A model generated the notes under the pieces. It made no database searches, was not told where the DNA came from, and saw nothing but the letters and a program-made list of their open reading frames with translations. This document shows, piece after piece, positions 1 through 64,000 of a DNA stretch of 64,000 bases. Within the stretch, counting starts at the first letter, position 1; every line of letters starts with the position of its first letter. The stretch comes from an uncultured virus (IMG/VR IMGVR_UViG_3300026479_000007) (taxonomy: Duplodnaviria > Heunggongvirae > Uroviricota > Caudoviricetes), in the IMG/VR virus record IMGVR_UViG_3300026479_000007, positions 1 to 64,000 of that record; one strand, 5' to 3'. A program made the position numbers and the translations under genes.

Positions 1-88
1 CATTTTCATAAAAATAAACTATAAATTTCTTATCATTATATTCATCTTCAACTGTAAAGTTTCCAATAAATTCTCCTAAATTTTTCAT
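1..88 (-). CDS. 5' part of a hypothetical protein (MKNLGEFIGNFTVEDEY...), runs off the window
   Basis: ATG at 88, open to position 1, preceded by a Bacteroidota-type promoter. Confidence 0.6.
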   Translation of the reverse strand, partial: MKNLGEFIGNFTVEDEYNDKKFIVYFYEN

Positions 89-104
89 ATATATATATTT
101 TTCA

Positions 105-136
105 CAAATATAAGTATTTTTTTATTTTTAAGCAAA
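105..136 (-). promoter_or_regulatory. Bacteroidota housekeeping-sigma promoter TTTG-N20-TATATTTG
   Basis: Matches the -33 TTTG / -7 TAnnTTTG consensus, just upstream of the ATG at 88. Confidence 0.7.
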
Positions 137-227
137 TTTAAAATAGTTTTTAACAAAACGATTTTTTCTTTTTTGTTTATATTTATAGTTATTAGAATAA
201 ATAATAAATTTAAAAAAAATAAGAAAA

Positions 228-1331
228 ATGAAAATTAGCAAACAAGAACTTATAGATATGATTAGAGCGGAAGCTAAAAATATCAAAAGTGCTATGATTC
301 AAGAATCTGATGCTGTTACTGATTCTATTGATGTATTTGACGTTGATATGAATTCAAATGATGAGTTAGGTGATTCTGAAAAAGCTTTAACTTACAAAGA
401 CACTTCTAAAAAAGTTGAAAAAGAAGGAGAAGAACAAAAAATGCCAAAAATGAACTCTCAAGATGATAAAGGAGGTTCTGATGAGAAATCTGCTGTAGCA
501 GTTAAAGTTGATGCTGGAGCTAAAAAAGGAGGTGATAGTCATACTGCTGGTCAAGCAAAAGCTAATTTCACTTCTAAAAAAGACAATCAAGGTACTGAAG
601 CTTCTGGCCCTTTTGATGAAAGAATTAATGATTTAAAAATGAATTCAGAAGATAAATTGGTAGACGAAAAAGCTAAAACTTATGTGGCAGCTGGAGAGAG
701 TAAAGGAGGTAAAACTCACACTTCTGGTCAAGCAAAAGCTGATGTTCATGAAAGAATGCCTGAAGAAGATGCAAAAGAACCAACAGAAAGAATTGCTGCT
801 GGAATAGAAATTGATGGTAGTAACATCGACTTAAAAGAAACTTATACTAAAAAAGAGTTAAAAAACTTAATTTTAACTGAAGCGAAAAAAGCAGTTGTAA
901 ACTATAAAGAAAATTTAGTTAAAACTGAAAAAACTAAGCAATTAATGGAAGAATTATCTTTAATTAAAGAGAGTCTTGAAGAATATGGAGAATCTTTAGA
1001 GATTGAGGAGGGGTTGCTTGGTAAAGTTAAATATGCAATGACTAGTGGGTATCCAAAAATTGAGAAATTAGTATCTGAATTAGATAAAGCCAAAGAAAAA
1101 AACCCTGAAGGCTATAAAAAAGTTGAAGCTATTTTAGATAGATTTTCTGATGGTGAAATCAAAAAAATTAAACCAATGCAATCAGATGATTCTTTCCCTT
1201 TTACAAAAGAAAACTTTATGGCTTTAGCTGGATTCCACAACTTTAACATTACTGTTATTAGACCTGTTGGAGATACTCTTCCTTTTAAAGTAAATACTGG
1301 TGTAGGTAAAGTTACAGGACATTCTAGATAA
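228..1331 (+). CDS. Acidic internal head / prohead-core-like protein with amphipathic N-terminal tag and internal repeats
   Basis: MKISKQELIDMIRAE start, second tag copy TKKELKNLILTE, repeats MNS.D...AG..KGG..HT.GQAKA, many I/L-x-E sites. Confidence 0.5.
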   Translation: MKISKQELIDMIRAEAKNIKSAMIQESDAVTDSIDVFDVDMNSNDELGDSEKALTYKDTSKKVEKEGEEQKMPKMNSQDDKGGSDEKSAVAVKVDAGAKKGGDSHTAGQAKANFTSKKDNQGTEASGPFDERINDLKMNSEDKLVDEKAKTYVAAGESKGGKTHTSGQAKADVHERMPEEDAKEPTERIAAGIEIDGSNIDLKETYTKKELKNLILTEAKKAVVNYKENLVKTEKTKQLMEELSLIKESLEEYGESLEIEEGLLGKVKYAMTSGYPKIEKLVSELDKAKEKNPEGYKKVEAILDRFSDGEIKKIKPMQSDDSFPFTKENFMALAGFHNFNITVIRPVGDTLPFKVNTGVGKVTGHSR

Positions 1332-1355
1332 AACATAATTACAACTTTAAACAAT

Positions 1356-1388
1356 AAAAAAAGGTCTATAAATTTAGACCTTTTTTTT
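1356..1388. terminator. Bidirectional intrinsic terminator
   Basis: AAAAAAAGGTCTA-loop-TAGACCTTTTTTTT between convergent genes. Confidence 0.8.
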
Positions 1389-1451
1389 GTTTATGAAGTT
1401 AATATTTTATTTTCTAAATCTGTTAAAGAACTTTTTCCAAAATCTATAATT

Positions 1452-1937
1452 TTATAAACTATTACAATATTTATCTAAAACATTTTTTTCAAATTCACAT
1501 AAACTATTCATTCCTTTTCTGTGTATCTTCAATAAAACATCATCATAAGTTAAATAAGTATTTATATAATCATCTAAATTACATATATTATTGAAATCAG
1601 ATTTTTCATCCTTAAATAAATCAATAAACACTTCATTTTCACATATATCTAACTTTACTTCTAAAGTGATATCCTCTACCTTGTATTTAATTCCTATAAA
1701 TTTTGAAGACAAATACTCTAAAAATTCATTAAATTTTCCATAAAAAAAGTCTTCACAAAAAATGATACCTTTTTCAATATTGTCAAATTCTTGATGTGTA
1801 ATAAACAACTTTTTTTCAATTGAATAACCATCATAATATTTTTTGGCTAAAGAAATAAAAATATCAACTACACGATTAAATTCTTTTGATTCTTCAATTT
1901 CTTTAGGTATTAATATTTCAAAAAAATAAACTTTCAT
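1452..1937 (-). CDS. Hypothetical protein with C-terminal DUF6576-like helical motif
   Basis: C-terminal DDVLLKIHRKGMNSLCEFEKNVL resembles the D.ILDKI...G..SLT..EK.FL motif. Confidence 0.45.
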   Translation of the reverse strand: MKVYFFEILIPKEIEESKEFNRVVDIFISLAKKYYDGYSIEKKLFITHQEFDNIEKGIIFCEDFFYGKFNEFLEYLSSKFIGIKYKVEDITLEVKLDICENEVFIDLFKDEKSDFNNICNLDDYINTYLTYDDVLLKIHRKGMNSLCEFEKNVLDKYCNSL

Positions 1938-1990
1938 ATTATTAATTTTATAAATAAGTTAAAACAAAAACTATAAATTCTTAATTATAT

Positions 1991-2016
1991 AACGTATTCA
2001 TTCAAAAAATATTACA
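1991..2016 (-). promoter_or_regulatory. ECF-sigma-like promoter TGTAAT-N16-CGTT (copy 1)
   Basis: Identical hexamer, 16-nt spacer and CGTT in three upstream regions. Confidence 0.7.
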
Positions 2017-2074
2017 TTTTTTTATTTTTTAATTATATTTATTACTATAAAACAATTCAAATTTTAAAAAAAAA

Positions 2075-2824
2075 ATGAAAATTAGCAAAGCAGAATTACA
2101 ACAAATCATCAAAGAAGAAGCTGATAGATTTTTAAAAATAAAAGCTCTAAAAGAAGAAAAAGCTAGAATTCAAAGAGAATTAAATGAAAATTACTCTATG
2201 GAAGAAGAAGTTACTGAAGAAGAGGATTCTTCTGGAGAAAAAGAAATGCCAGAAGCACCATCACACGAAGAAACTGATGCAAACCAAGTTACTGAAGAAG
2301 TATTAGCAACTTCAACTGAAAAAGAAAAAGAAGAAGAAGACAATATGAACGAAGAAGAAGTTTTAGCTGTTTCAGAAGAAGGTGAAGAAGAAAATATTGA
2401 AGAAGGTATTATGGATTGGTTTTCTAAATCAGAAAACAAAGAAGAAGCCAAAGTTAAAATGTGCGATAAAATAAAAGAGATGGTTAATGCTCATGATAAA
2501 ATGTCTCAACCACAAAAAGATAGCCTTTTGAAACAATGTGACAAAATAGCTGAAGCTTTATTAGCAAAAGGAAATGCAATTTTCAAAAAAGAACCATTAA
2601 TTAAATTTTATCCTAGACAAAATTCATATGCAATAATCGCTGTAGATGCAAAACCTGATAGTAAATGGGTTGAATTGTTACAAAATTTAGTTAAAGGAGC
2701 ATCTGAAGACTTAAAAGGTAGAGGATTAGCTGAAAGTGTAAGAGCAGAAGTGGAAAGATTAGATAAAGTTAAAGAATTGAAAAATAAAGCAAATTCATTA
2801 ATTGAAAATCTTAAAAAATTATAA
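2075..2824 (+). CDS. Acidic internal head / prohead-core-like protein
   Basis: MKISKAELQQIIKEE tag, Glu-rich linker, NIEEG site. Confidence 0.5.
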   Translation: MKISKAELQQIIKEEADRFLKIKALKEEKARIQRELNENYSMEEEVTEEEDSSGEKEMPEAPSHEETDANQVTEEVLATSTEKEKEEEDNMNEEEVLAVSEEGEEENIEEGIMDWFSKSENKEEAKVKMCDKIKEMVNAHDKMSQPQKDSLLKQCDKIAEALLAKGNAIFKKEPLIKFYPRQNSYAIIAVDAKPDSKWVELLQNLVKGASEDLKGRGLAESVRAEVERLDKVKELKNKANSLIENLKKL

Positions 2825-2841
2825 AAATCAAATGTTATAAT

Positions 2842-2876
2842 AAAAAAAAAGCTCAACGATTGTTGAGCTTTTTTTA
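2842..2876. terminator. Bidirectional intrinsic terminator
   Basis: AAAAAGCTCAAC-GATT-GTTGAGCTTTTT between convergent genes. Confidence 0.85.
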
Positions 2877-2885
2877 TTTTATTTT

Positions 2886-3209
2886 TTAATCAAACTTTTC
2901 CAACTCTCTTTCCATAGAATCAAATAATATTCTAGAAACTACTTGCATTCTTTTCTGAAAAATAATACCTCTTATCCATTTAATGGTCAAAAAAGAAAAT
3001 AAAGCTACAAAAAATCCTGAAACATAAAAAGCTACTTCATACATTTTTTGGTTAGTAAAAATGTTTTCTAAAAATAAAAATATAAAACTAGATAAAACCA
3101 ATCCAGTAAAACATTCAAAAAATATCTTTTTAGCCTTTCTTTCTTTTTCTTTAAAAAACTTAGTACATTCTTCTCTTTTTTCTTTTCTAATTTCTTTTTG
3201 CCCTTTCAT
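2886..3209 (-). CDS. Small membrane protein, two predicted TM helices
   Basis: Two hydrophobic stretches flanked by charged termini. Confidence 0.6.
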   Translation of the reverse strand: MKGQKEIRKEKREECTKFFKEKERKAKKIFFECFTGLVLSSFIFLFLENIFTNQKMYEVAFYVSGFFVALFSFLTIKWIRGIIFQKRMQVVSRILFDSMERELEKFD

Positions 3210-3243
3210 ATTTTTCTGTTTAAAATGAATCTTATATTTATTA

Positions 3244-3269
3244 AACGTATTTTTTTATAAATTATTACA
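3244..3269 (-). promoter_or_regulatory. ECF-sigma-like promoter TGTAAT-N16-CGTT (copy 2)
   Basis: Same motif and spacing, upstream of the ATG at 3209. Confidence 0.7.
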
Positions 3270-3306
3270 AAAAATTTTTATATTTATAATAAATAAATGG
3301 ATAAAT

Positions 3307-3774
3307 ATGAAATTCATAAGGAAAGAAATTCAAAAAATATTAAATGAACAACATAGAGAATCAACTATTATCTCAAACTATAAAATAGAAGGTTCTTATG
3401 AAAGTATATTTAATAAACTGAATGAATTAAAAAGTGTGGGTAAAAAATTAGACACAAACTTTCTGGAAAATATAAGTGATATTCAAATTTTGTCTATAAA
3501 TGAATTTCTGGGTAGGTTAATTTGTGAAATAGGTTATAAAAGTGGAGATGTTGTTTTGTTTTATAAATCTCAAAGTGGGACTAGTGGTAAAGAAAAAGGA
3601 GCTTGGTTTCCAATTCCTGGGTTCACAAAAAATTCTTTTAGAATGTTAAATAAAAACTTTCCAGAAAATTGGTTTATAAAAGGTTCTTTAAACGATATTT
3701 CTAATAGATATGGGAGTAAAGCTTTTGATTATACAGCCGATTTCATAAAAGCTCAAGAAAATAATATTTTTTAA
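3307..3774 (+). CDS. Hypothetical tagged protein
   Basis: MKFIRKEIQKILNE N-terminus; TATTTAT upstream. Confidence 0.55.
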   Translation: MKFIRKEIQKILNEQHRESTIISNYKIEGSYESIFNKLNELKSVGKKLDTNFLENISDIQILSINEFLGRLICEIGYKSGDVVLFYKSQSGTSGKEKGAWFPIPGFTKNSFRMLNKNFPENWFIKGSLNDISNRYGSKAFDYTADFIKAQENNIF

Positions 3775-3815
3775 AAAAAAAAGTGTTTTAATATATAAAA
3801 CACTTTTTGTAAATA

Positions 3816-4214
3816 TTATTTTAAGATTTCTTTAGCTACTTGTGATACTAATTTATTATCAGCTTTGCCCTTATAACTTTTGTTGAATTCACCCATAATT
3901 TGTCCTAAATTATTCATCCCATTTTCTTTTAGATTAATAATAATATTTCTAATTTCATCTTCAGACATCATTTTAGGCATATAAGGAGATAGGTATTCTA
4001 ATTCTTTTTTTGAATTTTCATCACCATTTTGAATTAATGATTTTTCTAATCTCTTTAAAATAACTAAAACGTTTTTATCTATAGATTCAATCCCTCTAGC
4101 TTCTTGCAATTGTATTTCACCTTTAATTAATCCAAGGAAGTTTTTTTTGTCCATTTCCTTATTTTTAAATGCTACCATAAAGTCCGAATTGATTTTTTCT
4201 TTTAATGTTTTCAT
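3816..4214 (-). CDS. yqeY: GatB/YqeY domain protein (start likely ATG at 4214)
   Basis: LKEKINSDFMVAFK...YMPKMMSEDEI...GQIMG...KGKADNKLV; a TATATTTG promoter at 4232-4239 overlaps the upstream GTG. Confidence 0.85.
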   Translation of the reverse strand: MKTLKEKINSDFMVAFKNKEMDKKNFLGLIKGEIQLQEARGIESIDKNVLVILKRLEKSLIQNGDENSKKELEYLSPYMPKMMSEDEIRNIIINLKENGMNNLGQIMGEFNKSYKGKADNKLVSQVAKEILK

Positions 4215-4302
4215 AAGTTTATTTTTTTTCACAAATATAATATTTTTATATAATAAATAAAAAAAAAAATATATTTATATAATATAAAAACTTCCCAGAA
4301 AA

Positions 4303-4734
4303 ATGAAAAAACAAGAAATTAGAAAAATAATAAGAGAAGCTTTAAATTCTAATGAAAATAGATATACAACTAAAGACGTTTCTTTAGAGTTATATTTAAG
4401 TAAAATTTTAGGTAAAGATGATTATTTTGACTCAACAAGCAAAGCAACTGTAGAGTGGGGATTGGATATAGAAGAAAAGTCTTATGGAATTACCAACTTT
4501 AAGCCTATTATATATAAAATAACTTTAAATGCTCAAATTTGGAGAGAAAAATTACAAGATTTAGAAGAAATGAATAGAGTAATCGACTTCAAAGAAGGCA
4601 TAAGTCATGGAGATACATTTGAAGGTTTTAAAATAAATATAAATGAAGACACTGGAAGTAAAGCAATGTTTCCAGTAGAAATTTCAGTAAGTGATAGTTA
4701 TAATTCAATTGATGTTACTTTTGAATATCCTTGA
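4303..4734 (+). CDS. Hypothetical tagged protein
   Basis: MKKQEIRKIIREAL N-terminus. Confidence 0.55.
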   Translation: MKKQEIRKIIREALNSNENRYTTKDVSLELYLSKILGKDDYFDSTSKATVEWGLDIEEKSYGITNFKPIIYKITLNAQIWREKLQDLEEMNRVIDFKEGISHGDTFEGFKININEDTGSKAMFPVEISVSDSYNSIDVTFEYP

Positions 4735-4751
4735 TAAATAAAAAAACTAAT

Positions 4752-4847
4752 ATGGAAGATGAAATTTTAGAGTTAGAAGAATTAGAAGTAAAAACTAAAG
4801 AAGAGCCAATGGATGATTTTAATTGGTTCAATGAACAAGGTTTTTAA
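4752..4847 (+). CDS. 31-aa acidic peptide MEDEILELEELEVKTKEEPMDDFNWFNEQGF
   Basis: ATG after A-rich leader, genome-typical codons; below the ORF track cutoff. Confidence 0.5.
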   Translation: MEDEILELEELEVKTKEEPMDDFNWFNEQGF

Positions 4848-4855
4848 AAAGAAAT

Positions 4856-4930
4856 ACGGTTTAGGACCGTTATGGTTAAGGCCATAAAAGACCATCTAAA
4901 TTGTCGCTACTATAGATGGTCTTCTTTTTT
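4856..4930 (+). ncRNA. Three-hairpin element ending in a terminator
   Basis: ACGGT-TTAGG-ACCGT, ATGGT-TAAG-GCCAT, AAGACCATCTA-14nt-TAGATGGTCTT plus T tract. Confidence 0.45.
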
Positions 4931-4949
4931 TTTTTAAATATTTATTATT

Positions 4950-5918
4950 ATGATTAAAGAAATTCAAATTATAGAAATAGAAAAAAATTTAAATGAAGTT
5001 TTTTCTTATTTAATTCAAGAAGATTTAGATAAGTCTTCTCCAACATTTGAATGGGATTTAACAAATGAAAAAATAAAAAAATCTACAAAAAATATCAAAA
5101 CAATAGAACAAGCCAAAACTTATTTAGATATACTTTTTAAAATGTTTAAAAAAGTTCCTAAAAAAATTAAATATAAACTATTAAAATATTTCTTTATCTC
5201 CTTAATTGGAATTATAGGTTATTCACAATTATTTGATTATTCAGAAAAAAATGCACCTGAACTAAAAGGAGAAATTTCTCTTTTGAAAAACGATTTAAAG
5301 TCAGCCAATAAAATCATTAAAAAAAATAAATTATTTTCTATTCCAAAAAAAACATCTGAAAAAGGAAAGTTATTGTTAAAAAAAGAAGAAGGTGAATATG
5401 GTGAGACTGGAGAACCTGTTTTAACTGCATATGACATTAAAGATAAATCAATAACTATTGGTTGGGGGCATGCTGAAAGAAAAAGCTTTTCTCAATATAA
5501 AGTGGGGGATGTTATTTCCAGAAAAAGAGCTGAAGAATTATTTAAACAAGATTTAAAGATAGCTGAAGATGCTGTAAATGATGTTTTTAAAACTTGGAAA
5601 GATAAAGATATTGAATTTTATATAGACCAAGATATGTATGATGCTATGGTTTCTATGGCTTTCAATATGGGACGAAGTGGCTTTAGAAGTACTGATTTTA
5701 TACAATTAGTCAAAAAAGGTAAATACGAAGAAGCTAAAGAAAGAATTTTGACCACAAATGTCACACATAAAGGTCATATTACAAGAAGAGAAAGAGAATC
5801 TGAGATATTTGGAAAACAATTAGATAAAAATCCATTTATCGTAAGTAAAATAGATAGTAGAGTTAATATTTCTGAAACTTACAAAAAAAGATTAAAAAAA
5901 TTAGCGGGTATAATTTAA
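4950..5918 (+). CDS. GH24 phage lysozyme with N-terminal extension, a hydrophobic segment and a C-terminal tag
   Basis: EEG...AYD...TIGWGH, YDAMVSMAFNMG, RRERE motifs. Confidence 0.85.
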   Translation: MIKEIQIIEIEKNLNEVFSYLIQEDLDKSSPTFEWDLTNEKIKKSTKNIKTIEQAKTYLDILFKMFKKVPKKIKYKLLKYFFISLIGIIGYSQLFDYSEKNAPELKGEISLLKNDLKSANKIIKKNKLFSIPKKTSEKGKLLLKKEEGEYGETGEPVLTAYDIKDKSITIGWGHAERKSFSQYKVGDVISRKRAEELFKQDLKIAEDAVNDVFKTWKDKDIEFYIDQDMYDAMVSMAFNMGRSGFRSTDFIQLVKKGKYEEAKERILTTNVTHKGHITRRERESEIFGKQLDKNPFIVSKIDSRVNISETYKKRLKKLAGII

Positions 5919-5941
5919 AAAAAATAATATTTCTTTATATT

Positions 5942-5949
5942 TATATTTG
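5942..5949 (+). promoter_or_regulatory. Bacteroidota -7 element TATATTTG upstream of tRNA-Ala
   Basis: Consensus match 13 nt before the tRNA. Confidence 0.6.
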
Positions 5950-5962
5950 TATTTAAACAAAT

Positions 5963-6036
5963 GGGGGATTAGCTCAGATGGCAAGAGCGTCTGCCTTGCA
6001 CGCAGAAGGTCATCGGTTCGACTCCGATATCCTCCA
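5963..6036 (+). tRNA. tRNA-Ala(UGC)
   Basis: Full cloverleaf, anticodon TGC, G3:U70 pair, A73, no encoded CCA. Confidence 0.97.
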
Positions 6037-6065
6037 CTTTGAACAAAACTATTTTTCGTTAACAC

Positions 6066-6932
6066 ATGTGGCTTATAAAAGATTTCTTCATTAATTTCCT
6101 ATTAAAAATTAGACTTTTCTTATTGTTATCATTTAATTCAAAAAGATTTTCAAATATAAATAATAAAATTGAAAAAAAAGGTTGGAACTTAACTTTTCAA
6201 GATGAATTTAATGAAAAAAAATTGAATAAAAAGAAATGGAGAACCGATAATTACTATGGATTAAGATATCATCCAGGTAATATCACAGAAAAAAATGAAG
6301 CACCAAACTATTATTGTGGTGATAATATGTTTGAGTTTACAGAAACTACCCTCAAACAAAAAGCGGAAAAGAAAGATACTAAAATAAATCACACTGATTG
6401 GGACGGTAAAAACTATGGTAGATACACTATTCCTTATAAAATTGGACAAATAGATAGTTCAAAATCATTTCAACAAAAATATGGATATTTTGAAATAAGA
6501 AGTAAAATAACTTCAGAACCAGGACATTGGCCTGCTTTTTGGTTAGCTTCAAAAGAATCTTGGCCACCAGAGATTGATATATATGAAATTTATACTGGTA
6601 AAAAAAGAAATGGATTAGTTAATTTTGAATCAAATTTTCATTGGGGAAAAGGTAAAGATAAAAAAATGAAAGTTGGAAATCATAACGTAGCTAATCTTTC
6701 AAAAAAATTTCACACTTATGCTGTAGAATGGAATGAAAAATGTTTTAAAATTTATTATGATAATTTACTTGTTAGAGTTTTTAGCAACCCAAAAGCTTTA
6801 GAATTCTTTAAGTATCCTATGCATATCATAATAGGAAATCAAATAGACCCAGTAATAGATAGAGGGTTAGAAAATGTAAACTTTCCAACTTATCACGAAA
6901 TAGATTACGTTAGAGTTTACGAGAAAAAGTAA
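6066..6932 (+). CDS. Glycoside hydrolase family 16 (laminarinase-like)
   Basis: W.LTFQDEF, YGYFEIR, WPAFW, catalytic EIDIYE, FHTYAVEW, IDYVRVY. Confidence 0.92.
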   Translation: MWLIKDFFINFLLKIRLFLLLSFNSKRFSNINNKIEKKGWNLTFQDEFNEKKLNKKKWRTDNYYGLRYHPGNITEKNEAPNYYCGDNMFEFTETTLKQKAEKKDTKINHTDWDGKNYGRYTIPYKIGQIDSSKSFQQKYGYFEIRSKITSEPGHWPAFWLASKESWPPEIDIYEIYTGKKRNGLVNFESNFHWGKGKDKKMKVGNHNVANLSKKFHTYAVEWNEKCFKIYYDNLLVRVFSNPKALEFFKYPMHIIIGNQIDPVIDRGLENVNFPTYHEIDYVRVYEKK

Positions 6933-6934
6933 TT

Positions 6935-7423
6935 TTATTTTTTAACATAAAAATCCCATGTTTTATGTACGTTCTCAAATTTTCTAATATAATTTATATA
7001 AGAAGGTTTAAATGGAATTTTTGATAATTTCATATTAGCTTCTTCAGGAGTTTTATTTCCTTTTTTGCCATTACAACTCTTACAACAAGTAGCTAAATTC
7101 CCCCAGCTATTAGAACCACCCCTAGAACTAGGGATAACATGGTCTATTGTTAAATTTTCTTCACTACCACAATATAAGCATTTAAATTCATCTCTTTTAA
7201 ATATATTCTGCCTACATAAATGCACTCGTCTAAATGGAACAGAAACATATTTTAATAATCTTATTACAGTAGGTCTTTTAAATTCCTCCTTATCTGTAAC
7301 TATAGGATTTCCTTTTATACATTCTAAAATTTCAGCTTTTCCCTTAAAGACTAACTTAAATCCTCTAGCTAAAGTTGTAATATTTATAGGCTGATATGTA
7401 CTATTTAATACTAATACTTTCAT
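6935..7423 (-). CDS. HNH endonuclease (McrA-like)
   Basis: VLVLNSTYQPI, RD..KCLYCG, LTIDHVIP.SRGG, CKSCNGKKG. Confidence 0.92.
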   Translation of the reverse strand: MKVLVLNSTYQPINITTLARGFKLVFKGKAEILECIKGNPIVTDKEEFKRPTVIRLLKYVSVPFRRVHLCRQNIFKRDEFKCLYCGSEENLTIDHVIPSSRGGSNSWGNLATCCKSCNGKKGNKTPEEANMKLSKIPFKPSYINYIRKFENVHKTWDFYVKK

Positions 7424-7474
7424 ATAACAACTATTTATTTATAAATATAAATAAGTTTCTTTAAAATTAAAAGT

Positions 7475-7687
7475 TTAACTTATCATTTCTACTAAAACAT
7501 AAGCATTAACATACTTTCCTTCTGTTATAAATTTTATGTTTTTATTTTTATAACCTCTTTTTTTACACTGTTCTTCTAAGTGCTCATAAAGTTCATCAAA
7601 ATTTTCTTCAAAATATTTAGTTTTAAATCTCTTCAAAAAAAATAATCTTTCTTCAACTGGCAAATCATTAATCCTAACTTTTCCCAT
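7475..7687 (-). CDS. Hypothetical protein
   Basis: 70-aa ORF filling the gap between genes. Confidence 0.55.
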   Translation of the reverse strand: MGKVRINDLPVEERLFFLKRFKTKYFEENFDELYEHLEEQCKKRGYKNKNIKFITEGKYVNAYVLVEMIS

Positions 7688-7806
7688 AGCTTAATTAATT
7701 TATGTATAATACTTTTAATATAATATAAAATGAAAAAAAATAATATCTTTTTTTATTTTTTTATCTTTAAAAGCTCTTAATAATAAATATTAAACTATTT
7801 ATTTAT

Positions 7807-8499
7807 ATGAATAAAATTAGACAAATTATTAAAGAATATATAGAGGAAGCTTTTGCTGGAGAACACTCTTTAGAAAGACTTAAAGAAAGATTTATTGACA
7901 AAAAACAATTAATTGTTGGATATGAATTAGAAAATTCTATAGGTGAATATAAAACGTTAGGCACTTACTCTTTAAGTAATGATGAAAAAGAAGAAATAAT
8001 TAGAAAATATAATTTCATAGAAAATTATAAATTTTCACCAAAAGAAAGTTATGGTATCAGATTAACTTCTTTAAAGATAGACCCAAAAAAAATAAACTTC
8101 TTTTCAGAAGAAGATAAAAAAGATTCAATAAATAAAAAATTATTATTTGTAGATGAAATTACTAGTAGTAATGGAAATGAAATATATATAATAATAAGAG
8201 ATAATGTTATAGCAACTATTTATTTTGCCAAAAACTACATTCCTCAAACTACAAATAAGTTAAGAGTGGATAATATTATAAAAAATGAATTATTTTTCTC
8301 TGGATTGGATAATAAAAAAGACAAAAAAGGAAGTAGAAAAAAAATTGAGTTAAACCTACCAAAAGTTATAATTGGAAACAAGGAATGGTACGTAGATGAA
8401 GTTAATGAAAAGTTAATATACTCAAAAAACATAAAAAAAGAAGTTCCTTTTGATATGTTAACAGAAAAACAATTTGAAGAATTAATAGAATTAATTTAA
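7807..8499 (+). CDS. Tagged hypothetical protein, possible RelE/BECR-like nuclease fold
   Basis: MNKIRQIIKE tag, HSLERLKERF motif, C-terminal IYIIIRDNVIATIY strands. Confidence 0.4.
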   Translation: MNKIRQIIKEYIEEAFAGEHSLERLKERFIDKKQLIVGYELENSIGEYKTLGTYSLSNDEKEEIIRKYNFIENYKFSPKESYGIRLTSLKIDPKKINFFSEEDKKDSINKKLLFVDEITSSNGNEIYIIIRDNVIATIYFAKNYIPQTTNKLRVDNIIKNELFFSGLDNKKDKKGSRKKIELNLPKVIIGNKEWYVDEVNEKLIYSKNIKKEVPFDMLTEKQFEELIELI

Positions 8500-8510
8500 A
8501 CTTTAAAATT

Positions 8511-8750
8511 GTGTTTAAAATATTTTTATTTATATTGTTTTTTATAACATTAGCATGCAACCCCAAAATAAAAGGGCCAAATTACAACATTTCAACTTCT
8601 CATAACAATACATTAAAAAATAGAAATAAAGTTGTTAAAAAAGAAGATTTAAGAATGAAAAACGCTATGATTAGGCATAGAGAAAAATATTCTAGAGGTA
8701 TAAAGTTTATTAAAAGAAATAATCGTAAAAAAAAGAATAAATATATTTAA
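8511..8750 (+). CDS. Small basic putative lipoprotein
   Basis: Hydrophobic signal with ITLA-C lipobox; K/R-rich body; GTG start. Confidence 0.5.
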   Translation: MFKIFLFILFFITLACNPKIKGPNYNISTSHNNTLKNRNKVVKKEDLRMKNAMIRHREKYSRGIKFIKRNNRKKKNKYI

Positions 8751-8772
8751 CATTTTTTTAAAAAAAAAAAAG

Positions 8773-8846
8773 CTCCCCCTCTTGGACTCGAACCAAGGAC
8801 CCTTTGATTAACAGTCAAATGTTCTAACCAACTGAACTAAGGAGGA
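8773..8846 (-). tRNA. tRNA-Asn(GUU)
   Basis: TCCTCCT/AGGGGGA acceptor, anticodon loop CTGTTAA, G73. Confidence 0.96.
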
Positions 8847-8860
8847 GTTTATAAATAATG

Positions 8861-8987
8861 TGTCGGCCTACAGGTTTTAACTGCTTTTCTCTATATTGGT
8901 TGTCCCCGTTACCCTGGGCGATTACAACTTATTATTAAGAGTAGCCCTTACGTCTAAGGGTCGTGTATCACATCCACCAAACCGACA
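8861..8987 (-). ncRNA. Unclassified multibranch structured RNA (127 nt)
   Basis: 10-bp closing stem with G-U pairs on the minus strand plus internal hairpins. Confidence 0.55.
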
Positions 8988-8997
8988 ATATGAAATA

Positions 8998-9133
8998 CTC
9001 CATTTGAAACTTCTTATTATGCAAGTTTATTACTACATCCTCACAATTGTCATGTAGTGCTTAATCGATTGTGAGAAACTGCTATCATTCTTACCTTAGC
9101 AACTTAGGCTTTACATAAAAGAAGTTTCTGGAG
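8998..9133 (-). ncRNA. Unclassified RNA with long closing stem and central pseudoknot (136 nt)
   Basis: CTCCA-GAAACTTCTT-TTATGTAA pairs with the 3' end; CTCACAAT/ATTGTGAG crosses ACTACAT/ATGTAGT. Confidence 0.6.
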
Positions 9134-9147
9134 ACTAGTTTAATATG

Positions 9148-9221
9148 TGGTCCTTGATGGACTCGAACCATCGACCTACTGATTATGAGTCAGTTACTCT
9201 AACCAACTGAGTTAAAGGACC
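9148..9221 (-). tRNA. tRNA-Ile2(CAU), lysidine type (alternatively Met)
   Basis: Cloverleaf, anticodon CAT, GGTCCTT acceptor with C4:G69 and C5:G68 as in bacterial Ile2. Confidence 0.85.
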
Positions 9222-9232
9222 TTAAAAAGCTA

Positions 9233-9325
9233 TCTTTTAATATAAACAATTTATTTTGACTAGTATTAAATAAATCCATTTTTTATATATCTTTTCGACC
9301 TATGTATAGGTGTGATATTAAAAGA
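9233..9325 (-). ncRNA. AT-rich structured element
   Basis: 11-bp closing stem TCTTTTAATAT/ATATTAAAAGA enclosing two hairpins. Confidence 0.35.
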
Positions 9326-9407
9326 AATTCCTCACATTAGATAACCTCACACGGATTTGTGCCCTGGTAGAGCTAATTATTTGTTTGGAACTTATCACTT
9401 TTTTTAG

Positions 9408-9481
9408 TACACCCACCAGGATTCAAACCTGGGACCTATTCATTAGAAGTGAATTGCTCTATTCAGCTGAGCTATGGGTGC
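9408..9481 (-). tRNA. tRNA-Arg(UCU)
   Basis: Cloverleaf, anticodon loop CTTCTAA; non-canonical A19/U56. Confidence 0.93.
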
Positions 9482-9536
9482 AAATGTCACATATTGAGAT
9501 TACATATGCTAGATATATCGGTTTTTTCCTTTTTCT

Positions 9537-9656
9537 AAAACCTGTTGGTCTTACCCACTGAAAACGTCAGTCCTTAATGTGGGGGTAGGAGGACTTTCCG
9601 CCCTGATTCCACATACCTCACTCATAACCCTACATGAGACTTTGGGGGAAGGTTTT
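9537..9656 (-). ncRNA. Unclassified GC-rich structured RNA (120 nt)
   Basis: AAAACCT/AGGTTTT closing stem, hairpins CTCAT/ATGAG, AGGGC/GTCCT and ACTGA/TCAGT, stem ATGTGG/CCACAT. Confidence 0.55.
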
Positions 9657-9701
9657 GTTGTGGAGTTACCTACAAACTCTATGAGCACCTCTTACTCACT
9701 A

Positions 9702-9775
9702 GTTGAATAATAATGAATCGAACCTTAATCTTGAGTCCGTATTACCTTTTTCCGTGCCTCTTACACTATATTCAA
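9702..9775 (-). pseudogene. tRNA-like element lacking a foldable anticodon arm
   Basis: 7-bp acceptor TTGAATA/TATTCAA, D arm GTGT/GCAC, GGTTCGATTC T loop. Confidence 0.6.
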
Positions 9776-9824
9776 TCGTCTATTTCGAACTAGACAAGAT
9801 TTAGTTAATTACTCTAAATCTTTG

Positions 9825-9896
9825 TAGCGTGTTGTGGATTCGAACCACCCCGTAGATGTTATGAGCGTCCCATGCAACCTTTTACACTTTCACGCA
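9825..9896 (-). tRNA. tRNA-Met(CAU), atypical
   Basis: Anticodon loop CTCATAA, T loop TTCGAAT; U1:U72 and A7:A66 mismatches. Confidence 0.8.
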
Positions 9897-9943
9897 ATAT
9901 ATTATATATTTCACTTATTTGTGATAATGAAATTAAAAACAAG

Positions 9944-10018
9944 TGGTACTCCCACGGGGAATCGAACCCCGCTTTTCAGGATGAAAACCTGATGTCCTAA
10001 CCGATAGACGATGGGAGC
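9944..10018 (-). tRNA. tRNA-Glu(UUC) with encoded CCA
   Basis: Cloverleaf, anticodon loop TTTTCAT, ends ACCA. Confidence 0.96.
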
Positions 10019-10059
10019 TTTTAATTATCTCCATTATTTCAAAGAGCTTTTTATTATAT

Positions 10060-10085
10060 AACGACAAATTTAATTGTTCATTACA
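10060..10085 (-). promoter_or_regulatory. ECF-sigma-like promoter TGTAAT-N16-CGTT (copy 3), upstream of the tRNA operon
   Basis: Same motif; a TAAATTTG host-type -7 element is embedded in its spacer. Confidence 0.7.
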
Positions 10086-10124
10086 AAAAAACAAATATTT
10101 TTTTATTTTTTTTTTTTATTTTTT

Positions 10125-12023
10125 TTAAGAATTATATAACAAACTTACTAAATCATTAAAAATACTACCATCTTTAACTTCTACTGTTTCCTCAAATTCT
10201 TTTCCATCTAACACTTTAGATAAAATTGAAGATTTTTGATTTAACAACTTTTCGATATCTTCATCTATAGTATCTTGACAGACCAATCTAATTATTTGTA
10301 TTTTATCCGCTTTTGAAGAAGCTCTATGTATTCTATCTTCTGCTTGTTCTCTATCAGCACTAGTCCAAGGTTGGTCTATAAAAATTGAAATACTAGCAGA
10401 GGTTAAAGTTATTCCTACACCTGCCGCTCCAATTGTACCAGAAAAAACCTTTATATTTTTATCATCCATAAAAGCTTCTACTGCTTCTTCTTTTTTGTTA
10501 GCATTTATATCTCCATTAAAAACAACTGCTTTGTCTCCAAATTTGCTTACTACCTCATATGAAATACTTTTATATTGAGTAAATACTACAACTTTTTCAT
10601 CTCCATCTATGATATCTTGAATAAACTCAAAAGCTTTTTTCATTTTTATTTCAGATGTAAACATTTTTAACTTTTGAATCCTAGTCAAGTGATTCATTCT
10701 ATTGTCTGCATTTTTATCATCTTGACTCATTTCTTCTTTAATTCCTTTTTTTATTTTGTTATATTCAGACATTTCAGAAGAACTAAGCTCTATAGGTATT
10801 ACTGTATATGTTTTTGGGGGTAAATGTTTTAATATATCTTTTTTTAATCTTCTCAAGAAGAAAGGTGAAATCTTTTCAAATAATTCATCCAAATTAGAAG
10901 CACCTGAATAATCCCATCCAAAATTATTCTTTTCTGCAGCACAATACCTCATTCCAAATGAATGAGCATTACTCCATTCTTCTGGATATAAAAAATTCAA
11001 CAAAGAATAAAATTCATATGGTCTACTTTTTATTGCTGTGCCTGTCAATAATAATCTTTGAGGTATTTCTTTTAAAGTTTTCTTTGCTAATTTAGTTCTA
11101 TCTGCAGAGTCGTTTTTAATGTAGTGAGCTTCATCCATTATTAATATTTCATAATCTTTTGGATTCAATTGATGACCTTCTTTGTCTGGGGTGAAGGATA
11201 TATTTTTTGTAGCTCTTGAATTTACCATATTCCTAACACCACAACTTGGACAAACTTTATCTTTGTATCTTTTTTTACTATTTCTTTCACTCCAGCCACA
11301 AAATACATTTTTACATTTGTGAGACATCTCTATAGTTATATAAGTGTCTAATGAACTATAACTTATTATGTGGAACATAGATTCATCTTTTGAGTGATTT
11401 ATTTTCTTTGACTTTTTTGTTGGTTTCCACTTATAAACAAACGCCTTCTCTTTAGTAAACTTAAGTATTTCACTCCTCCAATTAAGTCTTAAGTTTGCTG
11501 GACAAACTATTAGAGTCTTCTTTTTTTTCCAAGCAGCGTAAGTCATAGCAGAGGCAGTTTTTCCTACCCCTGGTTGGTCTCCAAGTAAGGCTTTTCCATT
11601 ACAAGTGTCAAAAAAAACAGCAGCTTTCTTTTGGTATTCATATGGCTCTATATTCATAAAAGAAAAATCAATATGAGAAGTATCTATATTTTCAGTTTTC
11701 ATAGATAAAGCTTTAAGTAAAGATTCTTGTCTCTTTTCAAACTCTTTTCTTAATTCTTCAACTTCTTCATTTGTTAAATTAGTAAACTTAAATGGAAAAC
11801 CATTATCTTTTATAAAAGATACAACTTTACCTATATATCCAGAAGAAACTATTCTATACCAATTTTCATACGTACTACCGTCTGAATTTTGTATATATTC
11901 TACTTGTATTTTCCTTTGGTCTTCTGGAAAACTTTTTATGAAGTCACTCAAATTTTTTCTAAAATTATATTCTATTTTATAATTTGTTTTGAGTTTTGTA
12001 ATAATAATTGTATTTGAAGTCAT
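10125..12023 (-). CDS. SNF2-family helicase/translocase with zinc-ribbon insert
   Basis: LLGDQPGVGKT, LIMDEAH, LLLTGT, GVGITLT, QAEDRIHR. Confidence 0.93.
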   Translation of the reverse strand: MTSNTIIITKLKTNYKIEYNFRKNLSDFIKSFPEDQRKIQVEYIQNSDGSTYENWYRIVSSGYIGKVVSFIKDNGFPFKFTNLTNEEVEELRKEFEKRQESLLKALSMKTENIDTSHIDFSFMNIEPYEYQKKAAVFFDTCNGKALLGDQPGVGKTASAMTYAAWKKKKTLIVCPANLRLNWRSEILKFTKEKAFVYKWKPTKKSKKINHSKDESMFHIISYSSLDTYITIEMSHKCKNVFCGWSERNSKKRYKDKVCPSCGVRNMVNSRATKNISFTPDKEGHQLNPKDYEILIMDEAHYIKNDSADRTKLAKKTLKEIPQRLLLTGTAIKSRPYEFYSLLNFLYPEEWSNAHSFGMRYCAAEKNNFGWDYSGASNLDELFEKISPFFLRRLKKDILKHLPPKTYTVIPIELSSSEMSEYNKIKKGIKEEMSQDDKNADNRMNHLTRIQKLKMFTSEIKMKKAFEFIQDIIDGDEKVVVFTQYKSISYEVVSKFGDKAVVFNGDINANKKEEAVEAFMDDKNIKVFSGTIGAAGVGITLTSASISIFIDQPWTSADREQAEDRIHRASSKADKIQIIRLVCQDTIDEDIEKLLNQKSSILSKVLDGKEFEETVEVKDGSIFNDLVSLLYNS

Positions 12024-12098
12024 AATTATGCAATTTATAAATAAAAAACAAAAAAACCTAATATTTATAATAAAGATTTTTTTATAAAATAAATAAAA

Positions 12099-12452
12099 AT
12101 GAAAATTACTAAAGAACTAATAAGACAATTAATAAGAGAATCATACGAAGAAATGACTTCTCATGTAAAAGAAAATCCTACTTCTTCAGAAAGTATTTTT
12201 GATAGTAAGCCAGGTGAAACTGTCATTTTAAATTTTGAAGGTGTGACTATTAAAATGGAAAGACAATTAGATGATTTATTTAAAATAGTTGACGCTGCTG
12301 AAAGCGAAAAGTTAAAAGATGGAGATTACATAAAAATTCAAGGTAATGATACTCTTAATCCTGGAAGGAGTTTTAAATTTATAATTTATAGAGAGACACC
12401 TTTAAAATATGAAACTAACCCTCTAGAAAGTTGGAAGATAATTAAAAACTAA
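12099..12452 (+). CDS. Hypothetical tagged protein
   Basis: MKITKELIRQLIRES N-terminus. Confidence 0.55.
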   Translation: MKITKELIRQLIRESYEEMTSHVKENPTSSESIFDSKPGETVILNFEGVTIKMERQLDDLFKIVDAAESEKLKDGDYIKIQGNDTLNPGRSFKFIIYRETPLKYETNPLESWKIIKN

Positions 12453-12466
12453 TTATCTATATAAAA

Positions 12467-12503
12467 CAAAAAAAAACGCCCATTTAAGTGAGCGTTTTTT
12501 TTT
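12467..12503. terminator. Bidirectional intrinsic terminator
   Basis: AAAAAACGCCCA-TTTAAG-TGAGCGTTTTTT. Confidence 0.75.
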
Positions 12504-12523
12504 GTTTTATAATTTTTGTTTTT

Positions 12524-13024
12524 TTATTTAATTCCTGATAATTTTTTCATTCTTTCATAACTAGAATTAATTAACTTAGCTCTATTTTTTACTAATCTAG
12601 ATTCTGTTATTGACATATTTTCTTCCTCTTCTTCTTGAGAACTTTCCTCCTCTGAAGATTGTGTCATATTAATCCTTTCATCACTTAAACCTTCCACATC
12701 TGAATCTATCTCAATATCTCTTATTAATTGATTAAATTTTTCATAAAATATTTGATAAATATCTTGTAGATTTTGTAATATATTTCTATTTTTATCGTTA
12801 ATAACAAAATTAGCTTCTAATATTTTTATTCCATCCACAAGAGAAAAAGACCAAGATATACTATAATCTTTCTCTAATAATATTTTACCAGAAAAAACTG
12901 CATCTTGTCCACTATATCCTTTATAAAGAGAAATATCATCAAATTTAACTGCATAATCTCCAATTTTTTCAATAAATTGTTTTTGCAATTCTTTCACTTC
13001 TGCTGTTGTAATGTTTGTTGCCAT
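12524..13024 (-). CDS. Hypothetical protein with C-terminal RMKKLSGI tag (start likely MATNITT)
   Basis: ATG right after the upstream stop; ends LINSSYERMKKLSGIK. Confidence 0.55.
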   Translation of the reverse strand: MATNITTAEVKELQKQFIEKIGDYAVKFDDISLYKGYSGQDAVFSGKILLEKDYSISWSFSLVDGIKILEANFVINDKNRNILQNLQDIYQIFYEKFNQLIRDIEIDSDVEGLSDERINMTQSSEEESSQEEEEENMSITESRLVKNRAKLINSSYERMKKLSGIK

Positions 13025-13025
13025 C

Positions 13026-13238
13026 TTAATCTTCTTTTTCTTTTTTTCCTCCGTAAAACAATATTTCATCTAACTCTTCTTCAGTTAAACCTACTTTTTT
13101 AGTTTGAATCATATTGTTGTTACTATTTTCCTCTTTAGGTTCTTCTTTAGGTTCTTCTTTAGGTTCTTTATAAACCATATCAGCAAAAACTTTAGAAACT
13201 TCTAAATCTATTAAATCTTTTAATTCTTTTTTATTCAT
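13026..13238 (-). CDS. Small tagged protein with EEPK repeats
   Basis: MNKKELKDLIDLE; 12-bp tandem repeat. Confidence 0.55.
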   Translation of the reverse strand: MNKKELKDLIDLEVSKVFADMVYKEPKEEPKEEPKEENSNNNMIQTKKVGLTEEELDEILFYGGKKEKED

Positions 13239-13239
13239 A

Positions 13240-13449
13240 CTAAATGCTATTTGCCCAAAAACTTTTCTTTTCCCAGAAAAACTTATACTGCTTAATCATC
13301 ATATCTTTAACAATTTTTCTAACATCTTCTTTATTTAAAATGTTAGACTTTTTAAAAGCCTTTTCTAATTCAGATTGTATAATTTTTTTAATCTCAGTTT
13401 TAGATAAAGGTTTATTGTTAGATTCTGATATAACATATATATTTTCCAT
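13240..13449 (-). CDS. Small protein made of two tag-like helices
   Basis: LSKTEIKKIIQSE and LNKEDVRKIVKD. Confidence 0.55.
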   Translation of the reverse strand: MENIYVISESNNKPLSKTEIKKIIQSELEKAFKKSNILNKEDVRKIVKDMMIKQYKFFWEKKSFWANSI

Positions 13450-13482
13450 ATTAATAAATATGAATTAAAAATTAACTATTGA

Positions 13483-14433
13483 TTATAAGTTTCTCAACAT
13501 TTCAACTAACATAGGGCAAGGGTACATATCAAATTTATCTTTTCTCACATTTGTATGAGACCATAAACCTTTTATCCTACCATTATAAGCTTCTTCATTA
13601 AAATCAAATGCTTCTTTAGGTTCTACACCATCTTTTAATAATTTAGTTAAACCTGATTTAACATCTATTTTAGGGTATATTTCTGAAACATGATTTATTA
13701 ACAACCTTAAAGAATCTATCTGTTCTTTAGTGTAAGCATGCCAATATTGATGACCTCTAAATTTATAACCTAAATCACAAACCATTTCTTCAGGTACTTC
13801 AATATTTACATAATTATAAAATTTATTACCTTTCTTTGTTACGTATCCAAAATTATTAATTTCAACTCCTGCTGATTTTTTAGAAACACTAAAATTTCCA
13901 ACTTTACCTAAATGCCAACCTATATAGTTATTTGGAAAACACTCTACAACTTTTCCGTTATATGTATCATCTCCATTTTTTATGCTAGTTCCACCTATAC
14001 AAAATTGTGTAGCAATCCTCCCTCTAGCATCTATATTCCAACTATTAATTGTACTATAAGGGTTATTCCACCCAGCTGTATGATGTATAAAGAAACTTTC
14101 TGGTTCTATTTTACCATAATCTTTAACATATTCATCAGAGTCCAAATATGCCTTATCTATTTTTAACCCTAAACTCGTTTCATAAGAGCCTAAATAATTT
14201 AATTTATTATCTGTATCATTAGAATCATCAAAACCTTGTCTGTCTGTATCTAACTTTAGGAGTTTTTGATATGTTTTTTTACCTACAATACCATCATCTT
14301 TAAGGCTATTTTCTTTTTGAAATTTTTTAACAGCTCTTTCGGTATTTGAACCGAAAATACCATCATCTTTTAAACCTAATGCCTTTTGTATTTCTTTTAC
14401 TTTTTTTCCTTTGTCACCTTTTTTTATCAACAT
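13483..14433 (-). CDS. Endolysin: peptidoglycan-binding domain plus Amidase_2
   Basis: DGIFG..T..AVK.FQ....L..DGIVG..T; IHHTAG, GVEINN, SHT..RKDK.D. Confidence 0.9.
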   Translation of the reverse strand: MLIKKGDKGKKVKEIQKALGLKDDGIFGSNTERAVKKFQKENSLKDDGIVGKKTYQKLLKLDTDRQGFDDSNDTDNKLNYLGSYETSLGLKIDKAYLDSDEYVKDYGKIEPESFFIHHTAGWNNPYSTINSWNIDARGRIATQFCIGGTSIKNGDDTYNGKVVECFPNNYIGWHLGKVGNFSVSKKSAGVEINNFGYVTKKGNKFYNYVNIEVPEEMVCDLGYKFRGHQYWHAYTKEQIDSLRLLINHVSEIYPKIDVKSGLTKLLKDGVEPKEAFDFNEEAYNGRIKGLWSHTNVRKDKFDMYPCPMLVEMLRNL

Positions 14434-14434
14434 A

Positions 14435-14857
14435 TTATCTTAAACTTTGATTGACACCCCTTATTCCAGCTACTGATTGCATTTTTGTTTTATAACCTTC
14501 TACTAGCTTGTTATTCAAAATAATAGATGAATTATCTTTCTTAATATATTCGGATAATTCTTTAGAAAAATCATTGAAATGATTCTTTTTGAAATCTTCC
14601 ATTAAATCATAATCTTTTATACTATCACTTAACTCTTTCAAAAAAGTATTGTTATCTAAACTCTCTTCTAAAACAAAAGATGCCTTTTCCATTTGTTTTT
14701 TATTTTTGTATACAGAAAAGGTTATTTTATTTTCACTTACAAATCCTTTTAAATTATATTTATCATCAAAAAAGCTATCTTTATATTTTAATTCAACAGA
14801 AATAAAAAATTTATTTTTTATTAATTCAGAATTTATATCATAATTAGTTTTCATCAT
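14435..14857 (-). CDS. Hypothetical protein with C-terminal tag
   Basis: LVEGYKTKMQSVAGI near the C-terminus. Confidence 0.55.
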   Translation of the reverse strand: MMKTNYDINSELIKNKFFISVELKYKDSFFDDKYNLKGFVSENKITFSVYKNKKQMEKASFVLEESLDNNTFLKELSDSIKDYDLMEDFKKNHFNDFSKELSEYIKKDNSSIILNNKLVEGYKTKMQSVAGIRGVNQSLR

Positions 14858-15561
14858 TACTTATCTAAACTTAATTTATAAACTTTACCGTCTATTTTAA
14901 CTTTATTTTTTGCGATAACTTCTGCTTTTTTAACATTTTTACTTTCAATAACTAATCCACCTTTAGAATCAGATAATTCCAAAATGACTTTTTTAATCAT
15001 TTCTCTTGAGACTTTTTTAGCAATTTCTGTAATTTTTTCAGTTAACTCTGCATCAGTTATATTACTATCAGAATTGTAATGTAAAAATTCTTCAGATTGA
15101 TAGCTATTTTCATTTACTTGACTTTTCTTCTCTGACAATCTCTGTTGTAACAATTGTCTAGTGTTTGTACTTGTAGGACCATAATTACCTATTTCACCAT
15201 TTTGTGTACTTACAGCTACATTACTATCTCCATACATCATATTCTCTAACATAGAAGCTTCAGAACTTGAAGATGAAGAGTAACTTTTTAAATTAGGTAC
15301 ATTTTTAGCTTTTTCATTTGGATTTTTTCCAACTTTAGGAACTGGTATAGCCGATGGTGAATGTGAAACTTTTTCAGATTTATCTATAAACTGTTTAAAG
15401 TTATTTTTTAAACCTCCATTCCTAATCTGTTCCATTTTAGAGGCCATTTCTGTATTTTTAGGCGTAACAGTGGGGTTTGAAATCGGCTTTACTGGTTTAG
15501 GTATGCCCATTGAAGTAAACCTATCCATCATTTCTTTTTTAGCATCTCCTTTTTCACTCAT
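14857..15561 (-). CDS. Hypothetical protein
   Basis: 234-aa ORF, translationally coupled to neighbours. Confidence 0.6.
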   Translation of the reverse strand: MSEKGDAKKEMMDRFTSMGIPKPVKPISNPTVTPKNTEMASKMEQIRNGGLKNNFKQFIDKSEKVSHSPSAIPVPKVGKNPNEKAKNVPNLKSYSSSSSSEASMLENMMYGDSNVAVSTQNGEIGNYGPTSTNTRQLLQQRLSEKKSQVNENSYQSEEFLHYNSDSNITDAELTEKITEIAKKVSREMIKKVILELSDSKGGLVIESKNVKKAEVIAKNKVKIDGKVYKLSLDK

Positions 15562-15892
15562 AATCTTCTTCTTTTAAAATTGTAACATCTTTCACTATCC
15601 AGTCATAAATAGTTTTAATCTTATTATTTTGTATTAATTCTTCAAATTTTTGTATTTCTTCTTGATACATTTCAGCTCTAACAGTCAATATGTTACCAAA
15701 TCTTCCATATTTTCTAAATTTTATTTTAGGATTAATATTTTCAAACATTATATCTTTAAATTCAACATAACTTTGTTGTTCTAATTCTTGGTATGTAACT
15801 GAAAAACCATAAAATTCTTCAAATTGATTCATAGAACCCATATATGATAGGTCTATTAAAACATTTTCTGTATTCTTTCTATTTGATTTCAT
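15554..15892 (-). CDS. Hypothetical protein
   Basis: Overlapping operon gene. Confidence 0.6.
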   Translation of the reverse strand: MKSNRKNTENVLIDLSYMGSMNQFEEFYGFSVTYQELEQQSYVEFKDIMFENINPKIKFRKYGRFGNILTVRAEMYQEEIQKFEELIQNNKIKTIYDWIVKDVTILKEEDYE

Positions 15893-16169
15893 ATAAAAAT
15901 ATTTCTACTTTTTCATTAATCTCATCCCACCAAACATAATATTTGGGATAAATGTTATTTTCATTTATAAAAAACTTATTTATTTCTTTTTCGATTTTGA
16001 CATTTTTAAATTTAGATTCTAAAATATTTTTAGCATCTATTATTTCCTTATCATCTGTTTCTATATTTAACAATTCTTGTTTTGAATTATTAAATTCTTT
16101 ATTTAAAGATTTTTTAATTTCATATAAAAAGTCTTTTTGATTCTTAATTATTTGTCTCCTAGTGTGCAT
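15879..16169 (-). CDS. Hypothetical protein
   Basis: First gene of the operon; TACTTTTG promoter element at 16197-16204. Confidence 0.55.
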   Translation of the reverse strand: MHTRRQIIKNQKDFLYEIKKSLNKEFNNSKQELLNIETDDKEIIDAKNILESKFKNVKIEKEINKFFINENNIYPKYYVWWDEINEKVEIFLYEIK

Positions 16170-16244
16170 TATGAAAACAATTTAATAAAACAATCACAAA
16201 AGTAAAGTTTATTAATATTTATAATAAACTTTAGATTAAATAGT

Positions 16245-16610
16245 ATGAAATTATCTGAATCATATACAAATAGAATTAAATTTTTATCTGGGATAATGTT
16301 AGAAAATGATAACCTTAACAACTATGATTATCAAGTTCGTAACATTGGTGGTGATGTTTTTTATAAAAGGAAAAAAGGAGATAAGAAATGGCAATTTATA
16401 GATGAAGTAGAATTCTATAAAAATTCCACAAAAAAGAATTTGATAACATGGGAAGATAAAGATTCTAAAAAAAATAAAACAAAAGAAGTAAAAAGTTTAG
16501 ATTATAACAAAAATCCATTAGAATTTTATAAGATTTATTTTGAAAACATTTCTCCTTCTGACTTTAAAGTTGAAATTGTAGATGACTTTATTAAAATTAC
16601 AAAAAAATAA
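16245..16610 (+). CDS. Tagged hypothetical protein
   Basis: MKLSESYTNRIKFLSGI N-terminus. Confidence 0.55.
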   Translation: MKLSESYTNRIKFLSGIMLENDNLNNYDYQVRNIGGDVFYKRKKGDKKWQFIDEVEFYKNSTKKNLITWEDKDSKKNKTKEVKSLDYNKNPLEFYKIYFENISPSDFKVEIVDDFIKITKK

Positions 16611-16613
16611 GCT

Positions 16614-17225
16614 ATGATTTTAAATGAAGAATATAAAAAAAGATTAAAAGAACTTTCTGGGATGATTGTTTGTGATAATTGTTTTCATAGTTGGGAAAAA
16701 GAGAAAGAAGATAAAAATCCATACCTTTGCCATACTTGTGGGTATGATTCTGAAAATAAAAAGTTTAATATTGAAGAGTTAAAAAAATGGATGATTGACA
16801 AGTATGGAAGTCTTGATGAAGCTTGGAGTCAAAAATATAAAAATTCAATAAATTGTAATAACCCTAAAGGGTTTAGCCAAAAAGCTCATTGTGCATCAAA
16901 AAAAAACAAAAAATCAGTAAAAGAAAATGTAGGCCCTAAATCTACAGATAATTATTCAGTATCTAATATATATATGGATATTTTTAATCAAATTTTTAAT
17001 TCTGAAGATTTTAAAAAAGAATATAACCCAGAAGAAGATAGATTTTGGTTTGATTCAAACTATGATGTTAAAACTCAAAAAACTTTTTCCGACAAAGCAG
17101 ATGAAACTGCAGATGAAAATGACTTAAATAAAAGTGAAGTTAAGTATTTAAGTAAAAAATTCAATAAATCAAAAAGAGATTATAATTGGAAAAATTTTCC
17201 AAACCTAAAAAACAATTCATTTTAA
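16614..17225 (+). CDS. Tagged mosaic protein with zinc ribbon and Cys/His mini-domain
   Basis: MILNEEYKKRLKELSG; CDNC...CHTC; WSQKYKNSINCNNPKGFSQKAHC. Confidence 0.55.
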   Translation: MILNEEYKKRLKELSGMIVCDNCFHSWEKEKEDKNPYLCHTCGYDSENKKFNIEELKKWMIDKYGSLDEAWSQKYKNSINCNNPKGFSQKAHCASKKNKKSVKENVGPKSTDNYSVSNIYMDIFNQIFNSEDFKKEYNPEEDRFWFDSNYDVKTQKTFSDKADETADENDLNKSEVKYLSKKFNKSKRDYNWKNFPNLKNNSF

Positions 17226-17275
17226 CTATGTTTATAAATTTATAACTATTTATTTAATAGTTATTAAAAGCATAA

Positions 17276-17896
17276 ATGAAAAAGTTTATTTCAGAAATAT
17301 TAGAGGTTGAATTTAAGGAAAATATAATTCTTAAAGAGTCTAAAAATGTTATAAGTGAAAGTTTAAATTATCACCTAGAAAACAAATTAGGCATATCGAA
17401 TTCAATTTATAGATACGCATCTAACAAACATTTGAAATTAATAAATGAAGTCAGAGAACTTTATAATTCTAATTCAGTTTTATTGTGCGAAAAAGATGAA
17501 GAGTTAATAAAAAGTGACGCAGGTTACTTTGGCATATTTGAGGGGGAAAAAGTGGTGTTAGATTTACCATTTGAAGAATATGAAGAAAATTTAGAAGAGG
17601 GTAAAAAAAATAATAAAAACATAAAGTTAAACAAACCAAAAAGAGGTGGTTCAAAAAAATTTTATGTTTATGTTAGAAATCCTAAAACTAAAAAGATTCA
17701 AAAAGTTTCATTTGGTGCAAAAGAAGGTGGAGGCAAACTAGCAGTAAAACTTCGAGACCCAGAAGCAAGAAAAAGATTTGCTGATAGACATAATTGTGAA
17801 CAAAAAAATGACAAAACTACACCAGGATATTGGTCTTGTAGATTGCCTAGATATGCAAAAATGTTAGGTTTAAGTGGAAGTGGAAAATGGTGGTAA
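17276..17896 (+). CDS. Phage protein with basic C-terminal domain (DUF6321-like)
   Basis: KKFYVYV.NP...KVSFG...RKRF..RHNC...GYWSC after an LEEG site. Confidence 0.5.
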   Translation: MKKFISEILEVEFKENIILKESKNVISESLNYHLENKLGISNSIYRYASNKHLKLINEVRELYNSNSVLLCEKDEELIKSDAGYFGIFEGEKVVLDLPFEEYEENLEEGKKNNKNIKLNKPKRGGSKKFYVYVRNPKTKKIQKVSFGAKEGGGKLAVKLRDPEARKRFADRHNCEQKNDKTTPGYWSCRLPRYAKMLGLSGSGKWW

Positions 17897-17915
17897 AAAA
17901 TAATTAAAAAAAATT

Positions 17916-19067
17916 ATGAATTCAGAAGAAAATAAATTTCCTTTTAAAGAACAAAAAGATGGAAAGTTTGTAATTAGAACATTCTCAAAAGAATTAAAAA
18001 ATGAAGAATTAGTTTGGCATAGAGATGCTGAAGATAGAATAATAATACCTTTACATGAAAGTGATTGGAAAATACAATTAGATGATGAACTTCCTAAGAA
18101 TTTAAATATTAATGAACCTATATTAATTGAGTCAGAACAATTTCATAGACTAATTAAGGGTGATGGGAATTTAGAAATTAAAATTTATAAATTGAACTTA
18201 AATAAAGTTGATAATTTAAAAGAAATCATATCTGATAGTTTACAGATTTCTTTAGAAGAAAGAGGAAAAGATTCCAGAACAAAAAAGGGAATAAAAGTAC
18301 CAGGTAAATATCTAACTTCTAAATCTTCTAAAAAAAGAGCTCAAATGAAAAAAGAAATTGACAAGTTTGCAAAAAAACATCATTCAAACCCAAAAGCATA
18401 TACAAAACAATGGGAGGCAGATAAAGGAGAAAAAACCAAAACAAGTTCATCAACTAAAGCATACCATAAAATGTATGGTGAAAATGTTGAAATTTTAAAT
18501 GATAAAAAAGATAAAATAAAAGAAAGACTAAAACAATCTTTTAACAAATTTAAAGAAATAGCATTAAGAGAAAAAGATGAAACTAAAGAAGCTTTTAAAA
18601 TTTGTAAAAAAATATTATCAAAACAAGAAGTTTCTGAAAAGGAAATAAAATTTCTAAAAGAACAAGCAAAAGATATAGCAAAAATAGTTGCAATTATGGC
18701 TATGGGTTCAATATCTATGTTAATACCTATAACTTTAGAAAAAATATTAAATAAAAAATACGGAATTTCAATAATGCCTAGTAGTCATAATAAAATTGAT
18801 GAATCTAAGAGTGTTTCAAGTAACACAAAAAAAGCTTTAGAAAACAAATCAGAAAAAACAGGTATACCATATTATATTTTAAAACAAGTTCATGATAAAG
18901 GTATGGCTGCTTGGAGAACTGGTCATAGGTCTGGAGTTTCTCAAAACCAATGGGCTATGGGAAGAGTTAATAGCTTTATAACAGGTAAAGGAAAAGCTAG
19001 ACAATCTGATGAGAGTTTGTGGAAAAAAGCTCAAGAATCACTAAATAAAAAGAAAAAAAAGAAGTAA
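17916..19067 (+). CDS. Mosaic protein: cupin plus basic domains (C-terminal DUF5824-like)
   Basis: LVWHRD.EDR...FHRLIKG cupin; GMAAWRTGHR.G..Q.QWAMGRVNSF. Confidence 0.55.
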   Translation: MNSEENKFPFKEQKDGKFVIRTFSKELKNEELVWHRDAEDRIIIPLHESDWKIQLDDELPKNLNINEPILIESEQFHRLIKGDGNLEIKIYKLNLNKVDNLKEIISDSLQISLEERGKDSRTKKGIKVPGKYLTSKSSKKRAQMKKEIDKFAKKHHSNPKAYTKQWEADKGEKTKTSSSTKAYHKMYGENVEILNDKKDKIKERLKQSFNKFKEIALREKDETKEAFKICKKILSKQEVSEKEIKFLKEQAKDIAKIVAIMAMGSISMLIPITLEKILNKKYGISIMPSSHNKIDESKSVSSNTKKALENKSEKTGIPYYILKQVHDKGMAAWRTGHRSGVSQNQWAMGRVNSFITGKGKARQSDESLWKKAQESLNKKKKKK

Positions 19068-19082
19068 ACCTATTTAATTATT

Positions 19083-21593
19083 ATGAATATAAGAAATATA
19101 ATTAGAGAGACTTTTAGTGTTTTATTTGAAGAAGAATATTTTTCAAATAAACTTTCAGATGATATAAAAGAAAATTCTGCGGAATACATAGGAAGACAAG
19201 TTACTTGGTATGGAGATTCTTATCAAATGATTGTTGTAAATAAAAATCAAGTTGAAGGAATGTGGGGGAATATATATGATTCTGATAAAATGGATTTTTT
19301 AACTAACTTAATTAAGAACAGTGAAGAAAATGTAGAAATAGAATGTTCTTATGCTTATGGGAATGTAGTAAACTTTCAAGAAATAAAAGAACATCAAATA
19401 GCTAGTTTTAATAATAGATTTGAGGTAGATTATGATGGTGTTAAAGAGCCTTATAGTGTAGGGGATAGTGACTTAGATGAATATATAGGGAATGAAACAT
19501 ATATCCCAGATGAAAATTACACAAGTTTAACTGAAGTAGATGATTTTTTTATTGAAAACAAATTTAGCTTAATAGAAAATATTAAATCTTTAGAACAATT
19601 AAAAAAAGAGTTTTATGATTTAGAAAGAGATTCTGATGGTGAAGATTTTAAAGAGGAGGAAGATTATAATACATTTAATGAATTTATAGATATTGAAACC
19701 AAAATTAAAAAAGCTATCGAAAATCAAGATGGAGATTTAGGTTCATTTACAGTTCAACTTAGAGATGGTCACCATAGAATTATGTCTGCAATAGCTGCTG
19801 GTGAAGAAAAGGTATGTGTAAATTTAGTTAAAGAAGATATAGAAAAATATAAAGGTTATTATACTAAGGTTGATACTAGTTATACAAATGAAAGCACTTT
19901 AAAAGAATCTAATTTAGAAAGTTTTTATAAAGAGCAAAACATAAACCCAGATGATTTATCTTTTGTTGGTTCTGGTGACTTTGGAAATGCTTATATAATA
20001 GATGAAAGTAGAGTTTTAAAAATAACATCATCTAAAAGCGAGTTTGAGTTAGCAAAAAAATTAGTTAACAAAAACATACCAGCCCTAAAAGGATTTGTTG
20101 ATTTTTATTTTGCGGATGTAATAGATGGTAAGTGTTATATTATAATGGAAAGACTGGAGGAGGATTATAGTATAGAAGATATGTTTTACCAACTTGAAGA
20201 CTTATTAAGCGAACAAGGTTTACCTATTCAATATTTAGATAATTTGGATACTTCTGAATTAGATTTAGATGAAGAAATGATTAAATTTATTGATGATATT
20301 GATGACATAAATAGAGCATATAGATATTTAGGCATTGAAGCAAGCGATATAAAACCTGATAATTTAGGGGTTGATAGTGAAGGGAAAATTAAAGCATTTG
20401 ATATTGATGATAAATCTATAAATGAAAATGATTTAATGAAAGAGGTTACTGAAAACGAAAGTTTTATTGTTTATCATGGTTCTCCACATAAAATTAAAAA
20501 ATTTACAGATGAATTTGTTGGTGCAGAAGAAGCAACAGACCAAGAAGGTCCTGGGGTTTATTTTACAACTTCATACGAAGAAGCTTTAGGTTATGCTGAT
20601 GGAGGTTATGTTTATGAAGTTAGGGTTTCACCAAAAATTTTATTTGATGAATCTGAGGAAAAAGATATTAATAGAGATTTATTAATTCAATTAGTTAAAA
20701 TGTCACCAAGACTAGAAATAACTACTAGTAACTGGTCTCCAAATATTGAAACTGGAATTGAAATGATGGTTGATTCAGCTTATGAATATAATGACAATGA
20801 AAAAGATGTGTTACTTCAAATATGGATTGAAGCTTATAGGTATGATAGTGTTGAATTTGTAAGAAATTGTGTTAAATTGGGAATTGATGGAGTCATTGTA
20901 AATAGAGAAAACTCTAAACATATTATAATATACAACCCTAACGTAATAGAATTAAGAGAAATTGAAGATATTAAAAAAAATCAATTATCAGAAATTAGAA
21001 AATTAATAAGGGGAGAATTACAAAGTGTACTTTCTAATAATGAAAAAATTTTAACAGAATCTTCTAACCCTTTTTCAGCTAGTAACACAAGAGTTCCATT
21101 TAATTTAGATTTAATGACTCAAGCAATAACACAAGGTAGAGAAGTTGGAATTTTATACAAAGGTGATGAAATGAAAGCTCCTTCAGGTAAATATAGATTG
21201 ATTTATCCTGTAGCTATGGGAATTTCAAGAGCTGGTAATCGTGTCATAAGAGCTGTACACACAATAGGTCAATCAGAATCTGAAGCTAAAAGCACCAACA
21301 TTCGTAGCGCAGAAGCTAAGAATGTTTGGCGACTTTTTAAAGCTGATAACATTAGAGGAATGTGGTTTACTGGAAATTTCTTCAATTTTAATCCAGATAA
21401 ATACAACCCTAATGATAAAGGAATGAATACAGTAGAAGTAAATTTTGACTTGTCAAAAGCAAAAAAATACCAAGATGAATTAATTCAAAAACAAAAAGAA
21501 GAAGGTGATTTTAAATCTAAAGTCAGAAGATTTAGAGAATCTGGTGCTAGAGACTTAGAACAACCTTATGATAATCCAGAAACAAACGATTAA
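19083..21593 (+). CDS. Polyvalent protein: ParB-like, kinase-like, ADP-ribosyltransferase-like and WYL-like domains
   Basis: DGHHR; GSGDFG..VLKIT..DIKPDN..AFD; VYHGS..GVYFT; REVGILY..RLIYP..WRLFK. Confidence 0.7.
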   Translation: MNIRNIIRETFSVLFEEEYFSNKLSDDIKENSAEYIGRQVTWYGDSYQMIVVNKNQVEGMWGNIYDSDKMDFLTNLIKNSEENVEIECSYAYGNVVNFQEIKEHQIASFNNRFEVDYDGVKEPYSVGDSDLDEYIGNETYIPDENYTSLTEVDDFFIENKFSLIENIKSLEQLKKEFYDLERDSDGEDFKEEEDYNTFNEFIDIETKIKKAIENQDGDLGSFTVQLRDGHHRIMSAIAAGEEKVCVNLVKEDIEKYKGYYTKVDTSYTNESTLKESNLESFYKEQNINPDDLSFVGSGDFGNAYIIDESRVLKITSSKSEFELAKKLVNKNIPALKGFVDFYFADVIDGKCYIIMERLEEDYSIEDMFYQLEDLLSEQGLPIQYLDNLDTSELDLDEEMIKFIDDIDDINRAYRYLGIEASDIKPDNLGVDSEGKIKAFDIDDKSINENDLMKEVTENESFIVYHGSPHKIKKFTDEFVGAEEATDQEGPGVYFTTSYEEALGYADGGYVYEVRVSPKILFDESEEKDINRDLLIQLVKMSPRLEITTSNWSPNIETGIEMMVDSAYEYNDNEKDVLLQIWIEAYRYDSVEFVRNCVKLGIDGVIVNRENSKHIIIYNPNVIELREIEDIKKNQLSEIRKLIRGELQSVLSNNEKILTESSNPFSASNTRVPFNLDLMTQAITQGREVGILYKGDEMKAPSGKYRLIYPVAMGISRAGNRVIRAVHTIGQSESEAKSTNIRSAEAKNVWRLFKADNIRGMWFTGNFFNFNPDKYNPNDKGMNTVEVNFDLSKAKKYQDELIQKQKEEGDFKSKVRRFRESGARDLEQPYDNPETND

Positions 21594-24500
21594 TGGACTA
21601 ATTCTTTTACTTTATTAACTTCACCTTTATTACTTGAATGACTTAAATCAAAAACTGAAATACCAGCTTTCGGATTATCTTTCATTTGTTCATCAGTTAA
21701 CATTCTTCTATCCTTTGAAACTTGTATTATATTATCAACGAAATCTTTAATTTCATTTTTGTGAGTAATAATCCATATGTTTTTATATTTATCTTTTAAG
21801 TAATAAAAAACAGATTGCATAGCAATAGTTAAATCATCATCTAAAGAACCAAAACCTTCATCAATAATACATAAAGATGGTTTAGTTAAAGAACTTACAA
21901 AATGCAATGAATCCCTTATAGCAACACTACCAATAAACTTTTGTGCACCAGAAGCCATAGACATTGGAAGACCATCTCTTTCCAAAGAGTTGAAATAGAA
22001 AAATTCTTTAATGTCTCCATTACTCTTTATAGTTAATTCTACTTTAAAATCTACTAAATTTTTCAAAATAGAATTTATTTTATAATTTATAACAGGAAGT
22101 TTTTTCTTAATAATTCTAGCAGGTATACCATCTCTATGTACTGCTTGTAAATATATAGCGTATTTACTAAATGAAGATTCAGCTTTTTTGATAACTTCTA
22201 ACTTTTCTTCTAAATTTTCTATATTATTTTCTGATATTCTAATTTCTGATTTAATAGAAGTTAATTTATCGTTCAATTGATTAATTATTAATTTTAAAGA
22301 CTTCTTTTCATCTTCATAAAGTTTTATTTTTAAATTTATATCTTTATTACTTTCAATTGAATTTTTATTTGTCTCTAAAATGGAAATATCTTTTTCTACA
22401 CTTTCTAATTCTTTATTTAATGATAAGTTTTCATTTTTTAAATTTTCTAATTCCTTACTTTTCGATTCAACTAAATTATTATGCTTCTTTATATCATCTA
22501 TTTTCATAGAAGTTTCCAAAGATTCTTTAAGGTTATCAATTTTTATTTTCCTTTCTTTTAGTGAGTTTTTTATTGAACCTAATTTATTTTGTTTTTTATC
22601 AAAAGTTATATTGTGAGAAACTATATCTTCAGCATTTTTTAATTCAATATTCTTGTTTTTTAAAGAGATTTCCCCTCTTTCAATATCTGAAGTGCATTTT
22701 TTTTCTAATTCTAAATCAGCTTTTTGTTCTACATTTCCACAAGTAGGACATTTTTTACCTTTAGATATTTCTAACTTATCTCTTAATTTAGACAAGGCAG
22801 ATTCTATTTCTAATATTTTAGAATTTAAAGGTTTTACATCTATCTCTTTTTGTTTAGGATTCTCTTCAACCCAACTCATTATAGAATTATATTCTTTTTT
22901 TTCTGTTTCAAAAAATGACCTTTCTTCTTTTAATTTTCTTTCAATTTCACTAACCGTAAGAACATTATCTTGAGGGATTTCTTTCTTATAATTAATAGAC
23001 AACCAATCTGTCAAATCCTTTTGAGAACTATTATTGTTATCTATTTTTTCTTTTGTTTTTTCTATAATTTTATTTGCTGAATCTACATCTTTATATTTTG
23101 TTTCTTCTACTTTTATTAAAGTTTTTGTTAACTCTAATATTTCACCTTCTTGATTTTCAACTAATTTTTCAGTATCTAACTTTTCATCTTGATATTGTTT
23201 TAGTGAAGTTTTGTTACTTTTAATTGATTCTTTTTCTTTTTCTATAGATTCTTGATGTTCTTTAGAGCTTCCTAAAAATTTCTGCTTTGCTTTTATGTCG
23301 TTAAAAGTCTTTTTAGCAAATTCGTACCTATCCCTAAAAATTTCAAGCCCTAAATATTTGTTGATTAAATCATTTTTAGGTTGTTGACTCATATCTAAAA
23401 AGTTACCCTCACCCCCTTGAGCTTGTAAAACAATTTTAGTGAAGTCATCAAATGTACCTATAGAATCAATTATAATATTATTTCTTTCTTTTTTTTCTGT
23501 TGCAGCTTTTTCGGAATCTATAGAAACCCACTTCTCTTTACCTTCCTCATCAGTTTTTAAAACTTTATATTCAACCCCATATGAAACATCATAAGTGCCA
23601 TCTTTTTTAGTTTTAACTTTTACAGTTCTTTCAATATAGTACTTTTGAGAATCTATAGTTAAATAAATTCTACCACCAGCTTTATCATCTTTGGTGTACA
23701 TATTAGTTAATCTATATGGTTCTCCACCGCCTAATATTTTTCTGTAAGCAATCCAAACTAAAGCTCTAATGATGTTTGTTTTACCACTAAAGTTTTTACC
23801 GAAAATACCAGTTACACTAGTCATTTTATTGAAATCAAATGTAGTTTTCTCTGAAGGGAAACCAAATAAATTCCATACTTCTAAACTATCTAAAAACCAT
23901 TTTTTACCTTTAGTTATTAAATAATTTAATTCTTCATCTATTTTTCTTGATAACTCTAAAACTTCTTCTTCATTATCATATTCACTATTTTCAACAAATT
24001 CTTTTAATAAATCTTCAAATTCATCTGTATTCGAATAATCAATGTCATCATCAATAGATAATTCGTCAATCTCATCTTCTTTACTTATATATTTACAATC
24101 AATATTGATAATTTCACAACCATATTTGTTTTTAATAAACTTTTCTATTTGCTTTTCTTTTTCAACAGAATAATTTTCTTCATATTCCTCCCATACAATA
24201 GAAACTTTTGTTTTTTTAGGATTATTAGATAATTTTAAATCTTCTAACCTTTCTTCAAACAATTCTCCTTTTGAAATGTGTAAACTAGAAAATCCATAGT
24301 TATTAGGTATAAATTTTCTTTCAAACTTTTTAGTTTCTAAATTCCAAATAATATAACCTTTATCAATACTTTCACCATAATCTTGCTGTATTAAAGACCC
24401 AGGATAAGCTACATTTTCAATAGAAGAATCTTTTAAAGAAAAAGCTTGGTGTTCATGAATATCTCCTAACATGACTATATCGAAGTTATTAAAGCTACTT

Positions 24501-25090
24501 AACTTCATCATATATTCATTAGAATGTAACTCATAACCATTATTTCCTCTAGAGCCATAAATGGGCCCATGATACATAGCAATATAAGTTTTGTTTTTAT
24601 CCTTCTTACTTAGAGTTAATATTTCATCATCCAGACAAGAATAAATACCGTAAACAATATCATCTTCAATATTGTAAAAACCACTATGTAAAAAAAAGAA
24701 AATACCATTTCCTTCACCTACGTGTATAGGTAAGTCTTTTGCATCTTTTTCTACAATATAACCGCCATTAACTAAATCAATTATTGGTTCAATTGCATTA
24801 CCTTGGTCTAAAGATTGTAGATTTAAATCATGATTACCTAAAATTAAATCAACTGGTGCTATTTTAGACAATTCTTTTAAAAACCAACCAGCTAACTGTA
24901 CAGCTTTTGGAGAAAGAGTTATTTTAATATGAAATAAATCTCCAGTTAAAGCTATCCTTCTAGGCTTTTGTTTTTTTAAATCTTTTATAGTTTCTTCAAA
25001 AACTTCTCTATATTCTTGATGCCTACTTCCGTATCTAATATGAATATCAGATAAATGTGCTATTGAATTTTTAATTGTAACTTTACTCAT
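21590..25090 (-). CDS. sbcCD: Fused SbcD (Mre11) nuclease and SbcC (Rad50) ATPase
   Basis: DIH, GDLFH, GNHD, GDIH; GKNFSGKT, coiled coil with CPTCG hook, SGAQK, IIDEGFGSLD. Confidence 0.92.
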   Translation of the reverse strand: MSKVTIKNSIAHLSDIHIRYGSRHQEYREVFEETIKDLKKQKPRRIALTGDLFHIKITLSPKAVQLAGWFLKELSKIAPVDLILGNHDLNLQSLDQGNAIEPIIDLVNGGYIVEKDAKDLPIHVGEGNGIFFFLHSGFYNIEDDIVYGIYSCLDDEILTLSKKDKNKTYIAMYHGPIYGSRGNNGYELHSNEYMMKLSSFNNFDIVMLGDIHEHQAFSLKDSSIENVAYPGSLIQQDYGESIDKGYIIWNLETKKFERKFIPNNYGFSSLHISKGELFEERLEDLKLSNNPKKTKVSIVWEEYEENYSVEKEKQIEKFIKNKYGCEIINIDCKYISKEDEIDELSIDDDIDYSNTDEFEDLLKEFVENSEYDNEEEVLELSRKIDEELNYLITKGKKWFLDSLEVWNLFGFPSEKTTFDFNKMTSVTGIFGKNFSGKTNIIRALVWIAYRKILGGGEPYRLTNMYTKDDKAGGRIYLTIDSQKYYIERTVKVKTKKDGTYDVSYGVEYKVLKTDEEGKEKWVSIDSEKAATEKKERNNIIIDSIGTFDDFTKIVLQAQGGEGNFLDMSQQPKNDLINKYLGLEIFRDRYEFAKKTFNDIKAKQKFLGSSKEHQESIEKEKESIKSNKTSLKQYQDEKLDTEKLVENQEGEILELTKTLIKVEETKYKDVDSANKIIEKTKEKIDNNNSSQKDLTDWLSINYKKEIPQDNVLTVSEIERKLKEERSFFETEKKEYNSIMSWVEENPKQKEIDVKPLNSKILEIESALSKLRDKLEISKGKKCPTCGNVEQKADLELEKKCTSDIERGEISLKNKNIELKNAEDIVSHNITFDKKQNKLGSIKNSLKERKIKIDNLKESLETSMKIDDIKKHNNLVESKSKELENLKNENLSLNKELESVEKDISILETNKNSIESNKDINLKIKLYEDEKKSLKLIINQLNDKLTSIKSEIRISENNIENLEEKLEVIKKAESSFSKYAIYLQAVHRDGIPARIIKKKLPVINYKINSILKNLVDFKVELTIKSNGDIKEFFYFNSLERDGLPMSMASGAQKFIGSVAIRDSLHFVSSLTKPSLCIIDEGFGSLDDDLTIAMQSVFYYLKDKYKNIWIITHKNEIKDFVDNIIQVSKDRRMLTDEQMKDNPKAGISVFDLSHSSNKGEVNKVKELVH

Positions 25091-25102
25091 TATATTAATT
25101 AT

Positions 25103-26146
25103 TTAAAGATTTGTTTTTTTTAATATTTGCCATTCTTGTCTTACTTTATTTACATCAACTATTTCATTATCTTGTTTATTAAAATTAATAGAAAATTCAT
25201 GGAATATTTTTTGAAAATTTTCATCTCTAGACATTTTCAATAAATTTATTGTAGCATTTTTACCATATTTTTTAAGATAATTATCAATGTCATCTGGAAT
25301 TTCAACAAAATATACTTTTAATCCATATGAAGTTAGTTTATTATAAATTTGAATACTATCAACTAATGCGTCTTCATCTAAACATAGAACAACTCTAGTG
25401 TTGTGTTCTACAAATTTTTTAATTATTACATTTGCAGGTTCCTTACCTAACATAGGAAGTGCATTATAAATTGAAGCCATATCAAAAACTCCTTCGACTA
25501 AAAAAACAGGTATATCAAAATTAATATTTTTAGAATTAAAAATAATATCAACTCTTGCCACTTCTTCTTTTGGTGGTCCCATATAATTTGGTTTAACTAA
25601 ACCATAATAAGACCTTCCTACATAATAATTAACTTGACCACGTTCATTATAAGAGGGGAATATAATTCTATATTTTCTATCTCCTAAATTTTCAGTATAT
25701 CCTATATTGTATTTTTTAATCTTATCCCAAGTCCAACCTCTTTCAGAAAGCATATATTTAACTGCTGACTTATAATATTTAGAATTACTCTTTTTGGACA
25801 AATATTTAAAACCTTCTGGTAAAGAACAAGTTACTAAATCGCTATACTCTTCTGGTTTTTGTTTTTTCTGGAAAGATTTTGTTGTTGGTAAAACTAAATT
25901 TAATCTTCTTAAATCTTCCTGATTGCCATAATCTGAAATCAACTTAGAGACATGACCTTTATATCTACATTTCCAACAGTGAAATATATTACTCTTGGAG
26001 TTATAAGCAAGATTGTATTTATCTTCATCATTTATACAAACTTTAGTCTTGCAATTAAATTCATATTCTTTAAGTTCTCCATCTCTTTTAGGAGAACCTA
26101 AAATTCTTTCTAAAATATTCAGTACAACTTGCTTATTGTTTTCCAT
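25103..26146 (-). CDS. dnaG: DNA primase (zinc-binding plus TOPRIM)
   Basis: FHCWKC, RIIFP, LVEGVFD, LCLDED. Confidence 0.85.
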   Translation of the reverse strand: MENNKQVVLNILERILGSPKRDGELKEYEFNCKTKVCINDEDKYNLAYNSKSNIFHCWKCRYKGHVSKLISDYGNQEDLRRLNLVLPTTKSFQKKQKPEEYSDLVTCSLPEGFKYLSKKSNSKYYKSAVKYMLSERGWTWDKIKKYNIGYTENLGDRKYRIIFPSYNERGQVNYYVGRSYYGLVKPNYMGPPKEEVARVDIIFNSKNINFDIPVFLVEGVFDMASIYNALPMLGKEPANVIIKKFVEHNTRVVLCLDEDALVDSIQIYNKLTSYGLKVYFVEIPDDIDNYLKKYGKNATINLLKMSRDENFQKIFHEFSINFNKQDNEIVDVNKVRQEWQILKKTNL

Positions 26147-26163
26147 AGATATGTTTGTGGAAA

Positions 26164-26171
26164 CAAATATA
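26164..26171 (-). promoter_or_regulatory. Bacteroidota -7 element TATATTTG upstream of primase
   Basis: Consensus match 18 nt before the ATG; another copy at 26809-26816 precedes the RuvC-like gene. Confidence 0.6.
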
Positions 26172-26196
26172 GTGTAAAATTATTTTTAAAACAATT

Positions 26197-26781
26197 TTAT
26201 TTTATTTCTTTTTCTTTATTGAGATTTTTATTAGTTATATTTCTAGTTACAATATCAGCATAACCCACAACATAAGCATCAGACATATCAAAATTTTCAT
26301 CCATAAGCTTGTGAGTTTTTTTTGAGTATTTCCAATTTATTTGAGGTTCTTTTTCTACAACTTTTTCCCAAATTAAATATTTTTTATTGGTAGCACTTTT
26401 TGGAATAACTAAACTAGGAAATGCAGTTTTTCTAGCAGTGTTAACATTATAATATCTAGGTTCTATTTTAAATTTTCTATACAAATAAGAACTAATAAAT
26501 GCATTCATAGTAGTAAGTTTTTGTATAGTTTCTGCATTTGAAAACTTTCCTTTAAAAGCTTTTAAAGGTTCTTCTATTGATATGTGTTCTAATTTATTTT
26601 CTCCATTTTCTAAATTTATAGCTAAACTTAATTGTTCAAAATGTTCAACAAAATCATCTAACCTTTGAAACAGATTTGTTTTAGGTTTGAATTTTATATA
26701 TTCTAAATTACAAAGTTTATCATTTTTATCAAATAAAGCTATGCCAATTACAGTTGTAGATATATCTAGTCCTAAAGTCAT
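26197..26781 (-). CDS. ruvC: RuvC-like Holliday junction resolvase
   Basis: LGLDISTT..G, ISIEE, DMSDAYVVG. Confidence 0.8.
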   Translation of the reverse strand: MTLGLDISTTVIGIALFDKNDKLCNLEYIKFKPKTNLFQRLDDFVEHFEQLSLAINLENGENKLEHISIEEPLKAFKGKFSNAETIQKLTTMNAFISSYLYRKFKIEPRYYNVNTARKTAFPSLVIPKSATNKKYLIWEKVVEKEPQINWKYSKKTHKLMDENFDMSDAYVVGYADIVTRNITNKNLNKEKEIK

Positions 26782-26867
26782 TTTTTCGTATTTTTAATAT
26801 GAGTTTTGCAAATATAAACTCAAAGTATAATATATGTTTTTTAATTAAAAAATAAATAGTAATTTCA

Positions 26868-26897
26868 AAAAAAAAAAGCCTTCTATAAAGAAGGCTT
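26868..26897 (-). terminator. Intrinsic terminator
   Basis: AAGCCTTCT-ATAA-AGAAGGCTT with A tract on the plus strand. Confidence 0.75.
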
Positions 26898-26918
26898 GTA
26901 TATTTTTTTGTTATTATT

Positions 26919-28070
26919 CTACATTTCTAAATTAATCTCAAAAGTAACTGCATTTACATAAGTTTTCAAAACAGGTTCACTCATTTTCGCTACTGCAATT
27001 AATTCTCCAAATGCATTATATAAACCGACTTCAGTTATATATATATCATCATAATTAACTATTGGAGTTGCACTATTTAATTGAGATATAGCTTTTTCTT
27101 TATCCCAAGTTGGGTTATTTGATATAAAAAACTCTTGAGGCATAGCTATACAAACAGAAGTCATCTTAAAAGAAGTGTCTACATCTTGATAAGAAAGTAT
27201 AGCTCCTTCTAAAGAATTATTAGAAAGACTATTACCAGTGAAATAAATATTTGTTTTATCATCAACATCAATACCAGTATAAGGTGAACCACTTTCTGTA
27301 AAACCTGAACTCCAAGGAATGTTGTTTACAATTTGAGGATGAGTTATAACAACGTAACCTTTATCTAATACTGCAAACCCACATGGTACATCGTAATTAT
27401 AACCATCTCTACCATCTGGATAACCAGCAGTAACTGAAACTGCATAATTACCATTTGTTCTTTGGTCAGTATTATAAAAATCTTTTACTTCTGAATAAGA
27501 AGTTGCACCTGGTCTATCTTTATATTCTCCAGTTGGATTCCAAGAAGTAGAAGAAGAATTATCTATAGCATCTCCCAATTCATTTCTAGTTTTACCTGAA
27601 TAAGGTTTATTTATATCATCTGAAAATAAAAATACAATATTATCCCCTAATAAAACATTAGATTCTCTCTTTAAAGGTTTTGTAGCTGTGTATGTACTTG
27701 AATACAAAGTGACACCAGAAAGCTCACCAGGAGTAGTACTACCTGTAACTGGAACTGTCATTTCAATTGTTCTACCATCTATAAATTCACTATAACTATC
27801 TGCAGGTATAGGAACAATTACTGCTTGGTCTACATTTAATTGCTGTAATTCAGGAAATACTTCTGAAACTCTACTTGTTGTAGGAAACTTACTTTCTTTA
27901 TAAGGCAAATTGAATGATGTAAAATAATTACCTTTATTATTTGTTAAGCTTGTTCTATCGCAAAGAGTAAATTTTAAATTTTCTTCAAAGACACTTTTGA
28001 TTCTTGAACTTTCTCTTTGTAAAGCCACATATGAATCTACCTTTTTTGTAAATCTTGAATCTGCAATCAT
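26919..28070 (-). CDS. Virion structural protein (baseplate/tail-collar-like C-terminus)
   Basis: YITEVGLYN..GELIAVAK..P..K motif. Confidence 0.65.
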   Translation of the reverse strand: MIADSRFTKKVDSYVALQRESSRIKSVFEENLKFTLCDRTSLTNNKGNYFTSFNLPYKESKFPTTSRVSEVFPELQQLNVDQAVIVPIPADSYSEFIDGRTIEMTVPVTGSTTPGELSGVTLYSSTYTATKPLKRESNVLLGDNIVFLFSDDINKPYSGKTRNELGDAIDNSSSTSWNPTGEYKDRPGATSYSEVKDFYNTDQRTNGNYAVSVTAGYPDGRDGYNYDVPCGFAVLDKGYVVITHPQIVNNIPWSSGFTESGSPYTGIDVDDKTNIYFTGNSLSNNSLEGAILSYQDVDTSFKMTSVCIAMPQEFFISNNPTWDKEKAISQLNSATPIVNYDDIYITEVGLYNAFGELIAVAKMSEPVLKTYVNAVTFEINLEM

Positions 28071-28095
28071 TTTATTTTTTTATTTATTTGTTTGT

Positions 28096-28521
28096 TTATC
28101 TAGTTAAAATATTATCAGCAGCACCAATAGATTGAGGTGCTATTATTTTTCTTGTATATTTAAATTCTAATTTAAATTCACCAATATCACCAGCACCTAC
28201 TAAATCATTAGATGGATTTCCGTAAAACTGAAAATCTATTGTTTTACTTCTTGTTGAACCAGTAGGACTCAATACTTGTCTGCCTTCTTTAGTTGTATCT
28301 ACCCACTTTATAAGTGCTTGCCTTAACCCTTCATCAAATTGGTCCATTACTTGCCAATCATTATAAGAAATTTCCATATTTCCTTCATCAATAACATCTT
28401 GTAAAGGAGTTTTGCTTTGTGTTGAAGTTGTTGCAACTTGTGGACCTAACCTTCTAGTTAAAGGTGTTTTAACAAAGTCTGTTGCGGTTTTTCTTGCTGG
28501 GCTTATATTATTTTTGTTCAT
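28096..28521 (-). CDS. Hypothetical protein, probably structural
   Basis: Lies within the structural operon. Confidence 0.5.
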   Translation of the reverse strand: MNKNNISPARKTATDFVKTPLTRRLGPQVATTSTQSKTPLQDVIDEGNMEISYNDWQVMDQFDEGLRQALIKWVDTTKEGRQVLSPTGSTRSKTIDFQFYGNPSNDLVGAGDIGEFKLEFKYTRKIIAPQSIGAADNILTR

Positions 28522-28531
28522 AATTTATTAT

Positions 28532-29221
28532 TTATAATTTTGTTCCAAAACTTTGAGGAGTTTTGATAGAAGAAGCTTTTTGAAAAGCTTTTTTAGTTGT
28601 TTTAAGGATGTTTGATTTTTCAAATTGAATTGTACAAACATTATTGTCATCTTCTATTGTAGGATATAGTATTCTTATTCTATAACCTGGTGTAGTTTCT
28701 GTAGCTTCTTTCAAATTAATAATCAATTCATTGTCTTTAACTTGATTTTCTCCAAAATTCTTTGGAAGTAATTCATAAGTAGATTCTAGAGTAGGCTCTT
28801 CATCTAAAAGAGTTAATAATTCTTGAGTGAATACTGTTGGTATCTTACTTAAATCTTTATTTAAATCAACTGTAATATCTCCTTGACTAGTTGTATATTC
28901 TAAACTTTCATCTCCATCTCCTAAAACAGATTCATTTGGAGAAATTAAATATTTTAAAGCTCTTCCTTTTGCTCCAGTTATATTTCCTTCATTTTCTCCT
29001 GATAAATCTGGCACTTGTCCTGATTCTAAATTATAAGGAATTTTATAATTTACGTCAGCATCTCCCAAAGAGAATCTTTCTATTTTTAATCTATCTATTT
29101 TTGTACCATCTGAAAGTTCGACAAACCTAGGATGATTGTTATCTTGAAATAAATATTGCCTTCCTATCTCTGTTAAATAAGCTGTGGCGTAAACTGTATC
29201 TGCTGATGCTATTGCTCCCAT
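28532..29221 (-). CDS. Virion structural protein
   Basis: AYLTEIGRQYL...FSLGDADVNY N-terminus paralogous to the next gene. Confidence 0.6.
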   Translation of the reverse strand: MGAIASADTVYATAYLTEIGRQYLFQDNNHPRFVELSDGTKIDRLKIERFSLGDADVNYKIPYNLESGQVPDLSGENEGNITGAKGRALKYLISPNESVLGDGDESLEYTTSQGDITVDLNKDLSKIPTVFTQELLTLLDEEPTLESTYELLPKNFGENQVKDNELIINLKEATETTPGYRIRILYPTIEDDNNVCTIQFEKSNILKTTKKAFQKASSIKTPQSFGTKL

Positions 29222-29241
29222 ATATTTTTATTTTATTTTTT

Positions 29242-31302
29242 TTAAAAGTCTATTTGTAATTGAAATGTTAAAAATCTTCCTTCATTTTTTTTGATTGGAT
29301 ATGTAGGTTTTCCTACAGCTACTAAATTACCTTCTCCATCTAATATTCCAACTTCTGTTATGTATGTATCACTATCTAAAGTATCATCAAAAGAACCATT
29401 TATAGAACTATTGAAAGAATCGTTTTTTGCAAAAGTAGTAATAACTGTTTTGTAAGTAGTTGCCATTATGTCTGATTTTAAATTACCAAACAAAAAGGAT
29501 TCATCTCCAAATGTGAGACCAGTTGTAGAGTGGTCAGAATTATCAGTGAAAATATTATCTAAAACATAAGTTGTACCACTATCATAATCTTCTTGAGAAA
29601 TAATAAATTGAAATGCGTTTAAATCTCTAGCATCTATTGTATTATCAGAAGTGCTACCTGTATAAATACCATTACCAACTCCATTTGAAATAAGTTTCCA
29701 ACTATTCGAATTCACATCTTCAATAGTTGCTACCGCATTTGGGTCATCTACTTCTGCCACTAAAAGTTGTACTTTATTAGCATTCCATCCAGTACCTGAA
29801 TAAGAAGAAGAAGATAACATATCTTGACTATTTCTAAGATAAGGAAAAGTGTTTGTTGGAAAAGTAGCAGATAAATATTGATAATTACCTGAATCATCAA
29901 CTTGTCCATTTAATTTTTGAATATATCCACAATGTAATGATTTTGGATATCCAAAAGTAGTGTCTGGGGAAGTTGCTGAAAATGTTGATTCACTCTCCGT
30001 TAAATAAGTTACAAAATAAGTTTTTCCAGATTTAACTAAACCAGTAGCTTGAGAAGTAGTTAAGGGATATTTAGGAACTCCTATAGTTGAAATATTCAAT
30101 GGAGGTATTGTGTAATTTCTATTAGACTTATAAGTTAATGAATTAAGTAACTCTGGGTCTGTTATGACTGCTATTTTTAATTTGTGATAAACTCTACCAA
30201 CCACATTAGATGAACTAGTTACTCCATCCTTTAAATTTCTATAAGTTGTATTGCTAAAATCATCAATTTCAGTATCTCCATCTATATCATATAAAGTAAG
30301 ACCATAAGAAAGAGTTTTTCCATTATCTCCTGATATATTATGCCACATAACATTAGGCAAATCAATTCTAACTGTTTTCTCTAAAAGTTGTTCAGCATAA
30401 GTATTACCTGTAAATTCATTTGTGTAATGTAAAATACCAACAGCTTGAGTATCTCCTGTAAAACCAAGATATTGTTTAGTTCCATTATATTCTATAGAAC
30501 CATAAGAAGTATAACCGCTAACAACATTTAAAGGTCTACCAACAACTGATTGAGTCCTTACTATATTCATATTCCATAAAGAAGGGTTTACAGTTGTTCC
30601 AGTTCCGTAATAATTTTCTCCTCCATTAAATGGATAAAAGTATGCATTAATTATTTGTGAAGTAGAAACCACCCCCCCAAAATCTGGTATTGGTCTATCT
30701 AAACTAATGTCAGTACTTCCATTTGTACTAGTCACTCTATACCATAAACCAACTGTTGGATTAACTGTATCTATTATATTACCAGAATATGTTTTACCAC
30801 TATTTTGTATTGGCTCCCAAGGAATATAAACCAAATCTCCTGCATTCGGATAATAATCACTAGGTGACAGATTATCTAAAGTAACTGTATAACCTCCATC
30901 AATTGGAGAGGTTGCATAAGTTATAGTGTTTGACCCCAACAACTTAGAAGTGTCTACAGCTGTAGTTGCAGTTAAACTTGTCGTTCCAGTAAAAAAACCA
31001 TAACTTTCAGTAGCTCCTGTTGAAAATTGTTTAGATGAAACTAATTGATTTCCCTCTAAAGTTATAGGCTGTGAACCATCAAAATTAGTTGAAATAATAG
31101 GATTATCATCTAAAGGAGATAAGATTCTATTATTAGAAATGTCATATCTCATAGGATTTCCTCTATCAATAGAATAATCAACTTCTCTATCAGATAAAAC
31201 AGCACTAACAAAAGTTAAGTTACCCAAAGACAATTGTCTTCTCCCAACATCAGTTAATTTGACGTTTATAAAAGTTTTAGGTTCATTTAAAATATATCCC
31301 AT
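29242..31302 (-). CDS. Virion structural (baseplate/tail-collar-like) protein
   Basis: KLTDVGRRQL N-terminus; YITEVGILD..GNLVAVGK...PIKK C-terminus. Confidence 0.65.
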   Translation of the reverse strand: MGYILNEPKTFINVKLTDVGRRQLSLGNLTFVSAVLSDREVDYSIDRGNPMRYDISNNRILSPLDDNPIISTNFDGSQPITLEGNQLVSSKQFSTGATESYGFFTGTTSLTATTAVDTSKLLGSNTITYATSPIDGGYTVTLDNLSPSDYYPNAGDLVYIPWEPIQNSGKTYSGNIIDTVNPTVGLWYRVTSTNGSTDISLDRPIPDFGGVVSTSQIINAYFYPFNGGENYYGTGTTVNPSLWNMNIVRTQSVVGRPLNVVSGYTSYGSIEYNGTKQYLGFTGDTQAVGILHYTNEFTGNTYAEQLLEKTVRIDLPNVMWHNISGDNGKTLSYGLTLYDIDGDTEIDDFSNTTYRNLKDGVTSSSNVVGRVYHKLKIAVITDPELLNSLTYKSNRNYTIPPLNISTIGVPKYPLTTSQATGLVKSGKTYFVTYLTESESTFSATSPDTTFGYPKSLHCGYIQKLNGQVDDSGNYQYLSATFPTNTFPYLRNSQDMLSSSSYSGTGWNANKVQLLVAEVDDPNAVATIEDVNSNSWKLISNGVGNGIYTGSTSDNTIDARDLNAFQFIISQEDYDSGTTYVLDNIFTDNSDHSTTGLTFGDESFLFGNLKSDIMATTYKTVITTFAKNDSFNSSINGSFDDTLDSDTYITEVGILDGEGNLVAVGKPTYPIKKNEGRFLTFQLQIDF

Positions 31303-31485
31303 TTTCTATTTACTCTTTTTAGGAATTTTTTATAATATAACTTTAAAAGTTTTAAAGTAAACTTTTATTTGTTTACTTTAAAAAAATATTTCTTTCCTAT
31401 AGAAATAAATATAGTATTAAAAAAAAATAAAATTTATTTATATAAGTTTTTTTATAACTAAATATTTATCATTAAAGTATTTTAA

Positions 31486-34050
31486 ATGACATCAATAGAT
31501 AGCGGAACAACTTTAGACATCAGACCTACGCCAGGTAGAGATACGAGATTTGCAGCAACAGGCTCTGAATCTACTTTTACTTTTGGTACTTTTAGATTAG
31601 AAAATAATACAGTAAATCCTTTTATAGATAATATTAGTGGGTCTACTCTTTCTTATGGTTCTTATGCAACTTTAGAAAATACAAAAACAGCTGATTTTGA
31701 TATTATTAAAGTAATAACAACAAAATCAAATGAATTAAATTTAAAGCCAGAGGACGCTACAAGTTATGCTTATTTCGGTTCTTTTTATACTAAAGTAGCT
31801 AATGCAATAAATAATATAATAGACACGTTCCCTTATGCTTTTCTTTCAAAATCTATTAATAGTGGAGTGACTATTTATGATTATTCTCATGATGTTATAC
31901 AAAATACTTCAACATTTAAAATAGCTTTTTCATCAATAACTAATCAAGGTGACATTTTATATGTTTCTGGTAGGTCTGAACAATCAGAATCACAAATAGA
32001 TTTATTTAATGAAACTAGTTCTTTTGCTATACAGTTAAGTGGAGATTCTCAAAATCTTGGTACTGGTAATACATTTATGAACGAAATTCATAAAATAACT
32101 TCTTATAGTTATTCTTTGAATCAATATTTGCAATTTACAATAGATGGTATTTTATTACCTCAAGAGTCTGTTAGTTTAAGTAGTTTTAATTATCCTTTAT
32201 ATATAAGACCTACTAGAGAAAGAGTGGGTCAATTTAAAAGAACTTTACCAAATCTGGAGAGGCAAATTATTTATGATGGTACTTTTTTAGTTCCGAATAG
32301 CGAAATAGGCACTTATGAAAGAAAAATATTTGAATGGCCAAAGACGATTGATGGTTTTGCTCCTGATAGTTATGGAAACTCTTTTGATTCTTATGTAGAA
32401 AATATATTAGAAGTTGCAAGATATATAGATGAAGAGAAAACTAACATAATGCTAAGAACTATGCTTCCTGAGAATTTTATAGATTTAGATTCTCAAGATA
32501 AAGCCTATAGAAAATTAACAACTGTATATGCTGAGCAATTTGATTCAATTAAACAATATATAGACGGTATTGCTTATGCTCATTCTGTTAGCTATGATGG
32601 TTCTGAAAGTGTACCAAATAAATTTTTAGTACGACTAGCTAATATGTTAGGGGCTAAATTGCCGAATGCCTTTAATTCAGAAAATGTAATAGATTATCTA
32701 GCAGGAGAATTTGATTCATCTAATAAATCATTCGAAGAATATAACTTAGAATTGTGGAGAAGAATTATGGTAAACATAGTTTGGCTCTATAAAAAAAGAG
32801 GTACTAGAGATGCTATAAGTTTTATTTTTAAATTAATAGGTGCGCCTAAATGTCTTTTTAATTTAGAAGAATTTGTTTATGATGTTAAAAAGGTAACAAG
32901 AAGTCTTGATTTAAATATAGGAGAAACTGATGTATTTGACCCAAATACTTTTACTATAGAAAATAGTAATGAACCAGAATCTTTTATACCAGCTAACCTT
33001 TTTGATGAAATTAGTTCAAGAGATTTAAATGATGCTCTTGCATTTGATGAAAATGGTAATATCATAAATAATGATGGTTATCCAGATGTAAATTCTCAAA
33101 TTTTTCAAATTGGAGGTCTAGGTAGAGGTAATGGTCAAAGCTTTATAGATGGGTTAGGTACAGAGTATGACCCTTTAAAAAGAGTTGATAACTTAAAGAC
33201 TAAAACAGGAAATACTAGAAGTATTGTAAATTCCAAAGAAATAAATGTAGACTTAAGACCATCTAGAGCTATCGAGTGTGATGTTATGGATTGGTATGAG
33301 TTAGGGTATGGTTGGTGGAATTGGGGTTCAACTTCTTATTATTTCTCAGGATTAACTGTACCTTTTGATTGGCAAGTTGAAGATGTAAATACTATTGTTC
33401 CAAATAATATGTCAGGAATAACCATATATGAATGGTTAGATTATATTTACAAAAACAATGTAGACCCAAGAAATAGAAAAACAAAAGATTGGCAAAATGG
33501 AACCACAGGTACCTATAAAGATTTGAAAAAAATATACATAACTTATATGTTATGGACTAATAATCAAAATTCAAATAGGTTAACATTTAAGAAGTTAGAT
33601 AAATTTTTAAGTTTATTAGAAAGAAACTTTCAAGATTTAGTACCTTTTTTAGTTCCTTCCACTAGCATAATATCGACATATGGAACAACATATGGAAATA
33701 CTGAATTTAATAGACATAGATTTATTTATAAACCAGGTATAAATGATGGTTCAGAGTTTAAAGTTGATTTACCTTTAGTTCTTGAGCCTACAGTGCAGAC
33801 TTCTGATTTTACTGTTAGTATTTCTAATAATTTTGACCCTTCTATAAATTCAAACAATTTTACAGCAAATATTTCAAATAAACCAGAGGTAAATATTGAC
33901 ATTTCTGATTTTAGAGTTACATTGTCTGAGAAGGTTAATCCAAGTACAAACTTAATTAATTCAAACACAAAAGTATATGAAGAAGAAATTAAACAAGTGC
34001 AATATCAACAAGTTGTTAGAAATTTAACTCCAATAATTTATCCAGATTAA
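31486..34050 (+). CDS. Baseplate wedge-like protein
   Basis: L..LANMLG...WLYKKRGT..AI.FIF..IG motif of the P2 gpI / T4 gp7 type. Confidence 0.6.
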   Translation: MTSIDSGTTLDIRPTPGRDTRFAATGSESTFTFGTFRLENNTVNPFIDNISGSTLSYGSYATLENTKTADFDIIKVITTKSNELNLKPEDATSYAYFGSFYTKVANAINNIIDTFPYAFLSKSINSGVTIYDYSHDVIQNTSTFKIAFSSITNQGDILYVSGRSEQSESQIDLFNETSSFAIQLSGDSQNLGTGNTFMNEIHKITSYSYSLNQYLQFTIDGILLPQESVSLSSFNYPLYIRPTRERVGQFKRTLPNLERQIIYDGTFLVPNSEIGTYERKIFEWPKTIDGFAPDSYGNSFDSYVENILEVARYIDEEKTNIMLRTMLPENFIDLDSQDKAYRKLTTVYAEQFDSIKQYIDGIAYAHSVSYDGSESVPNKFLVRLANMLGAKLPNAFNSENVIDYLAGEFDSSNKSFEEYNLELWRRIMVNIVWLYKKRGTRDAISFIFKLIGAPKCLFNLEEFVYDVKKVTRSLDLNIGETDVFDPNTFTIENSNEPESFIPANLFDEISSRDLNDALAFDENGNIINNDGYPDVNSQIFQIGGLGRGNGQSFIDGLGTEYDPLKRVDNLKTKTGNTRSIVNSKEINVDLRPSRAIECDVMDWYELGYGWWNWGSTSYYFSGLTVPFDWQVEDVNTIVPNNMSGITIYEWLDYIYKNNVDPRNRKTKDWQNGTTGTYKDLKKIYITYMLWTNNQNSNRLTFKKLDKFLSLLERNFQDLVPFLVPSTSIISTYGTTYGNTEFNRHRFIYKPGINDGSEFKVDLPLVLEPTVQTSDFTVSISNNFDPSINSNNFTANISNKPEVNIDISDFRVTLSEKVNPSTNLINSNTKVYEEEIKQVQYQQVVRNLTPIIYPD

Positions 34051-34051
34051 T

Positions 34052-35581
34052 ATGTCATTAAATAAACAAATAGTATCTAGAACAATTGGTGAAAATGATG
34101 GTATTTCTCAAGTTTTTATTCAAAATCATATACCTTATATTTATGAACCTATCTTAGAGCCAAAAACTTTCCCAGTACCACTTTTTAGTTTACAGGGTGC
34201 AACATTTGATTTTTACAATCAAGTCATAGATGGGATTTCAGTTAATATAAACAATCAAAAACAAATATTTTATACTTATACTGCAAACACATCATCATTT
34301 AGTGCTATTACGAAAACTATATATGATATTTATAAGTTAGATTTCCCTACATACAATACAGTTTTTAACAACTTTGATATAGAAGGAGATGAGATTTTAC
34401 CAGATTCTGCAACTACAATAGGAGCAACCGCAGAAACAATAACAACAGATACTATTTCTGAAATATTAGAAAACCCTTTAATTACACTATATGATACTGG
34501 TTCAACTGTAACTTTACCAAATTATACGTTAGATTTACCGTTTATAATAAAACCAGAAAATCAATTTGCACAACCACTCTTAGAAGATAAAGCTCAATAT
34601 TTCATAGATACAAGATATGAATTTCCTTTAGAAAGAGATAAGAGTTTGGGAGGATATCAAATTTTAAGTGGTGGAGTTGCAACAAATATAACCTTATCAG
34701 GTTTAAGTGACAGTGGAGACTTTTTAGTAGAAACAAGTAGGAACGCAGAAACAATAAATAAAGGAAAATTTTCTGGAATAACTTCACATGGTGCTCTTTT
34801 TACTTATTTTGTTGCTCCTCAAAAACCTAATATAGATGTTATAAGCGACCAACCTAGTGTTGTAGGTACTTTAGATACATTTTCTCCAATATTCAGTTTT
34901 AATAACGTTTCTGATGGAGATTATTATAGGTTACAAGTAACTTATGATGTTAATGATACAGCATTTACTGGTGGGACAATTTTTAGAATTCCAAAACAAG
35001 AAGGAGTACCTGATTTTATTAGAACTTATTCTACACCACTTTCTCCAGATACTTTCTTCTTATACAGAATAGGTAATACTAAAGAAATTACTAACATTTT
35101 TGGAGTAAAACAAAATGTTACCACTTGGGGAAGAAGTGAACAAGCTCTTACTGCTTCAGCTGGAATATTTAATATTTCTGGTGGAATTTATCAAGATTAT
35201 GCTCCTGGTGACCCTTCAGGATTAGTTGGAAGTCCGATTACTGGTGCTACTGTTATTTTTATTGTAGTTAGTGCTAACGCAGATGTAGAATTAGGAGTTG
35301 ATGCACCTTATGAAAATGTAATTGCAGATGAAATTAATCAAGCTCTTGGTGGTGGTGCTGGTACTTTATTTTCAGCAACAACAGATGTGAATGGCTCTTA
35401 TACAATTAATAATGTACAAGGTGGTAATTTAGCAGTAGTAATAACTCATCCTTATTATCAAACATATACTGGAACTTATATGAATAAAGCTACTGCATCA
35501 GGGGTAGATTATGCATTGAATTTATATTGGGGTAATACGGGTACTACATTTGGAAATGTTGGTAGTCAAATATTTATTTAA
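34052..35581 (+). CDS. Virion structural protein with C-terminal carboxypeptidase-regulatory-like beta domain
   Basis: ISG...PITGATV...TTDVNGSYTINNV..G...V...HP.Y. Confidence 0.55.
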   Translation: MSLNKQIVSRTIGENDGISQVFIQNHIPYIYEPILEPKTFPVPLFSLQGATFDFYNQVIDGISVNINNQKQIFYTYTANTSSFSAITKTIYDIYKLDFPTYNTVFNNFDIEGDEILPDSATTIGATAETITTDTISEILENPLITLYDTGSTVTLPNYTLDLPFIIKPENQFAQPLLEDKAQYFIDTRYEFPLERDKSLGGYQILSGGVATNITLSGLSDSGDFLVETSRNAETINKGKFSGITSHGALFTYFVAPQKPNIDVISDQPSVVGTLDTFSPIFSFNNVSDGDYYRLQVTYDVNDTAFTGGTIFRIPKQEGVPDFIRTYSTPLSPDTFFLYRIGNTKEITNIFGVKQNVTTWGRSEQALTASAGIFNISGGIYQDYAPGDPSGLVGSPITGATVIFIVVSANADVELGVDAPYENVIADEINQALGGGAGTLFSATTDVNGSYTINNVQGGNLAVVITHPYYQTYTGTYMNKATASGVDYALNLYWGNTGTTFGNVGSQIFI

Positions 35582-35591
35582 AATTTAAAAT

Positions 35592-36776
35592 ATGTCAAAT
35601 ATAATAAACACAGGAGATACATTAGAAGAAGGAAGACAAAAAATTAATAATATATATAATAATTTGTCTTTATGGACTGCTGGTACTGGTTCTTATTCTA
35701 TAGTAGCAAATAATTCCACTAATAATGAATCATTAGGAGAATATAGTGTTGTTGGTGGCGAAAACTCATTATCTAATGGTGATTATTCATTTATTTATGG
35801 TCAAAATTTAACTGGTAACAATTCAAGTTTTTTGATTGGTAAAAATAACAATTCAGTAAAAGACTATAATTCTTTATATGGACAAAATAATATTTCAACT
35901 AGTAAGTTGAGTGTAATTTATGGTTCAGGAAATACAGTTGGTTTAGGAGATACAGTTAATTATTCTGAAAATTTTTGTATAGGAGCAAATAATGTTATAA
36001 CTTCTTCAGGTGGTGTCATTTATTTACAAGGTTATAACTCTACTTCAAATTCAAGAGGTTCTAATATATTTGGTGGATTAAATAATGTAAATGATGGATT
36101 ATATTCATCTATTTTTTGTTCTCCATACTCATCCTTAAGTTCGTCTGCTAGTTATAGTGTAATTTTAGGTGGACAAAATATAAGTGCAAATTCTCCAAAA
36201 ACTGTATATGTACCATACTTAAACATTCAAACAGTTACTGGTAATTCTTCTAGTAGTGATGTTTTAGTTTATAATACAACTACTAAAAATGTAGAAAAAA
36301 CAAGTTTACCTGGCGATGGTATTGATAACTATAAAAATTGGCAACAAATAAATGGTCAACCTATTACTAGAAATCTTAATATAAACTCTTCTTATATAAT
36401 TAATGAATTATCATCTCCATCAGTTGCTTACACCTTAAGATTACCTACTACTGCTTCAATTGGAGATTCTGTAAGAATTTTGTCTTTTATGCCAAATACA
36501 AGTGGTGTTAAAATAAAAGTTATAGGAGCTTTAGATTTAATAGTTTTAGGTGGAGGAAAAGATGAATTGAATGATACATTAATAACAAGTAATACATATA
36601 CATATGGTAATACTAAGAATTTTCAATTATTTATTTATGAAACTGTTGAATTTACTTGTATTAATATTAGTTCAGGAATAAAATGGGTAATTTCAAATAT
36701 AACAACATTGCAAAATTTTCAAAAATATAATTCAACAACGGGTTTTGATGCTTTATTGAGTGATAGATTTATTTAA
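35592..36776 (+). CDS. Baseplate/tail-fibre protein, paralog 1
   Basis: GDT...GR.KIN N-terminus (T4 gp9/gp10 type), beta-roll repeats, LPTTASIGD domain. Confidence 0.65.
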   Translation: MSNIINTGDTLEEGRQKINNIYNNLSLWTAGTGSYSIVANNSTNNESLGEYSVVGGENSLSNGDYSFIYGQNLTGNNSSFLIGKNNNSVKDYNSLYGQNNISTSKLSVIYGSGNTVGLGDTVNYSENFCIGANNVITSSGGVIYLQGYNSTSNSRGSNIFGGLNNVNDGLYSSIFCSPYSSLSSSASYSVILGGQNISANSPKTVYVPYLNIQTVTGNSSSSDVLVYNTTTKNVEKTSLPGDGIDNYKNWQQINGQPITRNLNINSSYIINELSSPSVAYTLRLPTTASIGDSVRILSFMPNTSGVKIKVIGALDLIVLGGGKDELNDTLITSNTYTYGNTKNFQLFIYETVEFTCINISSGIKWVISNITTLQNFQKYNSTTGFDALLSDRFI

Positions 36777-36793
36777 AAAAAGATATAAAAATT

Positions 36794-37888
36794 ATGAGTT
36801 TTAATTACATATTAACAAGCGATACAACTTTTGAAGCTGTAGATAAAATAAATGAAAATTTTTCTGGGGATTCTAATATTTGGAGTTCTACTACTGGTAA
36901 CAATTCAATTATATCTATAAATGATACAAATAATATATCTTCAAATGACTATAGTTTTGCTGGAGGTCTAAAAAGCAAATCTAATGGATTATATTCTTTT
37001 GCTTATGGTAAAAATGTAAGTGCTGATGGAGATTATTCTTTTGCAACAGGAGAGAGTGGTAGTTCAATTGGAGATTTTTCTTTTACTTCTGGATTACAAA
37101 CAACTGCCATAGGAAACTATTCTTTTGCTTCTGGATATCAAACAACTGCTATTGGTGATTATTCTTTTGCTTCTGGATATCAAACAACTGCTATTGGTGA
37201 TTATTCTTTTGCTTCTGGATATCAGACAATTGCTTCTGGAAATTATTCTTTTGCAAGTGGTTATAATTCATCTGCTATTGGCGATTATTCTTTTGTTTAT
37301 TCAAAAAATTCATTAATAACAGGTGATAGAAGTGCTATTATTGGAGGTGAAAATATAACTGGGGGGAGTGATGATACTGTATATGTTCCTTCTGTTAAAA
37401 TAGATACAGTAGAAGACATTTCTTCTCCTCCAACAAAAGTTTTATCTATAGATTTAAATGGAAATGTCATAACGAAAGATTTGGTAATTCCTTCATCTTT
37501 TTTTGTTTGGAATCACATAACAGGACAAAATATTAATATAACCTTAAATAATGGATATGTTAGCAAGACAAATGGAACTTATCAAGTTGGTAATTATAAT
37601 ACTTTTACAATGCCTACTTCTAATTCTTCAGATTTTGGAAAAAAAATAAAATTAGTTAGTGATGAAAGTAGTGTTACTCGTTTATATTTTCCTCCTAATG
37701 TATATTTATCTTATTTTAATGATGTTCCAAAAAAAATTGATAATAAATCTTTATATTTATATGAATATGAATATATCGAATTAACTTTCTTTTATTATAA
37801 TTCATCAAATTATTTCTGGGTTATAAATAATTTTGTTAGTAATTTAAGAACTGAGCATTATGATTTTTTTAAATCTAGAATTCAATAA
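36794..37888 (+). CDS. Baseplate/tail-fibre protein, paralog 2, with YadA-head-like 14-aa repeats
   Basis: AIGDYSFASGYQTT repeats. Confidence 0.7.
   Translation: MSFNYILTSDTTFEAVDKINENFSGDSNIWSSTTGNNSIISINDTNNISSNDYSFAGGLKSKSNGLYSFAYGKNVSADGDYSFATGESGSSIGDFSFTSGLQTTAIGNYSFASGYQTTAIGDYSFASGYQTTAIGDYSFASGYQTIASGNYSFASGYNSSAIGDYSFVYSKNSLITGDRSAIIGGENITGGSDDTVYVPSVKIDTVEDISSPPTKVLSIDLNGNVITKDLVIPSSFFVWNHITGQNINITLNNGYVSKTNGTYQVGNYNTFTMPTSNSSDFGKKIKLVSDESSVTRLYFPPNVYLSYFNDVPKKIDNKSLYLYEYEYIELTFFYYNSSNYFWVINNFVSNLRTEHYDFFKSRIQ
37097..37264 (+). repeat. 42-bp coding tandem repeat, about 4 units
   Basis: CAAACAACTGCTATTGGTGATTATTCTTTTGCTTCTGGATAT at 37139 and 37181, variants at 37097 and 37223. Confidence 0.9.
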
Positions 37889-37903
37889 ACAAAATAAAAA
37901 AAT

Positions 37904-39037
37904 ATGGATTTAATATTAAGTGGAGATAATATAAATGAAGGTAGAATTAAAATTAATAGTCTATCTGGTTTGACCTCTTTGTGGAGTGCTAGTACTGGAA
38001 ATTATTCAATAATAGCCGATAATTCAACTGGAAATTTAGCATCTGCTAATTATTCATTTGCTGCTGGTAATGATAATTTTTCATCTGGAAATACTTCTTT
38101 TTCTAATGGATATAAAAATGTTGCTGGTGGTGATTATTCTTTTGCTTCTGGACATCAAACAACTGCTATTGGTAATTATTCTTTTGCACAAGGAAATAAA
38201 ACTACATCATTTGGAGATTATTCTTTTACATCTAATGATGAGTGTAAATCTTATGGAAATTATTCTTTGTCATTAAATAATTTAAGTATTTCTTCTGGAG
38301 CTTGTTCGACTAGTATAAATAATAGAACTTTAACTTATGGAGATTACTCTTTTGCATCTGGTCAATATGTTCAAATAGATGGAGATTATTCATTTATAAA
38401 TTCTTCTACAAGTACATTGTATGATTTAAAATGTCTTGGTAATAAAAGTGCGATTTTAGGAGGTTCTTCAATGACTAATCTTTATGATGATGATATGGTA
38501 TATGTTTCAAAGTTAAATATTAATAATATATCTAATGATAATAACCTAACAAATGTTTTAACTTTAGAGTCTAATGGTGATGTAAACCAAAAAGAATACG
38601 ATACTAATTTCATAAACTTAACAGGAGAAAATTTAAGTAACTCAATAGTTTTAGAAGTAAATAAATTTTATTCATTATTTCAATCAAATCCTACAAATAA
38701 AAACTTTTTACCTACAACAGGAAATACAGGAGATGTTATAATTATTGCTAATATGCGGAATTCAAATACATTTAAAGAATATATATCAGTAAATATAACA
38801 TATAATACTTCTATTTTTTATGGTATTGGAGATAGTACTGGAATTGAATTGACAAATGCAAATGCTTCTAGTGATGATTTTAATTTAAAAAGAGGAACTG
38901 TAATTGAATTTACATATTTTGGTTCAGATGTTGGATTAGATTGTTGGGTTGTAACTAAACATGATACAATAGGTAAATTTATTACCAGTTTAGATGATTA
39001 TGGGTCAACTGATTGTGATACGGAATACATTAGTTAA
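37904..39037 (+). CDS. Baseplate/tail-fibre protein, paralog 3
   Basis: GDNINEGRIKIN, 14-aa repeats, LPTTGNTGD domain. Confidence 0.7.
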   Translation: MDLILSGDNINEGRIKINSLSGLTSLWSASTGNYSIIADNSTGNLASANYSFAAGNDNFSSGNTSFSNGYKNVAGGDYSFASGHQTTAIGNYSFAQGNKTTSFGDYSFTSNDECKSYGNYSLSLNNLSISSGACSTSINNRTLTYGDYSFASGQYVQIDGDYSFINSSTSTLYDLKCLGNKSAILGGSSMTNLYDDDMVYVSKLNINNISNDNNLTNVLTLESNGDVNQKEYDTNFINLTGENLSNSIVLEVNKFYSLFQSNPTNKNFLPTTGNTGDVIIIANMRNSNTFKEYISVNITYNTSIFYGIGDSTGIELTNANASSDDFNLKRGTVIEFTYFGSDVGLDCWVVTKHDTIGKFITSLDDYGSTDCDTEYIS

Positions 39038-39053
39038 ATAAATATTTAATAGT

Positions 39054-40097
39054 ATGTCAAACGATTTTAAAAACGGAAGAGGATTAAATTTATCAGACCC
39101 CAAGTATGATAAGGATGCTGTTAATTTGCGTACATTGAAGCGTGAGATTGATAGTGTTGTATTAGGTAGTGGAAGTACATTAAGCTTATTTGAAGTTGGT
39201 AGTGGTAACAATTCAGTTGTTTTAAAAAATTCCAATAGTGATGCTGGAGGTGATTATTCAGCAGTATTAGGAGGTTTAACTAATGCTATAGGTTCTAATT
39301 CTGATTATTCAGCAATATTAGGAGGGTTAAGTAATACTATTGACGATAATATTTATAATACGGTAATTGCTGGAGGTGTTAACATAAATGCTAATAAGAG
39401 TAATTCTTTATACACGGAAAATGCTAGGTTAGCTGAAAATGGTGGAGTAATTTACTCTGCAGGAACTGATTTGTATAATATTTTTTCTACAATTGGTTCT
39501 GATGTATTTACTAATGGTTTAACATATGATAATGCGAATAAATTAACTTTATCTAAGAGTGATTCTTCCATTTTAGAAGTTGTTATAGATGAATTTACAG
39601 GATTAACTATTAATGGTGATTTTGAAGTTTCTGGGGTAATTTCTTCAGGTTCTACTGATTTATCTAATTTATTTGCTCCAATAGGAGCTTTAACACCTTT
39701 ACCTTCCATAAATCAAGCGCAAATATTTATTGGAGACCAAACTAACAATCCTCAAGCTGTAGATGTTATTGGTGATGTTTTTATTAATTATTCAGGTCGT
39801 ACAACTATACAACCTCAAAGTGTTACATTTGAAAAGTTTCAAAATTTAACAGGGAAATCAGTCGTAGGTACTTCAACACCAACTGGAGGTACAGTTGAAG
39901 AGATTCCAATTTTAGATGCTTATATATTGTCAGCTTATAACATATCTTTATTAGATAATTCTACAAATTGGGATATTAATGGTGTATATGTAGGTCCTAC
40001 AATATTAGATACATATCAAGGTCAAGCTTACTTTAATGCGAATTATTGGTTTACAGCAGTTGCAGATAATGTATGGATTCGGTTAATTAGAGGTTAA
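39054..40097 (+). CDS. Tail-fibre-like protein
   Basis: P...KDAVN..L neck motif, YSA.LGGL.N repeats, W.R C-terminus. Confidence 0.6.
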   Translation: MSNDFKNGRGLNLSDPKYDKDAVNLRTLKREIDSVVLGSGSTLSLFEVGSGNNSVVLKNSNSDAGGDYSAVLGGLTNAIGSNSDYSAILGGLSNTIDDNIYNTVIAGGVNINANKSNSLYTENARLAENGGVIYSAGTDLYNIFSTIGSDVFTNGLTYDNANKLTLSKSDSSILEVVIDEFTGLTINGDFEVSGVISSGSTDLSNLFAPIGALTPLPSINQAQIFIGDQTNNPQAVDVIGDVFINYSGRTTIQPQSVTFEKFQNLTGKSVVGTSTPTGGTVEEIPILDAYILSAYNISLLDNSTNWDINGVYVGPTILDTYQGQAYFNANYWFTAVADNVWIRLIRG

Positions 40098-40124
40098 TAA
40101 ATTAAAAATTTACTATTTATTAGT

Positions 40125-40838
40125 ATGCCATCTTTAATTACATATAATAGTAGGAACATTTTAAACAACAACATATATGCTACACCTATGGATGTTGGTT
40201 CTTATGCTGTTCTTAATAGTGCATTTCAATTAAATAGTTTACCAGCAGAGAGACGAAAGTCTGGGATGATGGTGTATATTTTAGAAAGTAATTCTTTTTA
40301 TATTCTAAAAGATGTTGATTGGAACTTTACCACTACTGATTGGCAACCCCTATCAATAGACAATAAAGACGAAAAAAGCTTTTTAGATAAAGAGATACCT
40401 ACTGGGATAGTTAATGGTATAAATAGAGAATTTATATTATCTCAAATACCACAAGAAAACTCTGAGCATGTTTATCTAAATGGAGCTTTACAAGACCCAG
40501 GAGAAGAAAATGATTATACTATATTCGGAAATGTTATAACATTTAGAAAAGCACCTTATTTAGGTTCAAAAGTTAGATGTACTTATAGACTAATAGAAAA
40601 AATCTCCCCAGAACTTCAAATTTCAGACAAAGAAATACCAGAAGGGGTTGCTGATGGATTTAATAATATATTTTTATTACAAAATCTACCTGAAATAAAC
40701 TCTGAACATGTTTATGTAAATGGATTACTACAAGATGATAGTCAAGATTATGATTATGAAATTGTTGATAATCAAATTATATTCAAATACCCACCTTTAA
40801 AAGATTCTAGAATAAAATGTACTTATAGATTTTTTTAA
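40125..40838 (+). CDS. Fibre-associated protein with two VY.NG.LQ...DY...I.F..AP domains
   Basis: Duplicated beta domain also found at the C-terminus of 42201..44951. Confidence 0.6.
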   Translation: MPSLITYNSRNILNNNIYATPMDVGSYAVLNSAFQLNSLPAERRKSGMMVYILESNSFYILKDVDWNFTTTDWQPLSIDNKDEKSFLDKEIPTGIVNGINREFILSQIPQENSEHVYLNGALQDPGEENDYTIFGNVITFRKAPYLGSKVRCTYRLIEKISPELQISDKEIPEGVADGFNNIFLLQNLPEINSEHVYVNGLLQDDSQDYDYEIVDNQIIFKYPPLKDSRIKCTYRFF

Positions 40839-40924
40839 AAATAAAATTAATATAAATCATAAAATAAAAAAAAAAATCATATTTATTAATAACGCAAAAA
40901 TGAGAACTATAAAATAATTGAAAC

Positions 40925-41149
40925 ATGAATAAGTACAAAACAAACGATTTATATTTAGCAGCTTTCTTAAAGTTGAACAACCAAAAAATTTCGGTTGAAA
41001 AAAATAAGAATAAAGTTTCTTTTATTTTTGATGAAACTGAAGAATTATTAAATTTAGTTAATCTTTATTTAACTGAAGAAGGAAACTGTAAACCTTTGTC
41101 TTATACAAATTCAATCAAAAATTTAAAAAATCTTATTTATAACCTTTAA
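40925..41149 (+). CDS. DUF5659-like small protein
   Basis: YKTNDLYLAAFL...V.F.F motif. Confidence 0.6.
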   Translation: MNKYKTNDLYLAAFLKLNNQKISVEKNKNKVSFIFDETEELLNLVNLYLTEEGNCKPLSYTNSIKNLKNLIYNL

Positions 41150-41181
41150 TTAAGATTATAACATATTAATTTTTTGTTATT

Positions 41182-41919
41182 ATGTTAGGAATATCTTTAG
41201 TAGTTAAAAATTTAACAGATTTTATTGTAGAAGAAATATCAAACTATTATTCTGAAGATAATATTAATGAAAAACTAATCATAGACATTAAATCCTTAAA
41301 AGGTATATATGAAAATTTTGGTGTAGATAAAATTATTATTGAGTTAGGTCAATTGAATGAGTATTTACATGATAAATCTGGATTCCATAAAGACAAAAAT
41401 GAATATATATCTTATCTTACTTTGAATGTAAATAATTTAACAGTTGATTCTTTGTTACATGAGTTAAAACATATTTATGTTGATTGGTGCATTTATAAAA
41501 ATGGAGGTAAACCAATTAAAGAAAGTAAAGAAGTTAAAGAGTTGTATACTGAAGATTTTCAAAAATTATTAACAACAGACAAAAGTAAAATACCTAACTT
41601 AATAAAAGTTATTCGCTTTTTTTATTATTCAACAAAATTAGAAATACCTTCTTTTTTAGAAAATCATTTTTTTGACAATAATTTTTATTATAAAAATGAA
41701 ATAAAAAAAATGTTAGATTTCAAAGTTGAAAATTTTAAAAATAAAAAATGTAAAAAAGAATTTAATATTTTACAATCATATAACATTCCTAAATTTAACA
41801 AATTTAAAACATATGAAAGTTTTTTAGAATATTGTAATAAGTTTTTTAAAATTAGAGGTTTATATATTTTAAAGAAAATAAACAAGGTAGATTATTTGTT
41901 AAAAAATGTTAAAAAATAG
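41182..41919 (+). CDS. Putative zincin metallopeptidase
   Basis: LLHELKH plus a downstream E (LEIPSF). Confidence 0.55.
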   Translation: MLGISLVVKNLTDFIVEEISNYYSEDNINEKLIIDIKSLKGIYENFGVDKIIIELGQLNEYLHDKSGFHKDKNEYISYLTLNVNNLTVDSLLHELKHIYVDWCIYKNGGKPIKESKEVKELYTEDFQKLLTTDKSKIPNLIKVIRFFYYSTKLEIPSFLENHFFDNNFYYKNEIKKMLDFKVENFKNKKCKKEFNILQSYNIPKFNKFKTYESFLEYCNKFFKIRGLYILKKINKVDYLLKNVKK

Positions 41920-42200
41920 TTTTTATTTTTTTTTCTTTATATTTATTAATTGCAATGAGCTTCCAAGGCTCAAATATTTAAATTTATATATTATATCAAG
42001 AAATCTCTCAAACAAAATTTGAAGATTTATTTCACATTTATATTAAAAAAAACTTTTAATAAATATTTTTTTGTATAAAAATATTTTAATAGTTTTTAAT
42101 CATTTATATTTATAATCCTATTTTATATTTAAATTAATTATGTATATGCCAAAAACGACACGAAAGAGTGTAGAATAAAACATAATAATTAAAAAAACAA

Positions 42201-44951
42201 ATGGAAAATAGATTATTTTTATTAGAAGCACCAGTAGAGCCAACAAACAATTTTACAGGTGGAACTAGGATTATCTTAAATAAACAATCAGACGGTAAAT
42301 TGACTGATGCTGAAATTTTAAGACCAATTGGTATTGAGAAATCAGATTTACCTGGGTTAGTTGACGACTTACAAAATTTAGAACAAGCAATTACCAACGA
42401 GAAGAGTAGAGCTGAAGCAAAAGATGCTGAACATGATGCTGAAATCGCTGCTGAAGTTGCTAGAGCTGAAGCAAAAGATGCTGAACATGATGCAGCTATC
42501 GATGCTGAAGTTGCTAGAGCTAAAGATGCTGAAGGTTCATTAGAGACATCAATCAGTGATGAAACTACTAGAGCTAAAGATGCTGAAGGTTCATTAGAAG
42601 TTAAAATCGATGCTGACGTATCTGCTGAAGAATCAGCGAGAGTTTCAGGAGACGCTTCATTAGAGGCTAAAATCGATGCTGACGTATCTGCTGAAGAATC
42701 AGCGAGAGTTTCAGGAGACGCTTCATTAGAGGCTAAAGTATCTACTGAAAAAAGTAGAATTGATGCTATTTTAGAGGCTTCTGATGCTGATAAAGATTCA
42801 TTCGCTGAAATCGTAACATTAATCAACTCTGTTGATACTGAAAATGACCAAGCATTTGCATCTTATGTATTATCTAATGATGCTGCTTTATCAACTGAAG
42901 TATCTTCAAGAATTTCAGGTGACGCTTCATTAGAAGGTAAAGTAAACGCTGATATCTCAACTGAGGTTTCTGCTAGAGAATCTGCTGACTTAGCTGAACA
43001 AAACGCAAGAATTGCTGGTGATGCTGCTGTAACGGCTGCATTCGAAGCTGCTGACTCTGTAGAGAAAGCTACTAGAGAAGCTGCTGACGCTTCATTAGAA
43101 GCTAAAATCGATGCTGACATGTCAGCTGAAGAATCTGCAAGAATTGCTGCTGATGGTTCATTAGAAGCTAAAATCGATGCTGACATGTCAGCTGAAGAAT
43201 CTGCAAGAATTGCTACTGATGGTTCATTAGAAGCTAAAATCGATGACGAAATAACTAGAGCGATAAATACAGATACTGACCTTCAAAATGAATTAAACGC
43301 TGAGATAGCTAGAGCTACAGCTAAAGATGCTCAGCATGATACAGCTATCGAATCTGAAGTAAGTTCAAGAGTATCTGCTGATGCTTCATTAAATGAAAAA
43401 ATCGAACTTGAGTCTAAGGATTTAAATGAATCTATAGCTAGTGAAGAAGCTGCAAGAATTGCTGCTGATGGTTCATTAGATGTTGCATTAGCTGCTGAGA
43501 TTTCAAGAGCTACTGAAGCTGAAGATTCAATCGCTACAGTATTATCAAGTGAGGTTTCTTCAATCATCGCTAACACTGACTTAAACTCAATCGATTCATT
43601 CGCAGAAGTTGTTAGTGAATTAGATGCTGAAGAATCAACTCGTTTAGCTAGTGATACTTCATTGGAAGCTGAAATCGATGCATTACCTTTAACTGATGAT
43701 GTAACAATCGAAGTTGATGGTGATAACAACATTAGAATGAAAGATGTTATTGCTGAAGGTACAGCTGGAGAAAGAACATTCGAAGGTTTAAACAAAGCTG
43801 GTGTTCAACCAGATAGTTTAGCTGGATATGATGCTTTATCATTCATTACTAAAGGAATTTTAGATAACTTTGATGCTACTGTAACAGGTGACGTATCTGC
43901 TGAAGCTAGTATTAGAGCTGCTGCTGATGCTTCATTAGAATTAAGATTGTCTACTGAGGAATCAACTCACGCTATTGAATACTCTACTGAAGTTGCTGCT
44001 AGAGAAGCTGCAATCAGTTCTGAAGCTAGTTCAAGAGTTGCTGCTGATGGTTCATTAGAAGCTAAAATCGATGCTGACGTATCTGCTGAAGAATCAGCGA
44101 GAGTTTCAGGAGACGCTTCATTAGAGGCTAAAGTATCTACTGAAAAAAGTAGAATTGATGCTATCTTAGAGGCTTCTGATGCTGATAAAGATTCATTTGC
44201 TGAAATCGTAACACTAATCAACTCTGTTGATACTGAAAACGACCAAGCATTTGCTTCTTACGTATTGAGTAATGACGCTGCTTTATCAACTGAAGTTGCT
44301 GCTAGAGAATCTGCTGACGCTTCACTAGAAGGTAAAGTAAACGCTGATATCTCAACTGAAGTTGCTGCTAGAGAAGCTGCTGACGCTTCATTAGAAGCTA
44401 AAGTAAACGCTGATATCTCAACTGAAGTTGCTGCTAGAGAATCTGCTGACTTAGCTGAACAAAACGCAAGAATTGCTGGTGACGCTGCTGTAACAGCTGC
44501 ATTCGAAGCTGCTGACTCTGTAGAGAAAGCTGCAAGACTTGCTGCTGACGCTTCATTAGAAGTTGTGTTATCTGCTGAGATTTCAGTTCAAAACTCAATC
44601 GACCAAGCTATCAAAGATGGTGTTAACGGAGCATTAGTTGAAATCAAATCTATGATTTTAAACGCTGTTAATGTCGGGAAGTTTGTGATTTTAAATAGTG
44701 CAGTCGGAGATGGTGTAACTGTAGATTTCAGTGTATTAATTAATGGAAGTGGAGCAATCTACTTAAATGGTTTATTACAAGAAAGAGATGTTGATTATAC
44801 TTTCAGTTCAGTAGTAGATGCTAAAGGTAACACTCAAGGTACCTTCACGTTCAATGTAGCACCTGAAACTGGAGCATCAGTTGTGATTTACGGACAAGAA
44901 GCAATTGCTGTAAACCCTGATTATTATGGTAACTTTACTCCATTAGCATAA
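42201..44951 (+). CDS. Long Ala/acidic coiled-coil fibre protein
   Basis: 11/22-aa repeats AEESARIAADGSLEAKID, DSFAEI knots, C-terminal IYLNGLLQ domain; highly biased codons. Confidence 0.75.
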   Translation: MENRLFLLEAPVEPTNNFTGGTRIILNKQSDGKLTDAEILRPIGIEKSDLPGLVDDLQNLEQAITNEKSRAEAKDAEHDAEIAAEVARAEAKDAEHDAAIDAEVARAKDAEGSLETSISDETTRAKDAEGSLEVKIDADVSAEESARVSGDASLEAKIDADVSAEESARVSGDASLEAKVSTEKSRIDAILEASDADKDSFAEIVTLINSVDTENDQAFASYVLSNDAALSTEVSSRISGDASLEGKVNADISTEVSARESADLAEQNARIAGDAAVTAAFEAADSVEKATREAADASLEAKIDADMSAEESARIAADGSLEAKIDADMSAEESARIATDGSLEAKIDDEITRAINTDTDLQNELNAEIARATAKDAQHDTAIESEVSSRVSADASLNEKIELESKDLNESIASEEAARIAADGSLDVALAAEISRATEAEDSIATVLSSEVSSIIANTDLNSIDSFAEVVSELDAEESTRLASDTSLEAEIDALPLTDDVTIEVDGDNNIRMKDVIAEGTAGERTFEGLNKAGVQPDSLAGYDALSFITKGILDNFDATVTGDVSAEASIRAAADASLELRLSTEESTHAIEYSTEVAAREAAISSEASSRVAADGSLEAKIDADVSAEESARVSGDASLEAKVSTEKSRIDAILEASDADKDSFAEIVTLINSVDTENDQAFASYVLSNDAALSTEVAARESADASLEGKVNADISTEVAAREAADASLEAKVNADISTEVAARESADLAEQNARIAGDAAVTAAFEAADSVEKAARLAADASLEVVLSAEISVQNSIDQAIKDGVNGALVEIKSMILNAVNVGKFVILNSAVGDGVTVDFSVLINGSGAIYLNGLLQERDVDYTFSSVVDAKGNTQGTFTFNVAPETGASVVIYGQEAIAVNPDYYGNFTPLA
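42666..44296 (+). repeat. Direct repeat 42666-42901 / 44061-44296 within the fibre gene
   Basis: 236-bp copies 1395 bp apart with 10 differences, all silent. Confidence 0.85.
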
Positions 44952-45005
44952 TCTACAACCCTAGATTAAACTAAAACCAATGTATTATTAATTTAATACA
45001 TAAAC

Positions 45006-45040
45006 AAAAAAGGGGAGGATGAAATACTCCTCCCTCTTTT
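45006..45040 (+). terminator. Intrinsic terminator
   Basis: AGGGGAGGA...TCCTCCCT followed by a T tract. Confidence 0.75.
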
Positions 45041-45054
45041 TATTTTTAACACTT

Positions 45055-45633
45055 ATGAAAAAAGAATATAAAATAAAATCACAAGAATTAAACAATAATG
45101 ATTTTGTTGATAACACCAATGAGTGGTATTATATCGAACCAACAACAACCCAATTCGAAAATATTTTTCCCAGAATGATAAATTTAACACCATCAAAAAC
45201 AACATTTAACGTATGTGATGCTGGATTTGGTTTGGGTACAATGATGTATAACTTTTATATTGAATCCAAAAAATTTGAGGACAAAACTTTTAATTTTTTT
45301 GGTGTTGAGAAGTATAAAGAGTATGTTGATTTTTTTAATAAAAACCTAAAAGGTTATTGGGATAATAATATCGATTTGTATGTTGATGATATTATGAATC
45401 ATAATTATGGTAAATATGATATTGTTTATTGTTACACACCATTTAAGAATGAAAATGAATTGATGGGTATGTATCAAAAAATTGTTGATGAGTTAAAACC
45501 AAACGGAATATTGGTTGAATATGCTTGGTCTGGAATGGGGTTTTATTCTTCTATAAGAAAAACACATAAAAATAACCCTGAAACAACAAAATTAATTCGA
45601 TTAATTACTCATGATGTGTTAATAAAACTATAA
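45055..45633 (+). CDS. Class I SAM-dependent methyltransferase (start likely MKKEYK)
   Basis: VCDAGFGLG, FFGVEK, YDIVYCYTPF, LKPNGILV. Confidence 0.8.
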   Translation: MKKEYKIKSQELNNNDFVDNTNEWYYIEPTTTQFENIFPRMINLTPSKTTFNVCDAGFGLGTMMYNFYIESKKFEDKTFNFFGVEKYKEYVDFFNKNLKGYWDNNIDLYVDDIMNHNYGKYDIVYCYTPFKNENELMGMYQKIVDELKPNGILVEYAWSGMGFYSSIRKTHKNNPETTKLIRLITHDVLIKL

Positions 45634-45665
45634 AATAACAAATTAAAAAATAAAAAAAAAGAAAA

Positions 45666-45890
45666 ATGGAAACAAAACCAGGATTTTACAAAGAAACCGA
45701 AGAAGGTTGGTATTATGCACCAAATGCAGTGTATAATGGTGATTATTCTTTATTAAAAGAACAAAAAGATACCTACACTTATCCAACGGATGGGTGGTCA
45801 TGGTATGATGATGAACCTGAAGGATTTATTGATATATTCAATAAACCTGAAGAAGAAATAACTGAAGAAACACCTGAAGGTGAATTATAA
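45666..45890 (+). CDS. Small acidic partner of BspA-like protein, copy 1
   Basis: GFYK...YAPNAVY...YP.DGW.WYD; near-identical to 48231..48461. Confidence 0.75.
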   Translation: METKPGFYKETEEGWYYAPNAVYNGDYSLLKEQKDTYTYPTDGWSWYDDEPEGFIDIFNKPEEEITEETPEGEL

Positions 45891-45919
45891 TAACAAATTA
45901 ATTAAAAAAATAGAAAATT

Positions 45920-48142
45920 ATGGCACAAGTAGTAGGAGGTGTACAAGCACCTAAATATATTTACTTACCTAACGCTACGGTAAGATATAATAAATTAAAT
46001 TATAATTATCCAATCGATACAACACCATACAAAACTTATACAAGACCAGCGGATTGGTTGGATTTACCAGCGGTAAATGAAGGTGATGAAGTAATTTACA
46101 TGTTGGTTGCAATTTATGAAAATAACCCAAATAGTATCGTATTCTCAGTTAGAGGTGATTATACTGTTGATTGGGGTGATGGAAATATTATTAATTATGA
46201 CCAAAATAGTACAAGTGTGAATGCTGTTGATGGTAAAACAGGTTATTCAATAAATTGGGATGACATTGACCCATCAACATTAACATCAGAAGGATATAGA
46301 CAAGCAATTGTTAAAATCACACCACAAGTTCCTGGTGGTTTAACTCATTTCAATAATCAATCATTCTATCAATCAATGCTTAATGGTGTATATGGTGGTG
46401 TAGGTCTTTCAGGTCTTTTGGATATGAAAATGGCTGGACAAAACATCAATTATTTAAAAGTTGGTGGTGGTAATAACCCAAAATTCGAACAATTTGAGTT
46501 TGTTGGTTCAAATAGTATTGTGGCTAGTAACAGTATGTTTAATGGTTCAACTATTAAAAAAATAGTTTCTTTAGATATGTCTAATATCACTAATGGTTAT
46601 TATATGTTTAGACAATGTACTAAATTAATAGAGTTACCAGAAGATATGGATTTAACAAGTTTAACAAATGTATATGACATGTTTGCGTATTGTAGTTCAT
46701 TAGAAAAATTACCAACATTAGATTTGACAAGTTGTACAAGTATGCAAAATATGTTTAAACATTCTTCTCAGATAAGAGAAATTAATTTAATAAATACATC
46801 CAATGTAACAAATGGACAAGATGCTTTTTACGGCTGTTCAAACTTAGTTAAAATAACTGGTTTAGATACAAGTTCAATGACAATAACACATCAAATGTTT
46901 TATGGTTGTAATAAATTAATGGATTTACCTGAAATTAACTTACAAAGTTGTACAAGGACTTCAAGTATGTTTTATGCGTGTAATTCAATCATAAGATTTG
47001 ATAATGATATAATTAATACATCAGGTGTAACGAATATGCAAGGTATGTTTGGTCATTGTTCAAATTTAATAGAAATACCTAAAGATTTTGATACATCTAG
47101 TGCAACAAATATGACTTATATGTTTAATAAATGTAGTTCTTTAAGAAGAATACCTTTATTAAATACTTCAAATATAACTAGTGGTTATTATATGTTTAGA
47201 CAAGCAGATATTGAAGAAATTCCTGATTTAGATTTCTCTAATATAACACACGCTGGAGAGATGTTTTCGCATTGTTATAAATTAAAAACGTTACCAACAT
47301 TAGACTTATCTAGTTGTACAAGTATGCACAATATGTTTAAAAATTCTTCTCAGATAAGAGAAATTAATTTAATAAATACATCCAATGTAACAAGTGGACA
47401 AGATGCTTTTTACGGCTGTTCAAACTTAGTTAAAATAACTGGTTTAGATACAAGTTCAATGACAATAACACATCAAATGTTTTATGGTTGTAATAAATTA
47501 ATGGATTTACCTAAAATTAACTTACAAAGTTGTACAAGGACTTCAAGTATGTTTTATGGGTGTAATTCAATCATAAGATTTGATAATGATATAATTAATA
47601 CATCAGGTGTAACGAATATGCAAAGTATGTTTGGTTATTGTTCAAATTTAATAGAAATACCATCTGATTTTAATACAGATAGTGCAACAAATATGCTTTA
47701 TATGTTTCAAACAACATCTAATTTAAAAACAATACCATCTATTAATACTTCAAATATAACTAGTGGTTATTATATGTTTAGACAATCAGGTATTGAAGAA
47801 ATTCCTGATTTGGATACTTCCAATATTACAGATAGTAGAGAAATGTTTGGTTATTGTTCAAGACTTAGAAAAATAGGTAGTTTGGATTTTTCATCTGTAA
47901 CTAACGCAACAAATATGTTCAGAAATAACTATGGTATTGGTAAGTCTGATATATATGGTTTAACTAAATCACATACTTATCTTCATGGTAAGTTATCTAG
48001 AACTGAATTAGTTAACATTTTCAACAACTTGGGTAACGCAACATCTCAAACAATAGATGTTAGGTATAACCCTGGTACAGCTGATTTAACTCCTGAAGAT
48101 ATTGCTATAGCAACATCAAAAGGATGGACTGTAACGGTTTAA
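45920..48142 (+). CDS. BspA-like (DUF285) leucine-rich-repeat adhesin, copy 1
   Basis: DTS..TNM..MF..CS.L repeats, VDWGDG N-domain, IATSKGWTV C-terminus. Confidence 0.85.
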   Translation: MAQVVGGVQAPKYIYLPNATVRYNKLNYNYPIDTTPYKTYTRPADWLDLPAVNEGDEVIYMLVAIYENNPNSIVFSVRGDYTVDWGDGNIINYDQNSTSVNAVDGKTGYSINWDDIDPSTLTSEGYRQAIVKITPQVPGGLTHFNNQSFYQSMLNGVYGGVGLSGLLDMKMAGQNINYLKVGGGNNPKFEQFEFVGSNSIVASNSMFNGSTIKKIVSLDMSNITNGYYMFRQCTKLIELPEDMDLTSLTNVYDMFAYCSSLEKLPTLDLTSCTSMQNMFKHSSQIREINLINTSNVTNGQDAFYGCSNLVKITGLDTSSMTITHQMFYGCNKLMDLPEINLQSCTRTSSMFYACNSIIRFDNDIINTSGVTNMQGMFGHCSNLIEIPKDFDTSSATNMTYMFNKCSSLRRIPLLNTSNITSGYYMFRQADIEEIPDLDFSNITHAGEMFSHCYKLKTLPTLDLSSCTSMHNMFKNSSQIREINLINTSNVTSGQDAFYGCSNLVKITGLDTSSMTITHQMFYGCNKLMDLPKINLQSCTRTSSMFYGCNSIIRFDNDIINTSGVTNMQSMFGYCSNLIEIPSDFNTDSATNMLYMFQTTSNLKTIPSINTSNITSGYYMFRQSGIEEIPDLDTSNITDSREMFGYCSRLRKIGSLDFSSVTNATNMFRNNYGIGKSDIYGLTKSHTYLHGKLSRTELVNIFNNLGNATSQTIDVRYNPGTADLTPEDIAIATSKGWTVTV
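46730..47661 (+). repeat. Direct repeat 46730-47079 / 47312-47661 (582-bp period)
   Basis: 350-bp copies with 7 differences, all non-synonymous. Confidence 0.9.
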
Positions 48143-48156
48143 TAATTTAATAATTA

Positions 48157-48184
48157 AAGAGGGGGTATTCTCCCTCTCTTTTTT
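48157..48184 (+). terminator. Intrinsic terminator
   Basis: AGAGGGGG-TATT-CTCCCTCT followed by a T tract. Confidence 0.75.
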
Positions 48185-48230
48185 CATATTTATAAAAAAA
48201 ATAACAAATTAAAAAATAAAAAAAAGAAAA

Positions 48231-48461
48231 ATGGAATTAAAACTAGGATTTTACAAAGAAACCGAAGAAGGTTGGTATTATGCACCGAATGCGGTGTATA
48301 ATGGTGATTATTCTTTATTAAAAGAACAAAAAGATACATACAACTATCCAGTTGATGGATGGAAATGGTATGATGATGAACCTGAAGGATTTATTGATAT
48401 ATTCAATAAACCTGAAGAGGAAGAAGAAGATAATATTTCAGAAGAAGAAACTACATTATAA
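48231..48461 (+). CDS. Small acidic partner of BspA-like protein, copy 2
   Basis: Paralog of 45666..45890. Confidence 0.75.
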   Translation: MELKLGFYKETEEGWYYAPNAVYNGDYSLLKEQKDTYNYPVDGWKWYDDEPEGFIDIFNKPEEEEEDNISEEETTL

Positions 48462-48501
48462 TAAAAAAACAATAACAAATTAATTAAAAAAATAAAAAAT
48501 T

Positions 48502-50700
48502 ATGGCACAAGTAGTAGGAGGGGTTCAAGCCCCAAAATATATGTACTTACCGAATGCTACGGTAAGATATAATAAATTAAATTATACATATGAAAAAACA
48601 ACAACATTTAATGATACTTATGTGAGACCAAGTGATTGGTTAACGTTGCCTGAAGTTAATAATGGTGATGAAGTTGTTTACATGTTGGTTAGTGTATATG
48701 AAAACACACCAAGTTATGTTGGTTTTGCAGTTAATGATGATTTTACTGTTGATTGGGGTGATGGAAACATTATTAATTATGATGGTATATCAAAAACAAG
48801 TGCGACTCACAGAGTAAATCATGTATTGAATTGGGAAGACCTTGATGAGTCAACATTAACATCTGAAGGATATAGACAAGTAATTGTTAAAATAACACCA
48901 CAAGTACCAGGTGCATTAACTAAATTTGATTTAGCTTACGCTTATCAATCTGAATTAAACGTAGCTACTTATTCTAATATTTTGGATGTTAAAATAGCTG
49001 GTCAAAATATAAGTATTTTTAGACCTGGGAGTGCGTACCATAAAAAAATGGAACAAATCGAATTTATTGGTTCACATAGTATAACTAATGCGACTAGTCT
49101 TTTTGTTAATTCAAAAATTAAAAAATTGGTATCATTTGATATGACAAACATTACAAATGGTACTAGTATGTTTAATGGGTGTTCTAATTTAATAGAGTTA
49201 CCATCTGATTTTGACACTTCAAACCTAACGGAATGTGGTAGTATGTTTAAAAATTGTTCTTCATTAGAAAAAATATCGTTAGATTTAACTTCTTGTACAA
49301 ATACAGTACAAATTTTTGAGGGTAGTAATAAGATAAAAGAAGCTAATTTACAAAATACTGGTAATGTGACAAACATGAATAAAATGTTTAAAGGTTGTAG
49401 TAGTTTAGAAACTGTAACAGGTTTAGATACTTCATCTGCAACAAATTTAAGTAATTTATTTGAAAGTTGCTCTAGTTTAATTGATGTACCACAAATAGAT
49501 TTTACTTCTTGTACTACAGCATACTATATGTTTGTTCGTTGTTCTTCTATTGTTAGATTTGAAAATGGTTTAATTAACACATCTGGTGTTTCAAATATGG
49601 GTTATATGTTTCATAGTTGTAATTCGTTATTAGAAATACCTAAAGATTTTGATACTAGTGGTTGTACAAATATGTATGGTATGTTTGGTTATTGTTCATC
49701 TTTAAGAAAAATACATTTATTAAACACAGACAGTGTTACAAATATGCAATATATGTTTTTTAATTCAGGTATATTAGAATTACCTGAAGGGTTTGATACT
49801 TCAAACTCAACGAAATGTGATTATATGTTTAAAGATTGTTCTTCATTAGAAAAAATATCATTGGATTTAACTTCTTGTACAAGTACAATACAAATGTTTG
49901 ATGGTAGTAATAAGATAAAAGAAGTTAATTTACAAAACACTGGTAATGTGACTACTATGAATAAAATGTTTTTAAATTGTAGTAGTTTAGAAACTGTTAC
50001 TGGTTTAGATACTTCATCTGCAACAGTTTTAAGTAATGTTTTCCAAGGATGTAGTAATTTAAAAAACTTACCATTATTAGATTTACAAAATTGTACTACA
50101 ACATTCTATATGTTTATATATTGTAGTTCATTAGAAGGATTTCCAAATGGTTTAATTAATACTTCAGGTGTTTCAAATATGAGTTATATGTTCCATAGTT
50201 GTTCATCATTAAGAGAATTACCATCAGACTTTAACACAGATAGTGCAAATATATACGCAATGTTTATAGGTACAGGTTTAAAAACTATACCACAAATCAA
50301 TACAAGTAATTCACAATCAAATTTACATTATTTATTTAATTCTAGTAAAATTGAAATTATTCCTGATTTGGATTTTTCTTTAACGACAAATGTGACTTAT
50401 ACTTTTGACAGGTGTATAGAACTAAGAAAAATTGGTAGTTTAGATATGTCTAACGTAACAAGTGCTAACCTTATGTTAAGAAGTAATTTTGAATTATCTG
50501 AATCTAATATTTTTGGTTTAACTAAATCACATAGTTATAATACAAACAAATTGTCTAGATTGGCTTTAATAAACATATTTAACAACCTAGGTAACGCAAC
50601 ATCTCAAACAATAGATGTTAGGTATAACCCTGGTACAGCTGATTTAACTCCTGAAGATATTGCTATAGCAACATCAAAAGGATGGACTGTAACGGTTTAA
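48502..50700 (+). CDS. BspA-like LRR adhesin, copy 2
   Basis: Same architecture; last ~110 bp identical to copy 1. Confidence 0.85.
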   Translation: MAQVVGGVQAPKYMYLPNATVRYNKLNYTYEKTTTFNDTYVRPSDWLTLPEVNNGDEVVYMLVSVYENTPSYVGFAVNDDFTVDWGDGNIINYDGISKTSATHRVNHVLNWEDLDESTLTSEGYRQVIVKITPQVPGALTKFDLAYAYQSELNVATYSNILDVKIAGQNISIFRPGSAYHKKMEQIEFIGSHSITNATSLFVNSKIKKLVSFDMTNITNGTSMFNGCSNLIELPSDFDTSNLTECGSMFKNCSSLEKISLDLTSCTNTVQIFEGSNKIKEANLQNTGNVTNMNKMFKGCSSLETVTGLDTSSATNLSNLFESCSSLIDVPQIDFTSCTTAYYMFVRCSSIVRFENGLINTSGVSNMGYMFHSCNSLLEIPKDFDTSGCTNMYGMFGYCSSLRKIHLLNTDSVTNMQYMFFNSGILELPEGFDTSNSTKCDYMFKDCSSLEKISLDLTSCTSTIQMFDGSNKIKEVNLQNTGNVTTMNKMFLNCSSLETVTGLDTSSATVLSNVFQGCSNLKNLPLLDLQNCTTTFYMFIYCSSLEGFPNGLINTSGVSNMSYMFHSCSSLRELPSDFNTDSANIYAMFIGTGLKTIPQINTSNSQSNLHYLFNSSKIEIIPDLDFSLTTNVTYTFDRCIELRKIGSLDMSNVTSANLMLRSNFELSESNIFGLTKSHSYNTNKLSRLALINIFNNLGNATSQTIDVRYNPGTADLTPEDIAIATSKGWTVTV

Positions 50701-50712
50701 TAAAAAAAAATG

Positions 50713-50737
50713 AAGGGAGGTGAATATCTCCCTTTTT
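50713..50737 (+). terminator. Intrinsic terminator
   Basis: AAGGGAGGT-GAAT-ATCTCCCTTTTT. Confidence 0.75.
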
Positions 50738-50765
50738 ATATGATATTTATATAAAAAAATAAATT

Positions 50766-50987
50766 ATGATAATAGTAACAAAAACAGAAATGAATGAAAA
50801 ATGGTGGATTGCAACAAATGAAGATAATTCAATTGTTCACTACGGAAAAACTGACCCACCACAACAAACCGAAACAGGTTTACCGAATCACACAATATTC
50901 GATGATGAAACATCTTGGAAAACAGAGTTATTAAATGTTTATGGAATTGATGTTGATAACAATGAAGAAGAAGAAATAACAGAATAA
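50766..50987 (+). CDS. Small acidic partner protein
   Basis: 73-aa acidic ORF immediately before the third adhesin. Confidence 0.6.
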   Translation: MIIVTKTEMNEKWWIATNEDNSIVHYGKTDPPQQTETGLPNHTIFDDETSWKTELLNVYGIDVDNNEEEEITE

Positions 50988-50989
50988 TT

Positions 50990-52423
50990 ATGGCAGCACA
51001 GATAAGAGTTGGAATCAAAGATGGTTCCTTGGAAAAAAGAAAATTTATATTTACAATAAACACTGAAAATGCTGGTAGTGCGAGTGATACATTTATTTTA
51101 GGTGCTGGAAATTTAGGTGTTTATAATGCAACGATTGAGTGGGGTGATGGTACAACATCAACAATTACATCATATAATGATACTGATTTAACTCACGTCT
51201 ATTCAACACCAGGAATTTATACAATTAAAGTCTTAGGTAATTTACCTTGGCCTAAATTTAATGGTACTGATAGAGAAAAATTGATGTCAGTTAATCAGTG
51301 GGGTTATAATGAATGGAGAAGTATGGGTACTTCTTTCCAAGGGTGTAGTAATTTAGAAATTTATGCCACAGATATTCCAAATACATCATTAGTTAATACA
51401 TTAGCAAATGCTTTTAATGGTTGTACATCATTAACCACAATGTCTTTAGCTGGTTGGGATTTAACTTCTTGTACTTCTTTTGGTTGGGGTTATACTGGTG
51501 GTTTCCAATCTTGTACATCATTAACTTCAATAGATTTTACTGGATGTAAATTAAACACAACTTCAAATGTTCAATTTAGAGAGGTATTTTATAATTGTAC
51601 CTCATTAACTACAGTAACAGGGTTTAACACACTTAACACTTCTAAAGTATATACTATGTACCAAACTTTTAGAGGTTGTACATCATTAACATCTTTAGAT
51701 ATGTCAGGAATGGATTTATCTAATTGTAGTGATTTCAGACAAATGTTCTACTATAACATATCATTGACTTCTGTTGATGTAAGTGGAGTTACTTTTAGAA
51801 CACTAGGTGTTAATTTCTCAAGTACCTTCCAAGCTACACCTAATTTAACCACAATAACTGGTATTGAAGATATAACAGTACCATTCACTAATATTATTGG
51901 TATGTTCCGTGGTTGTGGTATATCAGGCGATTTAGATTTAACAGGATGGGATGTTTCTCAAGTCACTTCAACATCTAATACCTTCTCACCCACAGTTAAT
52001 TTAACATCATTAAATGTAAGTGGTTGGGATTTAAGTAATTGTACAACATTTGGTAATAGATACGCTGGTATGTTTAATGGGTGTGGTGCTGATTATATTG
52101 ATGTTACAGGTATTACAATAAGAACATCTGGACCAGTTATTATGTATGAACCATTTTATGGTTTAGGTGTGTGTGATGTTGTTGGATTAGACACTTGGGA
52201 TATATCTACTGTTTCTAATATGAAAGATTTCCTAAGAGGTTCAACTATAACAACAACTGAATATGATAAGTTATTAGTTGCATGGAACGCACTTAACCCC
52301 GTAAGTGGTTTGTCTGTTAACTTTGGTACGTCCAAATACACAATAGGAAGTCCAGCTGAAGCAGCAAAATCAAACTTAATTTTAAGTGATTTATGGACAA
52401 TCACCGATGGTGGTGGAATTTAA
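50990..52423 (+). CDS. PKD-like plus BspA-like LRR adhesin, copy 3
   Basis: IEWGDG...HVYSTPG.YTI, QWG...W.SM...F.GC, WDVSQVT repeats, WTITDGG end. Confidence 0.85.
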   Translation: MAAQIRVGIKDGSLEKRKFIFTINTENAGSASDTFILGAGNLGVYNATIEWGDGTTSTITSYNDTDLTHVYSTPGIYTIKVLGNLPWPKFNGTDREKLMSVNQWGYNEWRSMGTSFQGCSNLEIYATDIPNTSLVNTLANAFNGCTSLTTMSLAGWDLTSCTSFGWGYTGGFQSCTSLTSIDFTGCKLNTTSNVQFREVFYNCTSLTTVTGFNTLNTSKVYTMYQTFRGCTSLTSLDMSGMDLSNCSDFRQMFYYNISLTSVDVSGVTFRTLGVNFSSTFQATPNLTTITGIEDITVPFTNIIGMFRGCGISGDLDLTGWDVSQVTSTSNTFSPTVNLTSLNVSGWDLSNCTTFGNRYAGMFNGCGADYIDVTGITIRTSGPVIMYEPFYGLGVCDVVGLDTWDISTVSNMKDFLRGSTITTTEYDKLLVAWNALNPVSGLSVNFGTSKYTIGSPAEAAKSNLILSDLWTITDGGGI

Positions 52424-52515
52424 AAAAAAAAAAAATATAAATATCTCTATTATTAAAAATTGGTAGATATTTATAATTGAATAAAATAACAAATAATTAA
52501 TTAAAAACAAAAAAA

Positions 52516-52722
52516 ATGGGATACGCAATTAAAGACATCGCAGAGATTACAACATTCGACTTTTCATTATGTACAGGTTATTCAACAGCTGATACAGTAA
52601 GAAAGTCAATCGATGGAACAAAATTCATCGTTGAAGGTGATTCATTCACAGATTACACAAAAGAAGAAATGATTACAATTTGTGAAGGACCTGAATGGAC
52701 ATCAACTGAAGAGGTAATCTAA
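52516..52722 (+). CDS. Small acidic partner protein
   Basis: TVRKSIDGTKFIV...YT.EEM......EW motif seen beside phage LamG genes. Confidence 0.6.
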   Translation: MGYAIKDIAEITTFDFSLCTGYSTADTVRKSIDGTKFIVEGDSFTDYTKEEMITICEGPEWTSTEEVI

Positions 52723-52739
52723 AAATTAAAAGATTAAAC

Positions 52740-52770
52740 AAAGGGTTTATTTATTTAAACCCTTTTTTTT
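52740..52770 (+). terminator. Intrinsic terminator
   Basis: AAAGGGTTTA...TAAACCCTTTTT. Confidence 0.7.
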
Positions 52771-52809
52771 TCTTTAAAAATAACAAATAAAATTAAAACA
52801 ATATAAAAA

Positions 52810-53469
52810 ATGGCACAAACAAGAGTGGGGGTTAGAAGACCTGGTATATGGGATGGATTATTGGCTTATTATAGAGCTGATGGAACACCAATAGACCAAA
52901 CAGGGAATGGACACGATTTAACATTAATTAATGGAACAACATATGACACAGGTAAAATTAATCAAGGATTTAAGTTTGATGGTGTTAATGATTATGTACA
53001 ATACACAGGTGATGTTGGTATTACTGGAGATTTTACGGTAAGTGGATGGGTGTATAAAAATAATACAGGTACGGCCTGTTTTTTTCAAACACCTAATTTC
53101 GGTTCAAATGGGTCTATGGGTTTTACTTTCCAATTTACATCAATAATTTTATACGCATTCAAAACAAATGGGGGTTATTTATCACAAAGTTTAACTATAG
53201 GTAATAATGTTTGGAGACATGTTGCTTTCGCTTGGAATGAGTCAACTAAATTATTAAATATGTATATGGATGGTAATTTAATTTCTGCTGGTACAACAAC
53301 ATTCACTGATTGTACATCTTTGGGTTTTGTAAATGGTTTTATATTAAGTAGGAGAACATCTAGTCAATTCTTAAATGGTAATATGGATGAAATAGGTATT
53401 TGGAACAGAGAACTAACACCAACAGAAGTATCACAACTATACAATTCAGGAAACGGAAAACAAAAATAA
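52810..53469 (+). CDS. LamG / concanavalin-A-like lectin domain protein
   Basis: FDGVNDYV, FTVSGWV, WRHVAF, MDEIGIWNREL. Confidence 0.88.
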   Translation: MAQTRVGVRRPGIWDGLLAYYRADGTPIDQTGNGHDLTLINGTTYDTGKINQGFKFDGVNDYVQYTGDVGITGDFTVSGWVYKNNTGTACFFQTPNFGSNGSMGFTFQFTSIILYAFKTNGGYLSQSLTIGNNVWRHVAFAWNESTKLLNMYMDGNLISAGTTTFTDCTSLGFVNGFILSRRTSSQFLNGNMDEIGIWNRELTPTEVSQLYNSGNGKQK

Positions 53470-53492
53470 TATAAATTAAAAAACAAAATATT

Positions 53493-54179
53493 ATGGCACA
53501 AACAAGAGTAGGGGTGAGACCAAGACAAACATCAAATATAATAACAGATGGGTTAGTGTTACATTTAGATGCAGGAAATACATTATCATATCCAGGTACA
53601 GGTACTATTTGGAATGATTTAACATCAAATAATAATGATGGTACATTAACCAATGGTGTAACATACTTAACTGATAATGGAGGAATTGTGTCATTTGATG
53701 GTGTGAATGATTATGTTTCAATATCAAATTCAGATTCTTTAAATACCATCTCTGTTTCAGTTTCTATGTGGGTTAAATTCAATTTATTATCTAATAATAA
53801 AGTTTTATTAAGTAAGGGTTTAGGTATTAACTCTAGAACATACTGGTTTTATGAGAATAGTGGTATACAGTTTTTTTATGGTACTGCAACCCCTAAAATA
53901 TTAAAAACAGATTTAGAAGATGGTAATTGGCACAATATAGTTGGTACTTATAATGGTACATCTACAGTATCACTATATCATAATGGAGTTTTGTTTGGGT
54001 CTTCTAATTCTAGTAGTCAAGCACAAACAACACAAGGTATATCTATTAATAGTTATCCAGGTGGTAGTTATGTTGCTAGTGATAAAAAAATTGGTAATAC
54101 TTTAATTTACAATAGAGCGTTAACAGATAGTGAAGTATTACAAAATTATAACACAACCAAAGGAAGATTTGGATTATAA
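53493..54179 (+). CDS. LamG / concanavalin-A-like lectin domain protein
   Basis: GLVLHLDA...SYPG.GT.W.DL, FDGVNDYV, WHNIVGT, IYNRAL...EV.QNY. Confidence 0.88.
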   Translation: MAQTRVGVRPRQTSNIITDGLVLHLDAGNTLSYPGTGTIWNDLTSNNNDGTLTNGVTYLTDNGGIVSFDGVNDYVSISNSDSLNTISVSVSMWVKFNLLSNNKVLLSKGLGINSRTYWFYENSGIQFFYGTATPKILKTDLEDGNWHNIVGTYNGTSTVSLYHNGVLFGSSNSSSQAQTTQGISINSYPGGSYVASDKKIGNTLIYNRALTDSEVLQNYNTTKGRFGL

Positions 54180-54198
54180 TAAATAAAAAAAACAATAT

Positions 54199-54229
54199 AA
54201 AAGGTCTAAAATTATTTAGACCTTTTTTT
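54199..54229 (+). terminator. Intrinsic terminator ending the adhesin array
   Basis: AAAAGGTCTAAA-ATTA-TTTAGACCTTTT. Confidence 0.8.
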
Positions 54230-54264
54230 ATTCCCTTATATTTATTTTTAAAGGTTTAAAAGTT

Positions 54265-54501
54265 ATGGAAAAAGATATTTATTATAAGATAACAAGAGAT
54301 TTATATTTAATTTCGGACCCATCTTATGATATAGATGAAGTAGGTGTTGATAACCCAGTTTTAGAAGAATGTGAGTTATATAATAATGGTTACGAACACG
54401 TTATAACAAAGTGGAGAAAAAAACTAAATATTTCATTAGATGACTTGAAGAAATTTAACTCTGATATCTATAAAAACACAAAAAAACCAAGAATAGTATG
54501 A
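54265..54501 (+). CDS. Hypothetical protein
   Basis: 78-aa ORF coupled to the next gene. Confidence 0.5.
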   Translation: MEKDIYYKITRDLYLISDPSYDIDEVGVDNPVLEECELYNNGYEHVITKWRKKLNISLDDLKKFNSDIYKNTKKPRIV

Positions 54502-55718
54502 TGGATACAGAAAATATAAAAATAGGTATTACCATAGCATTAAACGATATAAAAGAATCAATGTGGACAAATGGGATGAAACTAAACATCCTTATGATGA
54601 TTAACCTATTAAAAAAATCAAAAAAGAATTATCAAATTTATTTATTGAATACGTTGGATATTGATTTAAATAACCCACCAAAACACTTCGATGGAATTAA
54701 TGTTTCGTTATTAAAAGATAAATACAGAGAAATGGATTTAATTATATCCATGGGAGCACAAATATCAAACGAAACAATTAAAGATTTTAAGAAACAAAAA
54801 CCAACCAATAAAGTTATTAATTATAAGTGTGGTAACAATTATGTTTTATTCATTGAAGAGATGTTATTTAAAGAAGGAAAGCCACATATTGTTGATGAAG
54901 GTGTTGATGAAGTTTGGTATGTGCCACAACAAGATTATAATAATAGTGGTTACTTTAAAACACTTTATAGAACAAACGCAATAAGTGTACCTTTCTTATG
55001 GGATAATAGTTTCTTGGATTCATCCCTAAACTCAATCAATAAATTAAGCAAAGAAGGAAAATATAAAAAAGACCATAGATACGACCCAACAAAAGAAAAG
55101 AAGGTTATTGGTATTATGGAACCAAACTTAAATATGGTTAAAACCGCTGTTATACCAACTTTAATTGCAGAAGAATCTTATCGTACAGAAATTGGTAAAA
55201 ATAAGATTGATAAGTTGATGATAACAAACGGAAAACACGAAAAAGGTGGTTTGGATAAAAATCCACCATTCATATCAATTATTAAAAGTTTGGACTTATA
55301 TAAGGACAAAAAAGTAACAATGGAACATAGATATCAAACTTCTTATGTTGTATCTCAGTTTTTGGATATTGTTGTTTCTCATCAAATTATGAACCCATTA
55401 AACTATCTTTATTTGGATGTTGCGTATATGGGTTATCCTGTATTACATAACGCACCAATGTGTAAAGATATAGGTTATTATTATGAAAACTCAGATTCAA
55501 GAAAAGGTGGTGAAATGTTAAACTGGATATTGGAAAACCACGATAAAAATCTGGAATACTATAAGGAACGTAATAAACAATCTTTATGGAGATATCATGT
55601 ATCAAACCCATTAATATCAAAAACATACGATAAATTAATCCATAATTTATTTAATGGTGGAAATAGTTCTGAATTAAAATACGACCCTACTACAAACAAC
55701 TATTTTAATTTGTTATAA
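54498..55718 (+). CDS. DUF2827-like protein (putative glycosyltransferase fold)
   Basis: W.NG...N, VPFLW, IMEPNLN.VK, VVSHQ..NPLNYLY.D....YP..HN. Confidence 0.7.
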   Translation: MMDTENIKIGITIALNDIKESMWTNGMKLNILMMINLLKKSKKNYQIYLLNTLDIDLNNPPKHFDGINVSLLKDKYREMDLIISMGAQISNETIKDFKKQKPTNKVINYKCGNNYVLFIEEMLFKEGKPHIVDEGVDEVWYVPQQDYNNSGYFKTLYRTNAISVPFLWDNSFLDSSLNSINKLSKEGKYKKDHRYDPTKEKKVIGIMEPNLNMVKTAVIPTLIAEESYRTEIGKNKIDKLMITNGKHEKGGLDKNPPFISIIKSLDLYKDKKVTMEHRYQTSYVVSQFLDIVVSHQIMNPLNYLYLDVAYMGYPVLHNAPMCKDIGYYYENSDSRKGGEMLNWILENHDKNLEYYKERNKQSLWRYHVSNPLISKTYDKLIHNLFNGGNSSELKYDPTTNNYFNLL

Positions 55719-55737
55719 TAAAAAAAATGGAGGGTTT

Positions 55738-56583
55738 TTAATCCTCCATTTCATCTAAATCAATTCCATGTGTATCAAACCACCATTCTTTTGGTTTGTC
55801 ACGATGTTTAATTTTAAGCCTTTCATATCTTACTTTAGCCTTTTCTTGTCTCTCAACCTCTTTTGTGAAGAATGGATGTTCAATACTACCACCACCCTTA
55901 TAAAGTTGCCTTAAAAGTCTCCTAAGCACGTATCCTTGTTTTTGTGGACCAGGTTTAAAACCAGCTTCAATAATCTTATTGATAGCATCACTCAATATAT
56001 CATTTTTTGTTAATTCGTTCTTACCATTAATAATATCATTAATTCTAGAGAATCCAAAACCAACATCAATAAACTTATCCATTGTATTTACGATATTACC
56101 AATTTCAACATCATCATGATAAAACTCGGTGCAATAACCACCCATTTCACCATCTGACCAAATACATTCACTATCTAATTTAATTGGTATTTTATGACGT
56201 TCATATAACCATTTCCAAGTATCAAATTTATCTGGGTGAATAGTAACATAATCAATCTTTATACCTAAGAAGTCTTTAATAAAATCCACCCAAAAATCAA
56301 CAGCCTCATTAAGTGTCATTTTACCGAAAGAAAACAAACCAATCATTCTAAAGTGTAACATATGGGTACCATCACCGATTTCTTCTAAATCATTTAACCT
56401 AATACAAGATTGTATATTTGCTATTGTGGTGTTATCAGGATTTTTAAATTTGTCTTTAAATTGTTGCATACCAGCTGGACAAAAAAGAGTTGTGTCATCA
56501 TAACTATTAACACTATCATCTAATTTAAAAGGGATTTCCTTTAAAAAACAAAAGTTTTCATAAAGTTTTATTAAATCTTTCAT
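55738..56583 (-). CDS. alaS: Minimal alanyl-tRNA-synthetase-like protein with no editing or C-Ala domain
   Basis: TLFCPAGMQQFK, QSCIR.NDL, F.MIGLFSF, GYCTE, EIGNIV, IDVGFG..R, GYVLRRLLR, FDTHG. Confidence 0.88.
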   Translation of the reverse strand: MKDLIKLYENFCFLKEIPFKLDDSVNSYDDTTLFCPAGMQQFKDKFKNPDNTTIANIQSCIRLNDLEEIGDGTHMLHFRMIGLFSFGKMTLNEAVDFWVDFIKDFLGIKIDYVTIHPDKFDTWKWLYERHKIPIKLDSECIWSDGEMGGYCTEFYHDDVEIGNIVNTMDKFIDVGFGFSRINDIINGKNELTKNDILSDAINKIIEAGFKPGPQKQGYVLRRLLRQLYKGGGSIEHPFFTKEVERQEKAKVRYERLKIKHRDKPKEWWFDTHGIDLDEMED

Positions 56584-56589
56584 ATTTTT

Positions 56590-57150
56590 TTATTCTTTTA
56601 TTAAAAAATGTATATCTGGTTTTTTATACCCAGTTTTAAATCTATCTGCACTAAGTTCCTCAGTTTCAATAAAATGTGGTTTTTTTCTACAAATAAATAA
56701 ACAACCTTTCGATAAGTTATCAATAATCTTTTTTGTAATATCATGTGACATAGCGGTGTTATCTACATAAATAACGGTAGCATCACTAAAATTATTATCA
56801 AAGAAATCACCCTCAATAAAAGAAATAATTTTATTGTCTTTACAATGTTTTTCTTTTAAATCATTTGCTCCCTTTATTCTTTCTTTTGATAACTCAATAC
56901 CACAAGATTTTTTAGGGTTATATTGTAAAGCAACATGTATTACCATTTTTCCTAACCCACAACCTAAGTCATAAAATATTGTATCTTGATTGAAGTGTTT
57001 TTTGAATTGGTTTACAATAGCATTTGTGGATTGTTTTGTTACTTCACCATATGTTGCTGGGTATTCTTTTTTAAATTCTGTTTTATTTTGATACTCTAAA
57101 TATGGTGTTTGGTTATATATTTCATTTAAAATTTGTTCTAAATTTTCCAT
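56590..57150 (-). CDS. DOT1-like SAM-dependent methyltransferase
   Basis: TYGE, FYDLGCGLGK, GIELS..R, FIEGDF, ATVIY.DN. Confidence 0.8.
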   Translation of the reverse strand: MENLEQILNEIYNQTPYLEYQNKTEFKKEYPATYGEVTKQSTNAIVNQFKKHFNQDTIFYDLGCGLGKMVIHVALQYNPKKSCGIELSKERIKGANDLKEKHCKDNKIISFIEGDFFDNNFSDATVIYVDNTAMSHDITKKIIDNLSKGCLFICRKKPHFIETEELSADRFKTGYKKPDIHFLIKE

Positions 57151-57176
57151 AATTTATTTTTTGGCTTTATAGTTAT

Positions 57177-57914
57177 TTAATTATATTCATTTTCTTGATT
57201 TATATTTTTTTTGTTTCTAAGATTGTTTGAAGCAAACTTTGAACTAATTAAACCTATAAACAACATTAAAATCATTATTGATGGTGCTGATTTGCCTGAA
57301 ACAGTTAAATTATAATTCCATAACCCATGATAACCAATACCACACATTAAACCAATCATCACATACACAAAAAACCTAATTTTTTGTTTACTAGACATAA
57401 CAATATCAAATACAGACCTAGTGCTATATTTATTTATTTTAATTTTACTTAAAGATATCCAATAACCTGTAAACATACCGAATATCATATGAGCAAATGT
57501 TGATGTAAAGTTTCTTATAAATAATATTTTTTCGCCAAACCTACATAAGTATTGTACATTTTCAATCATAGCAAAGCCTAGACCAACCATTCCCATATAA
57601 AACATTGTACCTATTGGGTGTTTTGATTTTTGTTTATCCATTATTTTATATATAATAAAATAAACTAATAATTTAGATATTTCTTCATGTGGTGCAACTT
57701 CGAAAAAGCAGAAAACAAATGGACTGGTTAATAAGTCTGATTTATAAGGTAATAGTAAATTAAATAACATCACTAAAGGTATAGATAAAATACCTCCAAT
57801 TAGATATTGTAATGATTTAGTCAAGCTGATAGATTTGTATGGTGATGTTAAATAGATTATTCCACTATAAACAACAGGTGGTAATACCACCATAATAAAA
57901 TTTAATAAAGCCAT
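57177..57914 (-). CDS. prsW: PrsW-family intramembrane glutamic protease
   Basis: EEISK, GLGFAMIEN, AH, HGLWN in a multi-TM protein. Confidence 0.9.
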   Translation of the reverse strand: MALLNFIMVVLPPVVYSGIIYLTSPYKSISLTKSLQYLIGGILSIPLVMLFNLLLPYKSDLLTSPFVFCFFEVAPHEEISKLLVYFIIYKIMDKQKSKHPIGTMFYMGMVGLGFAMIENVQYLCRFGEKILFIRNFTSTFAHMIFGMFTGYWISLSKIKINKYSTRSVFDIVMSSKQKIRFFVYVMIGLMCGIGYHGLWNYNLTVSGKSAPSIMILMLFIGLISSKFASNNLRNKKNINQENEYN

Positions 57915-57971
57915 AATAATTTTTTATTATAAATATTATGATTTATTTATAATAAAGTATGATGCAATTTT

Positions 57972-58607
57972 TTATTTGACATTTTTACTTATAAACAATT
58001 CTACCACTTTATCTCTTTGTTCTTGTGTTTTAGAATTATACCATAACCACAAATAAGACATTTCTATATTTTGTAGTTCTTTTTTCTTTTCTTTAATTGC
58101 TAAAGTTATACTTCCTATATCATCTTCTTCTAAATCAATTTCAATATCTAATTTAGAACAAATAAATATTAGGGCTACTATATCGTTTTTTTCATATGCA
58201 GAAGTTGCTTCTTTATATAAATCTATATACTTTTCTGTTTTGTCTTTGTCTGGGTGGGTTTTTTTTACAATTTCTCTGTATATTTTTTTAACTTTAGGTG
58301 ATTTTTCTTTTTTGTTTGAATCATTTGTTATTTCGTCTTCACTATTAGAGTTTTGTTTATTATCTTCTGCTTCATTCCCTTCTTCACCTTTACTTCCTTC
58401 TTCCTTTTTATTGTTATTGTTATCATTTTCTGGAGTGTACGGTTCATCTTTTATTAAACCTAAATCAACTCTTTTATTATGAACTTCTTTAAGGAAATCA
58501 GATTTAGTTTCAGAAACAACTTCTTGTTTATAAGTTTCATCTGTCAACAAATAATTATACTCTTGAATCAATTTTTTTAATTCTAACTTTTTAACTTTCT
58601 TTTTCAT
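57972..58607 (-). CDS. J-domain (DnaJ-like) protein
   Basis: KKIYREIVKKTHPDK...LYKEATSAYE. Confidence 0.8.
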   Translation of the reverse strand: MKKKVKKLELKKLIQEYNYLLTDETYKQEVVSETKSDFLKEVHNKRVDLGLIKDEPYTPENDNNNNKKEEGSKGEEGNEAEDNKQNSNSEDEITNDSNKKEKSPKVKKIYREIVKKTHPDKDKTEKYIDLYKEATSAYEKNDIVALIFICSKLDIEIDLEEDDIGSITLAIKEKKKELQNIEMSYLWLWYNSKTQEQRDKVVELFISKNVK

Positions 58608-58651
58608 ATATATAAATATTAAAATATATTCTTAAAAAGAAAAAAAATATT

Positions 58652-59530
58652 TTATTTTAAACCTTGAGTTATTGTTTGAAAATCTTGATTGAAATTTATA
58701 TTGTCTCTTATTTGACGAATATCTATACTACCTTGAGAGAACTGTTTTTTCTGTGTAAATAAATTATATTGTCTATAAATATTATTATTTTCATCATAAT
58801 ATGTTAATGTACCAGTTTCATTATCTCTAGTGGTATTACCATAAAGAGCATAAGATAAAGTTTGAACATCATGTTCTACCATTTCAACTTCTATTGAAAT
58901 AGGGTCAAAATAAGTGTTAGACAATAAAATAACCTGTCCAGCATCTCCTAAATTAGCTGCACCACCCCCAGAAACTATACTTCCTTCATCAGGCGTTAAG
59001 GTTAAAAATAAATTACTTCCAGTGCTATCTAAATTATAAGTTGTAGCACCCCTATTAACAGTTGTTGTATTTACAGAAGGACTTACTAAATCGCTACTTG
59101 TTATTATTCTATTTAAATTTTTTATCTTTCTCCCATCAGCACCTATATATTCAACAGACCAACCAACTAGTCCATTAGTTTTTCTAAATTGTGCCGCAGG
59201 TATAACTACACCTTTTTTGGATAATTGCACACCAGTCTCATCTTCTGTAACTACATATGAACAATCTCTTATTGTAACTTGAAAAGTTTTAGGTTTTATC
59301 ATTAAGGAGTAAAAACCTATTTTATTAAAAATATCGGCAGGCAATCTTAACTTATACATACCATCAACTCCAATCATTTTAAGTAAATCACTTTCATTAA
59401 TAGCATTATATAAAGGTTTAAAAGTAACTTCTCCTAAATCTTCTCTACTAGGACTATATGCATATAAAACATCTACATCATCTGATGTTATGTCTGCCAA
59501 CTTTTTCGTACCGTATATACCTACACTCAT
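58652..59530 (-). CDS. Probable virion structural protein
   Basis: Beta-rich composition, TATTTAT upstream, structural neighbourhood. Confidence 0.5.
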   Translation of the reverse strand: MSVGIYGTKKLADITSDDVDVLYAYSPSREDLGEVTFKPLYNAINESDLLKMIGVDGMYKLRLPADIFNKIGFYSLMIKPKTFQVTIRDCSYVVTEDETGVQLSKKGVVIPAAQFRKTNGLVGWSVEYIGADGRKIKNLNRIITSSDLVSPSVNTTTVNRGATTYNLDSTGSNLFLTLTPDEGSIVSGGGAANLGDAGQVILLSNTYFDPISIEVEMVEHDVQTLSYALYGNTTRDNETGTLTYYDENNNIYRQYNLFTQKKQFSQGSIDIRQIRDNINFNQDFQTITQGLK

Positions 59531-59590
59531 AAATTATCGTTTAATATAAATATAATAAATTAAAAATATTTTTAAAGTTTTATTAAATTG

Positions 59591-60421
59591 TTAATTTGTT
59601 TTTCTATTCAATTTAGCTCTTTCTAAATCAGCAACTTTTCTAGCTTGTATTGCTTTGTTATTTAGAGTTGCAAATTCGATGCTATTCTTGTCTTTTACAG
59701 CTTCTGCTTGTTGTTCGAATTTTAAAGCTATATTTTCAAAATCTTGAACTCTTATTTCTTCAGTATTTTCTGGACTTGTAATCCATTTTTTTGTATTTTT
59801 TTCATTTGTCCAAAACTCAAATGGATTAACTTTATCATTTAAATTTACAAAAGAATTTTTATAGACAATATCATCTTCCTTATAATCTTTGATATAATTT
59901 GAATAATCATTATTGCCTATAAGGCTTTTATTTAAATCAACTTTAAAATCAATATAGTAATCTTTATATTCTGTATTAGCACTTAAAGACTCAAATAATA
60001 AAGATTTATTTTCAAAAGACATTCTTTGATTACTTAAAAAGTCGTAATTATTATTTTGATAATATATAACCTCTGTATCTTTTATTGCATCAGTTATTAA
60101 TGCTGGATTTGCTTCAGAGTTAAATCTAATTTCTTCATTATAAAAATCATTAAGTATTGGAGCTACTTTTTTTGGTTTATAAAATATTTCATTAAATTCT
60201 AATTCATTAGTATATTCTCTAAGGTATTTTTTGAATTTTTCGACAACAACAGAATTGTTGGGGTCTTCTAAAAATTGTTGAACATTAAACTCATCAACCA
60301 AAACTCCTTGTTCAACTTTAGAATTATCATAAACTAAATAACCATTTGTAACGCTAAAGTTATTTTCTATTGTAGCATCTGATAGATTTACTGGTTTTAT
60401 TACTATTTTATACTTTAACAT
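59591..60421 (-). CDS. Hypothetical protein, probably structural
   Basis: Operon context. Confidence 0.5.
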   Translation of the reverse strand: MLKYKIVIKPVNLSDATIENNFSVTNGYLVYDNSKVEQGVLVDEFNVQQFLEDPNNSVVVEKFKKYLREYTNELEFNEIFYKPKKVAPILNDFYNEEIRFNSEANPALITDAIKDTEVIYYQNNNYDFLSNQRMSFENKSLLFESLSANTEYKDYYIDFKVDLNKSLIGNNDYSNYIKDYKEDDIVYKNSFVNLNDKVNPFEFWTNEKNTKKWITSPENTEEIRVQDFENIALKFEQQAEAVKDKNSIEFATLNNKAIQARKVADLERAKLNRKTN

Positions 60422-60423
60422 TT

Positions 60424-60744
60424 TTATTTATTAATATCTATTCCGTAATTTTGAGCTTTAATTTGTATGGAATTGTCGGAACTTGTATTTGAACTCAATA
60501 CTGATTCTACATTTTCAAAAAAACCTAATTCTATAAAAAAAGGATTTATAAATTGTCTTTCCATAGTAGCTCTTGACGGGTCAATGTCAACATTTACATA
60601 TCCCTCTAAATTATGTGTCTTGTATACTGGGATATTTATATAAAAGTCTTTATCATAAGCATCTGAAATTAAACCAGTACTAGTTTTTATTCCCCCAAAA
60701 GGAGTGACATTTAATCTTATTTTATATTGATAAGTCTCTTTCAT
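60424..60744 (-). CDS. Hypothetical protein
   Basis: Operon context. Confidence 0.5.
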   Translation of the reverse strand: MKETYQYKIRLNVTPFGGIKTSTGLISDAYDKDFYINIPVYKTHNLEGYVNVDIDPSRATMERQFINPFFIELGFFENVESVLSSNTSSDNSIQIKAQNYGIDINK

Positions 60745-60762
60745 ATATATAAATATATCTCA

Positions 60763-63090
60763 CTAATAATTATTTAATGGTTCTACTGGCATTAATGTAT
60801 AATTACTACCATCTACTTCTTTAAAATAAGTATATTTTATAGGATTTTCTTCAAATTTAATATTATTAACTTTAGTAACTGCTGATGTTTTGCTAAATAA
60901 TTTACTTAATATTAATAAACCATTTATTTTGCAATCTATAGAGAAACTACTAATTTCATCTGAAGGAGTAAAAAAGTTAGGTATTTCAAAGGTTGGATAT
61001 TTACTAATAAAATTCAATATACTATTTGCTGTGGAAGTTATTTTATTTTCATCAAATTTATTATTCAAAAATGTAAACGTATTTTTTTTATAATAACCTG
61101 CATCTCTTAATTTTTGCTTAATTACAGTTAAATTATCACTTGTGTTAATCTTAGCGTTATTGATTATATCATAAATTGCCTTTTCACTTTTTAAATCACC
61201 ATTTAAATCTAATCTAGTTTTTATTTTTAAAATTTCTGAAGTTAAATAATAAGTTTTACCAGAAAAATCAAGTGAAGAATCTAATGCTTGAGAATCTATA
61301 TTAACATCTGCGAAAGTTATGTAATCATTTTTTATAACTTGTATTTTAGAAGAATCTTCTATATCTGTTATTACAAACTTATATTTTGATTTTTCATAAA
61401 AAACATTTTGTTTATCAAAAGAATAATTAGAAGGTAATGTAAACTCAAAGTTTTGAAATCCATCACTTGAACTTATACTTGTAACAACCTCCCCAGGATT
61501 AATTAATTTATTATCATATAAAACAATTTCTCCTTCGTTTATAATATTAATTTTATAAGTAAAGTTGTTAGTTACATTATATTGAGAATACAGATTCGTA
61601 TTAGCAAAAGATATTGGAGCCCCCACTAATTTAGGACTAGGGTATGACAATCTAAATATACCTTGACCTCTTAAAGGGTCATTATCTATTTTGTATGTAG
61701 TATATCTTTTTACTGATTTATCTTTTACAGTTAAATTAAGTTGTTTTAAATTATCTTTTACTTTAATATTTTGAGTAGGATTTTCTAATTTAAAAATAGC
61801 TTTTTTATCTAATCCATAATTAAAATATTCTTTTATATCTATTTCTATTTCAAATAAATCTAAACCTTCTTTTAAAAGTATGGTCTTTCTAAATTCTGGG
61901 TCTTCAATAGTACCAGTATTCTCTATGTCCTCTCCTATTATTATTGTACTATTAACATCATCTAAAATTAAATCTATAGTTTGATTAATACCTTTTATTG
62001 GAGTGTCTGCTTCTAATGATATATTCAATTTATCTCCAGAAGTAATTTCAAATTGCTTACTTTCAAACCCTATAGGAGATGGTAAATCATCATTTTTTAT
62101 GATTAATTCAAAATTAGAATTAATATCTTTTTCTGAATATTTTAGATTTTTAATACCAAAAATAATTCTTTCATCTTCCTCCGTAAATAAATCATCTAAA
62201 ACTTGTAGATTAACTTCTTTAAATTGTTCTCCTTTTTCCCATTTTAAAATTTGATTTTCAAAAACAAAATCTTCATTTGGGTCTTTTAAAGTCTCATCTC
62301 TTTCTATATAAATTTCAGCCTCTTCAACCCCATATAAACTAGGCGTTTCTAATTTAGCATAAAACTTTACTTCACCCGTTCTTTCGTTTACAGTTAAATT
62401 ATTTAAATTATCAAATTCAGATTTAACTAGGGATATTTTGAGGGGTTTAGATAGACTAAATTCTTGTTTTATCCAATGAGTTCCATAAAAAAAAGGAAAA
62501 TCATTTTCTACAACTTGTTCATTACCGTCTATATCTATATCAACTGTTTCTGTACCAAAATCAATAAAATTACCTTCAGAATCGAAAAATAAAAATGGTA
62601 TCTCAAAATTGGCAAAAATATTTTTTTCCTCATCAATAATTTTAACTTCTAAAACTTTAGTTTCTCCATAATTATTTATATCAGGGCTAATTTCAAACAA
62701 AAAATTAAAACAACTTTTATTTTTTTTAAATATATTTTTAGATAAATTATTATTTTTTGATAAAGGTGCTGATAACACTTTATGTGTAACAGAAGATTTA
62801 GCATTAGGTTCTATTCTTGGGCTAAACAACAAATCTTCATGATTAGTTTTTATTTCTATCGATAAATTGTTGGTATCAGAAAAGATTGAATTTAAGGTTC
62901 CATATATACAAAATCTCAAAGATTCTCTTCTTTCTTTGTTAAATTGTTCTCTTACATTAAAGTCATTATTAACTAACTCTTTTTTAATTTCATTAGGTGA
63001 ATTATAAATTTCTAAATTTATATAAACATCTTTATTTACTTGAGGAAAAACATCTTTTTCACCTAATAATATTTTTATTTTATCTTTCAT
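60763..63090 (-). CDS. Virion protein with Calx-beta-like domains
   Basis: DF.F....L.W..GEQ.K.V.LQVLDD...EEDE...F pattern, with a second degenerate copy. Confidence 0.6.
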   Translation of the reverse strand: MKDKIKILLGEKDVFPQVNKDVYINLEIYNSPNEIKKELVNNDFNVREQFNKERRESLRFCIYGTLNSIFSDTNNLSIEIKTNHEDLLFSPRIEPNAKSSVTHKVLSAPLSKNNNLSKNIFKKNKSCFNFLFEISPDINNYGETKVLEVKIIDEEKNIFANFEIPFLFFDSEGNFIDFGTETVDIDIDGNEQVVENDFPFFYGTHWIKQEFSLSKPLKISLVKSEFDNLNNLTVNERTGEVKFYAKLETPSLYGVEEAEIYIERDETLKDPNEDFVFENQILKWEKGEQFKEVNLQVLDDLFTEEDERIIFGIKNLKYSEKDINSNFELIIKNDDLPSPIGFESKQFEITSGDKLNISLEADTPIKGINQTIDLILDDVNSTIIIGEDIENTGTIEDPEFRKTILLKEGLDLFEIEIDIKEYFNYGLDKKAIFKLENPTQNIKVKDNLKQLNLTVKDKSVKRYTTYKIDNDPLRGQGIFRLSYPSPKLVGAPISFANTNLYSQYNVTNNFTYKINIINEGEIVLYDNKLINPGEVVTSISSSDGFQNFEFTLPSNYSFDKQNVFYEKSKYKFVITDIEDSSKIQVIKNDYITFADVNIDSQALDSSLDFSGKTYYLTSEILKIKTRLDLNGDLKSEKAIYDIINNAKINTSDNLTVIKQKLRDAGYYKKNTFTFLNNKFDENKITSTANSILNFISKYPTFEIPNFFTPSDEISSFSIDCKINGLLILSKLFSKTSAVTKVNNIKFEENPIKYTYFKEVDGSNYTLMPVEPLNNY

Positions 63091-63105
63091 TAGTTTTTTT
63101 TAAAA

Positions 63106-64000
63106 TTAAACTCTCAAAATTTTAATACCACCATCAGCACAATCATGACCTACTCGTGATGAAGTGAAGCTTAATGCTGATGAAGATTTAGTTTTTTCAA
63201 AAATCAAACCATTAATCTGATATGTGCCTGCTTGATTGAATGTTTTTTTACACTTCTTAACTCCTTTTTTCTTGATTTTTACATTACCTTCAGCACTATA
63301 TACTGTCGTAACTAAATATCTAGTTGGTATTTGAGTTTGTTCACCAGCTGTTAAGGTAAAGTTATAATAATCATAAATTATAGTGTCTACTTTCTTAATT
63401 TCACTATTTTTAAACTTAAATGTATAATTACAAGTATCATAAGAATTTTTTTGAATATCATAATCTAAATTTGAAGTAAATGTAATTTCAGTATAAGATG
63501 CAACATTAAAAGAGATAGATTTTTTTGGTTCAACTTGTCTCTTATCACCATTAACTGTTATTTCAGATTTTATGGCACCATTATTTGTTATTTCAATAAC
63601 AGAATTTTGTGAAATTCTCATTCTATAGTTTTTTTTATTACTTATTCGTAATTCAAGCCTAGAGATAGCCTTTTCTCTATTGGTGTAGATATTTTCAATT
63701 ACAACTTTGCCATACTTTTTAATTGGTGATGGTATTTTTTCTTCTAAAAATTGAGGAGAATCATCTACAATTCTATAAAAATCAATAGCACCTTGTCTTA
63801 ACCATGAAGGAGAAATTGAGCTATCCATTTTTAATAATAAATTTTCACTCTGTCTATAATTTGCACCTATATAAGATTGAGGTATAAGTTTATTGTCTGA
63901 AGATGAATAATTTGAATTAATATCTGAATTTAACATAATATCACCCCAACCTTGATTATTAATTCTACCCCAACCTTCTGGTTTTAACCAATAAGCAAAT
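63106..64000 (-). CDS. 3' part of a probable structural protein; frame open to the window edge
   Basis: No in-frame stop upstream of the 63936 ATG (…WGRINNQGWGDIM…). Confidence 0.55.
   Translation of the reverse strand, partial: FAYWLKPEGWGRINNQGWGDIMLNSDINSNYSSSDNKLIPQSYIGANYRQSENLLLKMDSSISPSWLRQGAIDFYRIVDDSPQFLEEKIPSPIKKYGKVVIENIYTNREKAISRLELRISNKKNYRMRISQNSVIEITNNGAIKSEITVNGDKRQVEPKKSISFNVASYTEITFTSNLDYDIQKNSYDTCNYTFKFKNSEIKKVDTIIYDYYNFTLTAGEQTQIPTRYLVTTVYSAEGNVKIKKKGVKKCKKTFNQAGTYQINGLIFEKTKSSSALSFTSSRVGHDCADGGIKILRV

Follow-up and report, generated by a model that had tools for sequence, protein, structure and literature searches.

How little protein can suffice to recognize and charge a tRNA? 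Alanyl-tRNA synthetase (AlaRS) is described as the synthetase with a single prototype architecture across all of life, and the smallest versions shown to charge tRNA comprise 442 to 461 residues (PMC10036535 and PMC11392972, in their available parts). The question is raised by a gene at positions 55,738 to 56,583 on the minus strand of a 64,000-nucleotide stretch of viral DNA (the window), an intact, ATG-initiated open reading frame that matches the Pfam family PF01411 and encodes 281 residues. Sequence alignment and fold comparison resolve its product into a class II catalytic core and a trimmed tRNA-recognition (helical) domain. A first-pass annotation of the locus considered either a minimal synthetase with relaxed tRNA specificity or an alanyl-adenylate ligase repurposed for another acceptor. 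The reading that we favour, at slightly better than even probability, is an editing-free, condensed AlaRS that recognizes the acceptor stem only.

The gene and its phage

The window is part of a virus record of 138,334 bp with a rated completeness of 49%, and an identical copy of the gene is found on a 232.5-kb record rated 88% complete. The phage comes from seawater samples. Its genome has a GC content of 24 to 30% and encodes T4-type gp23, gp20, gp25, sheath, prohead protease, and terminase; on this gene content, the source virus is a large T4-like marine myovirus (jumbo phage). Eight tRNAs are encoded, tRNA-Ala and seven others, together with a full 534-aa GlnRS-type synthetase beside tRNA-Gln. 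A tRNA-Ala with G3:U70 had been noted at position 5963, and ARAGORN and a reading of the acceptor stem place tRNA-Ala(UGC) at positions 5963 to 6037 (plus strand) with both G3:U70 and A73, which makes it a candidate substrate. The YqeY domain gene reported at 3816 was likewise found: the gene at 3816 to 4232 (minus strand) encodes a YqeY/GatB-like domain protein (PF09424, E 5.6e-17; PHROG 1460, E 1.2e-17), which we read as context, a sign of the phage's investment in translation.

The AlaRS gene ends in a structure resembling an intrinsic terminator (positions 55,720 to 55,752, minus strand), recognized by sequence reading and folding. The stem consists of seven G/C-rich pairs extended by A-U pairs, the 9-nt loop contains the AlaRS stop codon, and a tract of eight U follows. 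That the stop lies inside a terminator hairpin had been proposed before, and folding agrees (-13 kcal/mol, z -4.4, none of 200 shuffled sequences as stable). The hairpin escaped a consensus terminator scan, which reported no terminator, as that scan allows loops of at most 8 nt. One RNA-library contig with a sequence identical to that of the window ends at position 55,722 within the U tract, which is a weak hint only. Parts of the AlaRS gene are covered by contigs of four RNA-library runs (three studies); such contigs cannot show transcription, strand, or ends.

Upstream of the AlaRS gene, and in the same orientation, lies a gene for a SAM methyltransferase with a DOT1-like fold (56,590 to 57,150, minus strand; PF08123, E 2.5e-15), the stop codon of which is 6 nt before the AlaRS start. 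The methyltransferase matches the PHROG "tRNA methyltransferase" weakly (E 4.7e-9), and its upstream position is conserved only within the window's own clade. Another 26 nt upstream is a co-oriented gene for a PrsW-family membrane protease (57,177 to 57,914, minus strand; PF13367, E 1.4e-23). Judged by orientation and spacing, the protease is possibly part of the same transcription unit as the methyltransferase.

Catalytic core, putative acceptor-stem contacts, and missing parts

The 281-aa product scores 74.8 bits against PF01411 (tRNA-synt_2c), above the gathering cut-off of 30.3 (E 6.8e-21), which places it among proteins with an AlaRS class II catalytic core. Against the NCBIfam equivalog model for alaS (TIGR00344), it scores 83.3 bits versus a cut-off of 457 bits and hence falls outside canonical AlaRS. 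Sequence matches in the PDB are the Aquifex aeolicus AlaRS fragments (E 1.2e-14) and, taken together with those of Escherichia coli, catalytic fragments of AlaRS at E 1e-14 to 3e-9. The Pfam scan found no second domain in the protein. Both the editing domain (tRNA_SAD, PF07973) and the C-Ala domain are absent, and the protein ends 11 residues past DTHG, in keeping with the first-pass annotation, which had described an end just after the DT(H/Y)G motif and the loss of these two domains.

Residues were mapped onto positions 1-461 of Salmonella AlaRS from a named record. Motifs 1 to 3 of the class II enzyme, already seen in the sequence by eye, are visible in this alignment. The protein keeps motif 1, the motif-2 arginine, the FxMxGxFSF strand, the alanine-pocket Trp, Asn-x-Val, and Asp-x-Gly, and the motif-3 arginine; the two arginines and the pocket residues are hallmarks of the AlaRS class II catalytic core. 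We take the kept residues to be R69, W170, N212, D235, and G237 in E. coli, numbers that are one lower than a count from Met-1. Relative to the enterobacterial enzyme, the GGKH loop (which holds Lys73 in E. coli), an insertion of about 22 residues after TEIFYD, and the β-hairpin that follows the Asn-x-Val strand of the pocket are missing. About 90 helical-domain residues are missing as well, and the recognition domain is reduced from about 190 to about 100 residues, short of the "intact recognition domain" of the TuAlaRS type (the Tupanvirus enzyme, see below).

Of the helical domain, only the helix GYVLRRLLR and the loop WWFDTHG are left. The earlier by-eye assignments, with the Asp kept (E. 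coli D400) and the Asn (N303) replaced by Pro, hold in the alignment: PGPQKQGY lies under PSNENRGY, which matches Asn303 to Pro213, and WWFDTHG lies under LYDTYG, which matches Asp400 to Asp270. Asn303 and Asp400 of AlaRS are named as the readers of U70 and G3 in the available text of PMC11392972.

Profile alignment and structure prediction had been suggested as checks on the assignment, and both point to AlaRS. In addition to the PF01411 score given above, an AlphaFold2 model built on 78 homologues (pLDDT 88.5, pTM 0.80) has the fold of the AlaRS aminoacylation domain. The top ranks in Foldseek are AlaRS catalytic fragments (1riq, E 3.8e-14; TM 0.69-0.75), and VIA-align superimposes the model on AlaRS fragments with Z-scores of 23.9 and 23.8 (rmsd 4.0 and 4.1; 280 residues aligned). 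The second of these values refers to E. coli AlaRS, residues 1 to 414 of which cover all 281 residues of the model. The next class II match by VIA-align is GlyQ (Z 14.9 over 171 residues), with other class II enzymes at 14.9 or below. In both Pfam and fold searches AlaRS, not GlyQ, is the best match.

How strongly is this condensed protein constrained? In an alignment of 78 sequences (A1), 51 columns are invariant; W267, G273, and R245 are invariant, and T271 is nearly so. A set of 125 sequences (55 viral and 70 bacterial) was gathered independently of A1 from 154 loci, with 16 partial or interrupted loci dropped and identical sequences merged. Seven positions are identical in all 125: the motif-2 Arg, the pocket Trp, Asn, and Val, the Asp and Gly of DxG, and the motif-3 Arg. 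This invariant alanine/ATP pocket strongly argues that alanine activation is retained. The same seven positions speak against a non-catalytic tRNA-binding or regulatory protein and against a decaying gene fragment, as do the conserved length, the confidently predicted fold, and inheritance within the Rhizobiaceae (see below). In one complete phage genome (G018), stop codons interrupt the gene, which is therefore dispensable there; this broken frame fits decay, a reading that is very hard to credit for the family.

At the Asn-equivalent position, the 125 sequences have N in 85 cases, P in 24, H in 6, G in 5, S in 3, and Y in 2; at the Asp-equivalent position, D is found in 110, E in 5, N in 5, S in 2, and A, G, and a gap in one each. 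Pro at the Asn site is characteristic of the clade to which the window belongs, and the window's copy combines Pro and Asp. Several viral clades vary at both sites, with combinations of H or Y plus N and of P plus E. The proposal that the change from Asn to Pro relaxes specificity is thus unsupported as it was argued: Asn is the majority state, Pro is a feature of one clade, and TuAlaRS, with Pro at this site, is G3:U70-specific (PMC10036535, available part). According to the same part of that source, TuAlaRS charges an acceptor-stem microhelix without C-Ala or editing domains.

A related possibility is that the protein aminoacylates an altered or wider range of RNAs, either acceptor helices independently of the G:U pair or, by preference, tmRNA and tRNA-like RNAs. 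tmRNA is an AlaRS substrate, and the variation at the Asn and Asp sites in several viral clades, along with the loss of the GGKH loop and of large stretches of the helical domain, is consistent with such targets. Moreover, the α-subunit of Nanoarchaeum equitans AlaRS alone charges minihelices independently of G3:U70 (PMC11392972, available part). However, Asn and Asp are the majority states in the family, and TuAlaRS is G3:U70-specific with neither of the two residues, as the accessible text of PMC10036535 has it. Furthermore, G3:U70 and A73 are kept in all six phage tRNA-Ala inspected, and ARAGORN found no tmRNA gene in the window or the genome. Altered RNA targets are therefore unlikely.

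Family, distribution, and neighbors

A word-indexed search yielded 1018 homologues at E≤1e-3 among 1374 candidates of 154 to 492 aa. Among the best 120 of these 1018, which are 55 to 100% identical, 115 are 274 to 298 aa long. The concern attached to the first-pass annotation, that homologues might not be conserved at this length and that the gene is a decaying fragment, does not apply to such a family; its uniform length and its alanine/ATP site, invariant in 125 of 125, support the minimal synthetase that had been proposed. No fused close relative was found among longer proteins, where nothing exceeds 80 bits and the best matches are proteins of 541 to 592 aa with PF01411 plus PF07973. When 1.84 billion cluster representatives were searched with a profile, 65 matched at E≤1e-30. 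Matches to the full profile are about 280 to 330 aa long, and a few, extended at the N-terminus, reach up to 403 aa; below a gap in score, at about 125 bits or less, the matches become AlaRS of 570 to 900 aa that cover only profile positions 2 to 240.

The 281-aa protein has no dedicated family in PHROGs, and the only close match in the collection of cultured and named phages is from an uncultured 635-kb phage (54.6% identity). Source databases label the family simply "alanyl-tRNA synthetase". This condensed form of AlaRS is undescribed in the literature searched (supplements aside). There, "mini-AlaRS" refers only to TuAlaRS or small-AlaRS, searches for AlaRS in phages or jumbo phages returned nothing relevant, and a search for a rhizobial AlaRS paralogue returned nothing.

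The family is encoded at 76 viral loci, including megaphage records of 437 to 608 kb, and at 78 bacterial loci in species-representative genomes. The bacterial carriers are mostly Rhizobium, Neorhizobium, Inquilinus, Phyllobacterium, and Caulobacteraceae, with most copies on Rhizobiaceae chromosomes. The GC3 of the bacterial copies is host-like, and the genes around them are ordinary chromosomal ones, for example serA, pdxA, ABC transporters, and zwf. A canonical AlaRS (open frame of 890 to 924 aa) is also present in four of five bacterial genomes checked, plus AlaX-like matches. In a FastTree phylogeny of 130 rows, rooted on five small-AlaRS N-termini and based on a sample biased by the search patterns, the condensed family forms one clade (support 100) in which the deep, diverse branches are viral. 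Sixty-seven of the 70 bacterial rows group with three viral rows in one clade (support 97), and a Rhizobiaceae subclade of 49 rows (support 96) follows genus lines. This pattern suggests exchange between phages and α-proteobacteria, in either direction, and then vertical inheritance.

An Armatimonadota MAG (G028), where the mini gene is the only PF01411/TIGR00344 match, was taken up as a case in which it might be the sole AlaRS. This lead was rejected: ValRS and IleRS matches are missing too, and the assembly is hence incomplete. A canonical AlaRS is present in 29 of 30 relatives of this MAG.

Gene neighborhoods were clustered and annotated for 74 viral loci and compared with about 70 bacterial neighborhoods; no partner gene shared between clades was found in either. 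The commonest viral neighbors, UvsX-like RecA, RNase H, a DnaB-like helicase, and RNR, come from about 20 loci of one T4-like clade. In another viral clade the neighbors are a KTSC-domain gene and a dTDP-sugar epimerase, and in the window's clade a J-domain protein and the methyltransferase. Because no neighbor is conserved across clades, a self-sufficient enzyme fits these data.

Could alanyl-adenylate instead be passed to a non-tRNA acceptor (a carrier protein, a small molecule, or a precursor for cell-wall or DNA modification) by a repurposed ligase, comparable to aaRS paralogues that consist of the catalytic core only? Some observations fit this idea. Glycosyltransferases or a methyltransferase adjoin the gene in some phage clades, the canonical AlaRS coexists in four of the five bacterial genomes, and rhizobial paralogues that add Ala to carrier proteins exist (PMC9437257, Table 1, available part). 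In addition, no AlaRS fragment as small as this protein is known to transfer alanine to tRNA, judging by the available text of PMC11392972. However, neither the viral nor the bacterial neighborhoods hold a conserved carrier protein or other partner, which sets the protein apart from amino acid:carrier-protein ligases. Moreover, the helical remnant is exactly the acceptor-stem reader and is strongly constrained, and nothing would favour its retention in a ligase with another acceptor. Repurposed aaRS paralogues (PoxA, AsnA, and the amino acid:carrier-protein ligases) typically show the reverse, that is, loss of the tRNA-reading part. Since the trimming spared little more of this domain than the two elements with which canonical AlaRS contacts G3:U70, and these rank with the most strongly conserved segments of the protein, tRNA is the likelier acceptor, and the ligase, while worth keeping in mind, appears doubtful.

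A search of the genome for a separate editing or β-subunit had also been advised. The 138-kb record yielded no tRNA_SAD editing domain, and a Pfam scan of 127 ORFs revealed no PF07973, GlyS-like, or C-Ala domain. Among 24 related viral records, seven of which are at least 96% complete, tRNA_SAD occurs in none. The only PF01411 matches in these records are the mini gene itself, present in 23 and as a partial copy in the 24th, with no second PF01411 gene or full-length AlaRS. As there is neither a tRNA_SAD domain nor a second PF01411 gene, the 24 records have no separate editing or β-subunit of a known kind.

These results bear on the idea that the protein is a catalytic α-type subunit in need of a tRNA-binding or editing partner, as in GlyQ/GlyS or the α/β enzyme of N. 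equitans, with the partner supplied by the host (AlaX or the host AlaRS) or as an unrecognized phage protein. Its size and fold resemble those of GlyQ, a gene for a 74-aa KTSC protein (putatively RNA-binding) lies directly upstream in eight viral loci of one clade, and the rhizobial genomes have AlaX-like matches. Apart from the missing editing domain and second PF01411 gene, this idea has to contend with the window's genome, where no KTSC domain was found, with the lack of a universal neighbor, and with the Asp-containing loop, which the 281-aa protein carries itself, unlike N. equitans α. A dependent α-type subunit is thus quite improbable.

All 24 related records carry tRNAs, 1 to 68 each. 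Typing covered 19 regions of 10 tRNA-poor records and was incomplete for some tRNAs of G001, G003, G009, and G015; the 14 tRNA-rich records stand outside the count. tRNA-Ala(UGC) is present in five of the 10 typed tRNA-poor records, as often as tRNA-Arg(UCU), and also in the window's genome; the count covers carriers of the gene only and does not imply enrichment. A phage tRNA-Ala is not an obligatory companion of the gene. In G021, a record rated 100% complete, the only tRNA is for Arg; therefore, the enzyme, if active on tRNA, must also use host tRNA-Ala.

Known systems and the proposed condensed enzyme

The Tupanvirus mini-AlaRS (TuAlaRS, 461 aa), as far as the available description goes, resembles the phage protein in that it is virus-encoded, lacks editing and C-Ala domains, has motifs 1 to 3, and carries Pro at the Asn site. 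Unlike the phage protein, TuAlaRS has an intact tRNA-recognition domain, is 180 residues longer, and is related to the AlaRS of its amoebal host. The phage family, in contrast, is of bacterial type and forms a clade apart; it has undergone large internal deletions, and most of its members have the Asp, which is missing from TuAlaRS. For E. coli AlaRS, the available text of PMC11392972 gives 368N as inactive on tRNA and 442N and 461N as active, with 442N as the stated minimum. The phage protein represents the same region of the enzyme, as its model aligns to residues 1 to 414, but it reaches the Asp400 loop within 281 residues, with about 130 internal residues deleted. It stops before residue 442 and matches neither the inactive 368N nor the active 442N and 461N fragments.

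The nearest longer relatives, at 80 bits, are the small-AlaRS of the Patescibacteria/DPANN type (P0143-P0160, 541 to 592 aa; bioRxiv 10.1101/2023.05.29.542759, available part), of which P0145 is 27% identical to the phage protein (E 4e-29). Both have lost the GGKH loop and the 187-208 insertion. The small-AlaRS, however, keep the editing domain PF07973, the β-hairpin, the ADHIR helix, and a long helical domain, and Ser or Gln replaces the Asp in the four that were aligned. Branches of 1.08 each lie between the two groups in the phylogeny; with no PF07973 and a clade of its own, the phage family is distinct from the small-AlaRS and their fused editing domain. Together, the precedent of TuAlaRS and the deletions shared with small-AlaRS make an AlaRS that reads just the acceptor stem plausible.

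The α-subunit of the split N. equitans AlaRS corresponds to E. coli 368N, and the Asp loop resides on the β-subunit (PMC11392972, available part). Like the phage protein, the α-subunit is a naturally occurring part of AlaRS that lacks an editing domain, and by itself it weakly charges acceptor helices; unlike α, the phage protein has the Asp loop itself, and no β-like gene was found. Bacterial GlyQ (about 280-300 aa) is similar in size and has a homologous catalytic fold (Z 14.4-14.9), but the match covers only residues 1 to 222 at 10 to 15% identity, and the pocket residues of the phage protein are of the AlaRS type. The GlyQ/GlyS Pfam families are absent from the 127 ORFs scanned, which sets the protein apart from a GlyRS α-subunit.

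How would an editing-free, condensed AlaRS work? The protein would combine the catalytic core with only those pieces of the helical domain that touch the acceptor stem in canonical AlaRS, the GYVLRR helix and the DT(H/Y)G loop. From homology, fold, residue conservation, and distribution we infer each catalytic step as well as the identity of the acceptor. Alanine and ATP would be bound and alanyl-adenylate formed in the unchanged AlaRS pocket, and the alanine would be passed to A76. As the enzyme would have no proofreading of its own, Ser- or Gly-tRNA-Ala would be left to host factors. In a T4-like jumbo phage, its role may be to sustain the supply of Ala-tRNA during infection.

Several observations count against this model. 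The protein falls about 160 residues short of the smallest part of AlaRS for which tRNA charging has been shown, and ends near E. coli residue 414, before 442. Large parts of the helical domain, the β-hairpin, and the Lys73 loop are missing, Pro occupies the Asn site in the window's copy, and the Asp is missing in 15 of 125 sequences. In rhizobia, the protein is redundant for bulk charging beside the canonical AlaRS and may do something else there. The fuller proposal, in which a 280-residue protein is a complete, self-sufficient AlaRS with a G3:U70 reader of about 100 residues, widespread in large phages and domesticated in the Rhizobiaceae as a second, proofreading-free AlaRS, seems to us to fall a little short of an even chance.

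Collectively, the findings make it probable that this strongly conserved phage AlaRS, though far smaller than any AlaRS shown to work, charges tRNA-Ala. If it is active, the known size limit for tRNA recognition by the acceptor stem only would fall by about 160 residues. If the proposal is true, it would be the smallest aaRS in nature that serves a canonical amino acid, and a living enzyme of the "operational RNA code". Confirmed activity would be of high interest to the synthetase field, and the conserved form of 275 to 295 residues with its untouched active site may offer a compact natural scaffold on which to study or engineer G3:U70 recognition. Large phages would then carry a proofreading-free route to Ala-tRNA. 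The stable copy beside the canonical AlaRS in Rhizobium, Neorhizobium, Inquilinus, and their relatives raises the question of what a bacterium may gain from a second, editing-free AlaRS.

3′ end of the AlaRS gene

The hairpin that ends the mini-AlaRS gene (the condensed 281-residue synthetase, window 55738..56583, minus strand) holds the stop codon in its loop and is followed by a U tract. One metatranscriptome library (run X13) yielded a contig of 600 nt that is identical to window positions 55722-56321, and its end falls within this U tract. On the opposite strand, a gene for a DUF2827 protein (54498-55718, plus strand; E 4.3e-94) runs toward the AlaRS gene, and only 19 bp separate the two stop codons. 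The hairpin may act as a bidirectional terminator, also serving the DUF2827 gene.

Mini-AlaRS copies and their neighbors in other genomes

In G018, a 279-kb virus record with direct terminal repeats and a completeness rating of 100%, the mini-AlaRS frame (locus L074) is split by TGA and TAA codons into pieces of 109-126 residues; this copy is either a pseudogene or the gene of a recoded phage. In the Armatimonadota MAG G028 (L143/L182), the mini-AlaRS is the sole AlaRS-family match, and canonical AlaRS was found in 29 of 30 relatives. That it serves as the only AlaRS of this bacterium was rejected, since matches to ValRS and IleRS are missing as well and the assembly is therefore incomplete.

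Among the neighboring genes, a 74-residue KTSC-domain protein, putatively RNA-binding, is encoded immediately 5′ of the mini-AlaRS at eight viral loci of one clade (among them L012, L014-L018, and L066; e.g., L015:5625-5849); a domain search detected no KTSC domain in the window's genome. In two records of large phages (L068:6815-7300 and L040), short tRNA-synt_2b-like ORFs (class II core) lie next to the mini-AlaRS; these might represent a second synthetase in truncated form or a gene that uses a different genetic code.

Putative surface, glycan, and Gln-charging genes of the phage

The window encodes a series of three large DUF285/LRR (BspA-like) and then two LamG-domain proteins, which are probably structures for host recognition, as well as an 836-residue protein with an ART-PolyVal ADP-ribosyltransferase domain (jointly 45920-52423, 52810-54179, and 19083-21593). 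Elsewhere in the same virus record (G000:C1:82000-89200; L179:545-7127), one cluster comprises an APS kinase, a sulfotransferase, an FkbM methyltransferase, and five glycosyltransferases, a gene content suggesting that a sulfated glycan is made or altered by the phage.

The record also carries a full-length, 534-residue GlnRS-type class I synthetase (G000:C1:105205-106809, minus strand; L180:5205-6809; PF00749, PF03950, and PF20974), which adjoins a tRNA-Gln/Asp/Glu cluster (107259-107486). The phage appears to have its own Gln-charging set, consisting of the GlnRS-type synthetase, tRNA-Gln, and the window's YqeY gene.
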